From a virus (taxonomy: Duplodnaviria; Caudoviricetes): a stretch of DNA of 64,000 bases. Positions 1-64,000 of the stretch are shown here, one piece after another. Positions within the stretch are counted from its first letter, which is position 1; each line of letters opens with the position of its first letter. Under the pieces are notes generated by a model. The model was not told the DNA's origin. It ran no database searches and worked only from the letters and a program-made list of their open reading frames with translations. The stretch lies in the IMG/VR virus record IMGVR_UViG_3300025679_000005; one strand, given 5' to 3'. A program made the position numbers and the translations under genes.

Positions 1-84
1 AACCCCTGAGATTGAGGTCGAAAGGGACACCGAGGTCAGCAACAGGAAACCTACACCGCCACCGTCAAAGCCACCTGAGGCGTA

Positions 85-420
85 GTGCCACATGCGGCTT
101 CTTGGCCGGTTTCAGTAAGTACCTCTGAGCCGACCCTTATTGTAGCCAGACGTTTCACCCTGAGGAGGCCGCCCATGTCCGATAACGCCGATGCCAAAGC
201 CTTGAAGAACCTCGACATTGCCCTGGAACTACTGACCGCGGAACTCGCCTACAACAAAGAACGCCTAGCTGACAAGCGCATCTCCGAGGCCAAGGCCAAG
301 TTCATCACCTTGAGCCTGGCCCGAATCGAGCGTGAAATAGAGGGCATCTCGAAGATGCGTGCTGAGGTCCTCTCCCGGCTTGACTGGGAGACACGCATCG
401 CCGATAACATGGCGCATTGA
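85..420 (+). CDS. hypothetical helical/coiled-coil protein (start more likely ATG at 175)
   Basis: ORF track; amphipathic helical C-terminal part. Confidence 0.5.
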   Translation: MPHAASWPVSVSTSEPTLIVARRFTLRRPPMSDNADAKALKNLDIALELLTAELAYNKERLADKRISEAKAKFITLSLARIEREIEGISKMRAEVLSRLDWETRIADNMAH

Positions 421-423
421 CCC

Positions 424-618
424 ATGGACCACTCACACTGCCCATTCGGTTGTGATCACCCACAGCCGATCGTAGCCGAGGACAATCCCCATTTACCCCC
501 GGGAGCGATTGGGGGTCACTCCTACTGTGGGAAGTGTTGGGTACAAGACGACACCTTATCGGAGATGGTAGTCTGCACACCCGAAACATGTCCTGGGGAT
601 TTCCCAGACGGTGTATAA
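424..618 (+). CDS. small Cys/His-rich hypothetical protein
   Basis: CPFGC, CGKC and CTPETC motifs; its end overlaps a GGTG-TATAAT promoter-like motif. Confidence 0.6.
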   Translation: MDHSHCPFGCDHPQPIVAEDNPHLPPGAIGGHSYCGKCWVQDDTLSEMVVCTPETCPGDFPDGV

Positions 619-624
619 TCGGAC

Positions 625-870
625 ATGGCATTCGTACGTGAGTTCAAAGACACTTTCACCTGTGACAACCCACAGTGAGGCGGTGACAACGGCCGTTTCT
701 CTGAGGTGGTCGTTCAAAAGACTGAGGACATACTTGACGCCAACGAATCCGTAGGGATTCAAGGACCTCAGCTGCCTAAAGATTGGGGCATCTTCCACTA
801 TGCCAATGTTCAAGTATATTGGTGCCCCAGCTGTTCTAGGACTCTCGTAGGCAAAGGGAAAACCCCTTGA
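625..870 (+). pseudogene. 81-codon Zn-ribbon-like gene with one in-frame TGA at 676-678
   Basis: Manual translation MAFVREFKDTFTCDNPQ*GG...WCPSC...GKTP*; promoter motif upstream; stop overlaps next start (TTGA at 867-870). Confidence 0.55.
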
Positions 871-1289
871 AAAAACGTAAGCGTCGATTCTATCCGGGGA
901 TGCTCGTTCGCATTGCCAAGGACTGCCGCCCAGTCTCAGTATTGGAGCCCCTGAGCGGGCATCCCCTGTCTATACACCGTCCAGAAGGGGCTGCTACAGG
1001 GGCTGAAGCCGTTTACGAAGGGCGGTTCAATTCCAAGACCGGACGACGCTACAAGGGGCCTAGAGGCCTTGGAATGCCCAGACTACGCCTGGAGGATGGT
1101 TCGCACATTTGGGGGTATGAGTGCTACTGGCTGCCCCTGAAAGAAGCCCAGGCCGTCGAAGCCAGTTTGGGCATACACATACCCTCCAGAGAGGCGAAAG
1201 AGTGGGATCGCCTGGTCGACGACCTCCAACGTAGGACTCAGATAGGGGAAACTCCTGAGGCATCCCCTACGGCCACCCTTACGGAGTAG
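867..1289 (+). CDS. hypothetical phage protein containing a degenerate array-A repeat
   Basis: ORF track; coupled to upstream gene; repeat-like sequence at 933-959. Confidence 0.55.
   Translation: MKKRKRRFYPGMLVRIAKDCRPVSVLEPLSGHPLSIHRPEGAATGAEAVYEGRFNSKTGRRYKGPRGLGMPRLRLEDGSHIWGYECYWLPLKEAQAVEASLGIHIPSREAKEWDRLVDDLQRRTQIGETPEASPTATLTE
933..959 (-). repeat. solitary degenerate copy of array-A repeat
   Basis: gtctcagtattggagcccctgagcggg, 25/27 identical to the array-A repeat. Confidence 0.85.
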
Positions 1290-1533
1290 GGGACGGTCCC
1301 AACACAGGCGATGAGTTGGTATTGCCAATGGGCGTAGCAGCAGTCCTTGCCGGCCTGCTTGTGAGCACCCCAGGACTTGCCGAATCGCTTCCAGGCCCAT
1401 CCCTCAGCCAAGGGCGTAGTCGGAGGCGGGTCCTCAACGGGCTTTACAGGCTCGGGGGCGATGTCAGCCGCTACCCAGGCAGGAAGCCCCAGGCGTTGAT
1501 CACAGAGAGAGCAATGGCCTGCTTGGCCTTCGG

Positions 1534-1862
1534 GTCTCAGTACTGGAACCCCTGAGCGGGTGTTGTTGGAAGGGCTATGGACCAAGTACGTGCTCACAAA
1601 GGTCTCGTCTCAGTACTGGAACCCCTGAGCGGGTGTTGTTGGGGGTTCGCGTGCGGTAAATCCCCTAATGTCCGAGAAGTCTCAGTACTGGAACCCCTGA
1701 GCGGGTGTTGTTGGCCCTGTTACGTCGAGCAGCTCCACCTCGTCGAACAGCAGTCTCAGTACTGGAACCCCTGAGCGGGTGTTGTTGGCAAGGACCGACA
1801 CGCAAACGAGATCGATTCCGTACCCAGTCTCAGTACTGGAACCCCTGAGCGGGTGTTGTTGG
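1534..1862 (-). CRISPR. CRISPR array A: 5 identical 36-nt repeats (CCAACAACACCCGCTCAGGGGTTCCAGTACTGAGAC on minus strand), 4 spacers of 36-38 nt
   Basis: Repeats start at 1534, 1607, 1679, 1753, 1827; orientation inferred from the 3' GAC end and co-orientation with the adjacent RuvC-like gene. Confidence 0.97.
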
Positions 1863-1865
1863 AGG

Positions 1866-2402
1866 TCATTGAGCGGCCTCATCACATCCAGTAGTTACAC
1901 CGGACTTTGCGAGCGCCTCGCCAGTCCGTCGACAAATCTCCTTCGAGGCTCCAAAATCCCGATCGTAAGTGCGCCCACAATTAGGACAAGCAAGGATCAG
2001 ACCGTCAAGCTTTCCAGTGGGTTTTATGCAATGGGGGCACACCTGCGACGTTTTGCGAGCGGATACCGCAAAAACCTTGGCACCCGACCGCTCGCAGATC
2101 TGTTTGAGCAGGTAGGGGGCAGAAACATCTCGGTTCTGACGTTTACGCCTAGAACTCTCCGAGGCCGTATCAAGAGCACGCATCTGTGTGCTCTTGAGGT
2201 CCTCTAGGCCGATAGCCACATACATGGCCGCCAGTTTTTTGGCGGCCTTACTGAGAATGTCCAAACGAATATTCTCAATCCGTCGGCGAGCCTTGGCGAT
2301 TTGTTTTTCGGTCAGGTGCTCGTAAGCCACCCAAGAGGCTTCCTCTGTAGTGAGTACTCCCAGTTCGGCCAGATGCCTTCGGTATTGATGCCGATTTCTC
2401 AC
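1866..2402 (-). CDS. 178-aa TnpB/Cas12f-like C-terminal fragment (bridge helix, RuvC-II, Zn finger, RuvC-III)
   Basis: RRRIENIRLDILSKAAKKL, IGLEDLK, TSQVCPHC, CPNCGRTYDRD; no RuvC-I, WED or REC region in frame. Confidence 0.8.
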   Translation of the reverse strand: MRNRHQYRRHLAELGVLTTEEASWVAYEHLTEKQIAKARRRIENIRLDILSKAAKKLAAMYVAIGLEDLKSTQMRALDTASESSRRKRQNRDVSAPYLLKQICERSGAKVFAVSARKTSQVCPHCIKPTGKLDGLILACPNCGRTYDRDFGASKEICRRTGEALAKSGVTTGCDEAAQ

Positions 2403-2423
2403 AGGAAGGTTGGCGTTTTTCTT

Positions 2424-2453
2424 GTCACAGTATTGGAACCCCTGAGCGGGTGT
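2424..2453 (-). repeat. solitary degenerate copy of array-A repeat 21 nt upstream of the RuvC-fragment start
   Basis: gtcacagtattggaacccctgagcgggtgt, 28/30 identical. Confidence 0.85.
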
Positions 2454-2498
2454 AGATCACATAATGTACGTTATCAAGCGTCCAGTCAACCCCATTGA

Positions 2499-2951
2499 TC
2501 ATGCCACGGCGCCACGTTTTTTATTGCGATTGCGCTCGGTCTTGCCAGTGACCTTGGTCACGGTCTTGCCGAAGTTGGCGTTCTTCTGCTCCTTCTCGAT
2601 GCGATTGTCGATGTCCGTGTCATGGCGCTGGGCCATGTCCGTGACGATCCACTCCTCGGCGTTCTCCAGGAGAGTGGAGATGATCAAGGCGAACGGGGTC
2701 TCCAGACCCACATGTACCATCGAGGTGCGGTCCTTGTTGGCCCGAATATGGGGAATGAACTTCTCGATCGGCGTCGGGGAGTTGCGGTCCGTGATGATGC
2801 GGCCGATGCGGAACGAGTACAGGACTTCGGAGCCGCGGGCGGGAGCCGTGCTGATTTCGACTGCGTAGCCCGACTTCTGCTCCTTACAGGTGTGGGTGAC
2901 ATTCCAGACTGGTTTGGCGTGGGTATTGGCTTGGTACGTGTTGTTGGTCAT
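2499..2951 (-). CDS. hypothetical protein with basic C-terminal tail
   Basis: ORF track; class-2 promoter-like motif upstream. Confidence 0.7.
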   Translation of the reverse strand: MTNNTYQANTHAKPVWNVTHTCKEQKSGYAVEISTAPARGSEVLYSFRIGRIITDRNSPTPIEKFIPHIRANKDRTSMVHVGLETPFALIISTLLENAEEWIVTDMAQRHDTDIDNRIEKEQKNANFGKTVTKVTGKTERNRNKKRGAVA

Positions 2952-3051
2952 GCATTCCTCTAACGGCTGGGTTTCGGATAGCTTTAGGGCTATGGGACAA
3001 ATACACCAAAGCGACGGTCCTTGCCCAGGTTATGTTGGTGTAGACCCTTAG

Positions 3052-3333
3052 ATGACCGACAGAGAGATTCACCAAACCATAATGAAGGTAGTCGCCCCGA
3101 ACGCCATCGATTGCAGTGACTTCAATAAGGTCTATGACGAGGCAACCGCCCTAAGGGACTCCGGAGCGGAAGAAGCCGCGATCCTGGCTTTCATCTCGGA
3201 ACAGCTCCCCTCCGCCATCATCAGCCCGCTCGAAATCGAGAGAATGAAGGGGCGGGGGAGGCTTCATGTGATAAGCGCAGGCCCCATGTCGAATAACGAC
3301 GGGGATGTCAGCCCGTCCAGGAAGCCGAACTGA
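3052..3333 (+). CDS. hypothetical protein
   Basis: GGTGTAG motif at 3037 just before the ATG. Confidence 0.6.
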   Translation: MTDREIHQTIMKVVAPNAIDCSDFNKVYDEATALRDSGAEEAAILAFISEQLPSAIISPLEIERMKGRGRLHVISAGPMSNNDGDVSPSRKPN

Positions 3334-3376
3334 CCAGTAAAGTTGCCCGACAATTCTTCTGTCCGGTGTATAGGCC

Positions 3377-3673
3377 GTGACCATGTCGAAAACTGCTTTG
3401 ATCAACGACCTGACCACAAAAACCGGCCTCTCCAAGGGCCAAGTCTCCGAAGTGCTGGACGCACTCGCTGCTGTTGGAATCGACGCCCTCAAGGCTGGAG
3501 ACGAGTTTACTATCCCCGGGCTCGTCAAGATCTCAACCAAAGCCAAGCCCGCTACGGAAGAGCGTATGGGGATCAACCCGTTCACAAAGGCAACCATCAC
3601 CATCGCCGCCAAGCCCGCCTCCAAGACCATCAAGGCCAAGCCCCTTCCGGCCCTCAAGAAGGCTGTCGGCTGA
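3377..3673 (+). CDS. hup: HU/IHF-family DNA-binding protein (start likely 3383)
   Basis: MSKTALINDLTTKTGLSK...FTIPGLVKI...GINPFTKATITIAAKP, a typical HU signature. Confidence 0.92.
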   Translation: MTMSKTALINDLTTKTGLSKGQVSEVLDALAAVGIDALKAGDEFTIPGLVKISTKAKPATEERMGINPFTKATITIAAKPASKTIKAKPLPALKKAVG

Positions 3674-3676
3674 GCC

Positions 3677-3958
3677 ATGCCTGAGAAGGTTCCGGCCAAT
3701 CGTCCAGAGACAGGGGCGATGCGTTTCGGCAACGATTGGCGCGGAGCCTTCATTCGTGGCGATGACGCCTTTGGGTACGCCCAGGCTCTTGAGATTCTCC
3801 TCAAGGGGAAGCCTGACGACTTCTCACTGACCATCTCCCGAGCGGTTTTGGAAGGTCTTTTGGGGGTCCTCAAGTCCTCCAACGAGCACGAGAAGCTTGC
3901 AGAGGACCCTCAACAGCTCAAACCGTTTCCGGAGTGCTTGCCTGATGGACCGCAATAA
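3677..3958 (+). CDS. hypothetical phage protein
   Basis: ORF track; operon-like spacing; GDWRGAFIRGDDA-like motif. Confidence 0.6.
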   Translation: MPEKVPANRPETGAMRFGNDWRGAFIRGDDAFGYAQALEILLKGKPDDFSLTISRAVLEGLLGVLKSSNEHEKLAEDPQQLKPFPECLPDGPQ

Positions 3959-4250
3959 ACGCCCCATTGATCACTGTCATTGGACGAAGGACTGTCCTGG
4001 CGAACTAGATTACCGATCCGGTGGTAGTTACTGCCATACCTGCAAGATCGGTGGGGATTTCGACACCACGTTGGAAGACCGCATCACCTGCCCATTCTGC
4101 GGCGATCAAGACGTGGACTTCACAGACTATCCTCGGGAACTAGAACACGACGGAGACAGCACCACCTACGAATGTGGATCCTGTGAGAAGAACTTCACAG
4201 TGACCCTGAGTGTCTCCTACTCCTATAGTTCAAAGAAAATCCCCGAATGA
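3897..4250 (+). CDS. Zn-finger hypothetical protein
   Basis: CHTC, CPFC and CGSC pairs. Confidence 0.6.
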   Translation: MQRTLNSSNRFRSACLMDRNKRPIDHCHWTKDCPGELDYRSGGSYCHTCKIGGDFDTTLEDRITCPFCGDQDVDFTDYPRELEHDGDSTTYECGSCEKNFTVTLSVSYSYSSKKIPE

Positions 4251-4933
4251 CCGACACTCATAAGTACAAGCCTTGCTATCGTTGTACCGAATACCGTGCC
4301 AACGGAGACTGGGATTCTGCCCTCAAGTGTAGCAACTGTGACGGCAAAGGTGTCGTCCGAACGGCTGCCTCATACGCCTGCAACAACTGTGGCGGGACCA
4401 TGAGCGACGGGGAGGGCGAACAAGGATGGCCGATGGGACTCGTTGAAGAGACTGTAGGTGGAGGCTACAACTCCTTTCATCTCCTCGACTGCACCACGTA
4501 CACGTTCTCCATCTGTGAGAAGTGCCTCAGGGCCATGTTCACAGCCTTCAAGATCCCGCCGACCACGTATAGCCGCCTAGGGGATTCTGGCGGGGGCTAT
4601 GAAGAAGACTTGGACTACTTCCATCAACGCCTCTGGGAGGCGGCTGGCGGAGACGTGGAGCGGCTACTAGCCGGCGGCTGCAACTGGCGAGAGCGTTGTC
4701 AGGAACCGGCGGTCTGGCGATGTCTTTCTTTCGGCAAACTGAGAAGCGAGTGTCGCTGTGATACCCACAAGTGGCATGGAGTCGGCTACGGCGGGGAACG
4801 CCTGGCCAGATTCTCAGATGTTCCCTTTCTCAAGGCTGAAACAGAGGATCAGATAGCTCGCGTAGATTTTGCCTGGAAGACAGGCGCTGAACACCCAATC
4901 GAAGAGGTCGTAAATGAAAACCCAGGCCGATAG
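4247..4933 (+). CDS. Cys-rich Zn-binding hypothetical protein
   Basis: Several CxxC pairs including CSNCDGKG. Confidence 0.65.
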   Translation: MTDTHKYKPCYRCTEYRANGDWDSALKCSNCDGKGVVRTAASYACNNCGGTMSDGEGEQGWPMGLVEETVGGGYNSFHLLDCTTYTFSICEKCLRAMFTAFKIPPTTYSRLGDSGGGYEEDLDYFHQRLWEAAGGDVERLLAGGCNWRERCQEPAVWRCLSFGKLRSECRCDTHKWHGVGYGGERLARFSDVPFLKAETEDQIARVDFAWKTGAEHPIEEVVNENPGR

Positions 4934-5216
4934 CATCCTTTCTGAAATAGAGTACCTGAAGCCCCAAGAGGGAGTTTCAGTGATCACCAACTACGGGACG
5001 GAAGAGCTTCGGAAGTTCGCCCGTGGCCTTATTGCCTGCCGTTGTCCCGAGTGTGAGTCCACTGAGGCTATGACAGTGGACAGCAACATCGAGCGCCGGC
5101 TCTGCGGTGGCTGTGGTGCTTGGTACCGCCCTGAGGACATGCTAGTGGTGGCCCTCATCCGAGCTTTCCAAGTGGGGGAAAGCGCCTCAGATGTGGTCCC
5201 AATCGCAAGCCACTAG
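4914..5216 (+). CDS. Zn-ribbon hypothetical protein
   Basis: CPEC and CGGC. Confidence 0.55.
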   Translation: MKTQADSILSEIEYLKPQEGVSVITNYGTEELRKFARGLIACRCPECESTEAMTVDSNIERRLCGGCGAWYRPEDMLVVALIRAFQVGESASDVVPIASH

Positions 5217-5843
5217 GATTTCACTGGTAGCTTCAGTGAATAGAACCACATGTGCAAAAGTTTCTTGTGTGGTATTGTCGTACATGTGCAGTCCCAAATG
5301 GATTGCGGTTTTTGAGCAAACCGGGCAGGATACCAATGGCATGTCCTCGTAAGTGCTCCCGGGCTCTAGTTCTCGCAGGTCCATGCTCCGACCCTAGCAC
5401 ATTCCAATGAAGTATCGTATTCGAATCAGTTGAAAGACTTACGACACTACTTCACGTATAGACGCTACCTGAGCTTTCTGGGCTATCCCCGTCCGTTTTT
5501 ACGTTTACAGCCTCAGACAATCACATCAATGATAGAAAAGGGCTTCATGTCCAAGGACTGCAAGGGCTTGGGCTCGGCCGACATCTTCGAGATGACCTGC
5601 TACATGAGCCAGCAACTGGGCTGGGACAAGGTCTCTGCGGCTATTTTCCCCAAGGACAGCCCGTGCCAAATCGCCTAAGGTATCTCCAAACCGATCAGCG
5701 ACACCTCACCCGTAACTTCCTCGGGTTCGGATTCTTCCTAGCCGGCCTAAGTTTATGGGTCCCTCAGCTATCGGCAATGCTGGCCTACGTCGTCGGGCTA
5801 TGGGCTTACTTCTGGACGGGAAACCGCTCAGAAATGCAGCGCC

Positions 5844-6137
5844 TCAAATCCTGAGGTCAATCCCCGTCTTAGCGATCTTGGACGTGTACGTCTCGATCGT
5901 GGAAGTTGTCCAGATCCAGTCGACTACTCCTGCCAACGGGACCAGTAAGGCTAGCAACGGGGGTATGGCGGTCTTGGCCCAAGGCAAGTTCGCTGCCACG
6001 CTGGCTACGAAAAACAGGAATGCAAAAACCAAAGTAGCTATTCCGTAGTGCTTGGGCAAGTTCTTGCGACGAATCGTGTAGGCCGCCCGTTGCGTGTGCA
6101 TTTCAGAGATCTCAAGCCATTCGGGGAGTTTGGTCAT
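5844..6137 (-). CDS. two-TM membrane protein; probable start ATG 6137, 4 nt after a CasPhi repeat copy
   Basis: Two hydrophobic segments; the longer track ORF reads through the repeat. Confidence 0.6.
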   Translation of the reverse strand: MTKLPEWLEISEMHTQRAAYTIRRKNLPKHYGIATLVFAFLFFVASVAANLPWAKTAIPPLLALLVPLAGVVDWIWTTSTIETYTSKIAKTGIDLRI

Positions 6138-6141
6138 TTCA

Positions 6142-6177
6142 GTCTCAGCGTACTGAGCAATAAAAAAGCTTTGTGGG
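6142..6177 (-). repeat. degenerate CasPhi repeat copy
   Basis: gtctcagcgtactgagcaat (20 nt exact), then diverges. Confidence 0.9.
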
Positions 6178-6184
6178 CTCGCGG

Positions 6185-7024
6185 TCATTTCACGAGCCTG
6201 AGGAAGCGGCTGCTCCCGTCATTAGGCCTAGCGTGCAAATATCTGGAAGTTGTGGCGATGTTCCGGTGGCCAAGCGAATTTGAAATTAGGGTCAGCGGGC
6301 AACCTGCGTCAAGTGAATGGGACGCATGAGCGTGCCTCAAGAGATGGGGCCAAAGCTTCAACCCAGCCTTTTTGCCAGTGTCCGTGACAATCCGTCGGGC
6401 ATCCCTGGCCGTGAGCTGCTTCCCACGGTAGGATTTGAAGACAGGTGCCTCATCGACTTCGTTATTGCGACGAAGTGTCCTCAGCTCGTCAGCGATCGTG
6501 CTCGGAAGCATGAGGGTTCGAGTTCGGGTGCCCTTCCCCTGTAGGGTGACACGGAAGTCATTGAGGTCTTTGAACCTGATTCTGACGGCCTCGGCGATTC
6601 GTGCCCCGGAGGCGTATAGGAACCGGATGAGGATCTTGTCTCGACCTAGGTCGGCGATTCCAATGAGGCCTCCCACAGCATCTTCCTCCAAGATCTTCTC
6701 ATTCAAGTTATCCGGGATTTTCGGAGTCCTGAGGATTCGGCCGACGTTGAAGACGAGGTACCCCGTCCGGTATCCAAAACTGAGGAGGCTTTTGATCGTG
6801 CTGATCTTCCTAGCGATCGTGGCCGGCTTCCCGTTGAGGGTCTCTGCCCAGGCCATTACCTGGGCCACAGTCGCCCCCTGGAGGCCGTCGGGCAGCTCCA
6901 TGAGGAAAGCCATGGCCACTGGCTTGTAAGCGATTACGGACGATAGGGGACGGCCGCTGAGCCACAGCTTCATCAGCTGTTCATCGGAGGTGGCTCCGGA
7001 GTGGTTTTCCGGTAGATGGTTCAT
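6185..7024 (-). CDS. XerC/D-like tyrosine recombinase
   Basis: LYASGARIAE (Arg), GKG (Lys), HLLRH, LGH, SRY catalytic motifs. Confidence 0.95.
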   Translation of the reverse strand: MNHLPENHSGATSDEQLMKLWLSGRPLSSVIAYKPVAMAFLMELPDGLQGATVAQVMAWAETLNGKPATIARKISTIKSLLSFGYRTGYLVFNVGRILRTPKIPDNLNEKILEEDAVGGLIGIADLGRDKILIRFLYASGARIAEAVRIRFKDLNDFRVTLQGKGTRTRTLMLPSTIADELRTLRRNNEVDEAPVFKSYRGKQLTARDARRIVTDTGKKAGLKLWPHLLRHAHASHSLDAGCPLTLISNSLGHRNIATTSRYLHARPNDGSSRFLRLVK

Positions 7025-7030
7025 TGGACT

Positions 7031-7066
7031 GTCTCAGCGTACTGAGCAATCAAAAGGCTTAGGCTG
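7031..7066 (-). repeat. degenerate CasPhi repeat copy 6 nt upstream of the recombinase ATG
   Basis: First 27 nt identical to the array repeat. Confidence 0.92.
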
Positions 7067-7327
7067 GTTTACCCCCGGAACGGTGACTTCGATGGGGGTG
7101 ATGCCGTTGTGTGGGACAACGAGGCAGCTCCACGGGTAGGTCTCTTTGTCGACACCTAAGGCCGTAGTGACTTTCACGATCCACATGTCGAGAAGGTGGC
7201 GGGAAGCCAGACCGCAGATGACGCCTGTCCCAGAGACCGGACCCATGGTGAACATCACTGGTTGGCCGTCTACGTAACAGGGTTTGACTTTGCCTTGGAG
7301 GTCGGTTTGCAGTTCGAAGTTGTACAT
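7034..7327 (-). CDS. hypothetical beta-rich protein lying between two CasPhi repeats
   Basis: ORF with its own class-2 promoter-like motif; stop codon falls inside the 7031 repeat. Confidence 0.6.
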   Translation of the reverse strand: MYNFELQTDLQGKVKPCYVDGQPVMFTMGPVSGTGVICGLASRHLLDMWIVKVTTALGVDKETYPWSCLVVPHNGITPIEVTVPGVNQPKPFDCSVR

Positions 7328-7377
7328 GATGAACCTAACGGCAGGGGGCGGCGGGACTTAAGCCCCTGAGGTGGAGG

Positions 7378-8148
7378 GTCTCAGCGTACTGAGCAATCAA
7401 AAGGCTTCGCAGGCTGGGTCTGTCGCGAGCTGGACCAATACGGTGACGTGCTTGTCTCAGCGAACTGAGCAATCAAAAGGTTTCGCAGGATCCAGAGCTA
7501 CCAGGCGCTACAACGGAAGTGGCATCAGTCTCAGCGTACTGAGCAATCAAAAGGTTTCGCAGGAGGCGGTAGTCCTTGATGCTATCGTCGGCAAAGTCTC
7601 GTCTCAGCGTACTGAGCAATCAAAAGGTTTCGCAGGGTCGGGGCGGCGGGGGCAGATTCATCAGACCAAGTACGTCTCAGCGTACTGAGCAATCAAAAGG
7701 TTTCGCAGGAGTGGCCCATAGACCTGGTTCCCTTGGGCGTCCCTCTTGTCTCAGCGTACTGAGCAATCAAAAGGTTTCGCAGGGCCAGGGGCCGGCGGGC
7801 CGTTGTACTGGCCCGGACGAGTCTCAGCGTACTGAGCAATCAAAAGGTTTCGCAGGTTCCTTAGTGGGACTCTTAGAGGATCCTATAAGTAAGAGTCTCA
7901 GCGTACTGAGCAATCAAAAGGTTTCGCAGGGTCGGGTGTTGGAGTCGATGAGGTTGGCTTAGCGTACGTCTCAGCGTACTGAGCAATCAAAAGGTTTCGC
8001 AGGCCCCGACTCCACGGGATCATGTTGGGGATCGATCCTGTCTCAGCGTACTGAGCAATCAAAAGGTTTCGCAGGGCGTCGTGTTCATCGATCACAACTA
8101 CAGGGATCCCCTGTCTCAGCGTACTGAGCAATCAAAAGGTTTCGCAGG
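7378..8148 (-). CRISPR. CRISPR array B (CasPhi): 11 repeats of 36 nt (CCTGCGAAACCTTTTGATTGCTCAGTACGCTGAGAC on minus strand), 10 spacers of 36-40 nt
   Basis: Repeats start at 7378, 7454, 7528, 7601, 7674, 7748, 7821, 7895, 7968, 8040, 8113; the two variant repeats (7378, 7454) mark the trailer end. Confidence 0.99.
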
Positions 8149-8239
8149 TCGCACGTCAGAAACAGTGAATTTTCAAAGACCTACCGAATGCTTTGCGAGC
8201 GGTTCGGTAAATTAGAGATCAGCAGGGGGTATTACACCG

Positions 8240-17004: not shown

Positions 17005-17319
17005 GTGAAGCCGGTGAATGAGCTGGAAGAGATGGTCACAGAATTAGAAGTCCGGGTCAACGAGCAGAACTTAGTAATTCAGGCGTTTCAAGCCAAGGTA
17101 GCTAAGGCTGAGAGCATCCTCAAACTGGCCTTGGATTCGTACTACGAATCCGATTGGACCGACCTAGCCTACGATGTACTGGGTCAAAAGCGTCGGAAGT
17201 CAGTAGCCGAGATAGAGATCGAGAACGTTGCCTTGAAGGCTGAGGTCACACGCCTAAAAGGACTCGATGGCTTGCCTGATCTAGCCTACGTCCTCACCGA
17301 TGACGAGTGCACCCTCTGA
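17005..17319 (+). CDS. coiled-coil hypothetical protein
   Basis: Heptad pattern. Confidence 0.55.
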   Translation: MKPVNELEEMVTELEVRVNEQNLVIQAFQAKVAKAESILKLALDSYYESDWTDLAYDVLGQKRRKSVAEIEIENVALKAEVTRLKGLDGLPDLAYVLTDDECTL

Positions 17320-18054
17320 GAGGTCCATCCCGCCGGCTGCAATGATTGCCCGCCTGGAGGGACGGAGGGCGTCATCAAAGGGCTTCTCTGGCTTGATCTT
17401 GGAAAAGCCAGCCAGCTCTCTCTGAAAAAATGACCCTGGTTCTTCGATGGTTCGGCCAGTTTCGCTCCGAATGTAATCAAGTGTCATCCTGTATTCATCA
17501 GGAAGTCTCTCAGAGAACCCCTGAAGCATCGCAGCTGCACTGGCCATGGTCATTCCACCACGGCGGCCGACACGGTAGCCCACACGACGGTCCTCAGTGG
17601 GTTCGTGTGTATCCCCGTGCATGAAGTCTCCGCCAAGGTGGAATTCACCCATAATTTGTTGCTCGTAAAGGGATCTAGGCTCAGCAGGCCTCTCTGGCAT
17701 GTACACAGTAGCCCAAGAATCCAGCCCTGGGTCTATGCCCACGTTTATCGTCCCTACAGAGGCCGCATCGGGGTCAGGCGGAGTCGTCGTCACCAAGCCA
17801 CTGGGAAACTGCCAGACAACCTGAGAAGTGTGCCTGAGGATGTCCTGAACAGCGTCGACACTGATCCGTCTCTCGTCGTGAACGAGGTAGGGCTCTATGC
17901 GGATCGGTACCTCGATAGCTCTCTGGATAGCCGTGTGTGCAGCGGTCCCTACTGCTAAATTGGCCCTGGCCCTGGCCTCGATCCCACTGAAGTCAGTGTT
18001 GAGAAAGATTGGGCGATCAGGGGGTGGCAACGAATCGCTTTCGGTAAGCCTCAC
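17281..18054 (-). CDS. hypothetical protein
   Basis: 257-aa ORF in a minus-strand operon. Confidence 0.6.
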   Translation of the reverse strand: MRLTESDSLPPPDRPIFLNTDFSGIEARARANLAVGTAAHTAIQRAIEVPIRIEPYLVHDERRISVDAVQDILRHTSQVVWQFPSGLVTTTPPDPDAASVGTINVGIDPGLDSWATVYMPERPAEPRSLYEQQIMGEFHLGGDFMHGDTHEPTEDRRVGYRVGRRGGMTMASAAAMLQGFSERLPDEYRMTLDYIRSETGRTIEEPGSFFQRELAGFSKIKPEKPFDDALRPSRRAIIAAGGMDLSEGALVIGEDVG

Positions 18055-18400
18055 CTAGGGCGACCCATTTGGGAAAGCGGCCCCTTGCTTGAAAGACGGA
18101 CAATTCGTCGAATTTGTACACGCCTTCGAAGCCGATGATGAAGGCACAGGCTTCAGCTTCTTCGCAGTTTAGGAGGTCTGCCGCCTCTGGGGGCGTTGGA
18201 TAGTAGTTGGCCGTTCGACCTGAGAGCATGCTTTCAACTGCCCCAAGGGGACAGCACGTGTGCCCCTTCTTTTTGAAGATAGCGCCGATGGCGTCCTGGA
18301 CCCCCATCTTCTGGACGTTGATTGCGTAAGTCACCGAATCCGCGATCTTGGAGGCCGCTCGGCGGTAGCGTTGTTCAGGGGTCTCAATTGTCATGTTCAT
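18017..18400 (-). CDS. paralog family P2 protein
   Basis: CCPLGAV..AFIIGFEG..LGEAYRKRF, similar to 21650-21967. Confidence 0.7.
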   Translation of the reverse strand: MNMTIETPEQRYRRAASKIADSVTYAINVQKMGVQDAIGAIFKKKGHTCCPLGAVESMLSGRTANYYPTPPEAADLLNCEEAEACAFIIGFEGVYKFDELSVFQARGRFPKWVALGEAYRKRFVATP

Positions 18401-18825
18401 TGTCCAGGGTTAGAGGCCACTGGCTTCGACTTGTAGGGGTTTGCGATACCGGACGTGTCTTCCTCTAGTTCGATGTGATCAGGCGTCACAGCGTGGCTAG
18501 TGGGGGTAACCACTGGTTTTACACCAGCGACAGGTCGTTGCTGAACCACCACCGGCTTGACGCCCGCGTCAAGGAGAGTCTCGACGGCTACGACCTTAGG
18601 GGCGTCATTGACTTGAGCCGCCTGCCAGCGCTTCACCACTGCCATCGCCTCGGCATCAACCGTCGGTACCGGCATTACAATGACAGTGGACGAGGCCGTT
18701 GGCGCCGTTACGGCTACAGGTTTCGGCTGGCTAGAGCTGCCGAACATGTAGCCACCCACGAAAATGGCGATGGCGAACACGAAGGTGAGAACGATATAGG
18801 GGGCGTCTTGGCGAGTCATGATCAA
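18397..18825 (-). CDS. single-TM membrane protein, Pro/Thr/Val-rich; matched by array-C spacer 5
   Basis: N-terminal TM helix; class-2 promoter upstream; protospacer at 18649-18687. Confidence 0.75.
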   Translation of the reverse strand: MIMTRQDAPYIVLTFVFAIAIFVGGYMFGSSSQPKPVAVTAPTASSTVIVMPVPTVDAEAMAVVKRWQAAQVNDAPKVVAVETLLDAGVKPVVVQQRPVAGVKPVVTPTSHAVTPDHIELEEDTSGIANPYKSKPVASNPGQ

Positions 18826-18874
18826 TAGAACGGATCCATAACCCAGAAGTTAAGGGCTACCTGGTTTCCGGCCC

Positions 18875-19351
18875 GTGACCACTTGAAAGGGTTTCGTCTC
18901 CCTCTCTGACCTCAGCGCCCTCCCACGAGTCACGTTCCGCGTGGAGTGACCACTTGAAAGGGTTTCGTCTCCCTCTCTGACCAAAGCTAAGTCCACCAAG
19001 GACCCCAAGAACATGTTCGTGACCACTTGAAAGGGTTTCGTCTCCCTCTCTGACGAGCGAATGCGTCCCCCTGCCTCTCGTGAGCAATTCACGTGACCAC
19101 TTGAAAGGGTTTCGTCTCCCTCTCTGACTCTCTTAGGGATTTGATCCCTGATTCGCGATTTTGCGTGACCACTTGAAAGGGTTTCGTCTCCCTCTCTGAC
19201 CTCGGCATCAACCGTCGGTACCGGCATTACAATGACAGTAGTGACCACTTGAAAGGGTTTCGTCTCCCTCTCTGACACCAAGGTTTCGGTTCTCAGCTAC
19301 CCACCTGGAGCCCTCGTGACCACTTGAAAGGGTTTCGTCTCCCTCTCTGAC
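18875..19351. CRISPR. orphan CRISPR array C: 7 identical 36-nt repeats (GTGACCACTTGAAAGGGTTTCGTCTCCCTCTCTGAC on plus strand), 6 spacers of 35-40 nt
   Basis: Repeats start at 18875, 18946, 19019, 19093, 19165, 19241, 19316; internal hairpin GAAAGGG/CCCTCTC; orientation unresolved. Confidence 0.98.
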
Positions 19352-19460
19352 GCGGTCCGTCAGGTTAGCGGCAATGAGGGTGTGGGAGGCTACGTAGTAT
19401 ACAGCCCCGTTGGTGGCTTTGACTTCGAAGGCTCTGAGGGCGGGGACGGTCGGCATGGTC

Positions 19461-20267
19461 TCAGTCTACACCAAAAACCTGGTAGTTCAGGTAGAACCCC
19501 TCGTAGGTGTAGAACTTCAGCAACCGCTCGACACGGATCGTCCGGTCATTGTCCGTGAGTACGTAGCAATCGTCTTCGTGGACTGCCACGATGACTACGG
19601 CACTGCTCCGACGCCTGTCCTTGGTCCGCCAGCGCTGGCCCTTCGCTGGCCCTGGGATCTGACCGCCAATAGGAGCGGATATGAAAATGATCTCGGGATC
19701 ACAATCGACTTTTGGTTCAGGCGGCTTGGGGTCCGGAACGATCCTTGATCCCGAGGTCGGTTCAGATCCCCCAGCACTCTTAGGGTATGCCTCATGGTAC
19801 AGTTCACCTAGGCCGATCGTCAAACGATCCATCAGGTGAGAAGCTTTGAGTTTCGCGCTATCTACGAGGATTTGCAGTATCGCGCTATCTACGAGGATTT
19901 GCAGTATCATACGTGCTCCAACGGTCAATTTCTGATGGGTCTTAAGGGTCGGCCAACGTCTTTCGACGCAGTACCGGCAGAGGCAGCAGCTGCCGTCGCA
20001 TTCGACCTTCCCACAAGTCTCACAGGGGTCAGGCGGGATCGGACAGTCTTCGCAAAAGACAATGCAGCCAGCCAATGTCGAGGCTGTTCTTGATGCCCAA
20101 GCATTCGGGACAGGATTCGTTTTCGTTGTCGAAGGTGTATAGGCCGCCGTCACAGCGATAAACGCCGTCTGGGAGGGGCACAGGCTCGGTGTAACCCCAT
20201 CCGACGTAGTGAGCAGCCCCAGTGCACCGAAGGGTAACGTAGGGCTGGGAGCTGTAGTCACAGCCAT
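19461..20267 (-). CDS. hypothetical Cys-rich/KOW-like protein (true start probably downstream, near 20091)
   Basis: ORF track; contains a 27-bp in-frame tandem duplication. Confidence 0.5.
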   Translation of the reverse strand: MAVTTAPSPTLPFGALGLLTTSDGVTPSLCPSQTAFIAVTAAYTPSTTKTNPVPNAWASRTASTLAGCIVFCEDCPIPPDPCETCGKVECDGSCCLCRYCVERRWPTLKTHQKLTVGARMILQILVDSAILQILVDSAKLKASHLMDRLTIGLGELYHEAYPKSAGGSEPTSGSRIVPDPKPPEPKVDCDPEIIFISAPIGGQIPGPAKGQRWRTKDRRRSSAVVIVAVHEDDCYVLTDNDRTIRVERLLKFYTYEGFYLNYQVFGVD

Positions 20268-20290
20268 GAACGGGGTCGAGTTCGGCCATG

Positions 20291-20530
20291 TCAGTTCATG
20301 CTCTCTGGAGTGAGGATCTCAGTGACGTAGGAAGTAACCGTGCATTCGGCTCCGAACCATATGATGAGAACGGGCATACCCACCCTAATCTCCGTCAAGG
20401 ATTCGTAGGTCTTCCAGATGCCATCAGACCCTGTCCTAGATGTAGGTTCCAGGGCGCCGTGAAGCCGGCGAACACACTTACCCCCGGGGTCCACTTCGTA
20501 GGCTGACCCAGACTCAGTTTTGAAAACCAT
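20291..20530 (-). CDS. small phage hypothetical protein
   Basis: FKTESGSAYEVD and TVTSYV pattern common in phage small proteins. Confidence 0.65.
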   Translation of the reverse strand: MVFKTESGSAYEVDPGGKCVRRLHGALEPTSRTGSDGIWKTYESLTEIRVGMPVLIIWFGAECTVTSYVTEILTPESMN

Positions 20531-21083
20531 TAGACGATGGGCTCCGATAGATAATCCAAACGAGACTTTGACTCAAACGTATACCAAGTTGGAGGGATTG
20601 CGTCGAAGCCCCTCAGGGCTCAGGATACTGGGTGGGGTCGATGACAGTGCCAGTAGAAGTGTTGATGAACATCAGAGCTGGCTAGGTTTCATGACCACAT
20701 CTACACCCTTGATGTTACTGGGCATTGCCTTGGCGGCAGAGAGCAGACCTTCTGTCGGCTTTCCCATAACTTTGATGAGGACGTAGTAACTACCAGCTTC
20801 GTTTCTCTCAATGAGGACCGGGCCCCAAATTGAGGGTTCCCACAACTTTACAACCTCGATCTTGGCATCGTTCGCTTGCTGCCAAGAAGCCGGTTGGCCC
20901 TGGGCCATGAACTTCTCGAACTTCTCGATATCGAAGAAGAACTTGGGCCATCGGAGGATGTACTTCCAGGAGACATTAGACTTCTGGAAGGCTAGGACGA
21001 GAACGCCTAGGAGGTATCCGGCAATCACCAGGTACAGGGCGTGGTGCCAAAGAGCTGTGTACAGAGGGGAAGAGTGCATGGGT

Positions 21084-21359
21084 CTAGAAGGATACCGCAG
21101 TGAGGGCCGCTACCACCTTATTCAGGAAATACCGGAACACTGCCGGCTGAATGGCTGGATGTGGGGCGCTTCGACCGCCGATCCAACGTTCGAAGCTGGG
21201 GCGGGACAAGCAGAAGTACTCGCACACTTCTGCCACGTCGAGACCTAGGAGGATGATGGACCTGGGGACCAACGCCTCGAAACGACCTTCACAGGCGTCG
21301 TCCTCCTCAAGGGCCGAGGCCAAGTCGTCCTTGAGCTTGGTCAGTGCTTCACGGTTCAT
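21084..21359 (-). CDS. XRE-like HTH protein
   Basis: LDVAEVCEYFCLSRPSFERWIGGRSAPHP. Confidence 0.65.
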   Translation of the reverse strand: MNREALTKLKDDLASALEEDDACEGRFEALVPRSIILLGLDVAEVCEYFCLSRPSFERWIGGRSAPHPAIQPAVFRYFLNKVVAALTAVSF

Positions 21360-21649
21360 GGTCGATCCTGTTCTGGAATTCTGGGCTGATCATTAGTTCT
21401 GAACGACCTTGCTGATGTCCACCACGAACGGATGGGACACTCGACGGCCATCCCTGTATTCGGTCACGATTACCGGTAAGAACCCCTGTGTCCATTTCTT
21501 CTGGAAGACTAACTGTGAGACACAGAAGTTGGCAGCCTCTTGAGGTGAAGCAATACCCCCCAGCTCTTCTTTCGGGACCCTAATGGATACAGGATCACCA
21601 CTTTGAGAATCCTTCATGGTGATCTCTACGTTATCTATGCCTGGTGTGT

Positions 21650-21967
21650 TCACGGGAAGCGCTTTCGGTATGCCAGGCCTAGACGATAATAGGCGGACAA
21701 GCCTCGTATATTGAATGTGACGGGTTTGCCGTCAAAGCCTAAGATGAACGCATCCGCCTCGTGCCAGCTCATCAAGCCTCTGACCTCAACGGCAAGGGGT
21801 GTGGGGCGAAAGGAGGCTACGGCACAGCCTAATGGGCAATGACATCCAGAGTCCTTGGCGCTGACTTGAACTCCCTTGAAGAGGCCAAGAGTGGTCTTGT
21901 CAGCGATCTTTGAGGCAATCTTGCGAAAGCGCTCGTTCTTTGGCCAGGCCATCACATACTGAGACAT
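21650..21967 (-). CDS. paralog family P2 protein
   Basis: CHCPLGCAV..AFILGFDG..LGLAYRKRF. Confidence 0.7.
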   Translation of the reverse strand: MSQYVMAWPKNERFRKIASKIADKTTLGLFKGVQVSAKDSGCHCPLGCAVASFRPTPLAVEVRGLMSWHEADAFILGFDGKPVTFNIRGLSAYYRLGLAYRKRFP

Positions 21968-22461
21968 GGTCGATCCTACACCGAAACTAGATCGTCACGA
22001 GGCGGGCCAGCAGCTGCATCCACGTTGGGTAGCCGGATCGGTTACGCCCGTCTCCGTACACAGCCCAGGTCATCTCGTCAAGTAGGGTCTTGCCCAGGAT
22101 CAGACGAAGCAGGAACAGCTTCAGTACCTTGAAGCGTATCTCGCCAGGGTCCCGTCGAAGCCGGTTAGCTTCGCTGATGGGAATGGCTACTTTGGGCTCG
22201 TCCCAGTTAGGGTCAATGCTCATGTGAACCACTCCCGTAGACGCTGTCCGATGTCAGTCATCTCACTGAGGACGTTGCTGACCACAGAGACCACAATATT
22301 GTAAGCGGCCCCTACCGGCCAGAACACTGTGACCACGAAAACAGCGAAGTTGTCGAGGCCGTCACTGACATCGGGCATCATACAGAAAGAGGGCTGTACG
22401 AACCCTATGACAATGGGAGTGATCACAAGCCCGATCACATAGAGGATTACCAGGAAGATTA

Positions 22462-22797
22462 TCATGGGTCGACTTTCTTCGCGAACTTCTCAGTCAGATC
22501 AAAGCTGAGGAGCCGGCCAGTGTCATCATCAAAGCAACCAACGATGTAGCCCCAGCCGTCCTCACGAATGCCAACAATGCCATTGACAACGCCTAATAGC
22601 CCTAGCTCGTAGTGCCCGCTGGGAGTTGGAATCACCTGAGCTGTAGGGTGATTAGTCAAATCCTCATTGACGACGACACGAGACTCCACTAACGTGTGCA
22701 TAGCCTCGGGGTCAGCGGCTACCAGCTCGTTCAGATAGGCAATCACATCGACTGCCAATGCCTTCTTCTCGTCTTCAGTGCGGGTCATGTGCTTCAT
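22462..22797 (-). CDS. hypothetical phage protein
   Basis: LNELVAADPEAM..GLLGVVNGIVG motif. Confidence 0.7.
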   Translation of the reverse strand: MKHMTRTEDEKKALAVDVIAYLNELVAADPEAMHTLVESRVVVNEDLTNHPTAQVIPTPSGHYELGLLGVVNGIVGIREDGWGYIVGCFDDDTGRLLSFDLTEKFAKKVDP

Positions 22798-23382
22798 GAT
22801 GCCTGCTCGTTCTTGTCTTCCGAGGAAGAGCCCACGTTGTCATTCTTGAGTATCCGCCCCTTGTGGCAGTAGTCTGCACTGTAGTCCTCGGAGCGAGTGG
22901 CAGCGTTGATGAGCATTTCTCCGATGGCTTTCATCGATTCACGATCTGTGAGTAGTTTGAAGCTAGTTTGGAGATTACCGAAGCTAGCAGACGTTACCAG
23001 GATCGTCGGGCCAAAGCCGTCGTCAATCACTGAGAACGTCGCGCCGCTGTTTCCTACGTGACAGTACACTTCGCCTATTTTCTTCACGGTACTTTCCTCT
23101 TTGGTCATATGAGACCTTGATCTCGACACATCTTCCGATAGGCAATAGAAGGCTTCGCACTTGGCTCGCAGCTCTCTGCCAACCGCCACCAAACCCCATA
23201 GGCCTCTGTCCGCTATGACTGCGAAGATGTACCAAACTACCAACGCTGGCCAAAACAGCGTCTTCACGGACAAGCCAAAGGTATCCGGAACGTTCTCAGG
23301 CGGGACCAAGATCCCATACGCTATCGGAAAACAGACAAGGCCTAGCCCGTAGAGGAACCCTAGAAGGAGCATAGCCCCGATC

Positions 23383-24651
23383 TTACACCGATCGACGACA
23401 GAATACGTCCACATGCTTGGCGGCTGTGATCGCCCAGCTGTTTTCGTCGATGTAGACATTCTGGAGGTCGACTTGCTTCTTCGCTTCCACTCGGTCAAAG
23501 AGCTTGGCTATCTCGATTGCCATCGCCTCTGGGCCATCGGCTTTGACTGTAGGCAGGTCCGAGAAGTGATTGACAGTCGAGGTCACTACAGGGATCTCAC
23601 GACTCATAGCCAGCCTCGCTGCCCCGCTAGCACCAAAGACCTCGTGCTCTGGATGCGAGATATACGGGAACAAGGCCACTCTGTTGATTCGCAGGAAGGT
23701 GTCAATAACCGTATCGGTCTGAAATCCTCGGATTAAACCCACATGGTTCTCAATCCCAAGCTCCTCAATGAGAGCTATCAGCTCAGCGTAGTACCGATGG
23801 TGCTCAAGCTTGTTCTGAGGACTCTCCGAGAACAACCCTGTGAAGAACACATCGGGGTAGGTCTGCTTCAAAATTGAAACGGTTCTCAAAGCCGCCTCCC
23901 AATTTTTGTAGCGGAAACCGAATCCTTGCATGAGGATCGTATGCTCTGAGCCGTAGCGATTCCAATACTTGGTTCCAGAGCGGGCGTAGCAGCCATGGGG
24001 GATCATGTGGACTTTGCCTAGTACGCCTTTAGTCTCTTTGAGGCACTGTCGTGCCCCTTCAAGATGCACGATCATCTCAGGACCCACTTCGCACAGGGTT
24101 TTATCCTTGTGGTGCGGGAATACGCTATGATGTGAGCTGATGACTCTGTACCCAGATAGCTGAGTCATCATTGAAAGCCAATGCCTTGCGTTGGGCCAAA
24201 GCCCGAATTCGTGTTGAATCCACACAATGTCTGGGGCGTAGGCCTTAATTGCCCTCACAAGCTCGTCTGTAGGCTTCCCGCGCTTCCAACAGGTGACTAC
24301 CTGGTGAGGTTCCAGGGTCGTGTCCCCTAGCTGTAGGGGGTTTCCTGTGGGCTCGGCGTTCTCTTCAGCGAAGATACGAACGTCCCCTACCAGCTTGGCC
24401 ACTTCTGGCCAAAGGTTCTCGGAATAGGTAGAGATCCCACAAGGGCTCTTCCAGTTACCTACAAGTGCGATGCGAAGACTTTTGGGATCCTGGGTGTCGA
24501 CAATCGCCCCATCCCGTATCTTCAGGTCACTAAGTATTTCAGCGTAGGAGAGTGCGTCATCTTCAACCTTGAGCATTGTCATCCCCTCGTTGATGAACGG
24601 GGTGTCGGATACAACAGCTATCTTCCCGTCTGTCAGACCAATGTAGCGCAT
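23383..24651 (-). CDS. GT4-like glycosyltransferase
   Basis: CGISTYS, WIQHEFGLW, IPHG, GFGFRYKNWE, ALFPY..GASGAARLAM. Confidence 0.88.
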   Translation of the reverse strand: MRYIGLTDGKIAVVSDTPFINEGMTMLKVEDDALSYAEILSDLKIRDGAIVDTQDPKSLRIALVGNWKSPCGISTYSENLWPEVAKLVGDVRIFAEENAEPTGNPLQLGDTTLEPHQVVTCWKRGKPTDELVRAIKAYAPDIVWIQHEFGLWPNARHWLSMMTQLSGYRVISSHHSVFPHHKDKTLCEVGPEMIVHLEGARQCLKETKGVLGKVHMIPHGCYARSGTKYWNRYGSEHTILMQGFGFRYKNWEAALRTVSILKQTYPDVFFTGLFSESPQNKLEHHRYYAELIALIEELGIENHVGLIRGFQTDTVIDTFLRINRVALFPYISHPEHEVFGASGAARLAMSREIPVVTSTVNHFSDLPTVKADGPEAMAIEIAKLFDRVEAKKQVDLQNVYIDENSWAITAAKHVDVFCRRSV

Positions 24652-25562
24652 GCTCTCTCGACCGCCGCTTTGAATTTTGTGAAATCTGAGTCCACAGGGT
24701 TGGCTCTCGCCGCATCCAATTGTACCAGCAAATCGTGCTTTGTCGCACCGTAGTAGGGGACTAGGCTAGAATTTGCTTTGAGCTTGTCGTGATGCCAGAC
24801 GGACACCACAGGTCGGTTAGCCAGATTGCTGAGAACGATACCGTGATACCTCTGTGTTACCACGTGCGAAAACTGTCCAAAGAAGTGGATTGCTTGGCCA
24901 AAGGAGCGTGCCTGATACGTGGAGACACTGACGGCGGGCTTCGCCACCACCATGTTGTGGATCTCGGCCGCAGCATGTAGGTCATTCGTGGATTCGTTAC
25001 GACACATAGCATACAAGGTAACCTGATAGCCTAAGTCATTTACAGCCAGGTCGAGGAATTGGCTAACTTCTGATTTGAAGAATTCCCAAGCCTTGTGCTT
25101 CCAGTGAGGATCATTGTGACTAGGCACCACATGAGCATTTGGCAAGAACAGAAGCTTCTTGGTCGGCGGAGGGCCGACGTTGGCCTTCAGCGCGTACACT
25201 AGGTCCGGACAGTGGATTAGCTTGGGGTGTGTGAACGTCGTGCCCTTCGTCCTAGTAGCCACCAGCAAAGCCTTACCCAGCATGTGTTGGTGATCGGGGT
25301 GGACTGCCGTCTCTGTGCCGACACCAAGATACAGCACAGGTAGGGGGCGGTATTGGGACCCTGCCTCGGATTCGATGGCCCCGTCCAAAAGGGAGCCGCC
25401 CCCAACGAACAGCACATCTGCATTCGCCGCCTGCTCGACAGTGATGTAGTCCGTGAACGTGAACTGGTACTGGGGGAACAAGACCTGAAAAGCTGTCTCA
25501 AATAAGTCATCCCCAATATTGGACTTTCCAACGAATCCGAATACAAGAACCCTGAGTGTCAT
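24633..25562 (-). CDS. polysaccharide pyruvyl transferase family protein
   Basis: GKSNIGDDLF, VGGGSLL, CPDLVY, TQRYHG. Confidence 0.88.
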   Translation of the reverse strand: MTLRVLVFGFVGKSNIGDDLFETAFQVLFPQYQFTFTDYITVEQAANADVLFVGGGSLLDGAIESEAGSQYRPLPVLYLGVGTETAVHPDHQHMLGKALLVATRTKGTTFTHPKLIHCPDLVYALKANVGPPPTKKLLFLPNAHVVPSHNDPHWKHKAWEFFKSEVSQFLDLAVNDLGYQVTLYAMCRNESTNDLHAAAEIHNMVVAKPAVSVSTYQARSFGQAIHFFGQFSHVVTQRYHGIVLSNLANRPVVSVWHHDKLKANSSLVPYYGATKHDLLVQLDAARANPVDSDFTKFKAAVERACATLV

Positions 25563-26992
25563 GTCGCTTCGAAGTCCGATTCCCAGATGGTAACCAAGTT
25601 ATACCCGGCGTCCTTGATACGGCCCTCGCGCTGCATCGTACGATCATAGAGTTCTCCAAAGGAACACCCTGTCGACTTATTCAGATCTTCTCTAGGCCTG
25701 TGTGTAGGATGCCCGTGCCAATAATCGCCATAGAACTCATATACAGTACTCGTGACTGGGTCAAACCCGTCAACACGAACCCGTCGACCATTGCCCAGAT
25801 AGAGCTTGACCTGTCTATTCTCCTCGGAGATCCTTAGACTGTCTAACCATTGTATTTCTGGCTTAGATACTTGGCTTCGGATGCACCCCTGACAGCCGAA
25901 GCCACTGAGGTGTCTATGTGCGATTGTCTCAAATACACCATGCGTAGGGCACCCTATTTTGACTGGCTCCAGAATATGGGTATATTCGACCAAAGAATAG
26001 TCATAATCGACTCTGTGGATGGCTTTTGATCTGGTGATGAATTCTTCAGTCGTTATCCGGGTGTCATCCCTGCCACACCAATAACAGCCCTTACCTTCTG
26101 AGGTATGCGAACGAGGCCTCTGTTTGAATGGCCCGTGTTTACGACATACAATTGTGACTCGCGTGTCGTTGTTCATATATGTTACCTTTGAGTAATCATA
26201 TTTGTCACCGTGAACCGCTCTGGCGTCCGCAATGAACTCCTCTAACGGTTTGAATGCTTTGACAGCAGAGCAGGCAGGGCAACCAATTCCCAACCTGACA
26301 TGGCTATTAGCATTTTGACTGAACGTACCGTGTTCAGGGCATACTATCAAAACGTGGTTGTTGCTCCCTGTGTACACCACCTTTGAGTAGTCATATCTAC
26401 TACCGTGAGACTTACGAGCCTGAGTAAGGAACTGCTCCAGCGGCTTAGTTCGATCTGCGACAGCACAAGAGGGGCAGCCAACGGGTCTTATATGGCTCGC
26501 GGGCGTTTGCCGAAATGGGCCGTGCTCTCGGCACACAAGGGTCACATGGACAGCGTTGTCTACGAACTCTACTCTTGAGTAGTCGTACCTGTCGCCATGG
26601 ACAGCTCTAGCTTTTGACAGGAATCGATCAATCGAGGGCGCACGGCGTTCTTTAGAGCACTTCCCACAACCGTAACCCTTTACATGGCTCGCAGGAAGCT
26701 GCCGAAATGGGCCGTGCGTAGGACAGACTATATCGACGTGAGACTTTGCATTAACCCAAGATAGGTCTGAGTAGTCGTACGATCTGCCGTGGACTGCCTT
26801 GGCTTGAGCAATGAATTGGTCAACCGTTTTAGAGCGGTTGACGTTCAGCGATATATCGCTCGCCACGATACAACCCTGGTTTCCGATGAAGAAATGTCCC
26901 AGCAGATCAGGAGTCGATATTGTCCACCATGAACCACTAGCTTCCAGAGGAGGGTGTCCTCTTCCAGACTGTGGTGATGGTGAGGGTCGCAC
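25559..26992 (-). CDS. homing-endonuclease-like protein: about six DUF723-type Zn repeats plus C-terminal PD-(D/E)xK/Vsr-like domain
   Basis: Repeated YDYS..V.IVCPxHGxFxQ..xH..G.GCxxC; VDGFDP..VYEFYGDYWHG..YNLVTIWESD. Confidence 0.85.
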   Translation of the reverse strand: MRPSPSPQSGRGHPPLEASGSWWTISTPDLLGHFFIGNQGCIVASDISLNVNRSKTVDQFIAQAKAVHGRSYDYSDLSWVNAKSHVDIVCPTHGPFRQLPASHVKGYGCGKCSKERRAPSIDRFLSKARAVHGDRYDYSRVEFVDNAVHVTLVCREHGPFRQTPASHIRPVGCPSCAVADRTKPLEQFLTQARKSHGSRYDYSKVVYTGSNNHVLIVCPEHGTFSQNANSHVRLGIGCPACSAVKAFKPLEEFIADARAVHGDKYDYSKVTYMNNDTRVTIVCRKHGPFKQRPRSHTSEGKGCYWCGRDDTRITTEEFITRSKAIHRVDYDYSLVEYTHILEPVKIGCPTHGVFETIAHRHLSGFGCQGCIRSQVSKPEIQWLDSLRISEENRQVKLYLGNGRRVRVDGFDPVTSTVYEFYGDYWHGHPTHRPREDLNKSTGCSFGELYDRTMQREGRIKDAGYNLVTIWESDFEAT

Positions 26993-27159
26993 GGGGGAGG
27001 ACCTAGGTGCAGGAATTTGACATCTGCTTCTGAAGGTTGGCCTTCCTCGATCGGCAAAACTATGGTTAGCTCGTTCCGGCCACGGACAACCGTGAATTCA
27101 CCCTCGGCAACTTCGTATCGGGGGTGCAGGGGGTGGCGGTGTGGGTAGTGCTTGGGCAT
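26845..27159 (-). CDS. hypothetical protein preceded by the 46-bp 5' repeat
   Basis: ATG abuts the same hairpin element as the tail-fibre gene. Confidence 0.55.
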   Translation of the reverse strand: MPKHYPHRHPLHPRYEVAEGEFTVVRGRNELTIVLPIEEGQPSEADVKFLHLGPPPCDPHHHHSLEEDTLLWKLVVHGGQYRLLICWDISSSETRVVSWRAIYR

Positions 27160-27200
27160 TTCGGGCTCCTATGGGGGAGCCCGAATAAGAAGAAACCCTA
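27155..27200 (-). repeat. 46-bp direct repeat copy 1 (10-bp hairpin abutting ATG)
   Basis: ggcatttcgggctcctatgggggagcccgaataagaagaaacccta, identical at 34029-34074. Confidence 0.95.
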
Positions 27201-27262
27201 TTCGTTGCTAGGGCAGGTTCAGGGGTGGGCGACTGCCACCAAGATCCACCCTAGAACCTGCC

Positions 27263-30200
27263 TCATAAGTCACGCACCCAATTGGTTGGCACGCCACCGG
27301 CTCCAGCACTAGCCCCAGCAGGGCCACCAGCATTATATGTGCCTGGTCCTAATTCCATTGCCAAATTAGAGCCCATGTCTACCAAAATAACTCTACCTCC
27401 ACCACCGGCAGACCCACCACCACCACTCTGACTGATTAGTCCGTTGCCGCCCGCGCCGGCCGCGCCACCAGTGACATCGAAGGCCCCCGTAATGGTAGCA
27501 CCAGACTTGACAAAATAACTAAAGAACCACCAGCCGCCACCACCCCCAGAGCCGCCACCACCCCCACCAACAAAAGTTGAAAGTTGGCCATTTGGTGCAA
27601 AACCGCCAACTCCACCAGCGCCACCTTTAGCTTGGAAAATAGCTGATGTACGTGCAGTTCCGGTAACTACCCGATAACAAGAGATGTAACCAAAGCCGCC
27701 ACCGGCTCCACCACCACCGGCAGCACCAGCTGTTGACGTATTACCCGTGTCATTACCACCGGTCCCACCAGAAGAACCGGGAGCGCCGGCTGTTAGAAAG
27801 CCGTATCCGCTAGCGTTAGAGGGTGCAACACGTATTGCACCAAAAAAGTCACAAGCCCATCTATGATAGCTTACTGTGAGGTCTGTAGTTGTCCCAATAC
27901 CGCCACTGCCACCTACATTATCACCAGCTCCGCCATCCCCACCCGGGCCACTAGGACCACCTTGACAAACTTTGATAGCAACTATTGAAGTTCCTGGCTC
28001 ACCACCCAGTGCTGGGAACCCTCCAAAAGCATTTGGACCATCATAACCTACTAGAGATCCAGCTATTGTTCCGTCGCTGCTTCCAGCTCCACCCCCACCA
28101 CCTACAGAACCGGATGCGTTGGCGCCTGCATTAGCAACAACAAAGAAGGCTTCTGGTTCAGCATTCGATATGTCAAGAGTGCCTTGAACGAAGATGCGAT
28201 AACCGTTTGGTTTTATGTAACCGTTAACGCCCATCGTAAGATTACGATAATACATATCACTAGTTAGCGTCACTATGGTATTCGTAACGGTTAGATCCCC
28301 ATCAAAGCCATAACCGCAACACATTGAACGCAATGGATTTACGTGTTCAGCGTCGTTATCCACAATTCGCCAAACATCAGTTACTATCTGTTCTATCACC
28401 AATTTTGAATTAGTACCAGCTAAGCCAACAGTGCTAGCACTAGTGGTAATACCAGCGCTGGTGATCAACGTTACGGTCGACAATGGCTGAATAAGTACTG
28501 GATGGTCGTCGTCCGTCTGAACGATCTCAATTCGAGCAGGTACAGGAAAATTCACAGCAGAGTTAAGTGGAATCTGAATGACAGTGTCTGGACTCCAAGT
28601 ACACAGTATGATTCCGTTAGCATCACTTAGCTGTAGTGTGTAGTTAGGGCTACCCGTGGGGACAGTCCTAATGCCACTTACGCCACCTGCTGGGCCTGGG
28701 GGGCCGGCAGGACCCGTTCCGCCAGCAGCATCAAGCACCGTGACGAGACCGGATTGCTCTCGGATCTTGGCCTTGTGATCAGCTGGGTCCACATAGAGGA
28801 TCGTTCCGCCACTAGGGTTAGCGCTCGGAATAGTCCCCGCTTCGGCGATGTAGATGACGCCGTTGCCGGTGTTTGGCGGCATCTGAGTGGTCGAGAGAGA
28901 GGCGTTGTAACAGAGGGCAAGAACTGCTGCAGGAGAGGCAGAGGTGTTGAGGTTCGCTAGCTCGACTAGGCGTGCTGGCGTTCCGGAAACGATACCAGTA
29001 CTGAGACCACCCATCTGGAGATAGACGCGCCCTTGAGGCCCCGTAGTCCCACTGTTGCCGCTCACTACCCCGACATCACCACCAGTGACATTGGCGTTTT
29101 GACCGTTCAGAAAAAGGGGCGCCCCAGTACTGTTTCCGGTAGCTCCAATCCAAAATGACATCGACCGAAGATTCGATGTTCCTAGTGCACCGATCACAGT
29201 TCGTTGGTTTGCGACCACTTCGTTGAATACCAGATTCCCAATCGTTCCTGAGATGTTACAGGTAATAATATCAGAGGCACCCCCGCCGAGGGCAAAACCA
29301 CCAACTATGGTTTCCCCACGCAGCTGAATCCCCCCTGTTCCATTTATAGCCACACCCGTAAAATCACCAGTGTTGGCCGCGTTTCTAAAATTGATCGTCG
29401 ATGCATTTCCAAGGCGGAGTGTTCCCGTTGCCGATGGGTTGGTTCCTAGAGACAGCGAACCGGTCGTCACCAAGTTCTGAGCAGCGAAATTGTCCCCTGG
29501 TGCGTACGTTGTCCCGTTCCAGATCAGCGCTTGCCCAAGAGTGCCCGCTGCGTAGGGCGCACCTGCGAGGTCTAGGATCGTAACCAGACCCGATTGCTCT
29601 CGGATCTTGGCCTTGTGATCCGCGGGGTCTACGTAGAGGATAGTGCCACCACTTGGGTTAGCGCTAGGGATCGTTCCAGCTTCACGGAGGTAGATGACGC
29701 CGTCGCCCGTGTTCGTGGGCATCTGCGTGGTAGAGAGCACACCGTTGAAGCAGAGAGACAACACGCCAGCCGGTGACGCAGTTGTGTTCAGATTCGCCAG
29801 CTCGATCATCTGGTAACCGACACCAGACACCTGGCCGTTGACGAACCCACCCATTTGGATGGCGACCCGCCCTTGCGTCAACCCAAGCCCTGAGGCGAGA
29901 TAAAGGGCGCCACCCGTCGTGATTGCGCCCTGGGCGACGATACTCAGCGCTCTGCCCGTCGCTGACGACGTTGCGTGAATCTGCAATGTGCAATTACCTG
30001 CGCTGGAAGCGTCTGCGAATTGCATGATGCTCTGCGCACCAGTTGCCGACACCAACGCCATCACAACCTGTGTTCCGCTATTTCCAACGCTGAAAACTGG
30101 TGCACCCCCACCCCACAGTTGGACACCGTTGTTCGCAACTTCGGAGTTGAGGATGACGCTTCCTCCACCCACAAATAGCGTCGGAACATCCCCAGTGTTG

Positions 30201-33200
30201 GCTACGTTCCGGAAGACGACCGTCGCAGCGTTCCCAAGGCGGAGCGAACCGACTCTGGCTGGCGTTGCTCCTAGCGACAACGCTCCTGTAGTTACTAGAT
30301 TCTGAGGAGAGAAGTTGTCGCCCGGCTGCCACGACGTGCCGTCCCAGATGAGCGCTTGTCCTAGTGTGGCTCCGTCCTGAAGTAGGCCTCCTAGTGGAAT
30401 TTGACCATAGACCAGAGAGGACGTGTCAGAGAGGAGGACGAAAGAACAGTTGGAATTAGGATACGAGATAGGTACTTGGGAATAGTTTACGTTATTCCCT
30501 GCCATCACAATCTGCTGAGTCGCAGGGATCGCTAGATGGGCTTCCGTATCGGTAACGGCGTTCGCTCCACCGCTGAGGGCGAAGCCTACTGCATAGCTGG
30601 TGCCGAAGCCATATTGCTGGCCAGAGACCTTTATATAACAATCGGGAGCTACAGATACAGCGGTTCCAGACCCGTTGGTCCATTCACAGGCCGCAAAGTC
30701 TATACTCCCCGCAAATTCACTGCCACCGCCCGCGGCTCCCCCACTAAGAGCGTTTCCACCATTGGCAAAGCAATTGCCAATGAACATCTGTATTGGTATA
30801 CCTGCGATCAGGGAAGCCCCGTCAACGAGGCAGCCCATGATCACGGACTCAATCGATCCTAGAAACGCCGTGGTTCCGGCGCCAATGATCCTGCAATTTC
30901 GGAGCTGGGTGCTGCCAGCGAAGCGAGAGACGTTGACGCCTCCCACCAAACATCCTGTTATGTAGTTGCTGTCGGATCCGGCAACGGTATTTAAGAACTC
31001 GGCCCCGTTTGGTAAAATCGCATCCCGAAGAACGAAGTTATCTCCAGACGGACCGCCGTTGGGATGGCCCGGCAGCCTTATTTGGACTCGTGCAATCGTC
31101 ACTCCCAAGGTGTCGACCACTACGGTAGTCCCTGAGGCTATGTTGACGACGTTGACCGTGGCCCCCGAGTCCAAAAACCAGGTCTTAACGTAAGCGTCCG
31201 TTGACCCGCCATTGAGGGCAGTGACGTAGGTGATCGCCCCGACGTTGGCACCGGAGGTAGACCTAATACGGTTACCGGCTGCAAAAGTTCCGGAAACCGT
31301 CGTGATCTCACCCCTCGTAGGAGTCGCCGACTCAACGGTGTTGACCACCGTTGCCAAAGGGATCGGGCTCGAACTCGTGAAGGCGCAAAAGATGTCAAAC
31401 CCCAAGTTACTGCCCACCGGAGCGGATATGCTTAGTTCAATGGCGCCATAGGACCCAGCCGCAATGTGGACGGCTGTGCTCTGATGGATAGTGAGGGTTG
31501 TCCCCAGCGGGCAAAGAGTTTGAGATAGCTTCTCAGTCGTCGCAAACGCTGTCCCCGAAGTATGGCCATCGTTGGCATCGGAACCGGTCGAAGCATTAAC
31601 ATACCAGTTGGGGACCTTTGCTACGGCCTCGCTGAACATCAGCGTATAGGGATCGATATTGTAGAAGCCAGGGGTGTTATCGAGAGCAAAGGAAGTCCCG
31701 GAATTCGGAAGATTGAACGGGATCGCTGAGTACGGAAACCTATGTCCGTCGGCAACAATTTGAACGGTTGCCGGTATGTTTTGGAGGGACGAGACTAGTC
31801 CGTACATCGTGGCATTGCTGCCGGCCTCAAGCTCGATTCCAATCCCGTACGGAGTCGACAACCCCCAGATATTAGAGAGCAGGTACAGAGCACAGGTTGG
31901 GGCGACTTCAATAGCAGTTAGTCCTGAACTGCCATTCTCGATCTCAAGGACCCCCAATTCAGCAGTCGTGTCTAGAGCTAGTACAATATTGCCACCATCT
32001 ACGACATTCCCTTGACGAAAATCTATGAACGAGCCACGCTCAAAGGAGACCGGTGACTGAACCGCCAATCCGTAAAATATTGGTTTGCTGTTGTCGAAAA
32101 CAGTTGCCGCTGTGATCCGGTTGTACTCGAAGTTCGCCTGAACACCGTACCAATTCCCCGATATCTCGCAACCAACGAAATACAGGTAATAGTCCGAGTC
32201 GATGAACGAAGACTCTGCTCTTGTAACTTGCGGAAGAATGCAGCTAACGACGGCACTCCGGCCTACTCCGTTGTTGGAAATGGAAAGACTAGAGATCGTC
32301 GTCAGTAGTGTGTCGACAGAAACCTGACCTCCTGGGGCCAGATTGACCGCGTGTCCAGATGCGTCAAGCCACGTCGAAACGAAACTGTTCTGAGCGTTGG
32401 CATTGAGCCCTGTTGAATAGGCGACTTGACCAGCTACACTGGTAGACCATCCCCCGCCTGGCGCCAAGAAATTGGGGGGTGAGGATAGGCGTTGGTGGGC
32501 AACCAGCGTCCCGCTCGCAACAGTGATTTGCCCGCGAGTGGTTGGAACTGCCGTGTTGACGACGGCGGTCACGTTGCCAGTTACGGCTTGTGAGATGGTT
32601 CCCCAGATGACGAAATCGTTAGAGGACTCGGCGATATTTGGCCAAGAAATATCCAGGGTCAGCTTGCCATACGAGCCAGCCGCAATGAAGACGTTAGTAC
32701 TCTGCTGGATAATGCACTTGGCGCCGCCTGGGCAGAGCCTATGGCTCAGCTCCTCGACAGAGGCGAGCGGATGGGTGATGGTCCCATCATTGGTGTCGTT
32801 ACCCGTAGAAGCATTGACGTACCAATTGGCGACATAGGCAGCGCCCAATCCATGGCGCACCCATCGGGCGGTGTTGGGTGTAGTCGGCTGAACGATGTTC
32901 ACGCCATCCGTCGCCGCAATCAACGACGAGCTAGGAATTGTCACCAGCTCGTAGATATCGTCGGGAGTCACAACAGACGCTAACAACCCGTTGGTTAGAC
33001 CAGTTGCATCGAATGTAGTGAGTGTTGCCAGAGTCTGGAATACAGGCAACGCTCCTGAGGGACCCGGAGGACCTGGAGGACCTGCTGTGCCTACTGTCTT
33101 TATGGCATTGTCCAGCAGTCCGTCGCTCCCGGTACCAGCCCAACCAAAGCCCTCGCGGCCCCCTAGGTTAGTCTCGTTCGGCTTTGCCCCAGGTAAGCCC

Positions 33201-34033
33201 GATGCGAGAGGGGGTAGTGGTTTTGGCCAGATCTGTGTTGGTGGGCAGAATAGCCCGTTTACCTCTTTGCAGAGGATGTTACGCATGTCTGTGTCTAGGG
33301 GGTTGCCCACCCTAGATGTCACACCCCATACCTTGTGTACGAACCTGTAGCTGCCAGGGATGTCGACCAGAACGAACTGAGCCAAAGCCGGGCTCGACGT
33401 TGTATCGTCCGAGTGGGCTAGGTCTATCGTTATTGCTTGTGATGCACCAACTGGAGTCCATACACAGTCTAGCTGCCAGCTGAGGACCCCTGTATCGTCG
33501 CTGTTCTTGACACACAACGATATCGGTGTTTCGTTGTTTTCTAGCCCGACCGCCCAACCGGCTGTCTGGGTGACGAACGGAGTGATGGTCAGTGTCGAGA
33601 GATTGCCGGTTCCAGGCGATGTTGCGAATGCTACACTCGTGCCAATTGCGGTTACCCCGAACTGTACCTTTACTGTGTCCGTGGCCTTTAGCGACAACTT
33701 TACGGTCGTCGCGAACGTCGGGATCGCTGTCTGTGCTGTCCCCGTCACACTCGCAATCGGCGTTGAGGCAACCACTACATCGTTGATGAGTAGGTACGCT
33801 CTTGTATCTGCACGTGAGCCAACCAGCGCTGTACAGTCCAGCCGACCCACCATCTGAAAGGCGTATTCGCCTGTCGATGGGATCGTGTAGATTGGTGCCG
33901 TGTGGTTTGGGAAAGCGTCGTAAAGCTCCTCTGTTGTGAGGGCTGTCAAAGGAAAAGGGAACGCCGTGTCTGTTTTGACGACGTTTCCAGCCGTGTTCTG
34001 CTTCGAGAACTGGATTAGCGCTGTAGCAGGCAT
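27263..34033 (-). CDS. 2256-aa tail fibre / receptor-binding or adhesin-like protein
   Basis: Collagen-like GPP triplets, duplicated NWYVNASTGxDxNDG modules, duplicated ~80-aa block, Gly-rich C-terminus. Confidence 0.8.
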   Translation of the reverse strand: MPATALIQFSKQNTAGNVVKTDTAFPFPLTALTTEELYDAFPNHTAPIYTIPSTGEYAFQMVGRLDCTALVGSRADTRAYLLINDVVVASTPIASVTGTAQTAIPTFATTVKLSLKATDTVKVQFGVTAIGTSVAFATSPGTGNLSTLTITPFVTQTAGWAVGLENNETPISLCVKNSDDTGVLSWQLDCVWTPVGASQAITIDLAHSDDTTSSPALAQFVLVDIPGSYRFVHKVWGVTSRVGNPLDTDMRNILCKEVNGLFCPPTQIWPKPLPPLASGLPGAKPNETNLGGREGFGWAGTGSDGLLDNAIKTVGTAGPPGPPGPSGALPVFQTLATLTTFDATGLTNGLLASVVTPDDIYELVTIPSSSLIAATDGVNIVQPTTPNTARWVRHGLGAAYVANWYVNASTGNDTNDGTITHPLASVEELSHRLCPGGAKCIIQQSTNVFIAAGSYGKLTLDISWPNIAESSNDFVIWGTISQAVTGNVTAVVNTAVPTTRGQITVASGTLVAHQRLSSPPNFLAPGGGWSTSVAGQVAYSTGLNANAQNSFVSTWLDASGHAVNLAPGGQVSVDTLLTTISSLSISNNGVGRSAVVSCILPQVTRAESSFIDSDYYLYFVGCEISGNWYGVQANFEYNRITAATVFDNSKPIFYGLAVQSPVSFERGSFIDFRQGNVVDGGNIVLALDTTAELGVLEIENGSSGLTAIEVAPTCALYLLSNIWGLSTPYGIGIELEAGSNATMYGLVSSLQNIPATVQIVADGHRFPYSAIPFNLPNSGTSFALDNTPGFYNIDPYTLMFSEAVAKVPNWYVNASTGSDANDGHTSGTAFATTEKLSQTLCPLGTTLTIHQSTAVHIAAGSYGAIELSISAPVGSNLGFDIFCAFTSSSPIPLATVVNTVESATPTRGEITTVSGTFAAGNRIRSTSGANVGAITYVTALNGGSTDAYVKTWFLDSGATVNVVNIASGTTVVVDTLGVTIARVQIRLPGHPNGGPSGDNFVLRDAILPNGAEFLNTVAGSDSNYITGCLVGGVNVSRFAGSTQLRNCRIIGAGTTAFLGSIESVIMGCLVDGASLIAGIPIQMFIGNCFANGGNALSGGAAGGGSEFAGSIDFAACEWTNGSGTAVSVAPDCYIKVSGQQYGFGTSYAVGFALSGGANAVTDTEAHLAIPATQQIVMAGNNVNYSQVPISYPNSNCSFVLLSDTSSLVYGQIPLGGLLQDGATLGQALIWDGTSWQPGDNFSPQNLVTTGALSLGATPARVGSLRLGNAATVVFRNVANTGDVPTLFVGGGSVILNSEVANNGVQLWGGGAPVFSVGNSGTQVVMALVSATGAQSIMQFADASSAGNCTLQIHATSSATGRALSIVAQGAITTGGALYLASGLGLTQGRVAIQMGGFVNGQVSGVGYQMIELANLNTTASPAGVLSLCFNGVLSTTQMPTNTGDGVIYLREAGTIPSANPSGGTILYVDPADHKAKIREQSGLVTILDLAGAPYAAGTLGQALIWNGTTYAPGDNFAAQNLVTTGSLSLGTNPSATGTLRLGNASTINFRNAANTGDFTGVAINGTGGIQLRGETIVGGFALGGGASDIITCNISGTIGNLVFNEVVANQRTVIGALGTSNLRSMSFWIGATGNSTGAPLFLNGQNANVTGGDVGVVSGNSGTTGPQGRVYLQMGGLSTGIVSGTPARLVELANLNTSASPAAVLALCYNASLSTTQMPPNTGNGVIYIAEAGTIPSANPSGGTILYVDPADHKAKIREQSGLVTVLDAAGGTGPAGPPGPAGGVSGIRTVPTGSPNYTLQLSDANGIILCTWSPDTVIQIPLNSAVNFPVPARIEIVQTDDDHPVLIQPLSTVTLITSAGITTSASTVGLAGTNSKLVIEQIVTDVWRIVDNDAEHVNPLRSMCCGYGFDGDLTVTNTIVTLTSDMYYRNLTMGVNGYIKPNGYRIFVQGTLDISNAEPEAFFVVANAGANASGSVGGGGGAGSSDGTIAGSLVGYDGPNAFGGFPALGGEPGTSIVAIKVCQGGPSGPGGDGGAGDNVGGSGGIGTTTDLTVSYHRWACDFFGAIRVAPSNASGYGFLTAGAPGSSGGTGGNDTGNTSTAGAAGGGGAGGGFGYISCYRVVTGTARTSAIFQAKGGAGGVGGFAPNGQLSTFVGGGGGGSGGGGGWWFFSYFVKSGATITGAFDVTGGAAGAGGNGLISQSGGGGSAGGGGRVILVDMGSNLAMELGPGTYNAGGPAGASAGAGGVPTNWVRDL

Positions 34034-34074
34034 TTCGGGCTCCTATGGGGGAGCCCGAATAAGAAGAAACCCTA
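34029..34074 (-). repeat. 46-bp direct repeat copy 2
   Basis: Identical to 27155-27200. Confidence 0.95.
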
Positions 34075-34542
34075 GGGGATTAAGCCGAGTTTCATTCCCA
34101 TTTGAAAGGGCAGGCCTTCTTCTTGGCGACCAGGGCATCGTCCATGTACTGAAAGTACCCTATATTAACGTCCGTCCGCCAATCCACCCGGCCTATAAGG
34201 GCGTATTTGGTGGTCGAGGTGTCGTCCTTGCTGATGTAGCAGTCTAGGATTTTGCCGTTCGCGGCGATGAGGCTGTACGTGACCCAAATACCCACAGCCG
34301 AGCAGGCGGACAGGATTAGAAACCATAGAAGGTCGAACATTTTGGACATGGTCAGTATCGGCGGTCTTCTAGGACTGGGCGGGGGGACGGGATTGGCGGC
34401 TTGGGGAAGCCAGGGTCTCAAGGGGTCCCCACCAATGCTGGGGATTGGCGCCCTAGGTAACGGATGTAACCTAGGAGCAGCTATAGCCGCCACGACTTCA
34501 TTGACCGTGATCGTAGGCGGTGTGGGCGCCGGCCTAGGTTCC

Positions 34543-35013
34543 TTACACCAAAGCCTCAAGCCTGTGGATCCCTTCATCGATTTTGGCCAGGACCTCGGCA
34601 TGAGTCCTAGCTGGGGCATCATTGAATTCGATGGCTGAGCCCCCATGCCCTCTGGGGAACATGGCCAGGACGATGTTGTCGTGCATCTCGGAGTCCCCAT
34701 CGGGTACAGCGCCAATCACCTTGAAGATGGCTCCTGAGAGGCAATAGCAACTAGCCTTGGCCGGGTTTGCGGGGAGTCCCTCAGTGTCTTGTGCGTATCG
34801 GCCTTTGATCCAAGCGGATGGCTCCGTAAGAATCTGTCGCACTTCCTTGAGGAAGTCTAGTCTCCTTTGGGTATTGGACATGATCACGCTTCCATTAAAA
34901 AGGAGGGGCGTGCTCCCGGCTTCAGTGCCCTCTAAGGGCTCACAACGGCCGCAGACCGTACAAGAGGACTCGTCGTGGAGGTACACGCAGCCAGTTTCGC
35001 AGGAGCCAGGCAT
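34543..35013 (-). CDS. paralog family P3 (DUF6197-like) protein; start probably later than the track start
   Basis: WIKG..CYCLSGAI..FND..RTHAEVL. Confidence 0.7.
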   Translation of the reverse strand: MPGSCETGCVYLHDESSCTVCGRCEPLEGTEAGSTPLLFNGSVIMSNTQRRLDFLKEVRQILTEPSAWIKGRYAQDTEGLPANPAKASCYCLSGAIFKVIGAVPDGDSEMHDNIVLAMFPRGHGGSAIEFNDAPARTHAEVLAKIDEGIHRLEALV

Positions 35014-35034
35014 TGAGCCAGTCCTTACACCGAA

Positions 35035-35547
35035 TCACCGAAGCGGCTGCGGGGCCCCGTTATTGACCAAGCCCAATGCATATGCCTTGCCGATTCGCTC
35101 AGCGACTACCTTGAGGAGTTCCAAGGGCTTCAAGCTTCCCAGGTCATCCCCATCGCCCACACTGTAATCTCGATTGAAGAGCAGGTAGGCTTCAATGCCG
35201 TTCAGGTTCTGTGCGATAGTCCACTCCCAACCGAAGAAGGCGTACTCTTCCGACTCCTCTGGAGCTTCGAGGCAGGCAAATACATGGCCCATGTCATGGA
35301 CAATGTGGGGCCAGGGGGTTCCCTTGCTGTAATAGATTGCCTTGGCAGCGTAATCCACACCGAGATCGCTGTGCGTAAACGGCGCCAAAGCCCAAGATTC
35401 AGCTTCAGCTCTCTTGGAGAAGGTCTCTTCATCTAGTTCTGTGAGGGAGCCGCCCCACATTTTAACCAAGACCTTCAAGGCCTTGATTTTGATGTCATTA
35501 TCCGGCCCTGAGAGGTAGGCGGCCTCAGAGTCATGGTCGGCTTTCAT
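35035..35547 (-). CDS. hypothetical protein with possible metal-binding HD motif
   Basis: HIVHDMGHVFA. Confidence 0.6.
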   Translation of the reverse strand: MKADHDSEAAYLSGPDNDIKIKALKVLVKMWGGSLTELDEETFSKRAEAESWALAPFTHSDLGVDYAAKAIYYSKGTPWPHIVHDMGHVFACLEAPEESEEYAFFGWEWTIAQNLNGIEAYLLFNRDYSVGDGDDLGSLKPLELLKVVAERIGKAYALGLVNNGAPQPLR

Positions 35548-35616
35548 GCCCTATAGAACGGATCGGCTTCGAGGAAGTTAAGCCTTGAGCTTGGCGAACT
35601 TACGAGCCCTAGAACA

Positions 35617-36129
35617 TCATAGGTCCCACTTGTCCAGACGTTCCCAGAACGGAATCCGCTCAATAGGTTCGACAATGTCAGCTTCAACAGGCTCGATGTC
35701 ATTGCAGCCCAGCCCCGTGCCCATTTCTCTGGACCTCGCAAGGTATGCCTTGAAGTCTTCGGCCTCAGTGAGCGCTGCTCCCCTAAGGAAATGTGTGAAG
35801 ACTAAAGTGTCAAGAGGGGCTCTACGGCAGTCCATCAACGAGGTCGGGATAGGGTAGCCCAATCCAGTATCGATGGATACAACCGCAAGCTCGGTGCCTA
35901 ATTCATACCGGCCTAATTCATACCTGCGCACCACACAATAGCGCTCAAAACCAGGGATAGCCCGAATGGTCGCTATAAGCCAGGCATGTGTCTGCCTCAA
36001 TTGCTCCTTTTTGGAGGCTTCCTCTTCATGCCGCTGTTGACGAGATTGCCGAATCTGAATCCATATAACTCCGCCTGCAAACAGAAGGACGCCTAAAGCC
36101 ACAAATAAGGCAATTAAATCCCTAGACAT
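35617..36129 (-). CDS. TM-anchored protein with WERL tag
   Basis: N-terminal TM; ends PFWERLDKWDL; 15-bp tandem duplication. Confidence 0.7.
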   Translation of the reverse strand: MSRDLIALFVALGVLLFAGGVIWIQIRQSRQQRHEEEASKKEQLRQTHAWLIATIRAIPGFERYCVVRRYELGRYELGTELAVVSIDTGLGYPIPTSLMDCRRAPLDTLVFTHFLRGAALTEAEDFKAYLARSREMGTGLGCNDIEPVEADIVEPIERIPFWERLDKWDL

Positions 36130-36132
36130 CGC

Positions 36133-36999
36133 CTACACCAACGGCTCATCGAGCAATCGCTCCCAAGTCGAGGGACCTACGATGACAGGTTCCTTGGGAG
36201 TAGCCGACTCAGGCTCGACGACACGGACCAGGTCAGGGGTGCTCAGAACCGCCTCAATCAACTCCATCTGCTCACTAGAGAGGTCCCAATTGTTCGCAAG
36301 ATCGAGGAATTCTTGAAGACAATCAGAGGTGTCATCGCTCATGACTGTACCCAGTACGCCGAAAGAGGCCCTATCTTCAACCGCTAGGAGGATGACGGAG
36401 GCCTCACTGACAGTGAGCCACCTCTCGGCCGCGTTACGAGTCACAAAGTTGATCATGGCCACAGTAAGTGCGTTGCCATCGGTGTCGCCACTGGTCCGGA
36501 TCAGGGCGTTATGGCTGAGCCATTGATAGTGCTGATGACGGACATGAGCGATAGCTGGGTGCGGCCCATCAGTCTCCAGTCTGATAGTATCCCCGACACG
36601 AAAGACATAGGGAGTTCCCTCGAATTCGTAAAAGATTCGCTGAGTCGGATGGTACAGGGTGTCCACAGCTCCTGGTGCTACCCAGTTTTCGTTGAGCAAT
36701 ACCCGAAGAATTCGTTGAGGGACCTGGGCTGAAATAGGTGGGCCCTCCTGAGTGCTAGCCAAATCGGCCGTCGCCCGGAATTCATCGCCACCATTGAGGT
36801 TGGCCCCTCTGAAGAAGGTCGACCAGCCCATGCTGTTACCGCCCAGGGCCTCCAACTCTCCGTCCTCGATGAAAGGCGCACTCGTATTCTCCATGACATA
36901 GACAGGGCGATTGGCCTCGATCCTGGCCAGTTGAAACCATCCCTGGACGTACCCAAGCTCCAGGTCATGCTCGGATATGACAAGTTCCCTAGGAGGCAT
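36133..36999 (-). CDS. LSPxQ-domain / WERL-tag family protein
   Basis: LSSEQMELIEAVL..STWERLLDEPLV. Confidence 0.8.
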   Translation of the reverse strand: MPPRELVISEHDLELGYVQGWFQLARIEANRPVYVMENTSAPFIEDGELEALGGNSMGWSTFFRGANLNGGDEFRATADLASTQEGPPISAQVPQRILRVLLNENWVAPGAVDTLYHPTQRIFYEFEGTPYVFRVGDTIRLETDGPHPAIAHVRHQHYQWLSHNALIRTSGDTDGNALTVAMINFVTRNAAERWLTVSEASVILLAVEDRASFGVLGTVMSDDTSDCLQEFLDLANNWDLSSEQMELIEAVLSTPDLVRVVEPESATPKEPVIVGPSTWERLLDEPLV

Positions 37000-37183
37000 T
37001 TGTCACCGGGATCAGCTCGTAATGCTCCCGCTTCTTCCCACGGGATACCAACGCCTGCTCCCATTCGCTAGCAGTCTTCTGCATCGCCTCCTTGGGGTCC
37101 TGAGTCCACCGGTTCCAAGCGCCTATCATCTCCGCGATGTAGAGGGGCGTGGGGCTGTCCTTGAACTTGACGATGTACTGCAT
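36989..37183 (-). CDS. stand-alone copy of family P4 domain
   Basis: LYIAEM..RWTQD..EA..KT..EW..HYELIPV, shared with C-termini of 39520-40254 and 40251-40757. Confidence 0.65.
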   Translation of the reverse strand: MQYIVKFKDSPTPLYIAEMIGAWNRWTQDPKEAMQKTASEWEQALVSRGKKREHYELIPVTNAS

Positions 37184-37885
37184 TTTTTAGGCCTAGTTGG
37201 CTGGAGGGCGAGCCATTCTGACGAAGGATTCCTGAGCCAAACGCAGCTTTCGCAGCCACTCGGTGTCGGCCTCAGAAAGCGGATCCCCTGCAAAGAGGCG
37301 CTTCATGGTTGCAACAGCTTCTTCATCGGACATACCCCATTGAAGCAGGCAGAAGAGCGTGAATTCCGGCGATGAGGCATGGTCCTTAGCCTCTTGCTCT
37401 GTCTTGAAAACTTGAATAGTCATTATTCCGGCACCACATCTTCGTTGTTGAACACTTGCCTCTTCTTGGCTACCACGAACACACTGGCGATGTCACCCAC
37501 CTCAATGCACACCATCGCCTGGTCCCAGCCGTAACGCCGGACAGCTTCTTCAGTAGGGCGGTAATAGCGTCCAGGTTTGACGACCGCCTTCATTGAAGAG
37601 CACGCCTGGCATCATCGATCATGGGAGATGGTCGCCAACGGTGCTGAACTCAGTGATCCCCATCTGGCTAAGCCAATTTTCAGCATAACCCTGACGGCAT
37701 TCAATGGACAAGTGCGCTGGGTAACCCATCTCAGGAAAGGGCGTAGGACCGTCGAATCCGATGACAATCGTGTCCGTACCTCGGGTTCGAACGACAGTGA
37801 CCTTAGTGATTTCGATTTCTAGCTTCATGATCAGTTCCTACGTCCAGCTTGGCCTGAGCTTAAGAGGGTCTACACCAAAATAGCG

Positions 37886-37920
37886 AAACCCCCGAGGATG
37901 TGGCCACAGCCCGGGGGTTT
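37886..37920 (-). terminator. probable intrinsic terminator
   Basis: aaacccccg..cgggggttt stem; T-rich tail on the minus strand. Confidence 0.6.
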
Positions 37921-38197
37921 CTAAGCTCGTTACACGGGAGGAACGCTAACCCCTCCAAGGCGACCGTTTATGGGGCGGTCCCAAGCCTGTTCGCGACTAC
38001 TAGAGATCCCGTCGAATCTCGTTCGAGGGGCGAACCAATTTACGCTTGCTTAACATGTCGAGCCTACCTGTCCTTACGGCTGAGGGCCGTGGCCCTTAAG
38101 GGCTGTTGTAGGAATTGTTAGGCCTACATGTAGGTACAGTGTATGTTTTATTCGGAAAAGATCGTGCCAACATCGAATCGGTGTAGGATCTAAGGCA

Positions 38198-39058
38198 ATG
38201 CCGATCAACTGGGACAACTACACAACCGTCAGAGCCCATACCTTGTCGAGTCCCCAAGGCGAGGTCGTTCCAGCGAATTTGATCGCTACCGGTCTTAGAT
38301 GGATCACAGAGGTGCCTGCTGTTGGTGATTACCCGTGTTTCACCGCCAACACCCCGCTCACATGGTTCAGCCAGAGAACAGAGCCAGGGTCCCTCATTGT
38401 CCTTTCGAACCTGATTTGCCCTCGTCACGTCCAAATGGACGAGACCACCCTCTCAGGCTTCCACCGAAGCGGGGCGATTCTACGCCTAGATGGCGGGGCC
38501 TATAATACTCTGAGGCGCATTACCTGGATGAGCTATTCTCTGGGGCGCGAGACATTGCCGGTCGGGATTACCTTCAGCACCATCCCTGAAGTGAATGCAT
38601 TCGAAGATAGCCTAACAGCTATTACCAGACTGATTGAAGAGTACTCCGAGCAAAGGCTTCATCTAGCAGCGACCCCTCTCCTGGAGATCAGGGCTATGTT
38701 TATTAATCCCGTAGATGCTGGTGTATCGAGTCTAGCCAATAGTTTCCGCGAGGAGAGGGCGACCCGACACACTGAGGAAGTGGAGAGGGTCCGTCAACTT
38801 CGCTTGAATCAGCTGGATGAGGCCCTGGGGCGGGCGGAATTGTCCCCAAACCAGGCGTTCGTCATCAAGCAGGTGCTGGCTCACCCCACAAGCTTTTCCG
38901 TGCATCGAACGACTGCCACTCAGACCTTGATCTTCGCTGACTTCATAGTAGACGAGCCAGGCCCAGGAAGAACCCCGACGGAGCCGGTCGCAGAGTTAGT
39001 CCGACCCACTGCCTGGGAGCGTCTCAGCGATCCGCTACTGCCGGAGGAAGGTGAGTAG
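38198..39058 (+). CDS. LSPxQ-domain / WERL-tag family protein
   Basis: LSPNQAFVIKQVL..PTAWERLSDPLL; GGTGTAGGAT before the ATG. Confidence 0.8.
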   Translation: MPINWDNYTTVRAHTLSSPQGEVVPANLIATGLRWITEVPAVGDYPCFTANTPLTWFSQRTEPGSLIVLSNLICPRHVQMDETTLSGFHRSGAILRLDGGAYNTLRRITWMSYSLGRETLPVGITFSTIPEVNAFEDSLTAITRLIEEYSEQRLHLAATPLLEIRAMFINPVDAGVSSLANSFREERATRHTEEVERVRQLRLNQLDEALGRAELSPNQAFVIKQVLAHPTSFSVHRTTATQTLIFADFIVDEPGPGRTPTEPVAELVRPTAWERLSDPLLPEEGE

Positions 39059-39519
39059 AGTTAGCATTTTTGCCCCATTGTTGCCAAGATCGCTCCGAGG
39101 ACAACACACCAGGCGCAAGCCCACAGCCATTGAATATCTCGTTTACTTGGGGACGGCATTGGCAGCCTCCCAGGCGGCTCGCTCAGGAGACCGGAGGTAT
39201 GTCTCCAACCGTTCTCGATAGGCCTTCAGCAAGTCCGGTACATCGTTCCTGACGCAGGATTCGATGAGCAGCTCTAAGGCCATCACCTCAGGGTCGACGG
39301 TGGAGACATATTCGACCACAGAACTGCCGTCATCCAGCTCCCTGAGCTTATCGATCACAGTCAGGGGAATCCCGTAGTCCCCTCCTAAACGTTTGGGATT
39401 GCTATCTACCACTCCCAAGACGCCATCAAGGATCTCGATCCACAGCTCGGAATCGATGATGTGCGTAGCCCTCCACCAATCGGTTTTGGTGAATCGCCAG
39501 CCGTCGAGATCGAAATCAG

Positions 39520-40254
39520 TCATGGCCTAACGACCACGAAGTACTTGTCTCTGTCATGGACTTCCCTGAGGATCACATGCCATTCATCGGCAGTCTTCCA
39601 CAGAGCTTCGGAGAGGTGAAGGGTGCATCGACCTATGGGGCCCAATTCAGCTAGGTAGATGGGGCCGGGGATTGTCTTGTGCCTGAGGACGTAGAGCGGT
39701 TCGGAATTGACGGTTGTCGGCCCCTCTAGCTCCCCAAGGCCTGACGAAATTAGAGCCTCAGGCGGCTTAAAATCGTGAGCCATAGCCTCGATGTGCCGTA
39801 GAATCCAGCCAGATACAGCAATAATATTAGTATCCTTGCCTAGGTGCAGGCTAGGTTTAAGGGATACCCTCGCGCCATTGACCTTCAGATGAAGAGTCTC
39901 CGTGCCGACTCCGACCCTGAAAGAATGATGCTGACGTGGCTGTAGCCAATCGCCATCGGCGATGTAGTCAAAGAGGACCTCGGACTTGTCATTGTCCGGA
40001 GTGATAGCTTCGATCTTGAAAGACCCGATCGTGATTTGGGTGTAATGCGGCGTTAAGGCAGCAACAAAGTTCTCCTGAATGAGCCTCAAGGCATCCACCA
40101 CGAATTCGATCGTCTCGTGCTTCTGTTTTTCCAATGACTTACGGTGATCAGCCTCTTCCTGTCGCCTTTGGAAAAAGGCGTCGGTCTGCTGCTTAACACT
40201 AGCCAGCAGCTCTTCACGCATCTCTCGCATGTATGCCTCCTGTCTAGCGCTCAC
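39520..40254 (-). CDS. hypothetical protein with C-terminal P4 domain
   Basis: PLYVLRHK..IYLAEL. Confidence 0.7.
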   Translation of the reverse strand: MSARQEAYMREMREELLASVKQQTDAFFQRRQEEADHRKSLEKQKHETIEFVVDALRLIQENFVAALTPHYTQITIGSFKIEAITPDNDKSEVLFDYIADGDWLQPRQHHSFRVGVGTETLHLKVNGARVSLKPSLHLGKDTNIIAVSGWILRHIEAMAHDFKPPEALISSGLGELEGPTTVNSEPLYVLRHKTIPGPIYLAELGPIGRCTLHLSEALWKTADEWHVILREVHDRDKYFVVVRP

Positions 40255-40757
40255 GGTTCTACCCTCACCAGCTCGTAGTGCTCAGCGTCGTGCCGAAGCT
40301 CCGCCCACTGGCTTTCGGTCTTCCTCAGAGCTTCCTCAATGTTTTGAGTCCAACGACCCATGGATCCAGCTATCTGTGCGATGTAGATCCCCGGCTCGAT
40401 TTGGCGGTGTCTCAGAACGTACAGGGGATTCCTCGATAGCATCGCATGAATAGCCGAAGCGTCGGCGAACATTTGAGGAGACAGCTCTTCCTGAAGCTTG
40501 AGCACCTGATTGGCCAAGCTCAGGGCCAATTCCTCCAGCTCGGACTCCGGGGGATTGAAGTGGGCCGAGCCGTTCTCGTCGAAAAACGTCGTGTAGGCAT
40601 CTTCTACGCCTTCGGTTACGACGGCAGTGGCCAGCTCCGGCCAAAGTTCCCTGAGGATGTCATTCAGGACCCCTTGCGGCCCACGGGCGCCGACCTTGTA
40701 GCCGGCATACACTCGGGTCATCCAGACCAGCTTCTGACAGATTTCAGTGGTATCCAT
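40251..40757 (-). CDS. hypothetical protein with C-terminal P4 domain
   Basis: PLYVLRHR..IYIAQI..RWTQNIEEA. Confidence 0.7.
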   Translation of the reverse strand: MDTTEICQKLVWMTRVYAGYKVGARGPQGVLNDILRELWPELATAVVTEGVEDAYTTFFDENGSAHFNPPESELEELALSLANQVLKLQEELSPQMFADASAIHAMLSRNPLYVLRHRQIEPGIYIAQIAGSMGRWTQNIEEALRKTESQWAELRHDAEHYELVRVEP

Positions 40758-41095
40758 CAGACAGCAACTTTCTGACGCAGGGCTTCGAGGTCGGTGTCAA
40801 TCATCGCCAGGACTTCGTCGTGGCGTGAGCGGTCATTGAAGCGGCTCAACGAGTCCTTGAAGCTGAAAGCGTCCCGAAGGCGGTAATACCTAGCATTGCC
40901 ATTACCGGACCTAGTCTCCCTTCTAGTCACCTTGTACATCGCCCCTACCAGGCAAAAGCAGCAAGCCGCCGGATCCGTAGCGTCAACTCCAACTCCTCCA
41001 GGTCCCAAGGCCATGTCACCTTGAATCCAATGACTATGGTCCGAGATCAGCTCACGCACCGCCATGAGGTCGGCTAGGGTTTCTTTTTCGTACAT
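40757..41095 (-). CDS. paralog family P3 (DUF6197-like)
   Basis: WIQG..CFCLVGAM..FND..HDEVL. Confidence 0.75.
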   Translation of the reverse strand: MYEKETLADLMAVRELISDHSHWIQGDMALGPGGVGVDATDPAACCFCLVGAMYKVTRRETRSGNGNARYYRLRDAFSFKDSLSRFNDRSRHDEVLAMIDTDLEALRQKVAV

Positions 41096-41437
41096 GATCC
41101 GACCCTAGAGCTGCTGGGGAGCGCAGCCGAAATCACGAGGTTCTGAGGTCAGGGCCCTCAAGGCCAAGGCGAACGCCTGGAAGTGCGGGTAGGCCGTCTC
41201 GTAAACGTCGATGACGAGGGCGACTCCGCATATGTCCAGCCCACTGGACGTAAGCCGCCCCAGAGCCTCTAGAGAGAGGTCGGGGGAGAAGTTGGGCACA
41301 GGCTTCAAGGCCTCTGCAAAAACGCTCTGGCGGGCCAATAGAACGCCCTTGTCAGTGCAGGCCTTGATGAAGTCGAGTTGTTCGGTTGTGAATTCCATGA
41401 TCAGAGCCTACGGCCGTCTTTTCCCGAACTTAAGGGC

Positions 41438-41878
41438 TCAGGGATGGCAGTTCACCGGATTGTTGTACGTACTGTAGAAAGTGGGGATCCAAGCAATGAG
41501 TTCGCACCCGTCGTACTTCCAGAAGGCACTAGTACAATTCGCGGCCTCATTAAACCTCGCTTGGGCATTGTCCTCGGACATGGCACCATCCCAAGGAGAG
41601 GCCGGATCGCGGCGGACTTCACCACCTCCACAGACCACCTGTATCGCTTGCTCAATAGCAGACTCAGCATCCCCATTCCAATCAGGCTGCGGGCCGTAGG
41701 GGCAATAAGTAACGACATGGGAGTACAGGAAGAACTTGGTCGTTTGGCCGTAGCCGCCAACGGGCAGGCACCGAACGGTTGTCCTGATCAGGCCGTACTG
41801 GAAGTCTGCTTGAGCAGCCTGCGATGCTGACGCCGTCATGATGCCAGCTGCGAAAATTAGAGCACACAATTTTGTCAT
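41438..41878 (-). CDS. secreted Cys-rich hypothetical protein
   Basis: Signal-peptide-like N-terminus; GGTGTA motif upstream. Confidence 0.65.
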   Translation of the reverse strand: MTKLCALIFAAGIMTASASQAAQADFQYGLIRTTVRCLPVGGYGQTTKFFLYSHVVTYCPYGPQPDWNGDAESAIEQAIQVVCGGGEVRRDPASPWDGAMSEDNAQARFNEAANCTSAFWKYDGCELIAWIPTFYSTYNNPVNCHP

Positions 41879-43444
41879 GGGTCAGTCCTTTACACCAGGG
41901 GATAGCACTCACTTTGATTCATGTCTTCTTCTCGTATCGGCCAGCGTCCACTAGCAATCGCTCAAGCACGTACTCGAAGCCAGCCGCTACACCGTTCGAG
42001 TATGCCCTAGCCTCAAGGTTCACTTCCTTCTGGGCTCGCTTCAACGCAAGGGTTCGCCGCCCTGTGAGGATGGCTACGACCCGACGCAGCTCTTTGGCTT
42101 TGACGGTATTGGGAGAAGGGGTTGGGCTAGGCATGATCAAACCTCTCGACCAAGCTCCCAACGAAGCTCGGCAGTTTCCCGTAGAAGCCTGGCGATGTAA
42201 ATGTCCCGGCAATTACGGTAGTAGATGTAGTGGTCGGATTCTCCTCGCCGAGCGTACTCAAAGCAATGAGGCGTGTGATCCTGTGGTCCCGGATAGAAGG
42301 CAATGGGCAGAAGGCAGTATCCACAGTGATCCCCCGGCTGAGGGGGGTGCGATCCTCGGCCTAACGTCTTCACGCATCTTCTCAGCCAAGATCAACTGAG
42401 CTATCTGGTCCATGTTCATGGCATGGCCCTCGCCAATTGACGGGCGTAGGCTGCCGCCAGAGCGTCTTGGCCCCGCTCGTAGGCGTCGTCGATCAGCTCT
42501 CTAAGAGGCGACCTCACGTCATAAGGAACGGGTTCATGGCTAAGCTTCGGAGGCTTCGCACGGCGAACACACTCAACTTGCTGCTCTGGCGTGAGCAACT
42601 TCAGCGTCCGAATGGCTTCGGACATTAGCAGTGCGTCGTATTGACCATTTTTCATGGGAGAATCCAAACACACCACCACGATCACAGCATGCATCCACAG
42701 CAGCGAGTAGACGGCTGAGAGGAGCACTCCCTGCCAGTAGCCAATGGCCAGGATCATTCCAACGGCAACTACCCAGAAACGGCCCCAGACGATGAAGCGG
42801 TCAATCTGTCGCAGGTCTTCAGGTCCCACCGGTCGCCGCCTTCTCCAATAGGAAAGATCCTGTAGGACAGAGGTCAAACGGATTGTTCCGACACCGACGT
42901 CTAGGTGGTCGTGGAACGGATTCGGTTTCTTCACGTCCAAGGCAGTGAAGCTGGCGTCCACAGGACTCTTTGGAGGGAACTTCATGGAAGCCCAATCGGG
43001 TTACCAGCAAGACTGCGGTCACGGCAATACGTGAACAACAGATCCAGCTCTGAATCCGTCAACAGATTCAATACTATTGAGTCACGATCTAGGACCAGAA
43101 CTCCTGTCACCTCGGAGATCATCTTCTCCCATTGACCCCAGGTGTTGCCCTTCCACATGGAGTACTGGGCGATGTATTCCTTCTTCTGGGTCGAGGTCAT
43201 GGCATGAAATTCCCACACTCTTCGGTGTGAAAGGGGTCCCGATAGTACGTGGCCACTCGAAAGAGTTTCTTGCGGGAGTTCTTGCTGTTCTCCTCGATAC
43301 GATCTTTCTTCTCTTGAGCAGAGGCGAAGGTCGGATGATGCTCACGACCACGACGGCGCCAACGAGGGTTCGCCTGCGTGCACATCTCGATGATGAAGAT
43401 GGGTCCATACTCTCCCAAAGGAGCCTTGTTCGCACGGTTGTGGG

Positions 43445-43852
43445 TCATGTGTCCACCAATGGCTGCCGGCTTAAGGCGTTGTCGATGAGAGCCAGTACCT
43501 CCTCGTGGGCGGCTCCGTCATTGAAGGTGTACAGGAATCCATGGCGAGCCTTGAGGCGGGCTGTTCGCGGGTCCTCTCCCGGTACAGAAATCAAAGCCTT
43601 GGTCAAGGCCCTCCCCAAGGGAATGCTCCCACGAGTAATGCGATTGATACCCCCGACAAGACAGAAACAGGTAGCCTCGGCCCCGCCAGAAGAGCAGGGC
43701 TCCCCCTCCTTGTCCTTGGCGAAGCTTCCCTTCGTCCAATGACTGGGCTCAGCCAGGAGGCCTCGAAGAGCTTTCAGTCCAGCAGCGATTTCGGCATTGC
43801 TTGGGGCCATACCTTCCCTACGACTGATCTGGTCAGGAGTTAAGAGGTGCAC
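43445..43852 (-). CDS. paralog family P3 (DUF6197-like)
   Basis: WTKG..CFCLVGGI..FND..HEEVL. Confidence 0.75.
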   Translation of the reverse strand: MHLLTPDQISRREGMAPSNAEIAAGLKALRGLLAEPSHWTKGSFAKDKEGEPCSSGGAEATCFCLVGGINRITRGSIPLGRALTKALISVPGEDPRTARLKARHGFLYTFNDGAAHEEVLALIDNALSRQPLVDT

Positions 43853-44025
43853 TCTGAAATTCCTTGGTCAAGGTTCGGCTCTGGAGGGAGCCGACTTAAG
43901 GCCCTGTCAATGAGCGCTAACACTTCCTCGTAGGTGTGCGTGTCATTGAAAACCGTAAGGGATCGAGGTTCGCCAACAGGGAGGTGCTGGCTGAGGTAGT
44001 GCCAAAGGTGTAATGAGGCTGAGGC
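43849..44025 (-). pseudogene. C-terminal remnant of a fifth P3 gene
   Basis: Manual translation LWHYLSQHLPVGEPRSLTVFNDTHTYEEVLALIDRAL, with no start in frame. Confidence 0.55.
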
Positions 44026-44089
44026 CTAGGCCGCGGGCTGCAAGCCACTGAGAGCAGGGTCAGTGTTAGAAGTCGGTGCATGCTCGATC

Positions 44090-45103
44090 CTACACCAAGA
44101 AGTCGCCTAGGACATCCCACTTGGATCTGGTGACCTCAGGCAAGGGCGAAACTCTGTCTGCGGTCACCAGGATCTCCACCTTGTAGTTGCCATTGCCCAG
44201 GGCAGTGACAGTGAAGTCCTCGATAGGGGTCGAGGCTACGATCCGTACGGCCTCCTGTCGAATGTGGGCATCCAGCTCAGGCGTGGGGTCAGTCTCTGGC
44301 AGCTCTGGAGTCCCAGCAGTGCCGACCCAAGTAGGAGACAGAGCATGGAATGCCTCGTTTGGCTGAATGGCCTCATTCCCGACCCTGACAACGAGATCCG
44401 AAGAGTTCCTCCAGGTGTTGTCGGCGAACCCCGGCCACGGTCCTGATCCGACGGCCTGACGCACCATCTGCCTGTTTGCAAGCAACGCCAGGCGATCCAC
44501 TGCCCGAATTTGCGGGTCATTAGCCGTGTAGAAGCTCTGACCAGGCTCGACCACGTAGGGAAAGTCGTCGCCGTCATGGCCGACTGTGACGAACTCACGC
44601 GAGAAGTTGTACCAGAGGAACCCTCCTTGAGGAGCGATCTCGTTTCGCTCCCAAGCTGCAAGTAGGAGCGCTGGCTCACAGACAATGCGACGATAAGACA
44701 CCTGAACCGGCTGAACCGGCTGTATTATGTAGAACATCTCCCCGGGCTCGACGTTGTACGCCATGGTCGCCGTCCCTCCCACGGTAACGACGTGGTCCGA
44801 GACGTTCAGGTAAAGAGCGCCAAAGTATTCGGGCGGCGGTTGCTGTAGATGCCCCCACGAGGTCTCCCTCTCAAACAGGTCAGGATCTATCTCAATGGAC
44901 CTACGAGGCTCGATAAAGAACCTCTCCCCAGGAGCTACCCGTAGCCCATACCCAGGGGTTCCCCTCAACGTGACGTAACCGTTAGAGGTGTTGCGCCAGT
45001 AGCCGTCGTCATCGTGGACCACCAAGCCCTGTGCGAACGCCGTAGACACCATACCGGGGTCTACCCATAGGCGCCTGGGCACTGTAAAAGGCTCCTCTGG
45101 CAT
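44090..45103 (-). CDS. internally repetitive protein with tag variant
   Basis: Repeated WxNxSxxxVTV..V.PGExF units; ends RSKWDVLGDFLV. Confidence 0.8.
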   Translation of the reverse strand: MPEEPFTVPRRLWVDPGMVSTAFAQGLVVHDDDGYWRNTSNGYVTLRGTPGYGLRVAPGERFFIEPRRSIEIDPDLFERETSWGHLQQPPPEYFGALYLNVSDHVVTVGGTATMAYNVEPGEMFYIIQPVQPVQVSYRRIVCEPALLLAAWERNEIAPQGGFLWYNFSREFVTVGHDGDDFPYVVEPGQSFYTANDPQIRAVDRLALLANRQMVRQAVGSGPWPGFADNTWRNSSDLVVRVGNEAIQPNEAFHALSPTWVGTAGTPELPETDPTPELDAHIRQEAVRIVASTPIEDFTVTALGNGNYKVEILVTADRVSPLPEVTRSKWDVLGDFLV

Positions 45104-45254
45104 CTACCCGCTCCCCATGAGAATCATCGTCAAGGTGTCCACATCGGGATGCACTCCTGAATCCCTGAATATCGAGATCACAATGTAGAGCCCGCACACG
45201 AGGGCGAAGCCTACGATCGAAACGATAATGGCGTACTCAGTGGGACCAAACTCC

Positions 45255-46316
45255 TCATAGGAGTGGCTCGTCACCAAGGATTTCATAGCGGGATCGGATC
45301 GGGGCATGCTCACTCACTCCTAACGGCCGGGGAAGCTCAGAGGTTAAGACCCCTTCGAGGCCGATTCCAGAGATTTCCGAATGGCCTACGGTGATTGTCG
45401 CCGCGAAGGTGTCCCCAGGGCTAATGCTGTAGCCGGACATTGTATTCACAATCGTCCGGATCAAAGCACGCTGAAGGGGGCTCAACCTAACGTCCTCGCA
45501 GACTCGATCAACGGCTTCCAGTTGGACTTGAATCCCGTCCACGCTCAAAGGGTCTATAGGTTGCGCTATAAAGTGAGACCCCATCTCAAGGCTGAGAGTG
45601 CGGCCGTCATTCGTAAAGAAGAGGATCTCGCTTCGAGCCTGGTACAGTACACCGTTGATCAGCACCACGTTATCGGTGGTCATTGCATGCTCAAAGGCCT
45701 GCCTGGGAATCACGTAGCTGCCACCAGAATCCGTCAGACGGATCAAGATGTGAGTGTGCTCAGGGGCAATCGGGGAAGGTGCTGGAGGCGTTGGAATGAC
45801 TCCCAACGTCGACCCTAAGGACATTCCAGCACTGGGACGGCCTGCGAAGAGACTATCCTCCATTCGAAAGACATCGCCCTGAGCGAGAACATGCCGTATA
45901 TCGTTGGAGTCAATGAGGGTTACCCTTTGCCGGACTAGGTAGTCCCCAGCCAGAGGTCGATCAAAGTACCCCTCCCCCTCTAACCTATAGAACTGATATC
46001 GCAGAACCGCGAATGCAGCGGTACGTTCTGGCCCTGTGTGGAAAATCCTAACGTATAGGGGCTCTGGAATCGGCCGCCGCTCCACCAAATCAGGAAAAGG
46101 TGTGGCCGTGAATAGATCTCCCGTCCAAAGCCGGTGGGTCGCACCATCACGGTCTTGTACTCCTATAGTAACAAGGGCTTCGTAGTGGTGCTCCCGGATA
46201 CGGTATAGAATCTGCCGCAATCTCAGACCCTCCTCGATCGCGGTTGCGTTTACAACAAAGGCATCAATATTTAGGGTAATGTTCGGCGATATCCTAGTGA
46301 TCGTGTAGAAGGGCAT
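45255..46316 (-). CDS. LSPxQ-domain / tag family protein
   Basis: LSPLQRALIRTIV..RSRYEILGDEPLL. Confidence 0.8.
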   Translation of the reverse strand: MPFYTITRISPNITLNIDAFVVNATAIEEGLRLRQILYRIREHHYEALVTIGVQDRDGATHRLWTGDLFTATPFPDLVERRPIPEPLYVRIFHTGPERTAAFAVLRYQFYRLEGEGYFDRPLAGDYLVRQRVTLIDSNDIRHVLAQGDVFRMEDSLFAGRPSAGMSLGSTLGVIPTPPAPSPIAPEHTHILIRLTDSGGSYVIPRQAFEHAMTTDNVVLINGVLYQARSEILFFTNDGRTLSLEMGSHFIAQPIDPLSVDGIQVQLEAVDRVCEDVRLSPLQRALIRTIVNTMSGYSISPGDTFAATITVGHSEISGIGLEGVLTSELPRPLGVSEHAPIRSRYEILGDEPLL

Positions 46317-46319
46317 CGT

Positions 46320-46490
46320 CTAGACCAAAGGCTCTTGAAGACGGTCCCCTAGGGAACGCCTCACGATTGGAGGGTTCTCAAGGCGCTCACAACGTGGGCA
46401 GTGAATGCCCCAGCCACCGCCGGCTATGACCGCTTGAGGGTGGCCCGCGATGGCACAGAGGAAGAGCTTTAGCCTAGTGAGAAAGTTCAT
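46320..46490 (-). CDS. 56-aa protein with tag variant (absent from the ORF track)
   Basis: Manual translation MNFLTRLKLFLCAIAGHP..CPRCERL..SLGDRLQEPLV. Confidence 0.6.
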   Translation of the reverse strand: MNFLTRLKLFLCAIAGHPQAVIAGGGWGIHCPRCERLENPPIVRRSLGDRLQEPLV

Positions 46491-47997
46491 CGCCCTACCA
46501 GACCTTGACCACGCCTAGTTTGATTTCAACGAGCTTCACAGGCAACCCCGCATCTTCAAGAGGGCCCGCCTGGTCTAGCACCGATGTCACGTACGGGGCC
46601 AGATTCTCGTAGGATACCTCGAAGTCGGCTTGGATAGGTGCCCCCAAGTAGGTAAACTCAGGAGTGGACCTGCCCCCTCCGAAGGTGAGGACAGCGCCCG
46701 CAACATCGTTCTGAATCCATCGCAATGGAATCATGATCGGTCCTTGTCGTAGATCGGAAGAACACCGTCCGGTAGTTGCTCCACGAGGAACGTCTTCCTC
46801 GGACCCGGGTACTGATAGTCAATGTTTCGACGAAGCGGGGGAGCCTTAGCCTCCCCACGGAGGACCTCTAGGGTGTGATCCCGACAGAGGCAACTCTCCG
46901 AGGTCGGCACCTTCCACCTAGGCTCCCCACAGGAGTCTCGAAGACACTCCCCTTGTGAGGCCTCATCGGGGCCGGCTAAGAACACCGCCATGGTCAGCTC
47001 GTTACGGGCCTCGGTCTCTGCCTCCTTATGGTCTTGATCGGCCTTGTAGTCGAAGTGGATGTAATCGTGGACGATGCGCATGCGTCCAGCAATGCCGTCA
47101 CTGGTGTCATCGCCGTCACTCATTTTGAGGACAGCCTCAAGCGTTCCAAACCCCTGGGGTTGAACACCCCCAAGCCCACCTCTGTCATAATCTTGAGGTC
47201 GGCACCTTCCCACGCTTTATCGCGCCATGCTAGGGCTTGAGCCGAATCGATCCGAGCATCGCAGACACTGCACGAAACCCAGGTGGAATCGCCAATGGCA
47301 ACCAAACTCTGTTCTGGGCTTATGATCAAGCTAGGGTCCTCCTGGCGCATGGTCAACGTCGACCAAACACCTCCCTGAACCTGAAGTTGTTGATGCTCGT
47401 ACAGACTATGGCTACCACAGACGCAGACCTGATGCTGGTAGACGTAGTGCATTCTCTAGAGACTTTACACCGCTGCCCTTAACTTCTTCCACCCTGATCC
47501 GTTAGAGTAAGTATCAAAGCGGCTCGCCTCCCTGGTTTTTTACGTATTCCCCAAGGACCGTGCCAAGAGCAAATACCCTCTCCCATCGTGATTACCCTCA
47601 GCCCCCTCGCTAGGTCTTTCTGCCTCCGAGGGGGTTTCGCTATTTCCCGGTGTATACCCCTTAACTCCTGCTGTTCATAGCCGTAAGAGACTCCATGAAC
47701 AAACGCTCCTGGACGCAATCCATTCTCCTGACGATCCTGGTCGCCTTGGGAATGGCCCTCTTCATATTCTTGGAGAATACATTCCCCTACACCATGCTCA
47801 TCGTAGTCGTGATCGGCCTCTTCTGCTTCACCGCCTGGCTGTTCCGGAACACACGATGACTCTGGTGTAACCAAGATTAGGTTCCTCAATCCCGGCTTTG
47901 CCCGAGAACCCCCTAGCTCGGCCGACATTTTGGGCAGCCGCCGATCCTGCCTAAGAAGTCATGGTTGAGCCGCTAGGTCGCATACCCAAGCCAACGC

Positions 47998-48483
47998 TCA
48001 GCGCAAATCTGTAGAACCCATGTCGTCCAAGTCACAGCCAGGGCAATTTGCGCGACCGTCGCATGATGCTGCTTGTTGCGCCTTTGAGCAAGCAACCCAT
48101 TCGCCGACCGTCATCGAGCACTTGGACAGATCCGTTCTGTCGACGCATTGACCTATGGATCCGACGATACGATCATGACGCTTCCCGTCCGGATATAGGC
48201 ACGAAATGATCGATCCCGGGCTTCCGATTGTACTGATCTCCCAACTGCAAACTGCGCCTTTCTCCGCCACAGAGAGCGACTTCATCGGCCTAGAAAACGG
48301 CAAGTCTTTGGGGCGATCTCCAATGAGTTGTTCGAGTTCAGCGAGCAACGCCGGAGAGCCTAGGATCGCCGAAGCCACGGCGCTAGGATCGGGAGAAGGC
48401 CCAGGCTGCCCCTTTTCACCAGCGGGACCACGGCAAGACACAGCTAGGCAGCAACACAAGCCAAGCACGCACATGACTTTCAT
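47998..48483 (-). CDS. Cys-rich predicted lipoprotein
   Basis: LAVSC lipobox-like sequence; many Cys. Confidence 0.6.
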   Translation of the reverse strand: MKVMCVLGLCCCLAVSCRGPAGEKGQPGPSPDPSAVASAILGSPALLAELEQLIGDRPKDLPFSRPMKSLSVAEKGAVCSWEISTIGSPGSIISCLYPDGKRHDRIVGSIGQCVDRTDLSKCSMTVGEWVACSKAQQAASCDGRANCPGCDLDDMGSTDLR

Positions 48484-49081
48484 AACGTCCCCTGCAAAAC
48501 AAATTCTACTTTCAGCCTGCCCATGGCCTTTAGAGGCGTCAAGTGCAGCTCCGGCCGTTCATTACAGACAGCTTCACCGTAAGCATCACTTGGCGTGAAC
48601 CGGGGCGTGAGGCGTCCCAGCGTCCCCGAAAACCGAGTCGTACGCCTTCTGGCCGCCGAACGTGCAAACCTTCCAGGCGTGGAGGTACATTTGCCGATCC
48701 TCGCTTGTCTCCGCAAATTTGACCTTGCATGTTTCGGCCTCGCCGTTGGCAGCGCCGTACTTCTGCCAGAGGCCGTCCTCCCTGGCGAGACACGATGCCA
48801 GATAGCTCGCCTTCTTGGCCCTCTCTAACTGCCCCCCGACCGCGATGGGCAGTAGGGCGGCGATGAGAACGAGCAGGGTAATGGTTCGCGGGTTCTTCCA
48901 GTAGGGCATGCGGCGAATGTAACCTGGACACTACCTGCGCACCCTATTTGGCACATATCTAGGGGTTTTCTCAGCTAGCCCTAGTCGATCGAAAAATCTT
49001 CGATCCAGTCGCGCACTAGGCGCGGTACACTGGTTCCGAGCGACTTTCGCGACACTTGCCAGGGAAAAAGGGAAACGAATC

Positions 49082-49417
49082 ATGAAGGTTAACCGCAAGA
49101 CGCTAATGGGCCCCGTCGTGCTGGCCGTCGGAGCGCTGACAACGGGTGCATTGGGTTCCTCATTTCCAACGAGTGAGAAGCCGCCGGGCAATCCAATCGA
49201 GGGGAGACTCAGCTCGTCCAAGAAGACTGATGAGCCCATTGCACTCTCTGAGCGCGACTGCGAAAGCGCATGCAGCTACTGCCAGAAATCCTGCGGGGAT
49301 AAGCCAGCCGGAAGCGAGAGAAGCGACTGTCAGCGAAACTGTACCGCATCCGCCGCAGGCTGCTGCGCCGGATATGGCAAAAAGCCGCCGGGATTCATGG
49401 GCTGCTACTGCAACTAG
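49082..49417 (+). CDS. secreted Cys-rich small protein
   Basis: Signal peptide; CESACSYCQKSC..CQRNC..CC..CYC. Confidence 0.65.
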   Translation: MKVNRKTLMGPVVLAVGALTTGALGSSFPTSEKPPGNPIEGRLSSSKKTDEPIALSERDCESACSYCQKSCGDKPAGSERSDCQRNCTASAAGCCAGYGKKPPGFMGCYCN

Positions 49418-49723
49418 GACGAAGCCTGCTCAAGGCCTGCAAGTAGCCTTCGACCTTCATGACGTGGTCGACGACCTCAGAACTATCCAGCGATTTTTTC
49501 GTGAGCCCCCGATGGGGACGCCGCCTTCACGTGTGGCGTCGGGCTCGGGCTTGAGGCGTGGGTGAGCAGGATTCCGACCAATGCTCCGACCGCGCCACCG
49601 GCGAGCGTCCCGAGCAACGGGGCTCCAAAAGACCCGATCATCGCTCCCATGGTAACGCCGGATTCGATGGTGATGCCGAGGGCGGCTCCGGCTGCGGCGC
49701 CAGACAAGACTATGCCTCGTTTC

Positions 49724-50203
49724 TTATCCCGAGTGGCTTTGTCCATCTTTTTTCGGCTCCTTCACCTTGAATGCTGAGTATCCAGGGAAACACGCCAAGA
49801 ACGCAAGCAACGCCGATGCAACATACGTTGCGCTCGGTGGCGTCCAACCTGGGCTGAGACGCCACGTTATGAGCATTGAGTGGTAAATTATCGTAACCGC
49901 CAGGATAGAAATCAGGGAAACGATGATCCCCAGACTCTCTTTGACGCTCTGCTTATCATAGAGCGTGTGAACTCCGTCGGCCACCGTCACGACCGCGAAA
50001 AAGGTCAAGGTGATCGGGCTGATTTGCGTCAATGCTTCAACAGCTTCGGGTGTCCATCGAAGAATTCCGTCCCAATTCACGGTTTTCCCCGTGCTTTCGA
50101 GGAAGAGAATCGCCATCGCCACAATGCCTGGCCCAAATAGTGGCAGGACTACCTTCAAGATAACCCAAGCCCAGAAGCGCGACCTGTCCGACATGGTCGC
50201 CAT
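49724..50203 (-). CDS. four-TM membrane protein
   Basis: Four hydrophobic segments. Confidence 0.65.
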   Translation of the reverse strand: MATMSDRSRFWAWVILKVVLPLFGPGIVAMAILFLESTGKTVNWDGILRWTPEAVEALTQISPITLTFFAVVTVADGVHTLYDKQSVKESLGIIVSLISILAVTIIYHSMLITWRLSPGWTPPSATYVASALLAFLACFPGYSAFKVKEPKKDGQSHSG

Positions 50204-50271
50204 GGTAGGTCAGGTCGCCGCTATTGTCAGAAAACCGGGGCCTTGGAAGCCGCGATCCTTACACCGACGCC

Positions 50272-50724
50272 TCAGGCCAGACCGATCTCGACAGCCGCTT
50301 CCACCCGCTTCCAGAAGGCAGCGGCGTCCTTGTCTTCGATCTCGACCCCCAAATCCTTGAGCTTGTAGTCCTTCTTGATGACCAAGACAGCGCTCTTTCG
50401 GTAGCCCATCTCCTTGGACTTCAGCTCGGCAATGACCTCGTTCAGGGCCTTCTCACGGTCCTTGAATCCCCGAACCCCGTGTCGCAGTACAGCAACAAGG
50501 TTTCGGTCCAGCAAGCCCGCCACTTCCTTGAACCAGTGGTCAATCCAATGGTCGTTCTTGATGCCCATCTTGGTTGCCAGGGTGGCCTTGTAGAACTCCA
50601 GCAGGGCGCCGCTGACGTGCTCCTCGACCTTGTCCTTGAAGGTCTCGCGGTTGTACGCCATCGAAAGCAGAATCCGTTTGGCGATCCTCTTCCGCATTTC
50701 CTCGTCTTTTTTGATGTTTGCCAT
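50272..50724 (-). CDS. helical hypothetical protein
   Basis: ORF preceded by GGTGTAAG. Confidence 0.65.
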   Translation of the reverse strand: MANIKKDEEMRKRIAKRILLSMAYNRETFKDKVEEHVSGALLEFYKATLATKMGIKNDHWIDHWFKEVAGLLDRNLVAVLRHGVRGFKDREKALNEVIAELKSKEMGYRKSAVLVIKKDYKLKDLGVEIEDKDAAAFWKRVEAAVEIGLA

Positions 50725-50733
50725 TCGTTCCTC

Positions 50734-51990
50734 TTACACCGACTGAGGGGTGGATCCCGAGGCTTGGCCCCAGAACTCCGGCTCGATCCCCAGCTCGTAC
50801 ATCTCGTGAACCAAGACCACGAGGTTGTGAACCAGCACCTTGCAGAGCACTTCGTTGACCTGAGCATCGAACTTCTTGGCTCGGACCGCTCCGCCGAACT
50901 TGCGCTTGATCATCGAGAACGTCGACTCGACGTTGCTCCGCTGGTGGTAGTGGCGATCGAACTCGGCTCGGCGGTACCAGAAGCAGTGCCAGAGCTTCTG
51001 CCATGCCTCGGGGCCGGCACCCTTGTTATTCGACTTGAACGGGATGTACGCCATGCCACCGGCATCTGCCACGGCAGCCAAATTGGCGTGTGAGATGTAC
51101 GCCTTGTCGGCCGACACTTCCTTCACCTCGAAGCGCTTGGCCGTGGTCTTCACCAAGCCCACGAACTGCGGCGAGTCGTGCATGTCGCCTTCGGTGACCT
51201 CGATCGAAGTCACGACGTTGGTGCGCACGCCCACCATGGCGTGGGCTTTGATCCAAGTTTGATAGCGCTGTTCACGCCCGTACTTGTGGTCGTACCAACG
51301 AGCGTACGTGCTGGTGTTGAACCCCGTACCGTCGACCGCGAACTGGTGCTCGACCGCTTTTAGGGGTGATGCGCTTTCTTCGATCATTGCCTTCAGAATC
51401 GGCGTGATTTCAGGATTCTGAAGGTAGTTGAAGATGCTGTTGTAGTGCGGGGCGCGGTCGATGAAACCTTTGGCTTCGCAGTCACGAATGTCACTGGTTG
51501 CACGACGGCCGCTCATGGTCGTGTGCGTCTTCATGGCGGCGCCGTAGATCACGTCCGACAAGGCGAGACGGGGCCTTCCCCGCGTTTGGGGAGGCTGTAC
51601 AACGCCATCGCATAGACCGCGGAGCAGCCTTTGGAAGTGCTCCTTCTCGTGGGTCTGAGCCTGGTTGTAGGCGGGCCAGTTTTGAGGATAAGTAACGCGC
51701 ACAGATTGGGAAGAGACGTGAACCGAACCGTCACGTTCACGCCGAACTTGGAGGCGGGTGAAGGTGACGGCGTGGATGTGCTTGCACATGAAGTGGTTGT
51801 CAGCGTGATCGGGACAGGTGCAGCTCAGCTCCAGCATGTCGACGCGGTAGGTGCGACCAGCGAGGGTCTGCGAAGGTACGAGCCAAAGATCGTCATCGAC
51901 CTTCTTCACCTGGTTCGACTCCGCTATTTGGCGGCCCTTGTCCTGACGGCGCTGAAGAGCGGTTGCGAGGAGGCTGTTCGCGGTTTCCAT
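50734..51990 (-). mobile_element. DDE transposase (IS4/IS5 superfamily-like) with N-terminal SWIM Zn finger; start probably ATG 51990
   Basis: CTCPD..CKHI (SWIM); AVDGTG, HDSPQ, SADKAY, YHQRSNVESTFSMIKRKFG; no terminal inverted repeats identified. Confidence 0.9.
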
Positions 51991-51993
51991 AGA

Positions 51994-52052
51994 AAGTATA
52001 TTACTAATTAGGTATACCCTTGTCAAGGGGCTCCTTCGTAAGTAATATACTT
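51994..52052. promoter_or_regulatory. AT-rich divergent promoter with 12-bp inverted repeat
   Basis: aagtatattact (51994-52005) and agtaatatactt (52041-52052). Confidence 0.65.
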
Positions 52053-52055
52053 GAG

Positions 52056-52325
52056 ATGCAACTTACGAAGATCGCCCTCTGGGGGCACTACTGCACTCGC
52101 TGTGGGCATCGGTGGGTTCCACGCGGGCTCAAGCCGCCGTTGAAGTTGAACCCGCCCTTGGCGCCAGAGGACCCGGGTGAGATGCCAGACAGCGTGATCG
52201 AGCAGGCAACTGTCTGCCCACGCTGTAAGTCGCCCTACTGGGCCACCAAGCGGCGTGATGAAGCGGCCCGGGTCGGGGCTCCGGTGAAGAAGCCCCGACC
52301 CAAACCTCGTGTCGGTCAGAGATGA
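52056..52325 (+). CDS. small Zn-finger protein divergent from the transposase
   Basis: CTRCGHRW..CPRCKSPYW. Confidence 0.7.
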   Translation: MQLTKIALWGHYCTRCGHRWVPRGLKPPLKLNPPLAPEDPGEMPDSVIEQATVCPRCKSPYWATKRRDEAARVGAPVKKPRPKPRVGQR

Positions 52326-52595
52326 GGCGCTACTACGACTGTCCAGTACCAGCGGAACTCGCTGGCCTGAGGGCATACGTACGCCTCTCGCAGATACATA
52401 TGCATCGCGAAATCGTCCTTTCCTCGGGGAAATGGACTTGCGCGAGCCCCTCCGGTGTATGAAACTGTCGAAACGGTAAGGCTTCGACTGGCTTCGACAC
52501 CGCGTGCCGGTTCGAGGTCGCTCAAGTCCGGTTGAAAAACCGGCACTCGCCCCGCTGGTGTTGCAAGCACTTGCGGGGTTTAGTGTTTTGTGGGG

Positions 52596-53027
52596 TTAGA
52601 CCGCCTCCCATTTGCCAGAGTCGACCCTTCGTACACGCCCCGTTCGCTTCAGGTAGTCGAGGAGGCTTGCCAAGGAACCCTTGTCAGCGTCGCGGTACAG
52701 TTTTTCGGCCAGCCAGTCGAGATCTGCCCGAGGGCGTTCCTGAAGCAACATCACGAGTCGGCCGCCTTGTCCTCGCTCGCCCTTCTCTAGGGGCGGGAGA
52801 TCTGAAGCCTTCGGTGCTTTCTCTGGGGCTGGCTTCAGGTCAGGTTCGTCAGCCGCCTTGCTCGCGATCTCTTCGAGGTCTTCGAGAAGCTGGGCTCGAC
52901 GCTTTTCCAATTCGGCCTTTTTCGAGGCATAGCTCTGCTCAACGGCAACCGCTTCCTTTTTGACTTCAGCGAGTTGTTCGTGAACCAGCTTCAAATGCTG
53001 GTTGAGGGTCAGGGGTGCTCTAGCCAC
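52596..53027 (-). CDS. coiled-coil plus winged-helix-like protein
   Basis: LLDYLKRTGRVRRVDSGKW wing-like end. Confidence 0.6.
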   Translation of the reverse strand: MARAPLTLNQHLKLVHEQLAEVKKEAVAVEQSYASKKAELEKRRAQLLEDLEEIASKAADEPDLKPAPEKAPKASDLPPLEKGERGQGGRLVMLLQERPRADLDWLAEKLYRDADKGSLASLLDYLKRTGRVRRVDSGKWEAV

Positions 53028-53083
53028 ACTCGGAACTTATCAGAGATCTCGGAGCCGACAAGTCTGAAAAGTCAGAATTCTCG

Positions 53084-53353
53084 TTAAGACTTCCGAGGTC
53101 GTCCTTGCTTCACCTGGAGGGCCTCGCCACGGGCATCCTCGAACAGCTCCTTGATGTTCACGCGCAGCGCTGTCGCGAACTTCTCCAAGGTGTCGAGCCC
53201 CAGGTTTTCGAGCCCGCGTTCGACCTTGCTGATGTAGCGCCAGCCCAGATCGAGTTCTTCGGCCAGTTCTTCCTGGGTTCTCCCTGCTTTACGCCGAAGT
53301 TCAGCGATTCGACGGCCAACCCGTAGATAGATTGGCTTCGGGATATCCGCCAT
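53084..53353 (-). CDS. XRE-family HTH regulator
   Basis: GRRIAELRRKAGRTQEELAE..YISKVERG..NLGLDTL. Confidence 0.9.
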   Translation of the reverse strand: MADIPKPIYLRVGRRIAELRRKAGRTQEELAEELDLGWRYISKVERGLENLGLDTLEKFATALRVNIKELFEDARGEALQVKQGRPRKS

Positions 53354-53453
53354 GGACGATGACGGTGGCGGCCAATCAATGTCCTAAACACACCTCTTTG
53401 AGGTAGACTTTGTCCCGGCTCGGACGGAAGCTGCCAGGCTCAAGGAGGCTTGG

Positions 53454-53861
53454 ATGAGGCTGTATTTCTCGGTGTTGATGTTGTTCGTGTTGACGTTAGC
53501 GACGTTGGTGACGGGGTGTCACAGGGGCGGGCCCTCAGATGCGGAGGTCTCTGCCCTTGTCATGCCGATCGCCGGACAAGTGGTTGGAGGATCTGGGACG
53601 ACCCTCAAGGACGCTGTTCAGTGCTCTGGGGAGGAGCAAACCATCTCTAAAGTCGAGGTCGCCCTTCGAGGGGAGAAGAACGAGCAGGATGGCTACTGGC
53701 CGGTCCAAGTCAGTATTGCCGGTACGTGCCGCGAATTCATGAACTGCGTCGGCAGGACGAGCTGCGTGCCCGGCATCGTCCCGTTCAAGACCAATCCCGT
53801 CTCTTTCAAGTTTCACAAAAACGACTTCGGCAAATGGGCTGCCGAGCCTTCGGAGAATTGA
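53454..53861 (+). CDS. predicted lipoprotein
   Basis: LVTGC lipobox. Confidence 0.7.
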   Translation: MRLYFSVLMLFVLTLATLVTGCHRGGPSDAEVSALVMPIAGQVVGGSGTTLKDAVQCSGEEQTISKVEVALRGEKNEQDGYWPVQVSIAGTCREFMNCVGRTSCVPGIVPFKTNPVSFKFHKNDFGKWAAEPSEN

Positions 53862-53976
53862 AGGATGTGACCCTCAGAGACGTTCCGTACGGTGACGTTC
53901 CGACCCTGTGATTGAGCACGATCGGGTTGTTCTCGTACTCTTGACGCCTAGCCAGGGACCGGCCGAACGTGACCCT

Positions 53977-54240
53977 ATGGCTGCCTACCTGATCACGTAC
54001 GACCTGAAAGATCGGAAGTACGAAAAGGCTCTGCTCGACTACGTGAGGGAAACCGAGGGCGCCGAAATGGTGACGGAATCCTCCTACGTGGCCATCACGA
54101 ACGACACCGCAGATCAAATTAAGGTGGCCATCAGGCAAATCACGAACGACCAGGCGCACGTCTACGTTTTCCCGGTGACGAGCTGCGTTGGGTACGGCAA
54201 AGAGTCGGTCAACGATTGGCTGACGAAGAACGGTCTGTAG
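53977..54240 (+). CDS. Cas2-like / SinR-like ferredoxin-fold small protein
   Basis: MAAYLITYDL..ESSY..VYVFPV..VNDWL. Confidence 0.55.
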   Translation: MAAYLITYDLKDRKYEKALLDYVRETEGAEMVTESSYVAITNDTADQIKVAIRQITNDQAHVYVFPVTSCVGYGKESVNDWLTKNGL

Positions 54241-55160
54241 TCGTGATGGGGGTCTTCTCGACCGAAGGCTCGTCGCTCGTATCAAAGTGCGCTTGCTGAC
54301 CTCCGTAAACCGGAAGTGCGCTGGCATCGATTTCCACGGCGCCGTTCCGAACGCGGACGACAAGGCCGTGGGCGTGTTCGAGCCCGATGAACGTGATCGC
54401 TAGGTTTGGCATCGCCGGATCTACACCGCCGGAGCACGGCAGCATCGGACAGCTCGATCACAGATGTGCCGTCTCGCTCGTGGCACATCTTTCTTGGGCA
54501 GCTCGGAAGGGTTCTTGGGCAGAGGGCATTTCTAAGGCAAAGCCCTCAATCCCCAGGACCGAAAAGGCTCTCAGCCAAATCGCGTCCGTCCGCAAGGCAT
54601 ATCGAGGTGTTGTCACGGAACACCGTGTGCTGGCCAGGGCTACCGAAATCGGCCTTGAAATGCTAGCTAACTCTCCAAGCCTGCTAGTCCCCGCTGAAGA
54701 AAAGTAGCCATGGCTCGTCCCTGCCCCGAGACCCTCGACCAAGCCGTTCTCACTATTGAAGACGATGTCTACCGGGCAACTGCCATTGTCGACCTCCTTG
54801 AGACCGCCGGCCTCATCGACCCCGTAGGCCAGAACTGGCACAGCCTACGTGTGCGGATCGCTGAGTACGCCAGCTCAGAGCTGCGGAAATGCTGGATCGG
54901 TTCGAAATCGTAGGCAATGACCCCTTAAGCTGGCCAAGCCCCCGGCCGTAATCACTGTCCATGAAGAAGAAATCCACGTTCAAATCGACGATCACTGGCC
55001 AATTCCTGTTCGACAACAGCGGCGAAGGTATAAGGGACTTCCCCAGTAACTGGAAGGCCCTGTCAAAGGAAGCCAAAGACGACTGGAACCAGTTGGCAGC
55101 CACGACCTGCCAACAAGTCGCCGAGGACATCCTCAGAGTCTTCGAGTAAACTCACCCCAA

Positions 55161-55210
55161 GAAGGGCCCTCGAAGCATCCCCGGGAAGGATTCGAGGGCC
55201 CTTCTTCTTT
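55161..55210 (+). terminator. strong hairpin terminator
   Basis: 14-bp perfect stem gaagggccctcgaa/ttcgagggcccttc followed by ttcttt. Confidence 0.75.
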
Positions 55211-55213
55211 CTC

Positions 55214-55252
55214 CCTTAACTTTCTCGAACCGGATCCGTTCTACTGATCATG
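55214..55252 (+). promoter_or_regulatory. class-2 promoter-like motif CCTTAACTT-N~14-CCGTTCTACTGATC-ATG
   Basis: Near-identical copies at 55982-56021, 63403-63442, 61427-61462 and on the minus strand at 18823-18856 and 61775-61809. Confidence 0.75.
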
Positions 55253-55483
55253 TCCAACAAATACGTTGTCAGCTACGGATACGGCGAATCCAAAGAATTC
55301 TGGGACTTCAAGCCCGCTTCCGAATTCTACGCCAAGATCCTAGCCAATAACGTGCCTGGTATCACCGACATTACCGGCCCAGGCTATGACCCCGGTGACG
55401 AAGACGGCATGGGCAAAGACGACGGCCTGACTGAGGACCAACGGGACATCATCGAAGCCGTCAACATCGAGCTGGCGTCATGA
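55250..55483 (+). CDS. small acidic hypothetical protein
   Basis: Follows a class-2 promoter directly. Confidence 0.7.
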   Translation: MSNKYVVSYGYGESKEFWDFKPASEFYAKILANNVPGITDITGPGYDPGDEDGMGKDDGLTEDQRDIIEAVNIELAS

Positions 55484-56018
55484 GCACTTGCAAAGGCTAC
55501 AGTGGGTTCGCATGCATGGAATGCGGCCACCGATTCAAAACCGTGTCCGGAGCCGAAAAAGCCTCCAGTAACGGCTGCCCCAAGTGCAACTCCTCCGACA
55601 TCGACCTCGAAGAGATCAAACCGGCCGGCCAGCCCAAGAAATGAAACGTCTGGCCCCACTAGACTCTGAGGAGATGCTCGAAGGCCTCACAAGAATCTAG
55701 GAAGAACCCATGACCTACATCCCAACGATAGTGGAAGCTGAACACGTCTGCACTGAACATTGTGCCCACGAGCTGGAAGAACAGGTGAATTCGCTGCTGG
55801 CAGCCGCGAACCTACGGGCAGAGTCATTGTGGAAATTGCTCGATGATATCGACACCTTAGGTGACTCGATGAAGCCCGAGCTAACGCCCTACTTCCACGC
55901 CGTCGAGCGCATCCACAAGAAACGCCACACCATCTTGAAGTCGGACGGCTACGGACTGTTCACGGCCGTGATTGCCAAAGCCCCTTAACTTCCTCGAAGC
56001 GGGTCCGTTCTACTGATC

Positions 56019-56246
56019 ATGAACACACCCAAAGCAATCTACCACGTGGTCCCGCTAAGTCGTGCGGATCAGCAAGACACCCTCATCTACAACACTCAAG
56101 GCGGCTTCGCTTGGGTCTCCCTCGCTTCCGGACAATCCTCCTGGTCAACCGAGAACCCTACCGCCGTCGGCGCTGAACTAGAGGCTCGTACGGCCGGCCT
56201 GGATCCGCAAGCTATTGCCTACATCAACCCCAAGAGTGCGTCATGA
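56019..56246 (+). CDS. small hypothetical protein
   Basis: Follows a class-2 promoter directly. Confidence 0.65.
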   Translation: MNTPKAIYHVVPLSRADQQDTLIYNTQGGFAWVSLASGQSSWSTENPTAVGAELEARTAGLDPQAIAYINPKSAS

Positions 56247-56860
56247 AATTCGAAATAGGCCAGAAGGTGTTCACTGATTACAGCCTCAACCGAAGAGGCC
56301 CCGCCACTCTAGTCCCACGCTACGTGATCAAGGTCGTCTACCGCAGCCTCAACGTCCTGGGAGGCGGCAGATCTAAGGTGGTCCGAACGATCGAGATCGG
56401 CGTCCTATACGAAATGTCAACCCTCGATTGGGACACGTTCCCCGACCTAACCACCTGGTGGGCCTCATTGAAACTGGGCGAACTCGACCAAAGATTCGAG
56501 AAGGCCTTCGGAAGCAGATCATGACCACTACAACCGTTCAGTACAACAGCTCCGGCTCGTTCATTGAAGTCGTCGGCCACAAGTTCTTCCACCGTGACTT
56601 GATCCCAGGCTACTAGGTCGAAGTCGACTGGTGGCAAGGCCTAGACCGATGCTTCTACGCCAACATCGAGGCGCCTGGGGATACCTGGAGCGGCGTCGTC
56701 TGCGTTGATGTGAAGGCCTCAGACGGGTGAGTGACCAAGTGGCCTAGCCCCTGACATCATGGGTGGCCTTGTTCACGAGTCATTGACTAGGCCACCCATT
56801 GTCACGTGATACTCCACGATCCGCGACCTGCGACCTTCCTGACCGGTGTAGATCCTGGCT

Positions 56861-57409
56861 ATGCAGATCCCGAAGTCAGTCAGTGTTGTGCTCCCCAAGA
56901 CCTTAGAGGACCTCTTACGTGGAGCCAAGACAAAGGATGGCAGGGCCTCCCTGTCCAAGCTTCTAGGTGAGGCAGCCGTTCGTGGATTCATGGAGATGGG
57001 AATCGAGCCAATGGCTGACCCAGACGCTCCAAAGAAGGCGCCCCTGGACGATCTCACCCAGAAGATGGGCGATGCCCTATTAGCGGCCAAGCCCGAGGCC
57101 CTGGCAAAAATACAGGCTGAGACCGAAGCCGCTATTGTAGTGGCCAGAGAGTCCAAGCTGCCTCCAGGCTACAAAGCAACGAATCATGGCGTAAACCCTG
57201 AGGTGAGGACCGAGGTCAAGGAACCGTTACTAACGACCAGAAAAGTGACTGTAGGTCAAGGAACCGTTACTAAAGACCAGAAAAGTGACTGTAGAGACCA
57301 GATCCTCGAAGAAGGGCCGCTCTTCACTGAGGAGCCGGAGGATGACGACCCAATGGCTTCCCTGTTCCGTGACGCCGAAAAAGCCGATTTCGGGCTGGAA
57401 GACGACTGA
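56861..57409 (+). CDS. hypothetical protein (possible ribbon-helix-helix N-terminus) with 40-bp tandem duplication
   Basis: SVSVVLPKTLEDLL..ASLSKLLGEAAVRG; repeat units 57213-57252 and 57253-57292. Confidence 0.6.
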   Translation: MQIPKSVSVVLPKTLEDLLRGAKTKDGRASLSKLLGEAAVRGFMEMGIEPMADPDAPKKAPLDDLTQKMGDALLAAKPEALAKIQAETEAAIVVARESKLPPGYKATNHGVNPEVRTEVKEPLLTTRKVTVGQGTVTKDQKSDCRDQILEEGPLFTEEPEDDDPMASLFRDAEKADFGLEDD

Positions 57410-57490
57410 AATCGGACTAGAATGCAGGGGTAAGCAGGACATGTAAACGCCGTGCAATCTCGTGCGGAGCCACAGTGATCCTGCTTACTC

Positions 57491-58669
57491 CTAGACTAAC
57501 GGATCGTCTAGTCGCTCGATCCAACTAGGCCATGAACTAGGAGGCCGCTTCTCCTCAGCCTGTGCTACCCAGGCAACAGGCTCAGTCCCCGGGACTGTAG
57601 CCACTGCCAAAGTCACGTTTACGTTGACATTGTCAGCGACAATGGATTCAAAACCCGGCTCGTGGTTCAAGATCGCCAGGACCAAAGCCCGCTGTATCGG
57701 CGGAATCGCTAGGCGGGCCAGGTACTCGACGACAATCGCTGACCTGAAAGGAACCTGAGGGAACAGCCCACCCAGAGTATGGTCAGGTTCTGGCTCGGGA
57801 GCCGCCTCAGCTTGAGGAGGCGGAATATACTCAATGAGTTCAGCATCATAGGCGGATCCTTGGGCAAGGACCACTTGGCCGCCATCCACTTGGTCTAGGT
57901 AGAGCGCCTGCCTAGCAAGGAGCGTCATTCCCGTGTCCGTCTGGGGAGTGACCTCAGCGTAGCCCATTTCAAGGTACTGCTGAACACGCCTCACGGGAAC
58001 GTCGTGGAGTCTCCCATTGGCGAGAATACGCACGGCATTGACTCCAGGCCGGACAGCCATCATCGCCCCCAAACTAGTGGTTACTGGGACCGTCCGATTC
58101 GCTGGGAACTGAGGATCGTCAATGGCCGGAGTCGGAGTCACCCAGTAATCCCTGCCCGCACGAATGGAACACCTGGCGTAGATGGCGGTGGTTGTAACGT
58201 TCATGTCAAAATCAAGAGTAGCCCGTAGGCAAACCCTGGAGGTAGCTCCATGGCCGTTGTCTACCCGCTCATGGGTAATAACTCGAAGGGCTCCGCCGTC
58301 AATGGCCTGCTCAAGGACAGCACGGACAACATGGAAAATAGCAGGGGTTTCTATCCGAAAGAGCGCACCCTCAGGCAATGCCAATGTCAGCTCAGGAACG
58401 TAGACGTAGGCTCGGAGCCAGAAAACCCCCCGGGCAGGGAATACATGCTCTCGCCCCATAACATCCACCAAGCGGGTATCGAAAGACCCCACTTGGCAGT
58501 AAATGTCAGAATCTGACCTGAATCCGGTCCTGAACCCGAAGTTGAGTCCGGGAGCAGCCTCCAACGCCGATCGAGCGATGTAGCCGATGTTGTTAGTGAC
58601 AGGGGTAATGTTAGACGTAAGCACCAGTAGGTGAGTGTAGGTACTCGAAGTTGCGAGTTCGTAAGGCAT
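57491..58669 (-). CDS. LSPxQ-domain / tag family protein
   Basis: IPPIQRALVLAIL..PSWIERLDDPLV. Confidence 0.8.
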   Translation of the reverse strand: MPYELATSSTYTHLLVLTSNITPVTNNIGYIARSALEAAPGLNFGFRTGFRSDSDIYCQVGSFDTRLVDVMGREHVFPARGVFWLRAYVYVPELTLALPEGALFRIETPAIFHVVRAVLEQAIDGGALRVITHERVDNGHGATSRVCLRATLDFDMNVTTTAIYARCSIRAGRDYWVTPTPAIDDPQFPANRTVPVTTSLGAMMAVRPGVNAVRILANGRLHDVPVRRVQQYLEMGYAEVTPQTDTGMTLLARQALYLDQVDGGQVVLAQGSAYDAELIEYIPPPQAEAAPEPEPDHTLGGLFPQVPFRSAIVVEYLARLAIPPIQRALVLAILNHEPGFESIVADNVNVNVTLAVATVPGTEPVAWVAQAEEKRPPSSWPSWIERLDDPLV

Positions 58670-58672
58670 GAC

Positions 58673-59302
58673 CTAAACCAGTGGATCCCCTAGACGTTCA
58701 CCCCAACTGAGCCCGATCGCCTCTGATTCTTCGGGAATAATCACCTTGGCCTTGAACCCGGACCCATCGGGGACCACCTCAAGGCAGATGGGCGATCCCA
58801 AAATCTTCGAGTTTATCAGCAATGACTGAAGCTGAATGGCCCCGCCCATGTACAGAGCCAAGGCATTCCCGAGTTCGTGTTGCCGCCTAGGGCTCTCTAG
58901 GTCTGCCCCGATAACGTCAGCCGCAACTGGATATGCCCAATAGATCTCGCCACTGAGCAAACGAACGATACTGAGCAAACGAACGGTCCTCGTTGAAGAG
59001 GCAACGGTCAGGGACACCCCAGAAACCACCCGCAATTGCAGTAGCGCAGGGTCAACATTCATCCGCTCCAATTCCCCACGTCGTTGAGCTTGCTCAACTT
59101 CGGATCGGTACACGTAGTGGCTCTCCGTACCATCACCACCTAGACGAATCCGAAGAAGCTGTGGAGGATCAGGGACAGTACGAGCGGAACCAAAAGGTGG
59201 ATCGTCCAATCGCTCAGACACTATCCGGAAGTGTGTGTAGTCATCCGCCGAAGGAATGTACGGCCTAGGCACCCTCAAGCTCCTTAGCCAATGCCAAGGC
59301 AA
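58673..59302 (-). CDS. tag family protein
   Basis: Ends LSWGERLGDPLV; 18-bp tandem duplication. Confidence 0.75.
   Translation of the reverse strand: MPWHWLRSLRVPRPYIPSADDYTHFRIVSERLDDPPFGSARTVPDPPQLLRIRLGGDGTESHYVYRSEVEQAQRRGELERMNVDPALLQLRVVSGVSLTVASSTRTVRLLSIVRLLSGEIYWAYPVAADVIGADLESPRRQHELGNALALYMGGAIQLQSLLINSKILGSPICLEVVPDGSGFKAKVIIPEESEAIGLSWGERLGDPLV

Positions 59303-64000: not shown

Follow-up and report, generated by a model that had tools for sequence, protein, structure and literature searches.

The 64-kb stretch of DNA analysed here (the window), part of the 464-kb genome of a giant phage from peat, carries a CRISPR array directly behind a gene that encodes only part of a type V effector, which raises the question of what this gene is, how it came to be joined to an array of identical repeats and which effector, if any, uses that array. 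The preliminary description of the locus reported five identical 36-nt repeats following an ORF with a RuvC-II glutamate, a CxxC/CxxC finger and a RuvC-III aspartate, but without RuvC-I, WED or REC; both observations are borne out by the exact repeat copies and by the residues and homology detailed below (Table 1).

Table 1. Positions of the features discussed, in window coordinates unless another contig is named
Feature	Position	Strand	Remarks
CRISPR array 2	1534..1862	-	5 identical 36-nt repeats and 4 spacers of 36-38 nt
Truncated Cas12m-family gene	1866..2402	-	178 aa; GTG start at 2402, TGA stop at 1866
Open frame above the GTG	2403..2459	-	18 codons up to the in-frame TGA 2457-2459
Scaffold-only repeat copy	2424..2459	-	abuts the truncated coding sequence; 42.5 bits, model R1
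Sigma-70-like promoter candidate	2461..2489	-	TTGACT, 17 nt, CATTAT; consensus match alone
Scaffold-only repeat copy	933..968	-	intact stem; 34.1 bits
Near-full repeat copy	L022, 67-102		9.7 kb left of the window
CasPhi array	7378..8148	-	11 repeats; crRNA-sense end G-CTCAG-TACG-CTGAG-AC
casPhi	8240..10570	-	776 aa; sole intact type V effector in the window

Family of the truncated ORF

The ORF retains E67 (RuvC-II), the two cysteine pairs of the TNB zinc ribbon (C122/C125 and C139/C142) and D147/D149 of RuvC-III (DRD). It matches (i) the Pfam family PF07282 (Cas12f1-like TNB) at 1.4e-10; (ii) residues 243–379 of ISDra2 TnpB at 6e-7; (iii) positions 237–376 of the 403 in phrog_506, the TnpB PHROG; (iv) the PADLOC model Cas12u1 at 1e-15. 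An exhaustive HMMER search of 1.84 billion representatives returned, besides the ORF itself, about 20 proteins of 501–578 aa (E 1e-31 to 1e-11), which match it through their last ~165 residues only, with 35–43% identity. The nearest of these relatives are 518–578 aa long, and the ORF corresponds to their residues ~343–354 to the end; in the alignment, it begins at the family RNRHxYR motif, ~55–60 residues past the LDWG of RuvC-I (LDWGHRE). The profile of the relatives matches, along almost its entire length, the solved Cas12m structures 23vw (6.4e-33, profile positions 60–513), 8hio (Cas12m2; 3.6e-28) and 8pm4 (1.8e-22), with much weaker matches to TnpB, Cas12f and CasPhi in the PDB search, where CasPhi structures appear as distant matches. 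Among the PADLOC models, Cas12u1 fits the relatives best (1.6e-23); Cas12m formerly went by this name (PMC12607003). In the AlphaFold2 model of the ORF product (pLDDT 84), a long hairpin of helices is combined with two RuvC β strands, the zinc ribbon and a helix at the C-terminus; the best Foldseek matches of this model are Cas12f, TnpB and Cas12m2.

Judged by homology, then, the ORF is the C-terminal third of an effector of the Cas12m family (type V-M, formerly V-U1) and no new half-effector. Of the TnpB/Cas12-like label given to it at first, the Cas12 part stands, and a generic TnpB or Cas12f gives way to Cas12m on the strength of the structure profile and of PADLOC. The full WED–REC–RuvC–TNB architecture of the family (~520–620 aa) is absent, and the RuvC triad (D-E-D or H-D-D) is incomplete: E67 and D147/D149 are present and the RuvC-I residue has gone with the deleted part. 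The ORF shares with the TnpB proteins of IS200/IS605 elements the segment comprising RuvC-II, TNB and RuvC-III, but the locus is organized differently, as what follows its 3' end is a regular repeat–spacer array, with neither omega-RNA nor transposon end, and the closest homologues likewise belong to CRISPR loci. The CasPhi protein of the window displays only distant RuvC/TNB similarity to the ORF product (26% over 128 residues).

Translation is more likely to start at GTG 2330, behind a GAGGA ribosome-binding site, than at GTG 2402; this alternative start, which is the database gene call, gives 154 aa. The frame remains open further upstream, for 196 codons in total, up to the in-frame TGA already pointed out in the preliminary description, which falls inside a degenerate repeat copy. 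An IGIN string in another frame, tentatively put forward there as a decayed RuvC-I, overlies family-homologous codons (RNRHQYRRHL); it is a chance occurrence, since it is out of frame and on the wrong side, RuvC-I being expected ~55–60 residues upstream, in the deleted region.

Full-length relatives and their repeat family

We examined ten loci with full-length genes, located on one IMG/VR viral contig (L004, 88 kb) and on metagenome contigs of up to 109 kb. In 10/10 of them, an array in the same sense begins within 0–30 nt after the gene. The repeats of the family share one plan, namely CAACAGCCG, a 5-nt stem arm, the 11-nt loop GGCTTCxAATA, the complementary arm and AC, with the 5-bp stem closed by a G·A pair. 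In a set of 18 distinct repeats, pairing of the stem amounts to 98.9%, and changes on both sides are found at four of its five pairs; none of 500 shuffles reaches the observed value, and no slid register comes close. In the Cas12m2 crRNA, a G:A pair closes a Watson–Crick stem with its loop, the WED domain reads the terminal C(-1), and the scaffold as a whole sits in the groove between WED and RuvC (PMC10442227). The array 2 copies score 47.3 bits each against the covariance model of the family repeat (R1). Altogether, the relatives' loci, the shared repeat plan, the Cas12m2 scaffold and this score indicate that the gene and array 2 belong together and that the crRNA sense is the minus strand.

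The organization of the locus is that of type V-M: the array lies directly 3' of the gene, its scaffold is a stem–loop with a closing G·A pair and a terminal AC, and a tracrRNA is lacking; the covariance model detects no antisense repeat copy or anti-repeat within the 64-kb window. The locus thus resembles those of MmCas12m, TtCas12m2 and GsCas12m in homology, in the position of the array, in its 36-nt G·A–stem–loop–AC repeat and in the absence of an anti-repeat, the difference being that the known ones carry a whole gene and the phage locus keeps the last third only. The intact relatives found here, labelled merely 'hypothetical protein' or 'transposase' in the source databases, constitute a compact, unnamed Cas12m-type clade (518–578 aa, compared with ~580–615 aa for the known Cas12m proteins), with mostly canonical catalytic residues (mostly a D-E-D triad, as against H-D-D in Cas12m2) and short arrays of their own. 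Such a clade deserves attention as a source of small genome-targeting tools and with regard to how type V-M spreads into viruses; a 2026 preprint (10.64898/2026.09.14.751636) terms its 610-aa protein the first phage Cas12m.

One locus, L010, appeared in a regex scan to contain dispersed repeats, which the covariance model shows to be a long, regular but degenerate array.

Array 2 and its spacers

Array 2 begins 3 nt past the stop codon of the ORF and, from the orientation in the ten relatives' loci, is transcribed in the same sense as the ORF. Its repeat, GTCTCAGTACTGGAACCCCTGAGCGGGTGTTGTTGG, is present in five exact copies (at 1534, 1607, 1679, 1753 and 1827 in plus-strand coordinates), where shuffles expect 0, and reads CCAACAACACCCG-CTCAG-GGGTTCCAGTA-CTGAG-AC in the crRNA sense. 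The loop of all five copies contains CCAGTA, compared with CCAATA in the three single copies described below, A being the commoner state in the family at the position where array 2 carries G. Because the derived G is found in 5/5 array repeats and the A in the single copies, array 2 must have turned over after the single copies split off.

A search for the exact core of this repeat gave no record of viral_contigs or metagenome_contigs; as the window's own contig was not returned either, the search is uninformative as to the gene that this repeat accompanies in other genomes. The repeat family as such occurs behind the full-length Cas12m-type gene of every relative's locus. The PAM-proximal 22 nt of spacers 3 and 4 have no match in viral_contigs, and the best match of the whole array to GenBank phages is only 25 nt long (E 0.4). 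The 29 PAM-proximal bases of spacer 3, and one more, are found in a 1,285-nt contig of the source run, of low depth (6.8-fold), that diverges thereafter and displays TTC at the PAM position; this may be a target of the spacer but is a lead only, as 30-nt contig overlaps are also left by a de Bruijn graph at a branch.

We considered an 11-nt motif that lies near both arrays, CTTTGCGAGCG, as a possible signal at array 2 and rejected it: there it encodes the family-conserved EALAK, so that its position by array 2 needs no extra signal. Copies of this motif lie beside the CasPhi array as well, and the EALAK account covers array 2 only. On the other side of array 2, a codon-usage score did not settle which ORFs within 933–1533 are real.

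Extent and junction of the truncation

When 15 full-length members were used as tblastn queries, only the C-terminal third was found in the window, with alignments stopping at 2423–2435; ~350 N-terminal codons are absent from the phage gene. Family homology extends through NLPVRNRH (consensus LxLPxRNRH) to ~2423, that is, to the end of the scaffold-only repeat copy. The tblastn ends and the position of this copy thus place the coding remnant directly against the last base of the repeat. An assembly error does not account for the repeat/ORF junction, since 1833–3000 is covered with zero differences by a 5,228-nt contig that was assembled independently from the source run; the JGI assembly is also identical over 11.3 kb. 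The contig L023, considered as a possible second strain, was set aside, being 100% identical over 11.3 kb.

The missing part was not found nearby: tblastn detects no WED, REC1/2 or RuvC-I part over the ~74 kb made up of the window and the adjoining 9.8 kb on the left, and the only protein of the TnpB/Cas12 kind in these 9.8 kb is an ordinary 386-aa TnpB. The gene upstream of the junction (2499–2951, 150 aa) matches no Pfam or PHROG family, and the Atlas yielded no fold related to it. At 65% identity, it has a counterpart in the huge phage IMGVR_UViG_3300012988_000016, whose gene order matches positions 5385–2508 of the window, with synteny ending at ~2500; the 309-kb record of this phage, estimated to be 65% complete, contains no Cas12m or CasPhi relative that we could find. 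Hence the suggestion that the ORF is one half of a split effector finds no partner carrying WED, REC and RuvC-I, neither in the unrelated neighbour nor elsewhere in the ~74 kb. Three short homologues of the ORF product (P0006, P0007 and P0018; 167, 200 and 264 aa) are open to the contig end, with family sequence in the upstream frame; since all three are cut by contig ends, they are fragments and not natural half-proteins.

Single repeat copies

Outside array 2, repeat copies stand singly at three places (Table 1). The copy at the junction keeps the 3' 27 nt of the repeat with two changes, one of which creates a T·T mismatch in the stem, and its 5' 9 nt are unrelated. The second lies 565 nt past the distal end of array 2, antisense in the 5' part of a small plus-strand gene (ATG 900); this small gene has viral look-alikes. 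The third, on L022, has GGTGTATATGA in front of it and, after a short interval, a hairpin behind it, and has in common with the junction copy the variant that causes the T·T mismatch. A repeat copy absent from both the window and L022 forms the end of yet another contig at phage depth. The presence of scaffold-only copies at three further places, one of them with a promoter-like box and a hairpin, suggests that something still binds the scaffold.

An upstream copy is not peculiar to the phage. In L001, the locus that holds the closest relative (P0002), a scaffold-only copy lies 54 nt upstream of the start codon; the covariance model reveals none in eight other relatives' loci. In the phage, the promoter candidate next to the junction copy would start an RNA at the single repeat, reading through the ORF and array 2 (sigma-70-like sites number 3 in 2.3 kb, compared with 0.9 expected). 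This arrangement is reminiscent of the crRNA-like regulatory RNAs produced from standalone repeats, such as CreR and CreA (surveyed in bioRxiv 10.1101/2023.03.03.530964), in that the effector gene, here and in L001, is closely preceded by one degenerate repeat. It differs from them in that the pseudo-spacer shows only a partial match, 12/14 at 2588, which is explicable by chance, no other partly matching target being found, and in that the eight relatives' loci have no upstream copy.

Origin of the locus

The reading that we favor, with a probability of about 75%, is that a Cas12m-type (type V-M) CRISPR module carried by the phage survives here as a remnant, after a loss of ~1.05 kb that left its array and the repeat copies orphaned. 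What the window holds is a truncated Cas12m-family gene with its own intact array, i.e. a degenerate case of a known system. The ancestral module would have consisted of a gene for a 518–578-aa effector followed by the array, with a scaffold-only copy upstream as in the closest relative. A deletion or recombination of ~1.05 kb, presumably a single event, would then have removed the part coding for WED, REC and RuvC-I and joined the upstream scaffold copy directly to codon ~343–354. If translated at all, the remnant would yield a stump of 154–178 aa with two RuvC strands, the zinc ribbon and flanking helices. From the Cas12m2 structure (PMC10442227), this stump would be neither a nuclease nor a guide binder, because it could form neither the RNase H fold nor the WED/RuvC groove for the crRNA scaffold. 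The early view of the ORF as a decapitated type V effector that is no nuclease alone is supported by the loss of RuvC-I, WED and REC and by the full-length relatives that precede homologous arrays. Array 2 and the single copies would have been left without an effector of their own; they are probably transcribed from the strand of the stump, and would be either inert leftovers of a recent loss or RNAs loaded by another effector.

Some observations speak against this reading: array 2 has turned over since the single copies split off, these copies persist at three further places, and the remainder of the 464-kb genome, beyond the ~74 kb searched, may contain an intact paralogue. In addition, the stump bears no clear mark of decay. 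Its leave-one-out HMM score, 185.8 bits, ranks 18th of 22 (intact members, 134–257), and it keeps 23 of the 26 columns with at least 90% conservation. Its tree branch is long but not an outlier (1.41 versus a median of 0.65), its placement in the tree is not resolved, and three intact members have paths comparable to or longer than its own; synonymous sites are saturated with respect to all other relatives, at 35–43% identity. The idea that this might be an ordinary pseudogene is therefore supported as regards the full-length relatives and not as regards neutral decay, none being detectable in the HMM score or the tree. As far as such comparisons can tell, the state of the stump fits a recent loss and equally fits selection on the stump.

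Possible users of the orphan array

That array 2 is served in trans is plausible from the comparison of the repeats. One candidate is the CasPhi of the phage itself, which may, in our opinion with rather low likelihood, load array 2 and the single copies as guide or regulatory RNAs after the loss of Cas12m; recognition would involve the closing G·A pair, the 5-bp stem and the terminal AC that form the handle base, the longer loop being tolerated. Both repeats of the phage read G-CTCAG-loop-CTGAG-AC in the crRNA sense, so that the closing pair, all five base pairs of the stem and the terminal AC are identical. CTCAG/CTGAG is absent from the other stem variants of the family alignment and the U-A second pair is found in this phage alone; family pair frequencies put the chance of such a stem match at ~0.005–0.02, a figure computed post hoc for a match that was itself noticed post hoc. 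Contacts to the handle in the Cas12j3 structure involve C(-1), U(-18) and the G(-17):A(-2) pair (PMC8298400); this numbering applies without change to the CasPhi array (array 1), with which array 2 has C(-1), the G·A pair and the stem in common. Spacer lengths are equal in the two arrays, and the genome contains scattered single copies of both repeat families. Type V PAMs are T-rich, and the candidate protospacer of spacer 3 has TTC. Against a role for CasPhi, the family covariance model does not detect the CasPhi repeats, which differ from those of array 2 in the loop (4 nt versus 11), at the position preceding the closing G on its 5' side (C in array 2, as against the U(-18) that Cas12j3 contacts) and in all upstream sequence, array 2 lacking the GATTG upstream element. 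In addition, 2/3 single copies have the T·T mismatch in their stem. Among CasPhi relatives sought in viral_contigs, no other genome with both repeat types was confirmed.

A stronger form of this proposal, namely that the Cas12m-type array was kept and the scaffold copies spread because CasPhi loads them, the stem of array 2 having converged on the CasPhi stem, is somewhat more doubtful still. If it were true, one nuclease would work with two classes of guides having different handles, an instance of guide sharing between type V subtypes within one virus. The identical handle base of the CasPhi and Cas12m-type repeats provides a simple system in which to ask whether an effector adopts the guides of another subtype.

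It is unlikely, more so than the involvement of CasPhi, that the orphan array and the single repeats act through a Cas12m-type effector in trans, whose source would be the host, another element infecting the same cell or a different part of the 464-kb genome; this effector would be either redirected against competitors or sequestered by decoy RNAs, as with RNA anti-CRISPRs. The repeat conforms to the Cas12m-type family, the single copies conserve the scaffold part alone, and the further contig at phage depth mentioned above adds a repeat copy outside the window and L022. Arrays without cas genes and solitary repeat units in viruses are reportedly an established pattern. On the other hand, neither the viral nor the metagenome collection yielded another record with the exact repeat core of array 2, and among the 8000 candidates scored in a word-based protein search with the family profile, no intact member came from a contig of 464 kb.

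Finally, it is very improbable that the stump is a working protein, be it an accessory subunit, a dominant-negative inhibitor acting with CasPhi or Cas12m, or a split half: despite an intact frame, a plausible ribosome-binding site before GTG 2330, the retention of the residues conserved in this region and a confidently predicted fold, the product lacks the entire WED domain and three of the five strands of RuvC, so that a function is unlikely, only two strands of the RuvC sheet being present in the model; no second half exists in the window or the 9.8 kb to its left, where the neighbouring gene is unrelated; no independent natural half-protein was found among the 1.8 billion representatives, 3/3 short matches checked being contig-edge fragments; and the confidence of the model derives from the alignment of full-length relatives and is no proof of stability alone.

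The remnant module, as we read it, has its closest parallel in the orphan arrays, mini-arrays and solitary repeat units of viruses, RNA anti-CRISPRs among them, where arrays and single repeat copies likewise occur without a working cognate effector and where the copies retain the effector-binding scaffold only. It differs from these in that the stump of the cognate effector is still attached and in that the co-resident CasPhi has a repeat with the same handle base. Since the stump is attached, the locus shows how the orphan state arose, and thereby one route by which orphan viral arrays come into being, as what is left of a CRISPR module after the loss of its effector.

Single repeat copies and recurrent motifs

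Two repeat copies of the type found in the five-repeat Cas12m-type array (array 2) lie apart from it and from the single scaffold-only copy at 2424-2459 (the 2424 copy). One, also scaffold-only (933-968), sits antisense within the first 23 codons of a small plus-strand gene, in whose frame it translates as VSVLEPLSG. The other belongs to a stand-alone unit on L022, the contig covering about 9.8 kb to the left of the window, and comprises, in order, a GGTGTATATGA box, a near-full repeat of the array-2 type, CAGATCC and a 6-bp hairpin; its repeat carries a stem variant identical to that of the 2424 copy. The unit has the appearance of one short guide with a promoter of its own.

The non-conserved 5' part of the 2424 copy (GATCTACACC) is similar to the GATCCTACACC(G) motif, which is repeated window-wide (22 CTACACC sites versus 8.6 expected), usually with 8-10 nt between it and an opposite-strand gene's start codon. 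A further sequence, CTTTGCGAGCG, is present three times (1905-1915, 8191-8201 and 8281-8291) and is separated from the first repeat by 43 nt both in array 2 and in the CasPhi array (array 1). The third copy lies inside the 3' end of casPhi, and the array-2 copy codes for EALAK, which is conserved in the Cas12m-type family.

Coordinates of the features (negative values, left of the window)
Feature	Position in window	Position in locus	Remark
GATCCTACACC(G) motif, example sites	13126, 14402, 21976, 38186, 44090, 56851; also 2455		
Small gene with viral SH3-like look-alikes	900-1289 (+)		
Stand-alone repeat unit	-9759 to -9691	L022 67-135	
Intact 386-aa TnpB (OrfB_IS605 + TNB)	-1537 to -377	L022 8289-9449	just left of window
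Cas12m-type gene + array		L001 6001-7789	
Cas12m-type gene + array		L004 4001-5800	IMG/VR viral contig
Cas12m-type gene, then array		L008, L009, L010, L011, L012	gene from 3001 or 764

Spacer matches

Spacer 3 of array 2 (1724-1753) has its 29 PAM-proximal nt in common with a contig (1,285 nt, 6.8-fold depth) from the sequencing run behind this genome, after which the sequences part. TTC occupies the PAM position beside the match, and the contig is a possible co-occurring target element. An array-1 spacer (7564-7600) has an exact 15-nt match to 14227-14241 (chance expectation, about 0.2). The stretch just past the 2424 copy (2423-2404) agrees at 12 of 14 bases with 2588-2569, a site towards the 3' end of the 150-aa gene upstream, which is within chance (about 0.4 expected).

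Related effectors and flanking genes

Cas12m-type effectors of 518-578 aa form a compact clade with mostly canonical D-E-D catalytic residues, and each effector gene is directly followed by its own array. Apart from the one viral contig, the clade loci are metagenome contigs; the source databases label these proteins only 'hypothetical protein' or 'transposase'.

In the window, a 3-kb gene block (2508-5385) lies between the Cas12m remnant and the CasPhi module. It corresponds to 2450-5440 of L018, the locus of the relative phage IMGVR_UViG_3300012988_000016, and is the sole segment common to both; neither the remnant nor the CasPhi module was seen in the record of that relative. The intact TnpB on L022 raises the density of RNA-guided systems in the region.

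Follow-up and report, generated by a model that had tools for sequence, protein, structure and literature searches.

Solitary CRISPR repeats have so far been described either as regulators that act in trans on cas or toxin promoters or as decoys aimed at the Cas proteins of a host. The delocalized or atypical crRNAs of CRISPR-associated transposons, which consist of a truncated repeat and a special-purpose guide encoded downstream of the array, guide the homing of Tn7-like transposons to a chromosomal site. In Csy4 insulators a repeat within an mRNA serves as the substrate of a Cas RNase. The CreR and CreA crRNA-like RNAs originate from degenerate mini-arrays, and a survey of standalone repeat-like elements reported that type V-A loci often have such a solitary element beside cas12a (PMC10120712; 10.1101/2023.03.10.532045). 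Cas12j goes unmentioned in that survey, and the only 'repeat-like' paper retrieved by a literature search for Cas12j with crRNA-like regulatory RNAs concerns tracrRNA reprogramming. Further cases are the RNA anti-CRISPRs that consist of solitary repeat units (Racr; PMC10651486) and the Cracr RNAs of viruses (10.1101/2024.10.29.618823). Engineered Cas12a repeats have been placed in mRNAs (PMC9943656), whereas no description of a natural mRNA repeat acted on by a type V effector was found in the literature searched. Here we describe a phage whose own type V repeat is located inside its predicted messenger RNAs, where cistrons adjoin; in one relative the solitary repeat is in frame within the coding sequence of a gene.

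The window, i.e. the whole stretch of DNA that was analysed (64,000 nucleotides), derives from a huge peat phage, and the identical CasΦ protein (P0001) is encoded on a contig of 464-466 kb. The casΦ gene, the CRISPR array, three downstream genes and the repeats are all on the minus strand, in the order casΦ, array, 97-aa gene, repeat copy J1, recombinase, repeat copy J2, membrane-protein gene:

8240-10525, minus strand: casΦ (cas12j), 761 aa, E=2e-135 to CasΦ-2 (7LYS), RuvC triad intact
8233-8239, minus strand: promoter-type motif CGGTGTA at the casΦ stop codon, heading the array leader
7378-8148, minus strand: CRISPR array of 11 repeats (36 nt) and 10 spacers, spacing 72-76 nt
7378-7413, minus strand: R11, the last array repeat, with an A-to-G variant common to J1, J2 and the copy at 61371
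7034-7327, minus strand: 97-aa gene, its TGA stop (7036-7034) in the 3' arm of the J1 hairpin
7031-7063, minus strand: J1 repeat copy, 33/36 positions, 3-nt deletion in the 5' half, handle exact
6185-7024, minus strand: Xer-like tyrosine recombinase, 279 aa, Pfam Phage_integrase, 8e-28
6132-6192, minus strand: J2 insertion, i.e. the repeat copy and a 10-nt direct duplication, TGAAATGACC, at 6183-6192 and 6132-6141
6142-6177, minus strand: J2 repeat copy, starting 7 nt past the recombinase stop and ending 4 nt before the ATG at 6137
5844-6137, minus strand: membrane-protein gene, 97 aa from the native ATG, 114 aa from an ATG at 6188

The three RuvC acidic motifs of CasΦ-2 (7LYS) all align (DLG, EDLN, ADL). 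The Cas1 family is absent from the called genes up to 10 kb on either side of the casΦ locus, in line with the original prediction, in which no cas1 had been seen. By its effector with an intact RuvC triad, its array and the absence of the Cas1 family within 10 kb, the locus is a type V-J CRISPR-CasΦ system. No Rfam family matched at positions 5,000-15,000 of the window. J1 is located 347 nt downstream of the array and J2 a further 889 nt away. The idea that they are ordinary degenerate repeats of the array trailer was discarded, as they are off the 72-76 nt period and conserved protein genes intervene. The tight spacing that had been claimed for both copies could be reproduced from the sequence: J1 ends 6 nt before the recombinase ATG (7024), and J2 is separated by 7 nt from the recombinase stop on one side and by 4 nt from the next ATG on the other. 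The stop codon of the 97-aa gene, in the J1 hairpin, precedes the recombinase ATG by 9 nt. Remnants of spacer 10 in the flanks of J1 and J2, which would indicate that whole spacer-repeat units had been copied, were rejected (P=0.31 and 0.12 against shuffled spacers, local alignment).

The same three genes occur without repeats in relatives of the phage. In L009, L010/L011 and L012 the order 97-aa homologue, recombinase, membrane protein is unchanged and no copy of the handle is present; the backbone is syntenic with that of L010, which carries other genes in place of casΦ and the array. The junctions in L009 consist of a 4-nt gap ('TGA gtcc GTG') and an ATGA overlap. Since the three repeat-free relatives share the gene order, the repeats must have entered a pre-existing operon. 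Judging from these alignments, the phage's own CasΦ repeat was inserted secondarily at both junctions of an ancestral, translationally coupled operon, which gave rise to J1 and J2. J1 is part of an insertion of ~56-58 nt that is missing from the relatives (alignment to L009), with a flanking duplication of 4 nt at most. The last 10 codons of the 97-aa gene are read from J1, and the C-terminal tail of the protein is ~15 aa longer than in the L009 and L010 homologues, which stop 7 residues past a conserved PH/QH motif. (A word search for homologues of this protein returned only itself; the relatives came from tblastn on the fetched loci.) With its 51 nt the J2 insert does not shift the reading frame, and neither the old ATGA overlap nor the native ATG (6137) has been lost. 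The ATG at 6188 overlaps the recombinase stop, and the membrane-protein homologues of L009 and L010 begin where the second ATG lies. Unitigs from a peat metagenome (one run, which may be the source sample of the window) span J2 with zero differences and show even depth at J1.

These comparisons bear directly on the proposal in the original prediction that whole genes are captured between repeats, with the tyrosine recombinase using the repeats as recombination sites of an integron-like platform. The likeness is superficial: genes in one direction without a canonical promoter motif, hairpin repeats between them, and a tyrosine recombinase. However, invariant gene order without repeats in relatives, which the prediction itself had named as refuting gene capture, is what L009, L010/L011 and L012 display, tight junctions included. 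Moreover, the integron-integrase model TIGR02249 scores the recombinase at 63.6 bits against a cut-off of 265, and the best NCBIfam matches are XerA, XerC and XerD, all below cut-off. Homologues at 86% (L009), 72% and 61% identity were found, with the start position kept, and the gene is conserved also in phages without a nearby casΦ. Searches for close relatives in public phage records (megablast, tblastn) and IMG/VR yielded nothing, or recombinases at 35-37% identity only. By sequence, the recombinase is a conserved Xer-like gene of this phage group and not an IntI. Furthermore, attC and Xer core sites are far larger than the 5-bp stem and 4-nt loop of the repeat, and in other CasΦ loci no recombinase is present among the genes between the array and the solitary repeat. 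We thus consider an integron-like platform highly improbable, and the attractive idea that the array captures genes is corrected here as wrong.

The 21-nt hairpin half of the repeat occurs 18 times in the window at up to 3 mismatches, as compared to 0 times in 100 shuffles. Outside the array, the two halves of the repeat have fared differently, as had been noticed before: the hairpin half is unchanged in J1 and differs at one position in J2, whereas the 5' halves are degenerate. The handle half (-1 to -21) shows 1 change in 63 positions and the 5' half 9 in 45 (Fisher p=0.0015); with four handle-only units included, the count for the handle is 1 in 147. Since the third codon positions of the adjacent recombinase have diverged by 43% from those of L009, the contrast points to selection on CasΦ binding as the force that maintains the handle half. 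In the structure of Cas12j3 the contacts with the handle are made at C-1, A-2, G-17 and U-18, within -1 to -18 (PMC8298400). All four are included in the conserved block and, like the 5-bp stem, they are kept in J1, J2 and all five other solitary copies. The window contains, in addition to J1 and J2:

10609-10666, plus strand: two handle-only units, driven by the casΦ promoter, which is palindromic, through its plus-strand half
14435-14495, minus strand: two handle-only units, each ~7 nt or more downstream of a GGTGTA-type motif
61371-61406, minus strand: solitary repeat (33/36) ahead of a gene and in sense to it, at a distance of 51 kb from casΦ

A solitary repeat on the same strand, 0.3-2.3 kb past the array, was found in six of the eight CasΦ loci (the window, L004, L007, L013, L014 and L015), and in five of these six it is located inside or at genes that run in the same direction. 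Solitary copies are missing within 10 kb in the other two loci, L006 and L008. The loci that share this layout are 31-58% identical, and each solitary copy matches the array repeat of its own locus, changing with it between lineages. In L013 the repeat ends 2 nt before an ATG, in L007 it abuts a stop codon and is itself 20 nt ahead of an ATG, and in L014 it lies in frame within a dam-like methylase gene. The L013 copy has a G-C stem pair changed to G-U, so that pairing is preserved in the sense-strand RNA only.

A part of this pattern could arise without function. It is possible, though we think it rather doubtful, that the solitary copies are tolerated by-products, i.e. repeat units copied from the nearby array trailer, of which those that spare genes survive. 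Reading frames and coupling signals are left intact by both inserts, and the downstream copies all have the direct orientation expected of local duplication. Two of the eight loci lack a solitary copy, and no targets or regulatory partners were found for the pseudo-guides. Position and orientation would also follow from a local tendency of the array to spawn downstream copies, if those that disrupt genes were selected against. On the other hand, the handle is ~12-fold better conserved than the 5' half of the same units (p=0.0015), although the changes in the 5' half point to an age close to that of the divergence from L009. If gene conversion from the array were at work, it would even out the entire repeat and not one half, and the handle-only units just past promoter motifs suggest that the phage makes use of solitary handles.

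An unlikely alternative is that the copies act in trans as guides. Each handle would make a crRNA from the first ~20 nt of the downstream gene, and co-infecting relatives or ancestral alleles free of the insert could be cut (exclusion) or repaired with the insert-bearing genome as template (homing); the home copy would be safe, with the repeat end GAC standing where the PAM would be. When the 51-nt insert at J2 is removed, the ancestral junction so reconstructed has TCG directly ahead of a stretch that matches the J2 pseudo-guide perfectly. This triplet agrees with the TBN PAM that has been reported for Cas12j (PMC11641405), and the 10-nt duplication equals the 9-11-nt overhang left by Cas12j3 (PMC8298400), as would be expected from a fragment pasted into a filled-in cut. 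The J2 pseudo-guide also matches its own 10-nt duplicate (6183-6192), with TCG directly before it, in a search of 64 kb of the ~464-kb genome. At J1, however, CGA or CTG would stand at the equivalent PAM positions, neither of them T-rich, and the duplication does not exceed 4 nt; in the actual L009 junction, mismatches to both pseudo-guides occur as early as the first 9 nt, and the L014 unit is inside a gene. None of the 94 spacers from five arrays gave a credible protospacer from which to read a PAM when compared with all fetched loci. J2's own duplicate excepted, the pseudo-guides and all array spacers matched nothing in the window above chance, and partner sites for the solitary-copy pseudo-guides amounted to chance-level prefix matches in every locus. 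Very unlikely is the more specific scenario of a guide inserted at its own PAM-flanked target, with insert-free genomes being cut and either excluded or repaired from an insert-bearing phage, resulting in a homing-like spread; such an event would have left the 10-nt duplication at J2 as its scar.

The promoter-type motif GGTGTA is present 58 times in the window and precedes an ATG by 8-14 nt in 23 cases (ORFs of at least 50 aa), as compared to 0-2 such cases for each of six control hexamers. The motif is found ahead of neither the recombinase nor the membrane-protein gene. The promoter motif originally ascribed to the 97-aa gene holds in a degenerate form (TAGGTT, 4 nt before the ATG), the canonical GGTGTA being absent. 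No terminator-like site was detected on the minus strand between 5,850 and 7,378. The repeat hairpin was rejected as an intrinsic terminator, as its stem has 5 bp and a run of T is missing; within the array a single terminator-like call was made, at a repeat with a chance T-rich spacer behind it.

Considering the anatomy, the direction of insertion, the selective conservation of the handle and the recurrence in other CasΦ loci together, we tentatively favour J1 and J2 as putative cis-acting sites for CasΦ binding or processing in the operon mRNA, a reading that we hold to be about as probable as not, if slightly less. The other proposal of the original prediction, in which CasΦ would act on these mRNA leaders, thus gains strength from the handle conservation, from the lack of a canonical promoter motif ahead of the recombinase and membrane-protein genes and from the recurrence. 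We infer the mechanism, including binding, cleavage and the sign of the effect at J1 and J2, from the sequence; the one public run that contains the stretch is a DNA run. The operon RNA would start either from the promoter of the array or from the weak motif ahead of the 97-aa gene, and two CasΦ handles would be part of it. CasΦ may bind both and probably cut just upstream, in the manner of pre-crRNA, which in Cas12j1 and Cas12j2 is processed by the RuvC site (PMC8298400). Such a cut would separate the cistrons and break translational coupling, while CasΦ, staying on the new 5' end 4-6 nt from the start codon, would most likely block initiation. The output of recombinase and membrane protein would thereby be tied to the level of free CasΦ, and selection would keep just the 3' part of each copy, i.e. 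the crRNA handle held by CasΦ. Expression free of CasΦ is conceivable as well, because both insertions keep the reading frames open and the coupling signals in place. The 5' half of J2 is degenerate, and cutting of such a repeat by CasΦ is putative.

Should CasΦ act at these sites, a DNA-targeting effector would have a second role for ordinary phage genes, as a factor that processes mRNA or controls translation in a sequence-specific manner, and gene regulation in uncultivated huge phages would gain a simple entry point that can be tested. The closest natural systems each differ in part. As with CreR and CreA, the solitary or paired repeats are outside the array and retain the part bound by Cas, and the units at 10609 and 14435, which are handle-only and promoter-driven, resemble this class. 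CreR and CreA, however, act in trans by a short guide that partly pairs with a PAM-flanked promoter, whereas the 'guide' of J1 and J2 consists of the start of the very gene that follows, and the PAM is absent at the home site. Racr and Cracr are likewise phage-encoded solitary repeats, and load a Cas protein. They mimic host repeats to disable the host Cas, whereas the copies in the window match the phage's own array. A role of J1 and J2 as RNA anti-CRISPRs (Racr/SRU) was rejected on the grounds that the cognate effector and array are phage-encoded, 350-1,240 nt upstream. Unlike the delocalized crRNAs of transposons, the units are located within mRNAs, and transposition genes are absent here. 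Integrons share the one-direction gene run without canonical promoter motif, the repeated hairpin and the tyrosine recombinase, but differ in recombinase type, site structure (attC being compared by size alone, with the 36-nt repeat and its 5-bp stem) and cassette variability. The closest analogue of how J1 and J2 might work is provided by the engineered Cas12a and Csy4 repeats, which change transcript stability or separate cistrons. Those devices are synthetic whereas J1 and J2 are natural, and, if the proposed role is true, the phage would harbour a natural counterpart of these RNA-processing devices.

The effector encoded in the window matches CasΦ-2 (7LYS) with E=2e-135 and all three RuvC acidic motifs aligned, and is by this alignment a true CasΦ. 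The gene, its array and the operon beyond the array are organized as follows.

CasΦ locus and downstream operon
8240-10525, minus strand: casΦ gene (CasΦ-2 match)
minus strand: array leader, with a CGGTGTA motif at its head overlapping the casΦ stop
7378-8148, minus strand: CRISPR array, 11 repeats of 36 nt
7327-7034, minus strand: 97-aa ORF
7063-7031, minus strand: repeat copy at the first junction (J1)
7024-6185, minus strand: tyrosine recombinase, 279 aa
6177-6142, minus strand: repeat copy at the second junction (J2)
6137-5844, minus strand: small membrane-protein gene

The spacings given in the original prediction are exact: J1 ends 6 nt before the recombinase ATG, and J2 starts 7 nt past the recombinase stop and ends 4 nt before the next ATG. 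The 97-aa ORF enters J1, and its TGA stop is located inside the 3' arm of the J1 hairpin, 9 nt 5' of the recombinase ATG. At J2, the recombinase stop shares bases (ATGA) with an ATG in the membrane-protein reading frame, and a start at this ATG would translate the repeat and lengthen the N-terminus of the membrane protein by 17 codons. The J2 context is unchanged in the unitigs of one peat metagenome run, possibly the source sample of the window itself. Codons 6-11 of the recombinase gene (6990-7010, minus strand) make a small hairpin (CCGGA...TCCGG), and its first ~45 nt are near-identical to those of the closest relative (L009), versus 78% identity across the whole gene.

The hexamer GGTGTA occurs 58 times, and 23 of its copies have an ORF of at least 50 aa starting with an ATG 8-14 nt on; for six control hexamers this number was 0-2. 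Extended by four more bases, it behaves in this phage like a signal for gene starts. The spacing would fit a -10-like element for leaderless or nearly leaderless mRNAs, and the presence of the motif ahead of at least 23 genes suggests that leaderless-type promoters are widespread. It is also present in three other CasΦ loci (L004, L013 and L014) and in two relatives carrying a homologous recombinase (L010 and L012). GGTGTA stands at the head of the array leader, of casΦ and of both promoter-driven units of the handle (the 3' 21-nt hairpin half of the repeat, predicted to be bound by CasΦ), in which the RNA would start a few bases 5' of the handle. It is absent ahead of the recombinase and membrane-protein genes. 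For the 97-aa gene, to which the original prediction gave a promoter motif of its own, there is a degenerate version but not the full motif. Terminator-like sites were not found on the minus strand from the array to the operon end. On this basis, J1 and J2 are probably internal to an RNA that begins either with the array or with the 97-aa gene.

Xer-like proteins of ~278 aa, encoded on long phage-like contigs, form a large and conserved family that includes the recombinase. Three relatives were compared, with recombinases that are 86% (L009, where the comparison is confined to a 1.7-kb contig), 72% (L010/L011, contigs of 189 and 360 kb) and 61% (L012) identical to that of the window. A 97-aa homologue lies 5' and a membrane-protein homologue 3' of the recombinase in all three, with one additional small gene separating the former from the recombinase in L010. 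Handle copies were absent from these relatives in a search tolerating 5 errors in 24 nt. The L009 genes are 4 nt apart, from stop to start, at the first junction and overlap by ATGA at the second. The pairwise alignment with L009 (A1) contains two clean inserts, both in the window: one of ~56-58 nt at J1, and one of 51 nt at J2, made up of the repeat unit and a 10-nt direct duplication of TGAAATGACC on its two sides. The window backbone is syntenic with L010 (199-aa gene, AAA_33, 292-aa gene ... recombinase ... HU-like gene), where a methylase and four small genes take the position of casΦ and the array. One gain per junction on the branch of the window is far more parsimonious than three precise losses, and the three genes are thus old neighbours and the repeats newcomers. 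It had been proposed that whole genes are captured between repeats in an integron-like fashion; this is contradicted by the occurrence of the same three genes, without repeats, in all three relatives compared, and the integron-integrase model gives the recombinase 64 bits against a cut-off of 265.

An A-to-G variant of the last array repeat is common to J1, J2 and a further copy at 61371, and these copies were, as their sequences indicate, formerly full repeats. Counted against the last array repeat, the three copies carry changes at 9/45 positions in the 5' part (15 positions each) and at 1/63 in the 3' part (21 positions each; Fisher p=0.0015), which bears out the claim that the hairpin half is kept while the other half decays. 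With four handle-only units added, the handle count becomes 1/147. Since the recombinase gene, 78% identical to that of L009 overall, is only 57% identical at third codon positions, the ~20% decay of the 5' halves is what one would expect for an old unconstrained insert. The handle, by these counts, is clearly constrained. The conserved block includes C-1, A-2, G-17 and U-18, the positions through which the crRNA handle is held in the structure of Cas12j3 (PMC8298400). Gene conversion from the array was rejected as a cause of the conservation, since it would not end midway through the repeat. Junction repeats that arose as a neutral by-product, without function, would account for the position and orientation of the copies but not for the conservation of half a repeat, and we regard such an origin as rather unlikely.

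The hairpin half is present in 18 copies in the window, which covers 64 kb of the ~464-kb genome, and in none of 100 shuffles. Outside the array, J1 and J2 it is found in three more places.

Further handle copies in the window
10609 and 10646, plus strand: two handle-only units
14475 and 14435, minus strand: two handle-only units
61371: solitary copy, 33/36 positions

The region 10560-10670, 5' of casΦ, contains a palindrome with two divergent CGGTGTA motifs, of which the plus-strand motif drives the two handle units, which are only ~11-16 nt apart and run antisense to a predicted 62-aa ORF; neither of their guides gave a target. The order in 14400-14520 (minus strand) is promoter motif, handle, 19-nt "spacer", second handle and third promoter motif, the latter 10 nt 5' of the ATG of a gene. 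The "spacer" is a GGTGTA promoter motif in its own right, and the first guide would begin with the phage's own promoter consensus.

Seven other CasΦ loci, with effectors 31-58% identical to that of the window, were each searched with their own handle. Counting the window, six of the eight loci have a same-strand solitary repeat 0.3-2.3 kb past the array end.

Solitary repeats past the array in CasΦ loci
Window: J1 and J2
L004: 2.3 kb past the array, genes between on the opposite strand
L007: past four genes of the same direction; the TGA stop of the preceding gene abuts the handle, next ATG 20 nt past it
L013: in the final codons of a gene, with its end 2 nt 5' of the next ATG
L014, 13193-13300: full 36-nt repeat plus one extra A, in frame within a dam-like methylase gene (5' coding region)
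L015: past two genes of the same direction

No solitary handle was found within reach in L006 and L008. In the L013 copy one G-C stem pair has become G-U, and pairing is kept in the sense RNA only. The L014 methylase lies after a receiver-domain gene; its in-frame repeat encodes ~12 linker residues between the KWAGGK and EPFxGGG motifs. Since the enclosed genes vary by locus, the conserved trait is the presence of a repeat within downstream transcripts, and not any given cargo. The exact handle of the window is also found as a solitary unit on three short metagenome contigs, before ORFs in L002 and L003 and, in L001, in sense at 1163-1183 within a cluster of phage tRNA genes, 90 nt 5' of tRNA-Thr. 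Promoter-motif-driven handles are located 5' of casΦ in L007 and L014. L015 has two further handle copies (9961-9981 and 11369-11389), one of which lies 19 nt 5' of the casΦ ATG and the other, carrying a stem-breaking change, inside the casΦ coding region. In L013, Cas3-like and Cse2-like proteins are encoded at 19305-22358, ~6 kb beyond the array and 7 kb past casΦ, so that several CRISPR systems occur together in some of these phages. The L004 array (12382-13905) has two repeat variants in blocks (loop GTGC versus GTAC; 5' half GGCAACC versus GGCGATC), a pattern that suggests array recombination or fusion.

After processing, Cas12j retains the handle and the guide that follows it. The pre-crRNA of Cas12j1 and Cas12j2 is processed by the RuvC site (PMC8298400), and cleavage by Cas12j leaves a 5' phosphate on the products (PMC11797020). 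Given this pre-crRNA processing, the operon RNA, which would carry a handle at both junctions, is a plausible CasΦ substrate. A cut 5' of the handle would uncouple the cistrons, and the bound CasΦ would cover the next 18-20 nt, the start codon included at both J1 and J2. The gene starts at J1 and J2 lack a Shine-Dalgarno sequence to recruit ribosomes independently. Since the start codons would be covered and no Shine-Dalgarno is present, our preferred reading is that CasΦ represses the recombinase and the membrane protein or sets their timing; with CasΦ unbound, the retained coupling signals would permit expression. The effect might also have the opposite sign, with CasΦ protecting the 5' end of the RNA.

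The handle could instead turn the downstream sequence into a guide against genomes without the insert. A J2 junction without insert would be a perfect target after TCG, in line with the TBN PAM reported for Cas12j (PMC11641405) if the window's CasΦ shares that PAM; none of 94 spacers from five arrays had a credible protospacer in the loci compared. The 10-nt duplication at J2 equals the 9-11-nt overhang of Cas12j3 cuts, but J1 does not suit such a model, and the sequences just 3' of solitary handles have no partners beyond chance in any locus searched; we consider it improbable.

The literature searched, which includes few subscription journals, contains no account of standalone or solitary Cas12j repeats, and the sole co-occurrence of Cas12j with "repeat-like" concerns tracrRNA reprogramming. 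Three kinds of described element come closest. The first are crRNA-like regulators encoded by degenerate mini-arrays, among them type V-A units next to cas12a (PMC10120712), but these have a trans target, whereas none was found for the junction repeats of the window. Phages deploy solitary repeats against host Cas proteins (PMC10651486; 10.1101/2024.10.29.618823), whereas the copies in the window match the phage's own effector. Finally, repeats have been engineered into mRNAs (PMC9943656); those are synthetic, whereas the junction repeats described here are natural.

Follow-up and report, generated by a model that had tools for sequence, protein, structure and literature searches.

The locus analyzed here raises the question of why a phage should carry a CRISPR spacer that matches one of its own genes, lying right beside the array. 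In cells, a spacer of this kind is usually taken for a lethal accident; on viral genomes, self-matching spacers have received hardly any study. The source is a huge peat phage of about 465 kb, and the window, that is, the whole stretch of 64,000 nt that was analyzed, is part of its genome. The case is a clean one: guide and target, and apparently the effector as well, are all in the phage, which is still present at about 95x in the peat community. It gives a way to ask how a virus avoids harm from its own RNA-guided system, whether by a missing TAM, by escape in the seed, or by an effector that only binds. Our answer, given with slightly less than even confidence, is that the guide is most likely a tolerated self-capture; a gene switch is not proven. 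The features on which the argument turns are the following.

18875 to 19351, minus strand: array C, in which 6 spacers separate 7 identical repeats of 36 nt; it is probably a satellite of the TnpB-like, type V-like system of the phage.
19201 to 19240, minus strand: spacer 5 when counted on the plus strand, or the second spacer after the leader when read on the minus strand; its one mismatch to the target is at 19240.
18648 to 18688, minus strand: the protospacer, inside the neighboring gene, codons 44 to 58, peptide STVIVMPVPTVDAEA.
18397 to 18819, minus strand: the target gene, with its ATG at 18819, coding for 140 aa.
18826 to 18854, minus strand: a second recurrent upstream motif, CTTAAC...GATCCGTTCTA and then ATG, directly before the start of the target gene and between the array and the gene (families D7, D8, and D10).

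Spacer 5 is identical to 18649-18687 over 39 nt, and only its terminal base differs, as the original prediction held. If the last repeat base is counted, the identity reaches 40 nt (19200-19239 and 18648-18687). The sole difference is an A at 19240 against a G at 18688, the third base of Ser codon 44, which is TCC in the gene and TCT in the spacer and therefore synonymous. When spacer 5 is read as a minus-strand guide, this mismatch falls on guide position 1, and the 5' flank of the target on the minus strand ends in ...CCTCGTC. Within the window, blastn-short gave the match an E value of 7e-18, and no self-match was obtained for any other spacer of arrays A, B, and C. Spacer 5 thus matches a site outside the array in the same genome at 39 of 40 nt, with both copies at full depth. 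The target flanks and the distance of about 550 bp in the original prediction were also correct, the exact distance being 552 nt. Under a uniform model, the chance of such a spacing in a 465-kb genome is about 0.24%, so either the capture was local or the pairing is functional. Searches of phages, plasmids, IMG/VR, and GTDB genomes revealed no other protospacer for the spacers of array C or of the related L030 array from which a TAM could be derived; the spacer-5 core also had no match in the JGI metagenomes.

The target had been described as a membrane-protein gene at 18397-18825. The membrane assignment stands, since the protein has one N-terminal hydrophobic helix (residues 9-27, with a mean Kyte-Doolittle value of 2.3 over 19 residues), but the start had to be moved and the ORF is 18397-18819, in agreement with the gene calling on the public record. 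Among 5.8 billion proteins the target protein matched only itself, and it had no Pfam or PHROG match. Similarly, the 4-kb region had no match among the INPHARED phages, and two neighboring proteins had no relative in IMG/VR. The genes flanking array C are all on the minus strand.

The repeats of array C run from 18875-18910 to 19316-19351, and the spacers of 35, 37, 38, 36, 40, and 39 nt are all unique. These are the properties of a CRISPR array, i.e., at least three near-identical repeats of 23-55 nt with unique spacers of similar length. The repeat is unrelated to those of the two other arrays of the window, which are listed here with the adjoining nuclease gene and the leader of array C.

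1534 to 1862, minus strand: array A, 5 repeats.
7378 to 8148, minus strand: array B, 11 repeats, adjoining the CasPhi/Cas12j gene.
8240 to 10570, minus strand: the CasPhi/Cas12j gene, matching PDB 7lys with E = 2e-135.
19352 to 19456, minus strand: the leader of array C, 105 nt; the ATG at its beginning is the start of an 82-aa ORF, probably spurious, that runs into the repeats.

The 82-aa ORF is annotated on the record, and it crosses the repeats in two frames and is probably not real. When array C is removed in silico, the ATG at 19456 opens a 40-codon ORF whose stop lies just before the upstream motif of the next gene (19352-19456 plus 18857-18874, minus strand). Array C may therefore sit inside a former small gene. 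Other fragments of CRISPR loci were also seen in the window. Beside array A, a 178-aa ORF (1866-2402, minus strand) corresponds only to the C-terminal part of a TnpB/Cas12-like protein (RuvC-II, zinc ribbon, and RuvC-III); its similarity to CasPhi (E = 2e-4) and to P0084, a TnpB-like protein treated below (E = 2e-3), is weak, and it looks like a remnant effector. The CasPhi repeat recurs in part (its hairpin half), singly or in pairs, at 6142, 7031, 10609-10666 (minus strand), 14435, 14475, and 61371. The array A repeat is likewise found in partial copies, at 933 and 2424-2428, and several of all these copies stand right after a GGTGTA motif.

One reading in the original prediction was regulation through a host effector. 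A host effector finds no support, because the 22-nt core of the repeat is absent from IMG/VR, from 185,579 species genomes (GTDB), and from the JGI metagenomes, and the full repeat also had no match in IMG/VR. No host system using this repeat was found in these three collections. Unlike viral mini-arrays in inter-virus conflict, array C thus has no repeats identical to a host CRISPR among the 185,579 species genomes. The same repeat appears instead beside a TnpB-like effector of the phage. In the Logan assembly of peat run X1, two contigs with a depth of about 95 carry perfect copies of the array C repeat joined to flanks that are absent from the window, and these flanks together with the repeat have 10 of 13 index words in common with the anti-repeat scaffold described for a 649-aa TnpB-like locus in the same genome. 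On the basis of contig ends and this index look-up, the repeat of array C is very probably identical to that of the TnpB-like locus, which would lie about 105-107 kb before the window start. Array C thus appears to be no orphan and to belong to a small TnpB-type nuclease of the phage itself. Within the window there was no anti-repeat for this repeat, the best match (17/19) being at chance level. Homology searches with the effector of a related phage contig (L012) and with a 14-sequence profile returned no protein from the 465-kb contig among the family matches, and P0084, a 648-aa representative of the family, sits on a different contig from the window phage.

Relatives of this system were sought by scanning IMG/VR for three copies of the terminal 8-mer of the array C repeat at CRISPR spacing. 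True arrays came from two kinds of phage contig, L010/L021 and L012. Most GTGACCAC triple matches were coding tandem repeats, and a scan for a pair of 11-mers gave one locus, L002, which is not CRISPR. In L010/L021 and L012, a 36-nt repeat ending in GTGGTCAC directly follows an ORF of 587 or 602 aa and runs in its direction. The same ending in the reading direction is found in the array C repeat on the minus strand, while the repeats of two further loci, L028 and L030, end differently. The 587- and 602-aa ORFs, which are 39% identical to each other, contain HTH_OrfB_IS605, OrfB_IS605, and Cas12f1-like TNB domains by Pfam. The same three domains are present in the effectors of L028 and L030 by precomputed Pfam, and both of these have arrays. 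In all four foreign loci the array is preceded by an anti-repeat, which lies on the strand of the effector at -160 to -125 nt. In a large protein database the family comprises about 29 proteins of 480-660 aa, including P0003, P0084, and P0092. The loci, each followed by the anti-repeat and then a CRISPR array where DNA is available, are as follows.

L010, 1496 to 3259: family effector locus.
L012, 8688 to 10496, minus strand: family effector locus.
L028, 3001 to 4878: family effector locus.
L030, 3001 to 4893: family effector locus.

By these features, the family is a predicted tracrRNA-type, TnpB-derived phage system. It is similar to ISDra2 TnpB with E = 4e-23 and to LaTranC with E = 2e-5. 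In RuvC-I the family has an invariant Glu, in RuvC-II the canonical Glu is replaced by an invariant Arg, and in RuvC-III there is Glu or Asp, whereas the nearest array-less TnpBs retain D/E/D. No other invariant acidic residue was seen in the 14-sequence family alignment. In the TldR study, proteins with fewer than two intact residues of the DED triad were counted as inactive, and it was also noted that relocated catalytic residues can mimic inactivation (10.1101/2023.11.30.569447). We lean toward the view that DNA cutting has been lost in this array-linked family. The arrays of the family appear to turn over, since those of L010 (3263-3589) and L021 (6-257) have three spacers in common and L010 has one extra; as far as the two contigs can be compared, this difference is direct evidence of spacer gain or loss in the family.

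A leader motif, CGCTCGCAAAG, lies 42-43 nt before the first repeat in the CasPhi arrays A and B and in the TnpB-type arrays of L010, L012, L028, and L030, which are unrelated phage contigs; with up to 3 mismatches allowed, neither side of array C has it. The 11-mer CGCTCGCAAA(G/C) was observed at this distance in the window at 1905-1915 and 8191-8201 (minus strand), and at L010:3209-3219, L012:8744-8754 (minus strand), L028:4807-4817, and L030:4822-4832; it also occurs at L025:3251-3261 and L029:4558-4568. This 11-mer looks like a shared leader element, at which a single kind of spacer-integration machinery might perhaps dock. Array C also has flanks unlike those of the mini-array at the TnpB-like locus, so that a simple duplication of that locus is not supported.

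The reading direction of array C decides what its guides can pair with, and two elements upstream of the array on the minus strand bear on it.

19467 to 19472, minus strand: the promoter-like motif GGTGTA, which faces array C and lies 115 nt upstream of its first repeat on that strand.
19477 to 19492, minus strand: a terminator-like hairpin with a T-run, just upstream of GGTGTA, marking the start of a separate transcription unit.

GGTGTA occurs 58 times in the window against 31 expected. It precedes about 25 start codons by 9-12 nt, e.g., at 13132, 14408, 21982, and 44096 on the minus strand and at 3037, 38180, and 56845 on the plus strand, and CasPhi arrays, mini-arrays, and solitary repeats also follow it directly (978, 1901, 8238, 14474, 14516). 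Because it recurs before these genes and directly before these repeats, GGTGTA is regarded as promoter-like, and it behaves as a putative phage promoter giving very short leaders. Upstream of array C on the plus strand there is neither a GGTGTA nor a sigma-70-like site. We hold with good confidence that array C is read on the minus strand, since GGTGTA and the hairpin occur on that strand only, arrays A and B and every flanking gene share it, and GTGGTCAC is the 3' end of the repeat in L010 and L012 when read in the direction of the effector, which for array C corresponds to the minus strand. A guide read in this direction would be sense to the mRNA of the membrane protein and could not pair with it; it would pair only with the template DNA strand at codons 44-58. 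The site lies 131-170 nt into the ORF.

These results are consistent with a tolerated self-capture along the following lines. Array C would be a genuine CRISPR array serving the phage's own TnpB-derived, tracrRNA-dependent type V-like system, whose effector, anti-repeat RNA, and 3-repeat mini-array would lie about 105 kb away, and a GGTGTA promoter of the phage would drive transcription of the array from the minus strand. The spacer-5 guide, as the sense of the membrane-protein mRNA, would then pair only with template DNA within the ORF. The spacer would have been captured from the phage lineage's own DNA beside the array and would persist because it does little harm: guide position 1, beside the place where a TAM would lie, is mismatched by a synonymous change that resembles an escape mutation, the target flank may be without the TAM that the effector needs, and binding by the effector may not lead to cutting. 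Of all this, the match, its two contexts at full depth, and the layout of the family in other phages are shown directly, the repeat identity with the distant locus and the minus-strand reading are strongly indicated, and the origin of the spacer and the cause of its tolerance are what we infer.

Local capture is favored because DNA beside active arrays is a known hotspot of spacer capture. Protospacer hotspots around active arrays have been described for the type I-E system of E. coli and for Pyrococcus furiosus, where they were ascribed to nicks made during spacer integration (PMC5737086, PMC10011333). In addition, spacer 5 sits in an ordinary six-spacer array, whereas the presumed regulatory guides of the phage are separate, promoter-driven mini-arrays. 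This precedent and the ordinary position of the spacer, second from the leader, favor a self-derived and tolerated spacer. Some points run counter to it. Array C is without the CGCTCGCAAAG motif that every other array examined has, and the documented hotspots come from cellular type I systems and not from phage arrays, so the parallel holds by analogy. The mismatch at the end could also be a ragged spacer boundary instead of an escape mutation. The original prediction had offered a tolerated self-spacer together with shielded phage DNA. We keep the former as the favored reading, but shielding is not needed for it, as any one of three things would suffice: a missing TAM, the mismatch at position 1, or an effector that only binds.

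It has also to be considered whether spacer 5 is a programmed regulator, in which case a cleavage-deficient TnpB-like effector on the template strand would block transcription of the membrane-protein gene, as a switch or a CreTA-like addiction module coupled to the adjoining array. The altered active site of the related family, E/R/E-or-D against D/E/D in the nearest array-less TnpBs, would count as inactive by the TldR criterion. The guide pairs with the template strand, the one on which dCas12a roadblocks are effective. Guide and target lie side by side, in keeping with co-inheritance, and a small membrane protein is a common kind of toxin. However, the phage's own effector was not among the matches of the family from which the inactivation is read, and relocated residues may give a spurious impression of it. 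Known regulatory guides are aimed at promoters, while this one pairs 131 nt into the ORF, and it belongs to an ordinary array. Moreover, there was no self-match in two related phages, L010 (searched against its whole 9-kb record) and L012 (its array against the 121.5-kb record). We therefore consider programmed self-regulation unlikely, and the specific proposal that a non-cutting TnpB-derived effector of the phage silences the phage's own neighboring membrane-protein gene through a spacer of a satellite array is a shade less likely again. If true, it would be a self-regulation or addiction switch in a virus that is programmed by a CRISPR array, with a full-length spacer and not a degenerate guide.

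Similarly improbable, in our view, is that the spacer serves as a weapon against kin, having been taken from a near-identical competitor with TCT at codon 44 and excluding it from the co-infected cell, while the resident copy would be immune through a difference at position 1 or in the TAM. Most spacers of virus-borne arrays do target relatives of the carrier (PMC11656645), and a single synonymous difference at the TAM-proximal end is what an immune allele would show. Close kin may also exist. In the soil metagenome X3 (2017, another study), two short contigs with a depth of 2 cover 18390-18505 and 18653-18803; one is identical (151 nt), and the other departs from the window at 4 positions and diverges at its end. 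On these short contigs, the same phage or a close relative is present outside the source sample. However, the X3 fragment has the resident base at 18688, and neither the T allele at codon 44 nor another variant of the target site was seen in the contigs. A position-1 mismatch would be weak protection against a 39-nt match, the proximity of 552 nt to the array (about 0.24% by chance) is left unexplained, and the target gene has no detectable homologue among the 5.8 billion proteins.

The strand logic of the original prediction was right: read on the plus strand, the guide is antisense, and read on the minus strand, it is sense and has DNA as its only possible target. It would take the plus-strand reading, by a host system, for the RNA to be antisense to the mRNA of the membrane protein; the two would then pair completely over 39 nt. 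CasPhi repeats end in GAC, and the plus-strand repeat of array C ends likewise. However, the plus strand is without either kind of promoter upstream, the homologous arrays are read in the opposite direction, the repeat is in no host genome searched, and such action on RNA is not known for TnpB or Cas12-type effectors. Since the evidence favors the minus strand, antisense RNA regulation by spacer 5 is unlikely, and the complete host-driven version of it is quite improbable.

Least credible of all, and close to negligible, is that an artefact of assembly or a chimera duplicated the 40 nt, for although the genome is a metagenome assembly whose contig graph breaks at the duplicate, an independent assembly has each unique junction context at full depth, two public contigs are identical base for base, and the array copy is bounded exactly by repeats. 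In the Logan contigs of X1, the gene context is represented by one contig ending at 18677 (depth 93) and another spanning 18648-18841 (depth 88), and the repeat-5/spacer-5 junction at 19173-19229 by a contig with a depth of 100. Both contexts thus occur at the full depth of the phage, about 95x. The X1 contigs end at the points where a k=31 graph should be broken by a duplicate of 40 nt, and because a true duplicate of this length has that effect on such a graph, a chimera or misassembly behind the spacer-target match is very unlikely. The ENA contig k141_731965 (464,302 bp) is identical to the window over 8397-28819. The misassembly that the original prediction had allowed for is thereby answered at both sites. 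We also rejected the idea that a crossover at the spacer had captured a host array, as the gene copy has phage flanks on both sides and the array copy has repeats on both sides.

The locus can be compared with several known systems. Virus-borne arrays in inter-virus conflict, such as the SPV1/SPV2 mini-arrays (PMC11656645), are similar in being viral arrays without adaptation genes and in having a spacer that matches the carrier's own kind. However, their repeats copy host arrays and the carrier is without the target, whereas here the repeat is the phage's own, as far as the contig ends tell. In those systems the spacer targets a related virus and not the carrier; here the carrier itself has the 39/40 match, and no variant allele was seen.

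TldR (10.1101/2023.11.30.569447) and CreTA/CreR are alike in that a guide matches a gene of the same genome beside the guide locus and in that the effector is possibly non-cutting. They differ in using one fixed or degenerate guide aimed at a promoter. The target of spacer 5 lies 131-170 nt inside the ORF, which sets it apart from TldR guides. CreTA/CreR is characterized by degenerate repeats and partial complementarity to a promoter, whereas array C is a normal array with perfect repeats and a full-length spacer that matches a coding region at 39 of 40 nt.

The cellular self-targeting spacers of E. coli type I-E and of Pyrococcus furiosus (PMC5737086) resemble spacer 5 in coming from the own genome in the neighborhood of the array and in differing at the target end that is most important for recognition. 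Here, however, the carrier is a phage with no known adaptation genes, the presumed effector is a phage-encoded TnpB-like protein, and array C is without the leader motif of its sister arrays.

With respect to the effector, Cas12r of the Thermus Lalka phages (bioRxiv 10.64898/2026.04.20.719267), CasPhi/Cas12j, and TranC are similar as small effectors of RuvC fold on a phage with its own array, and Cas12r of the Thermus phages and TranC are the nearest described examples to the family found here. In its relatives L010, L012, L028, and L030, the effector, anti-repeat, and array lie in one direction. The family nevertheless differs from these described effectors in having E/R/E-or-D in place of D/E/D, and it is far closer to ISDra2 TnpB than to LaTranC. 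Array C differs further as a presumed satellite about 105 kb from its effector. Taken together, the locus brings to light a TnpB family that is linked to arrays and altered at its RuvC site, and it suggests that an apparently orphan array can be the remote satellite of a compact TnpB-type system.
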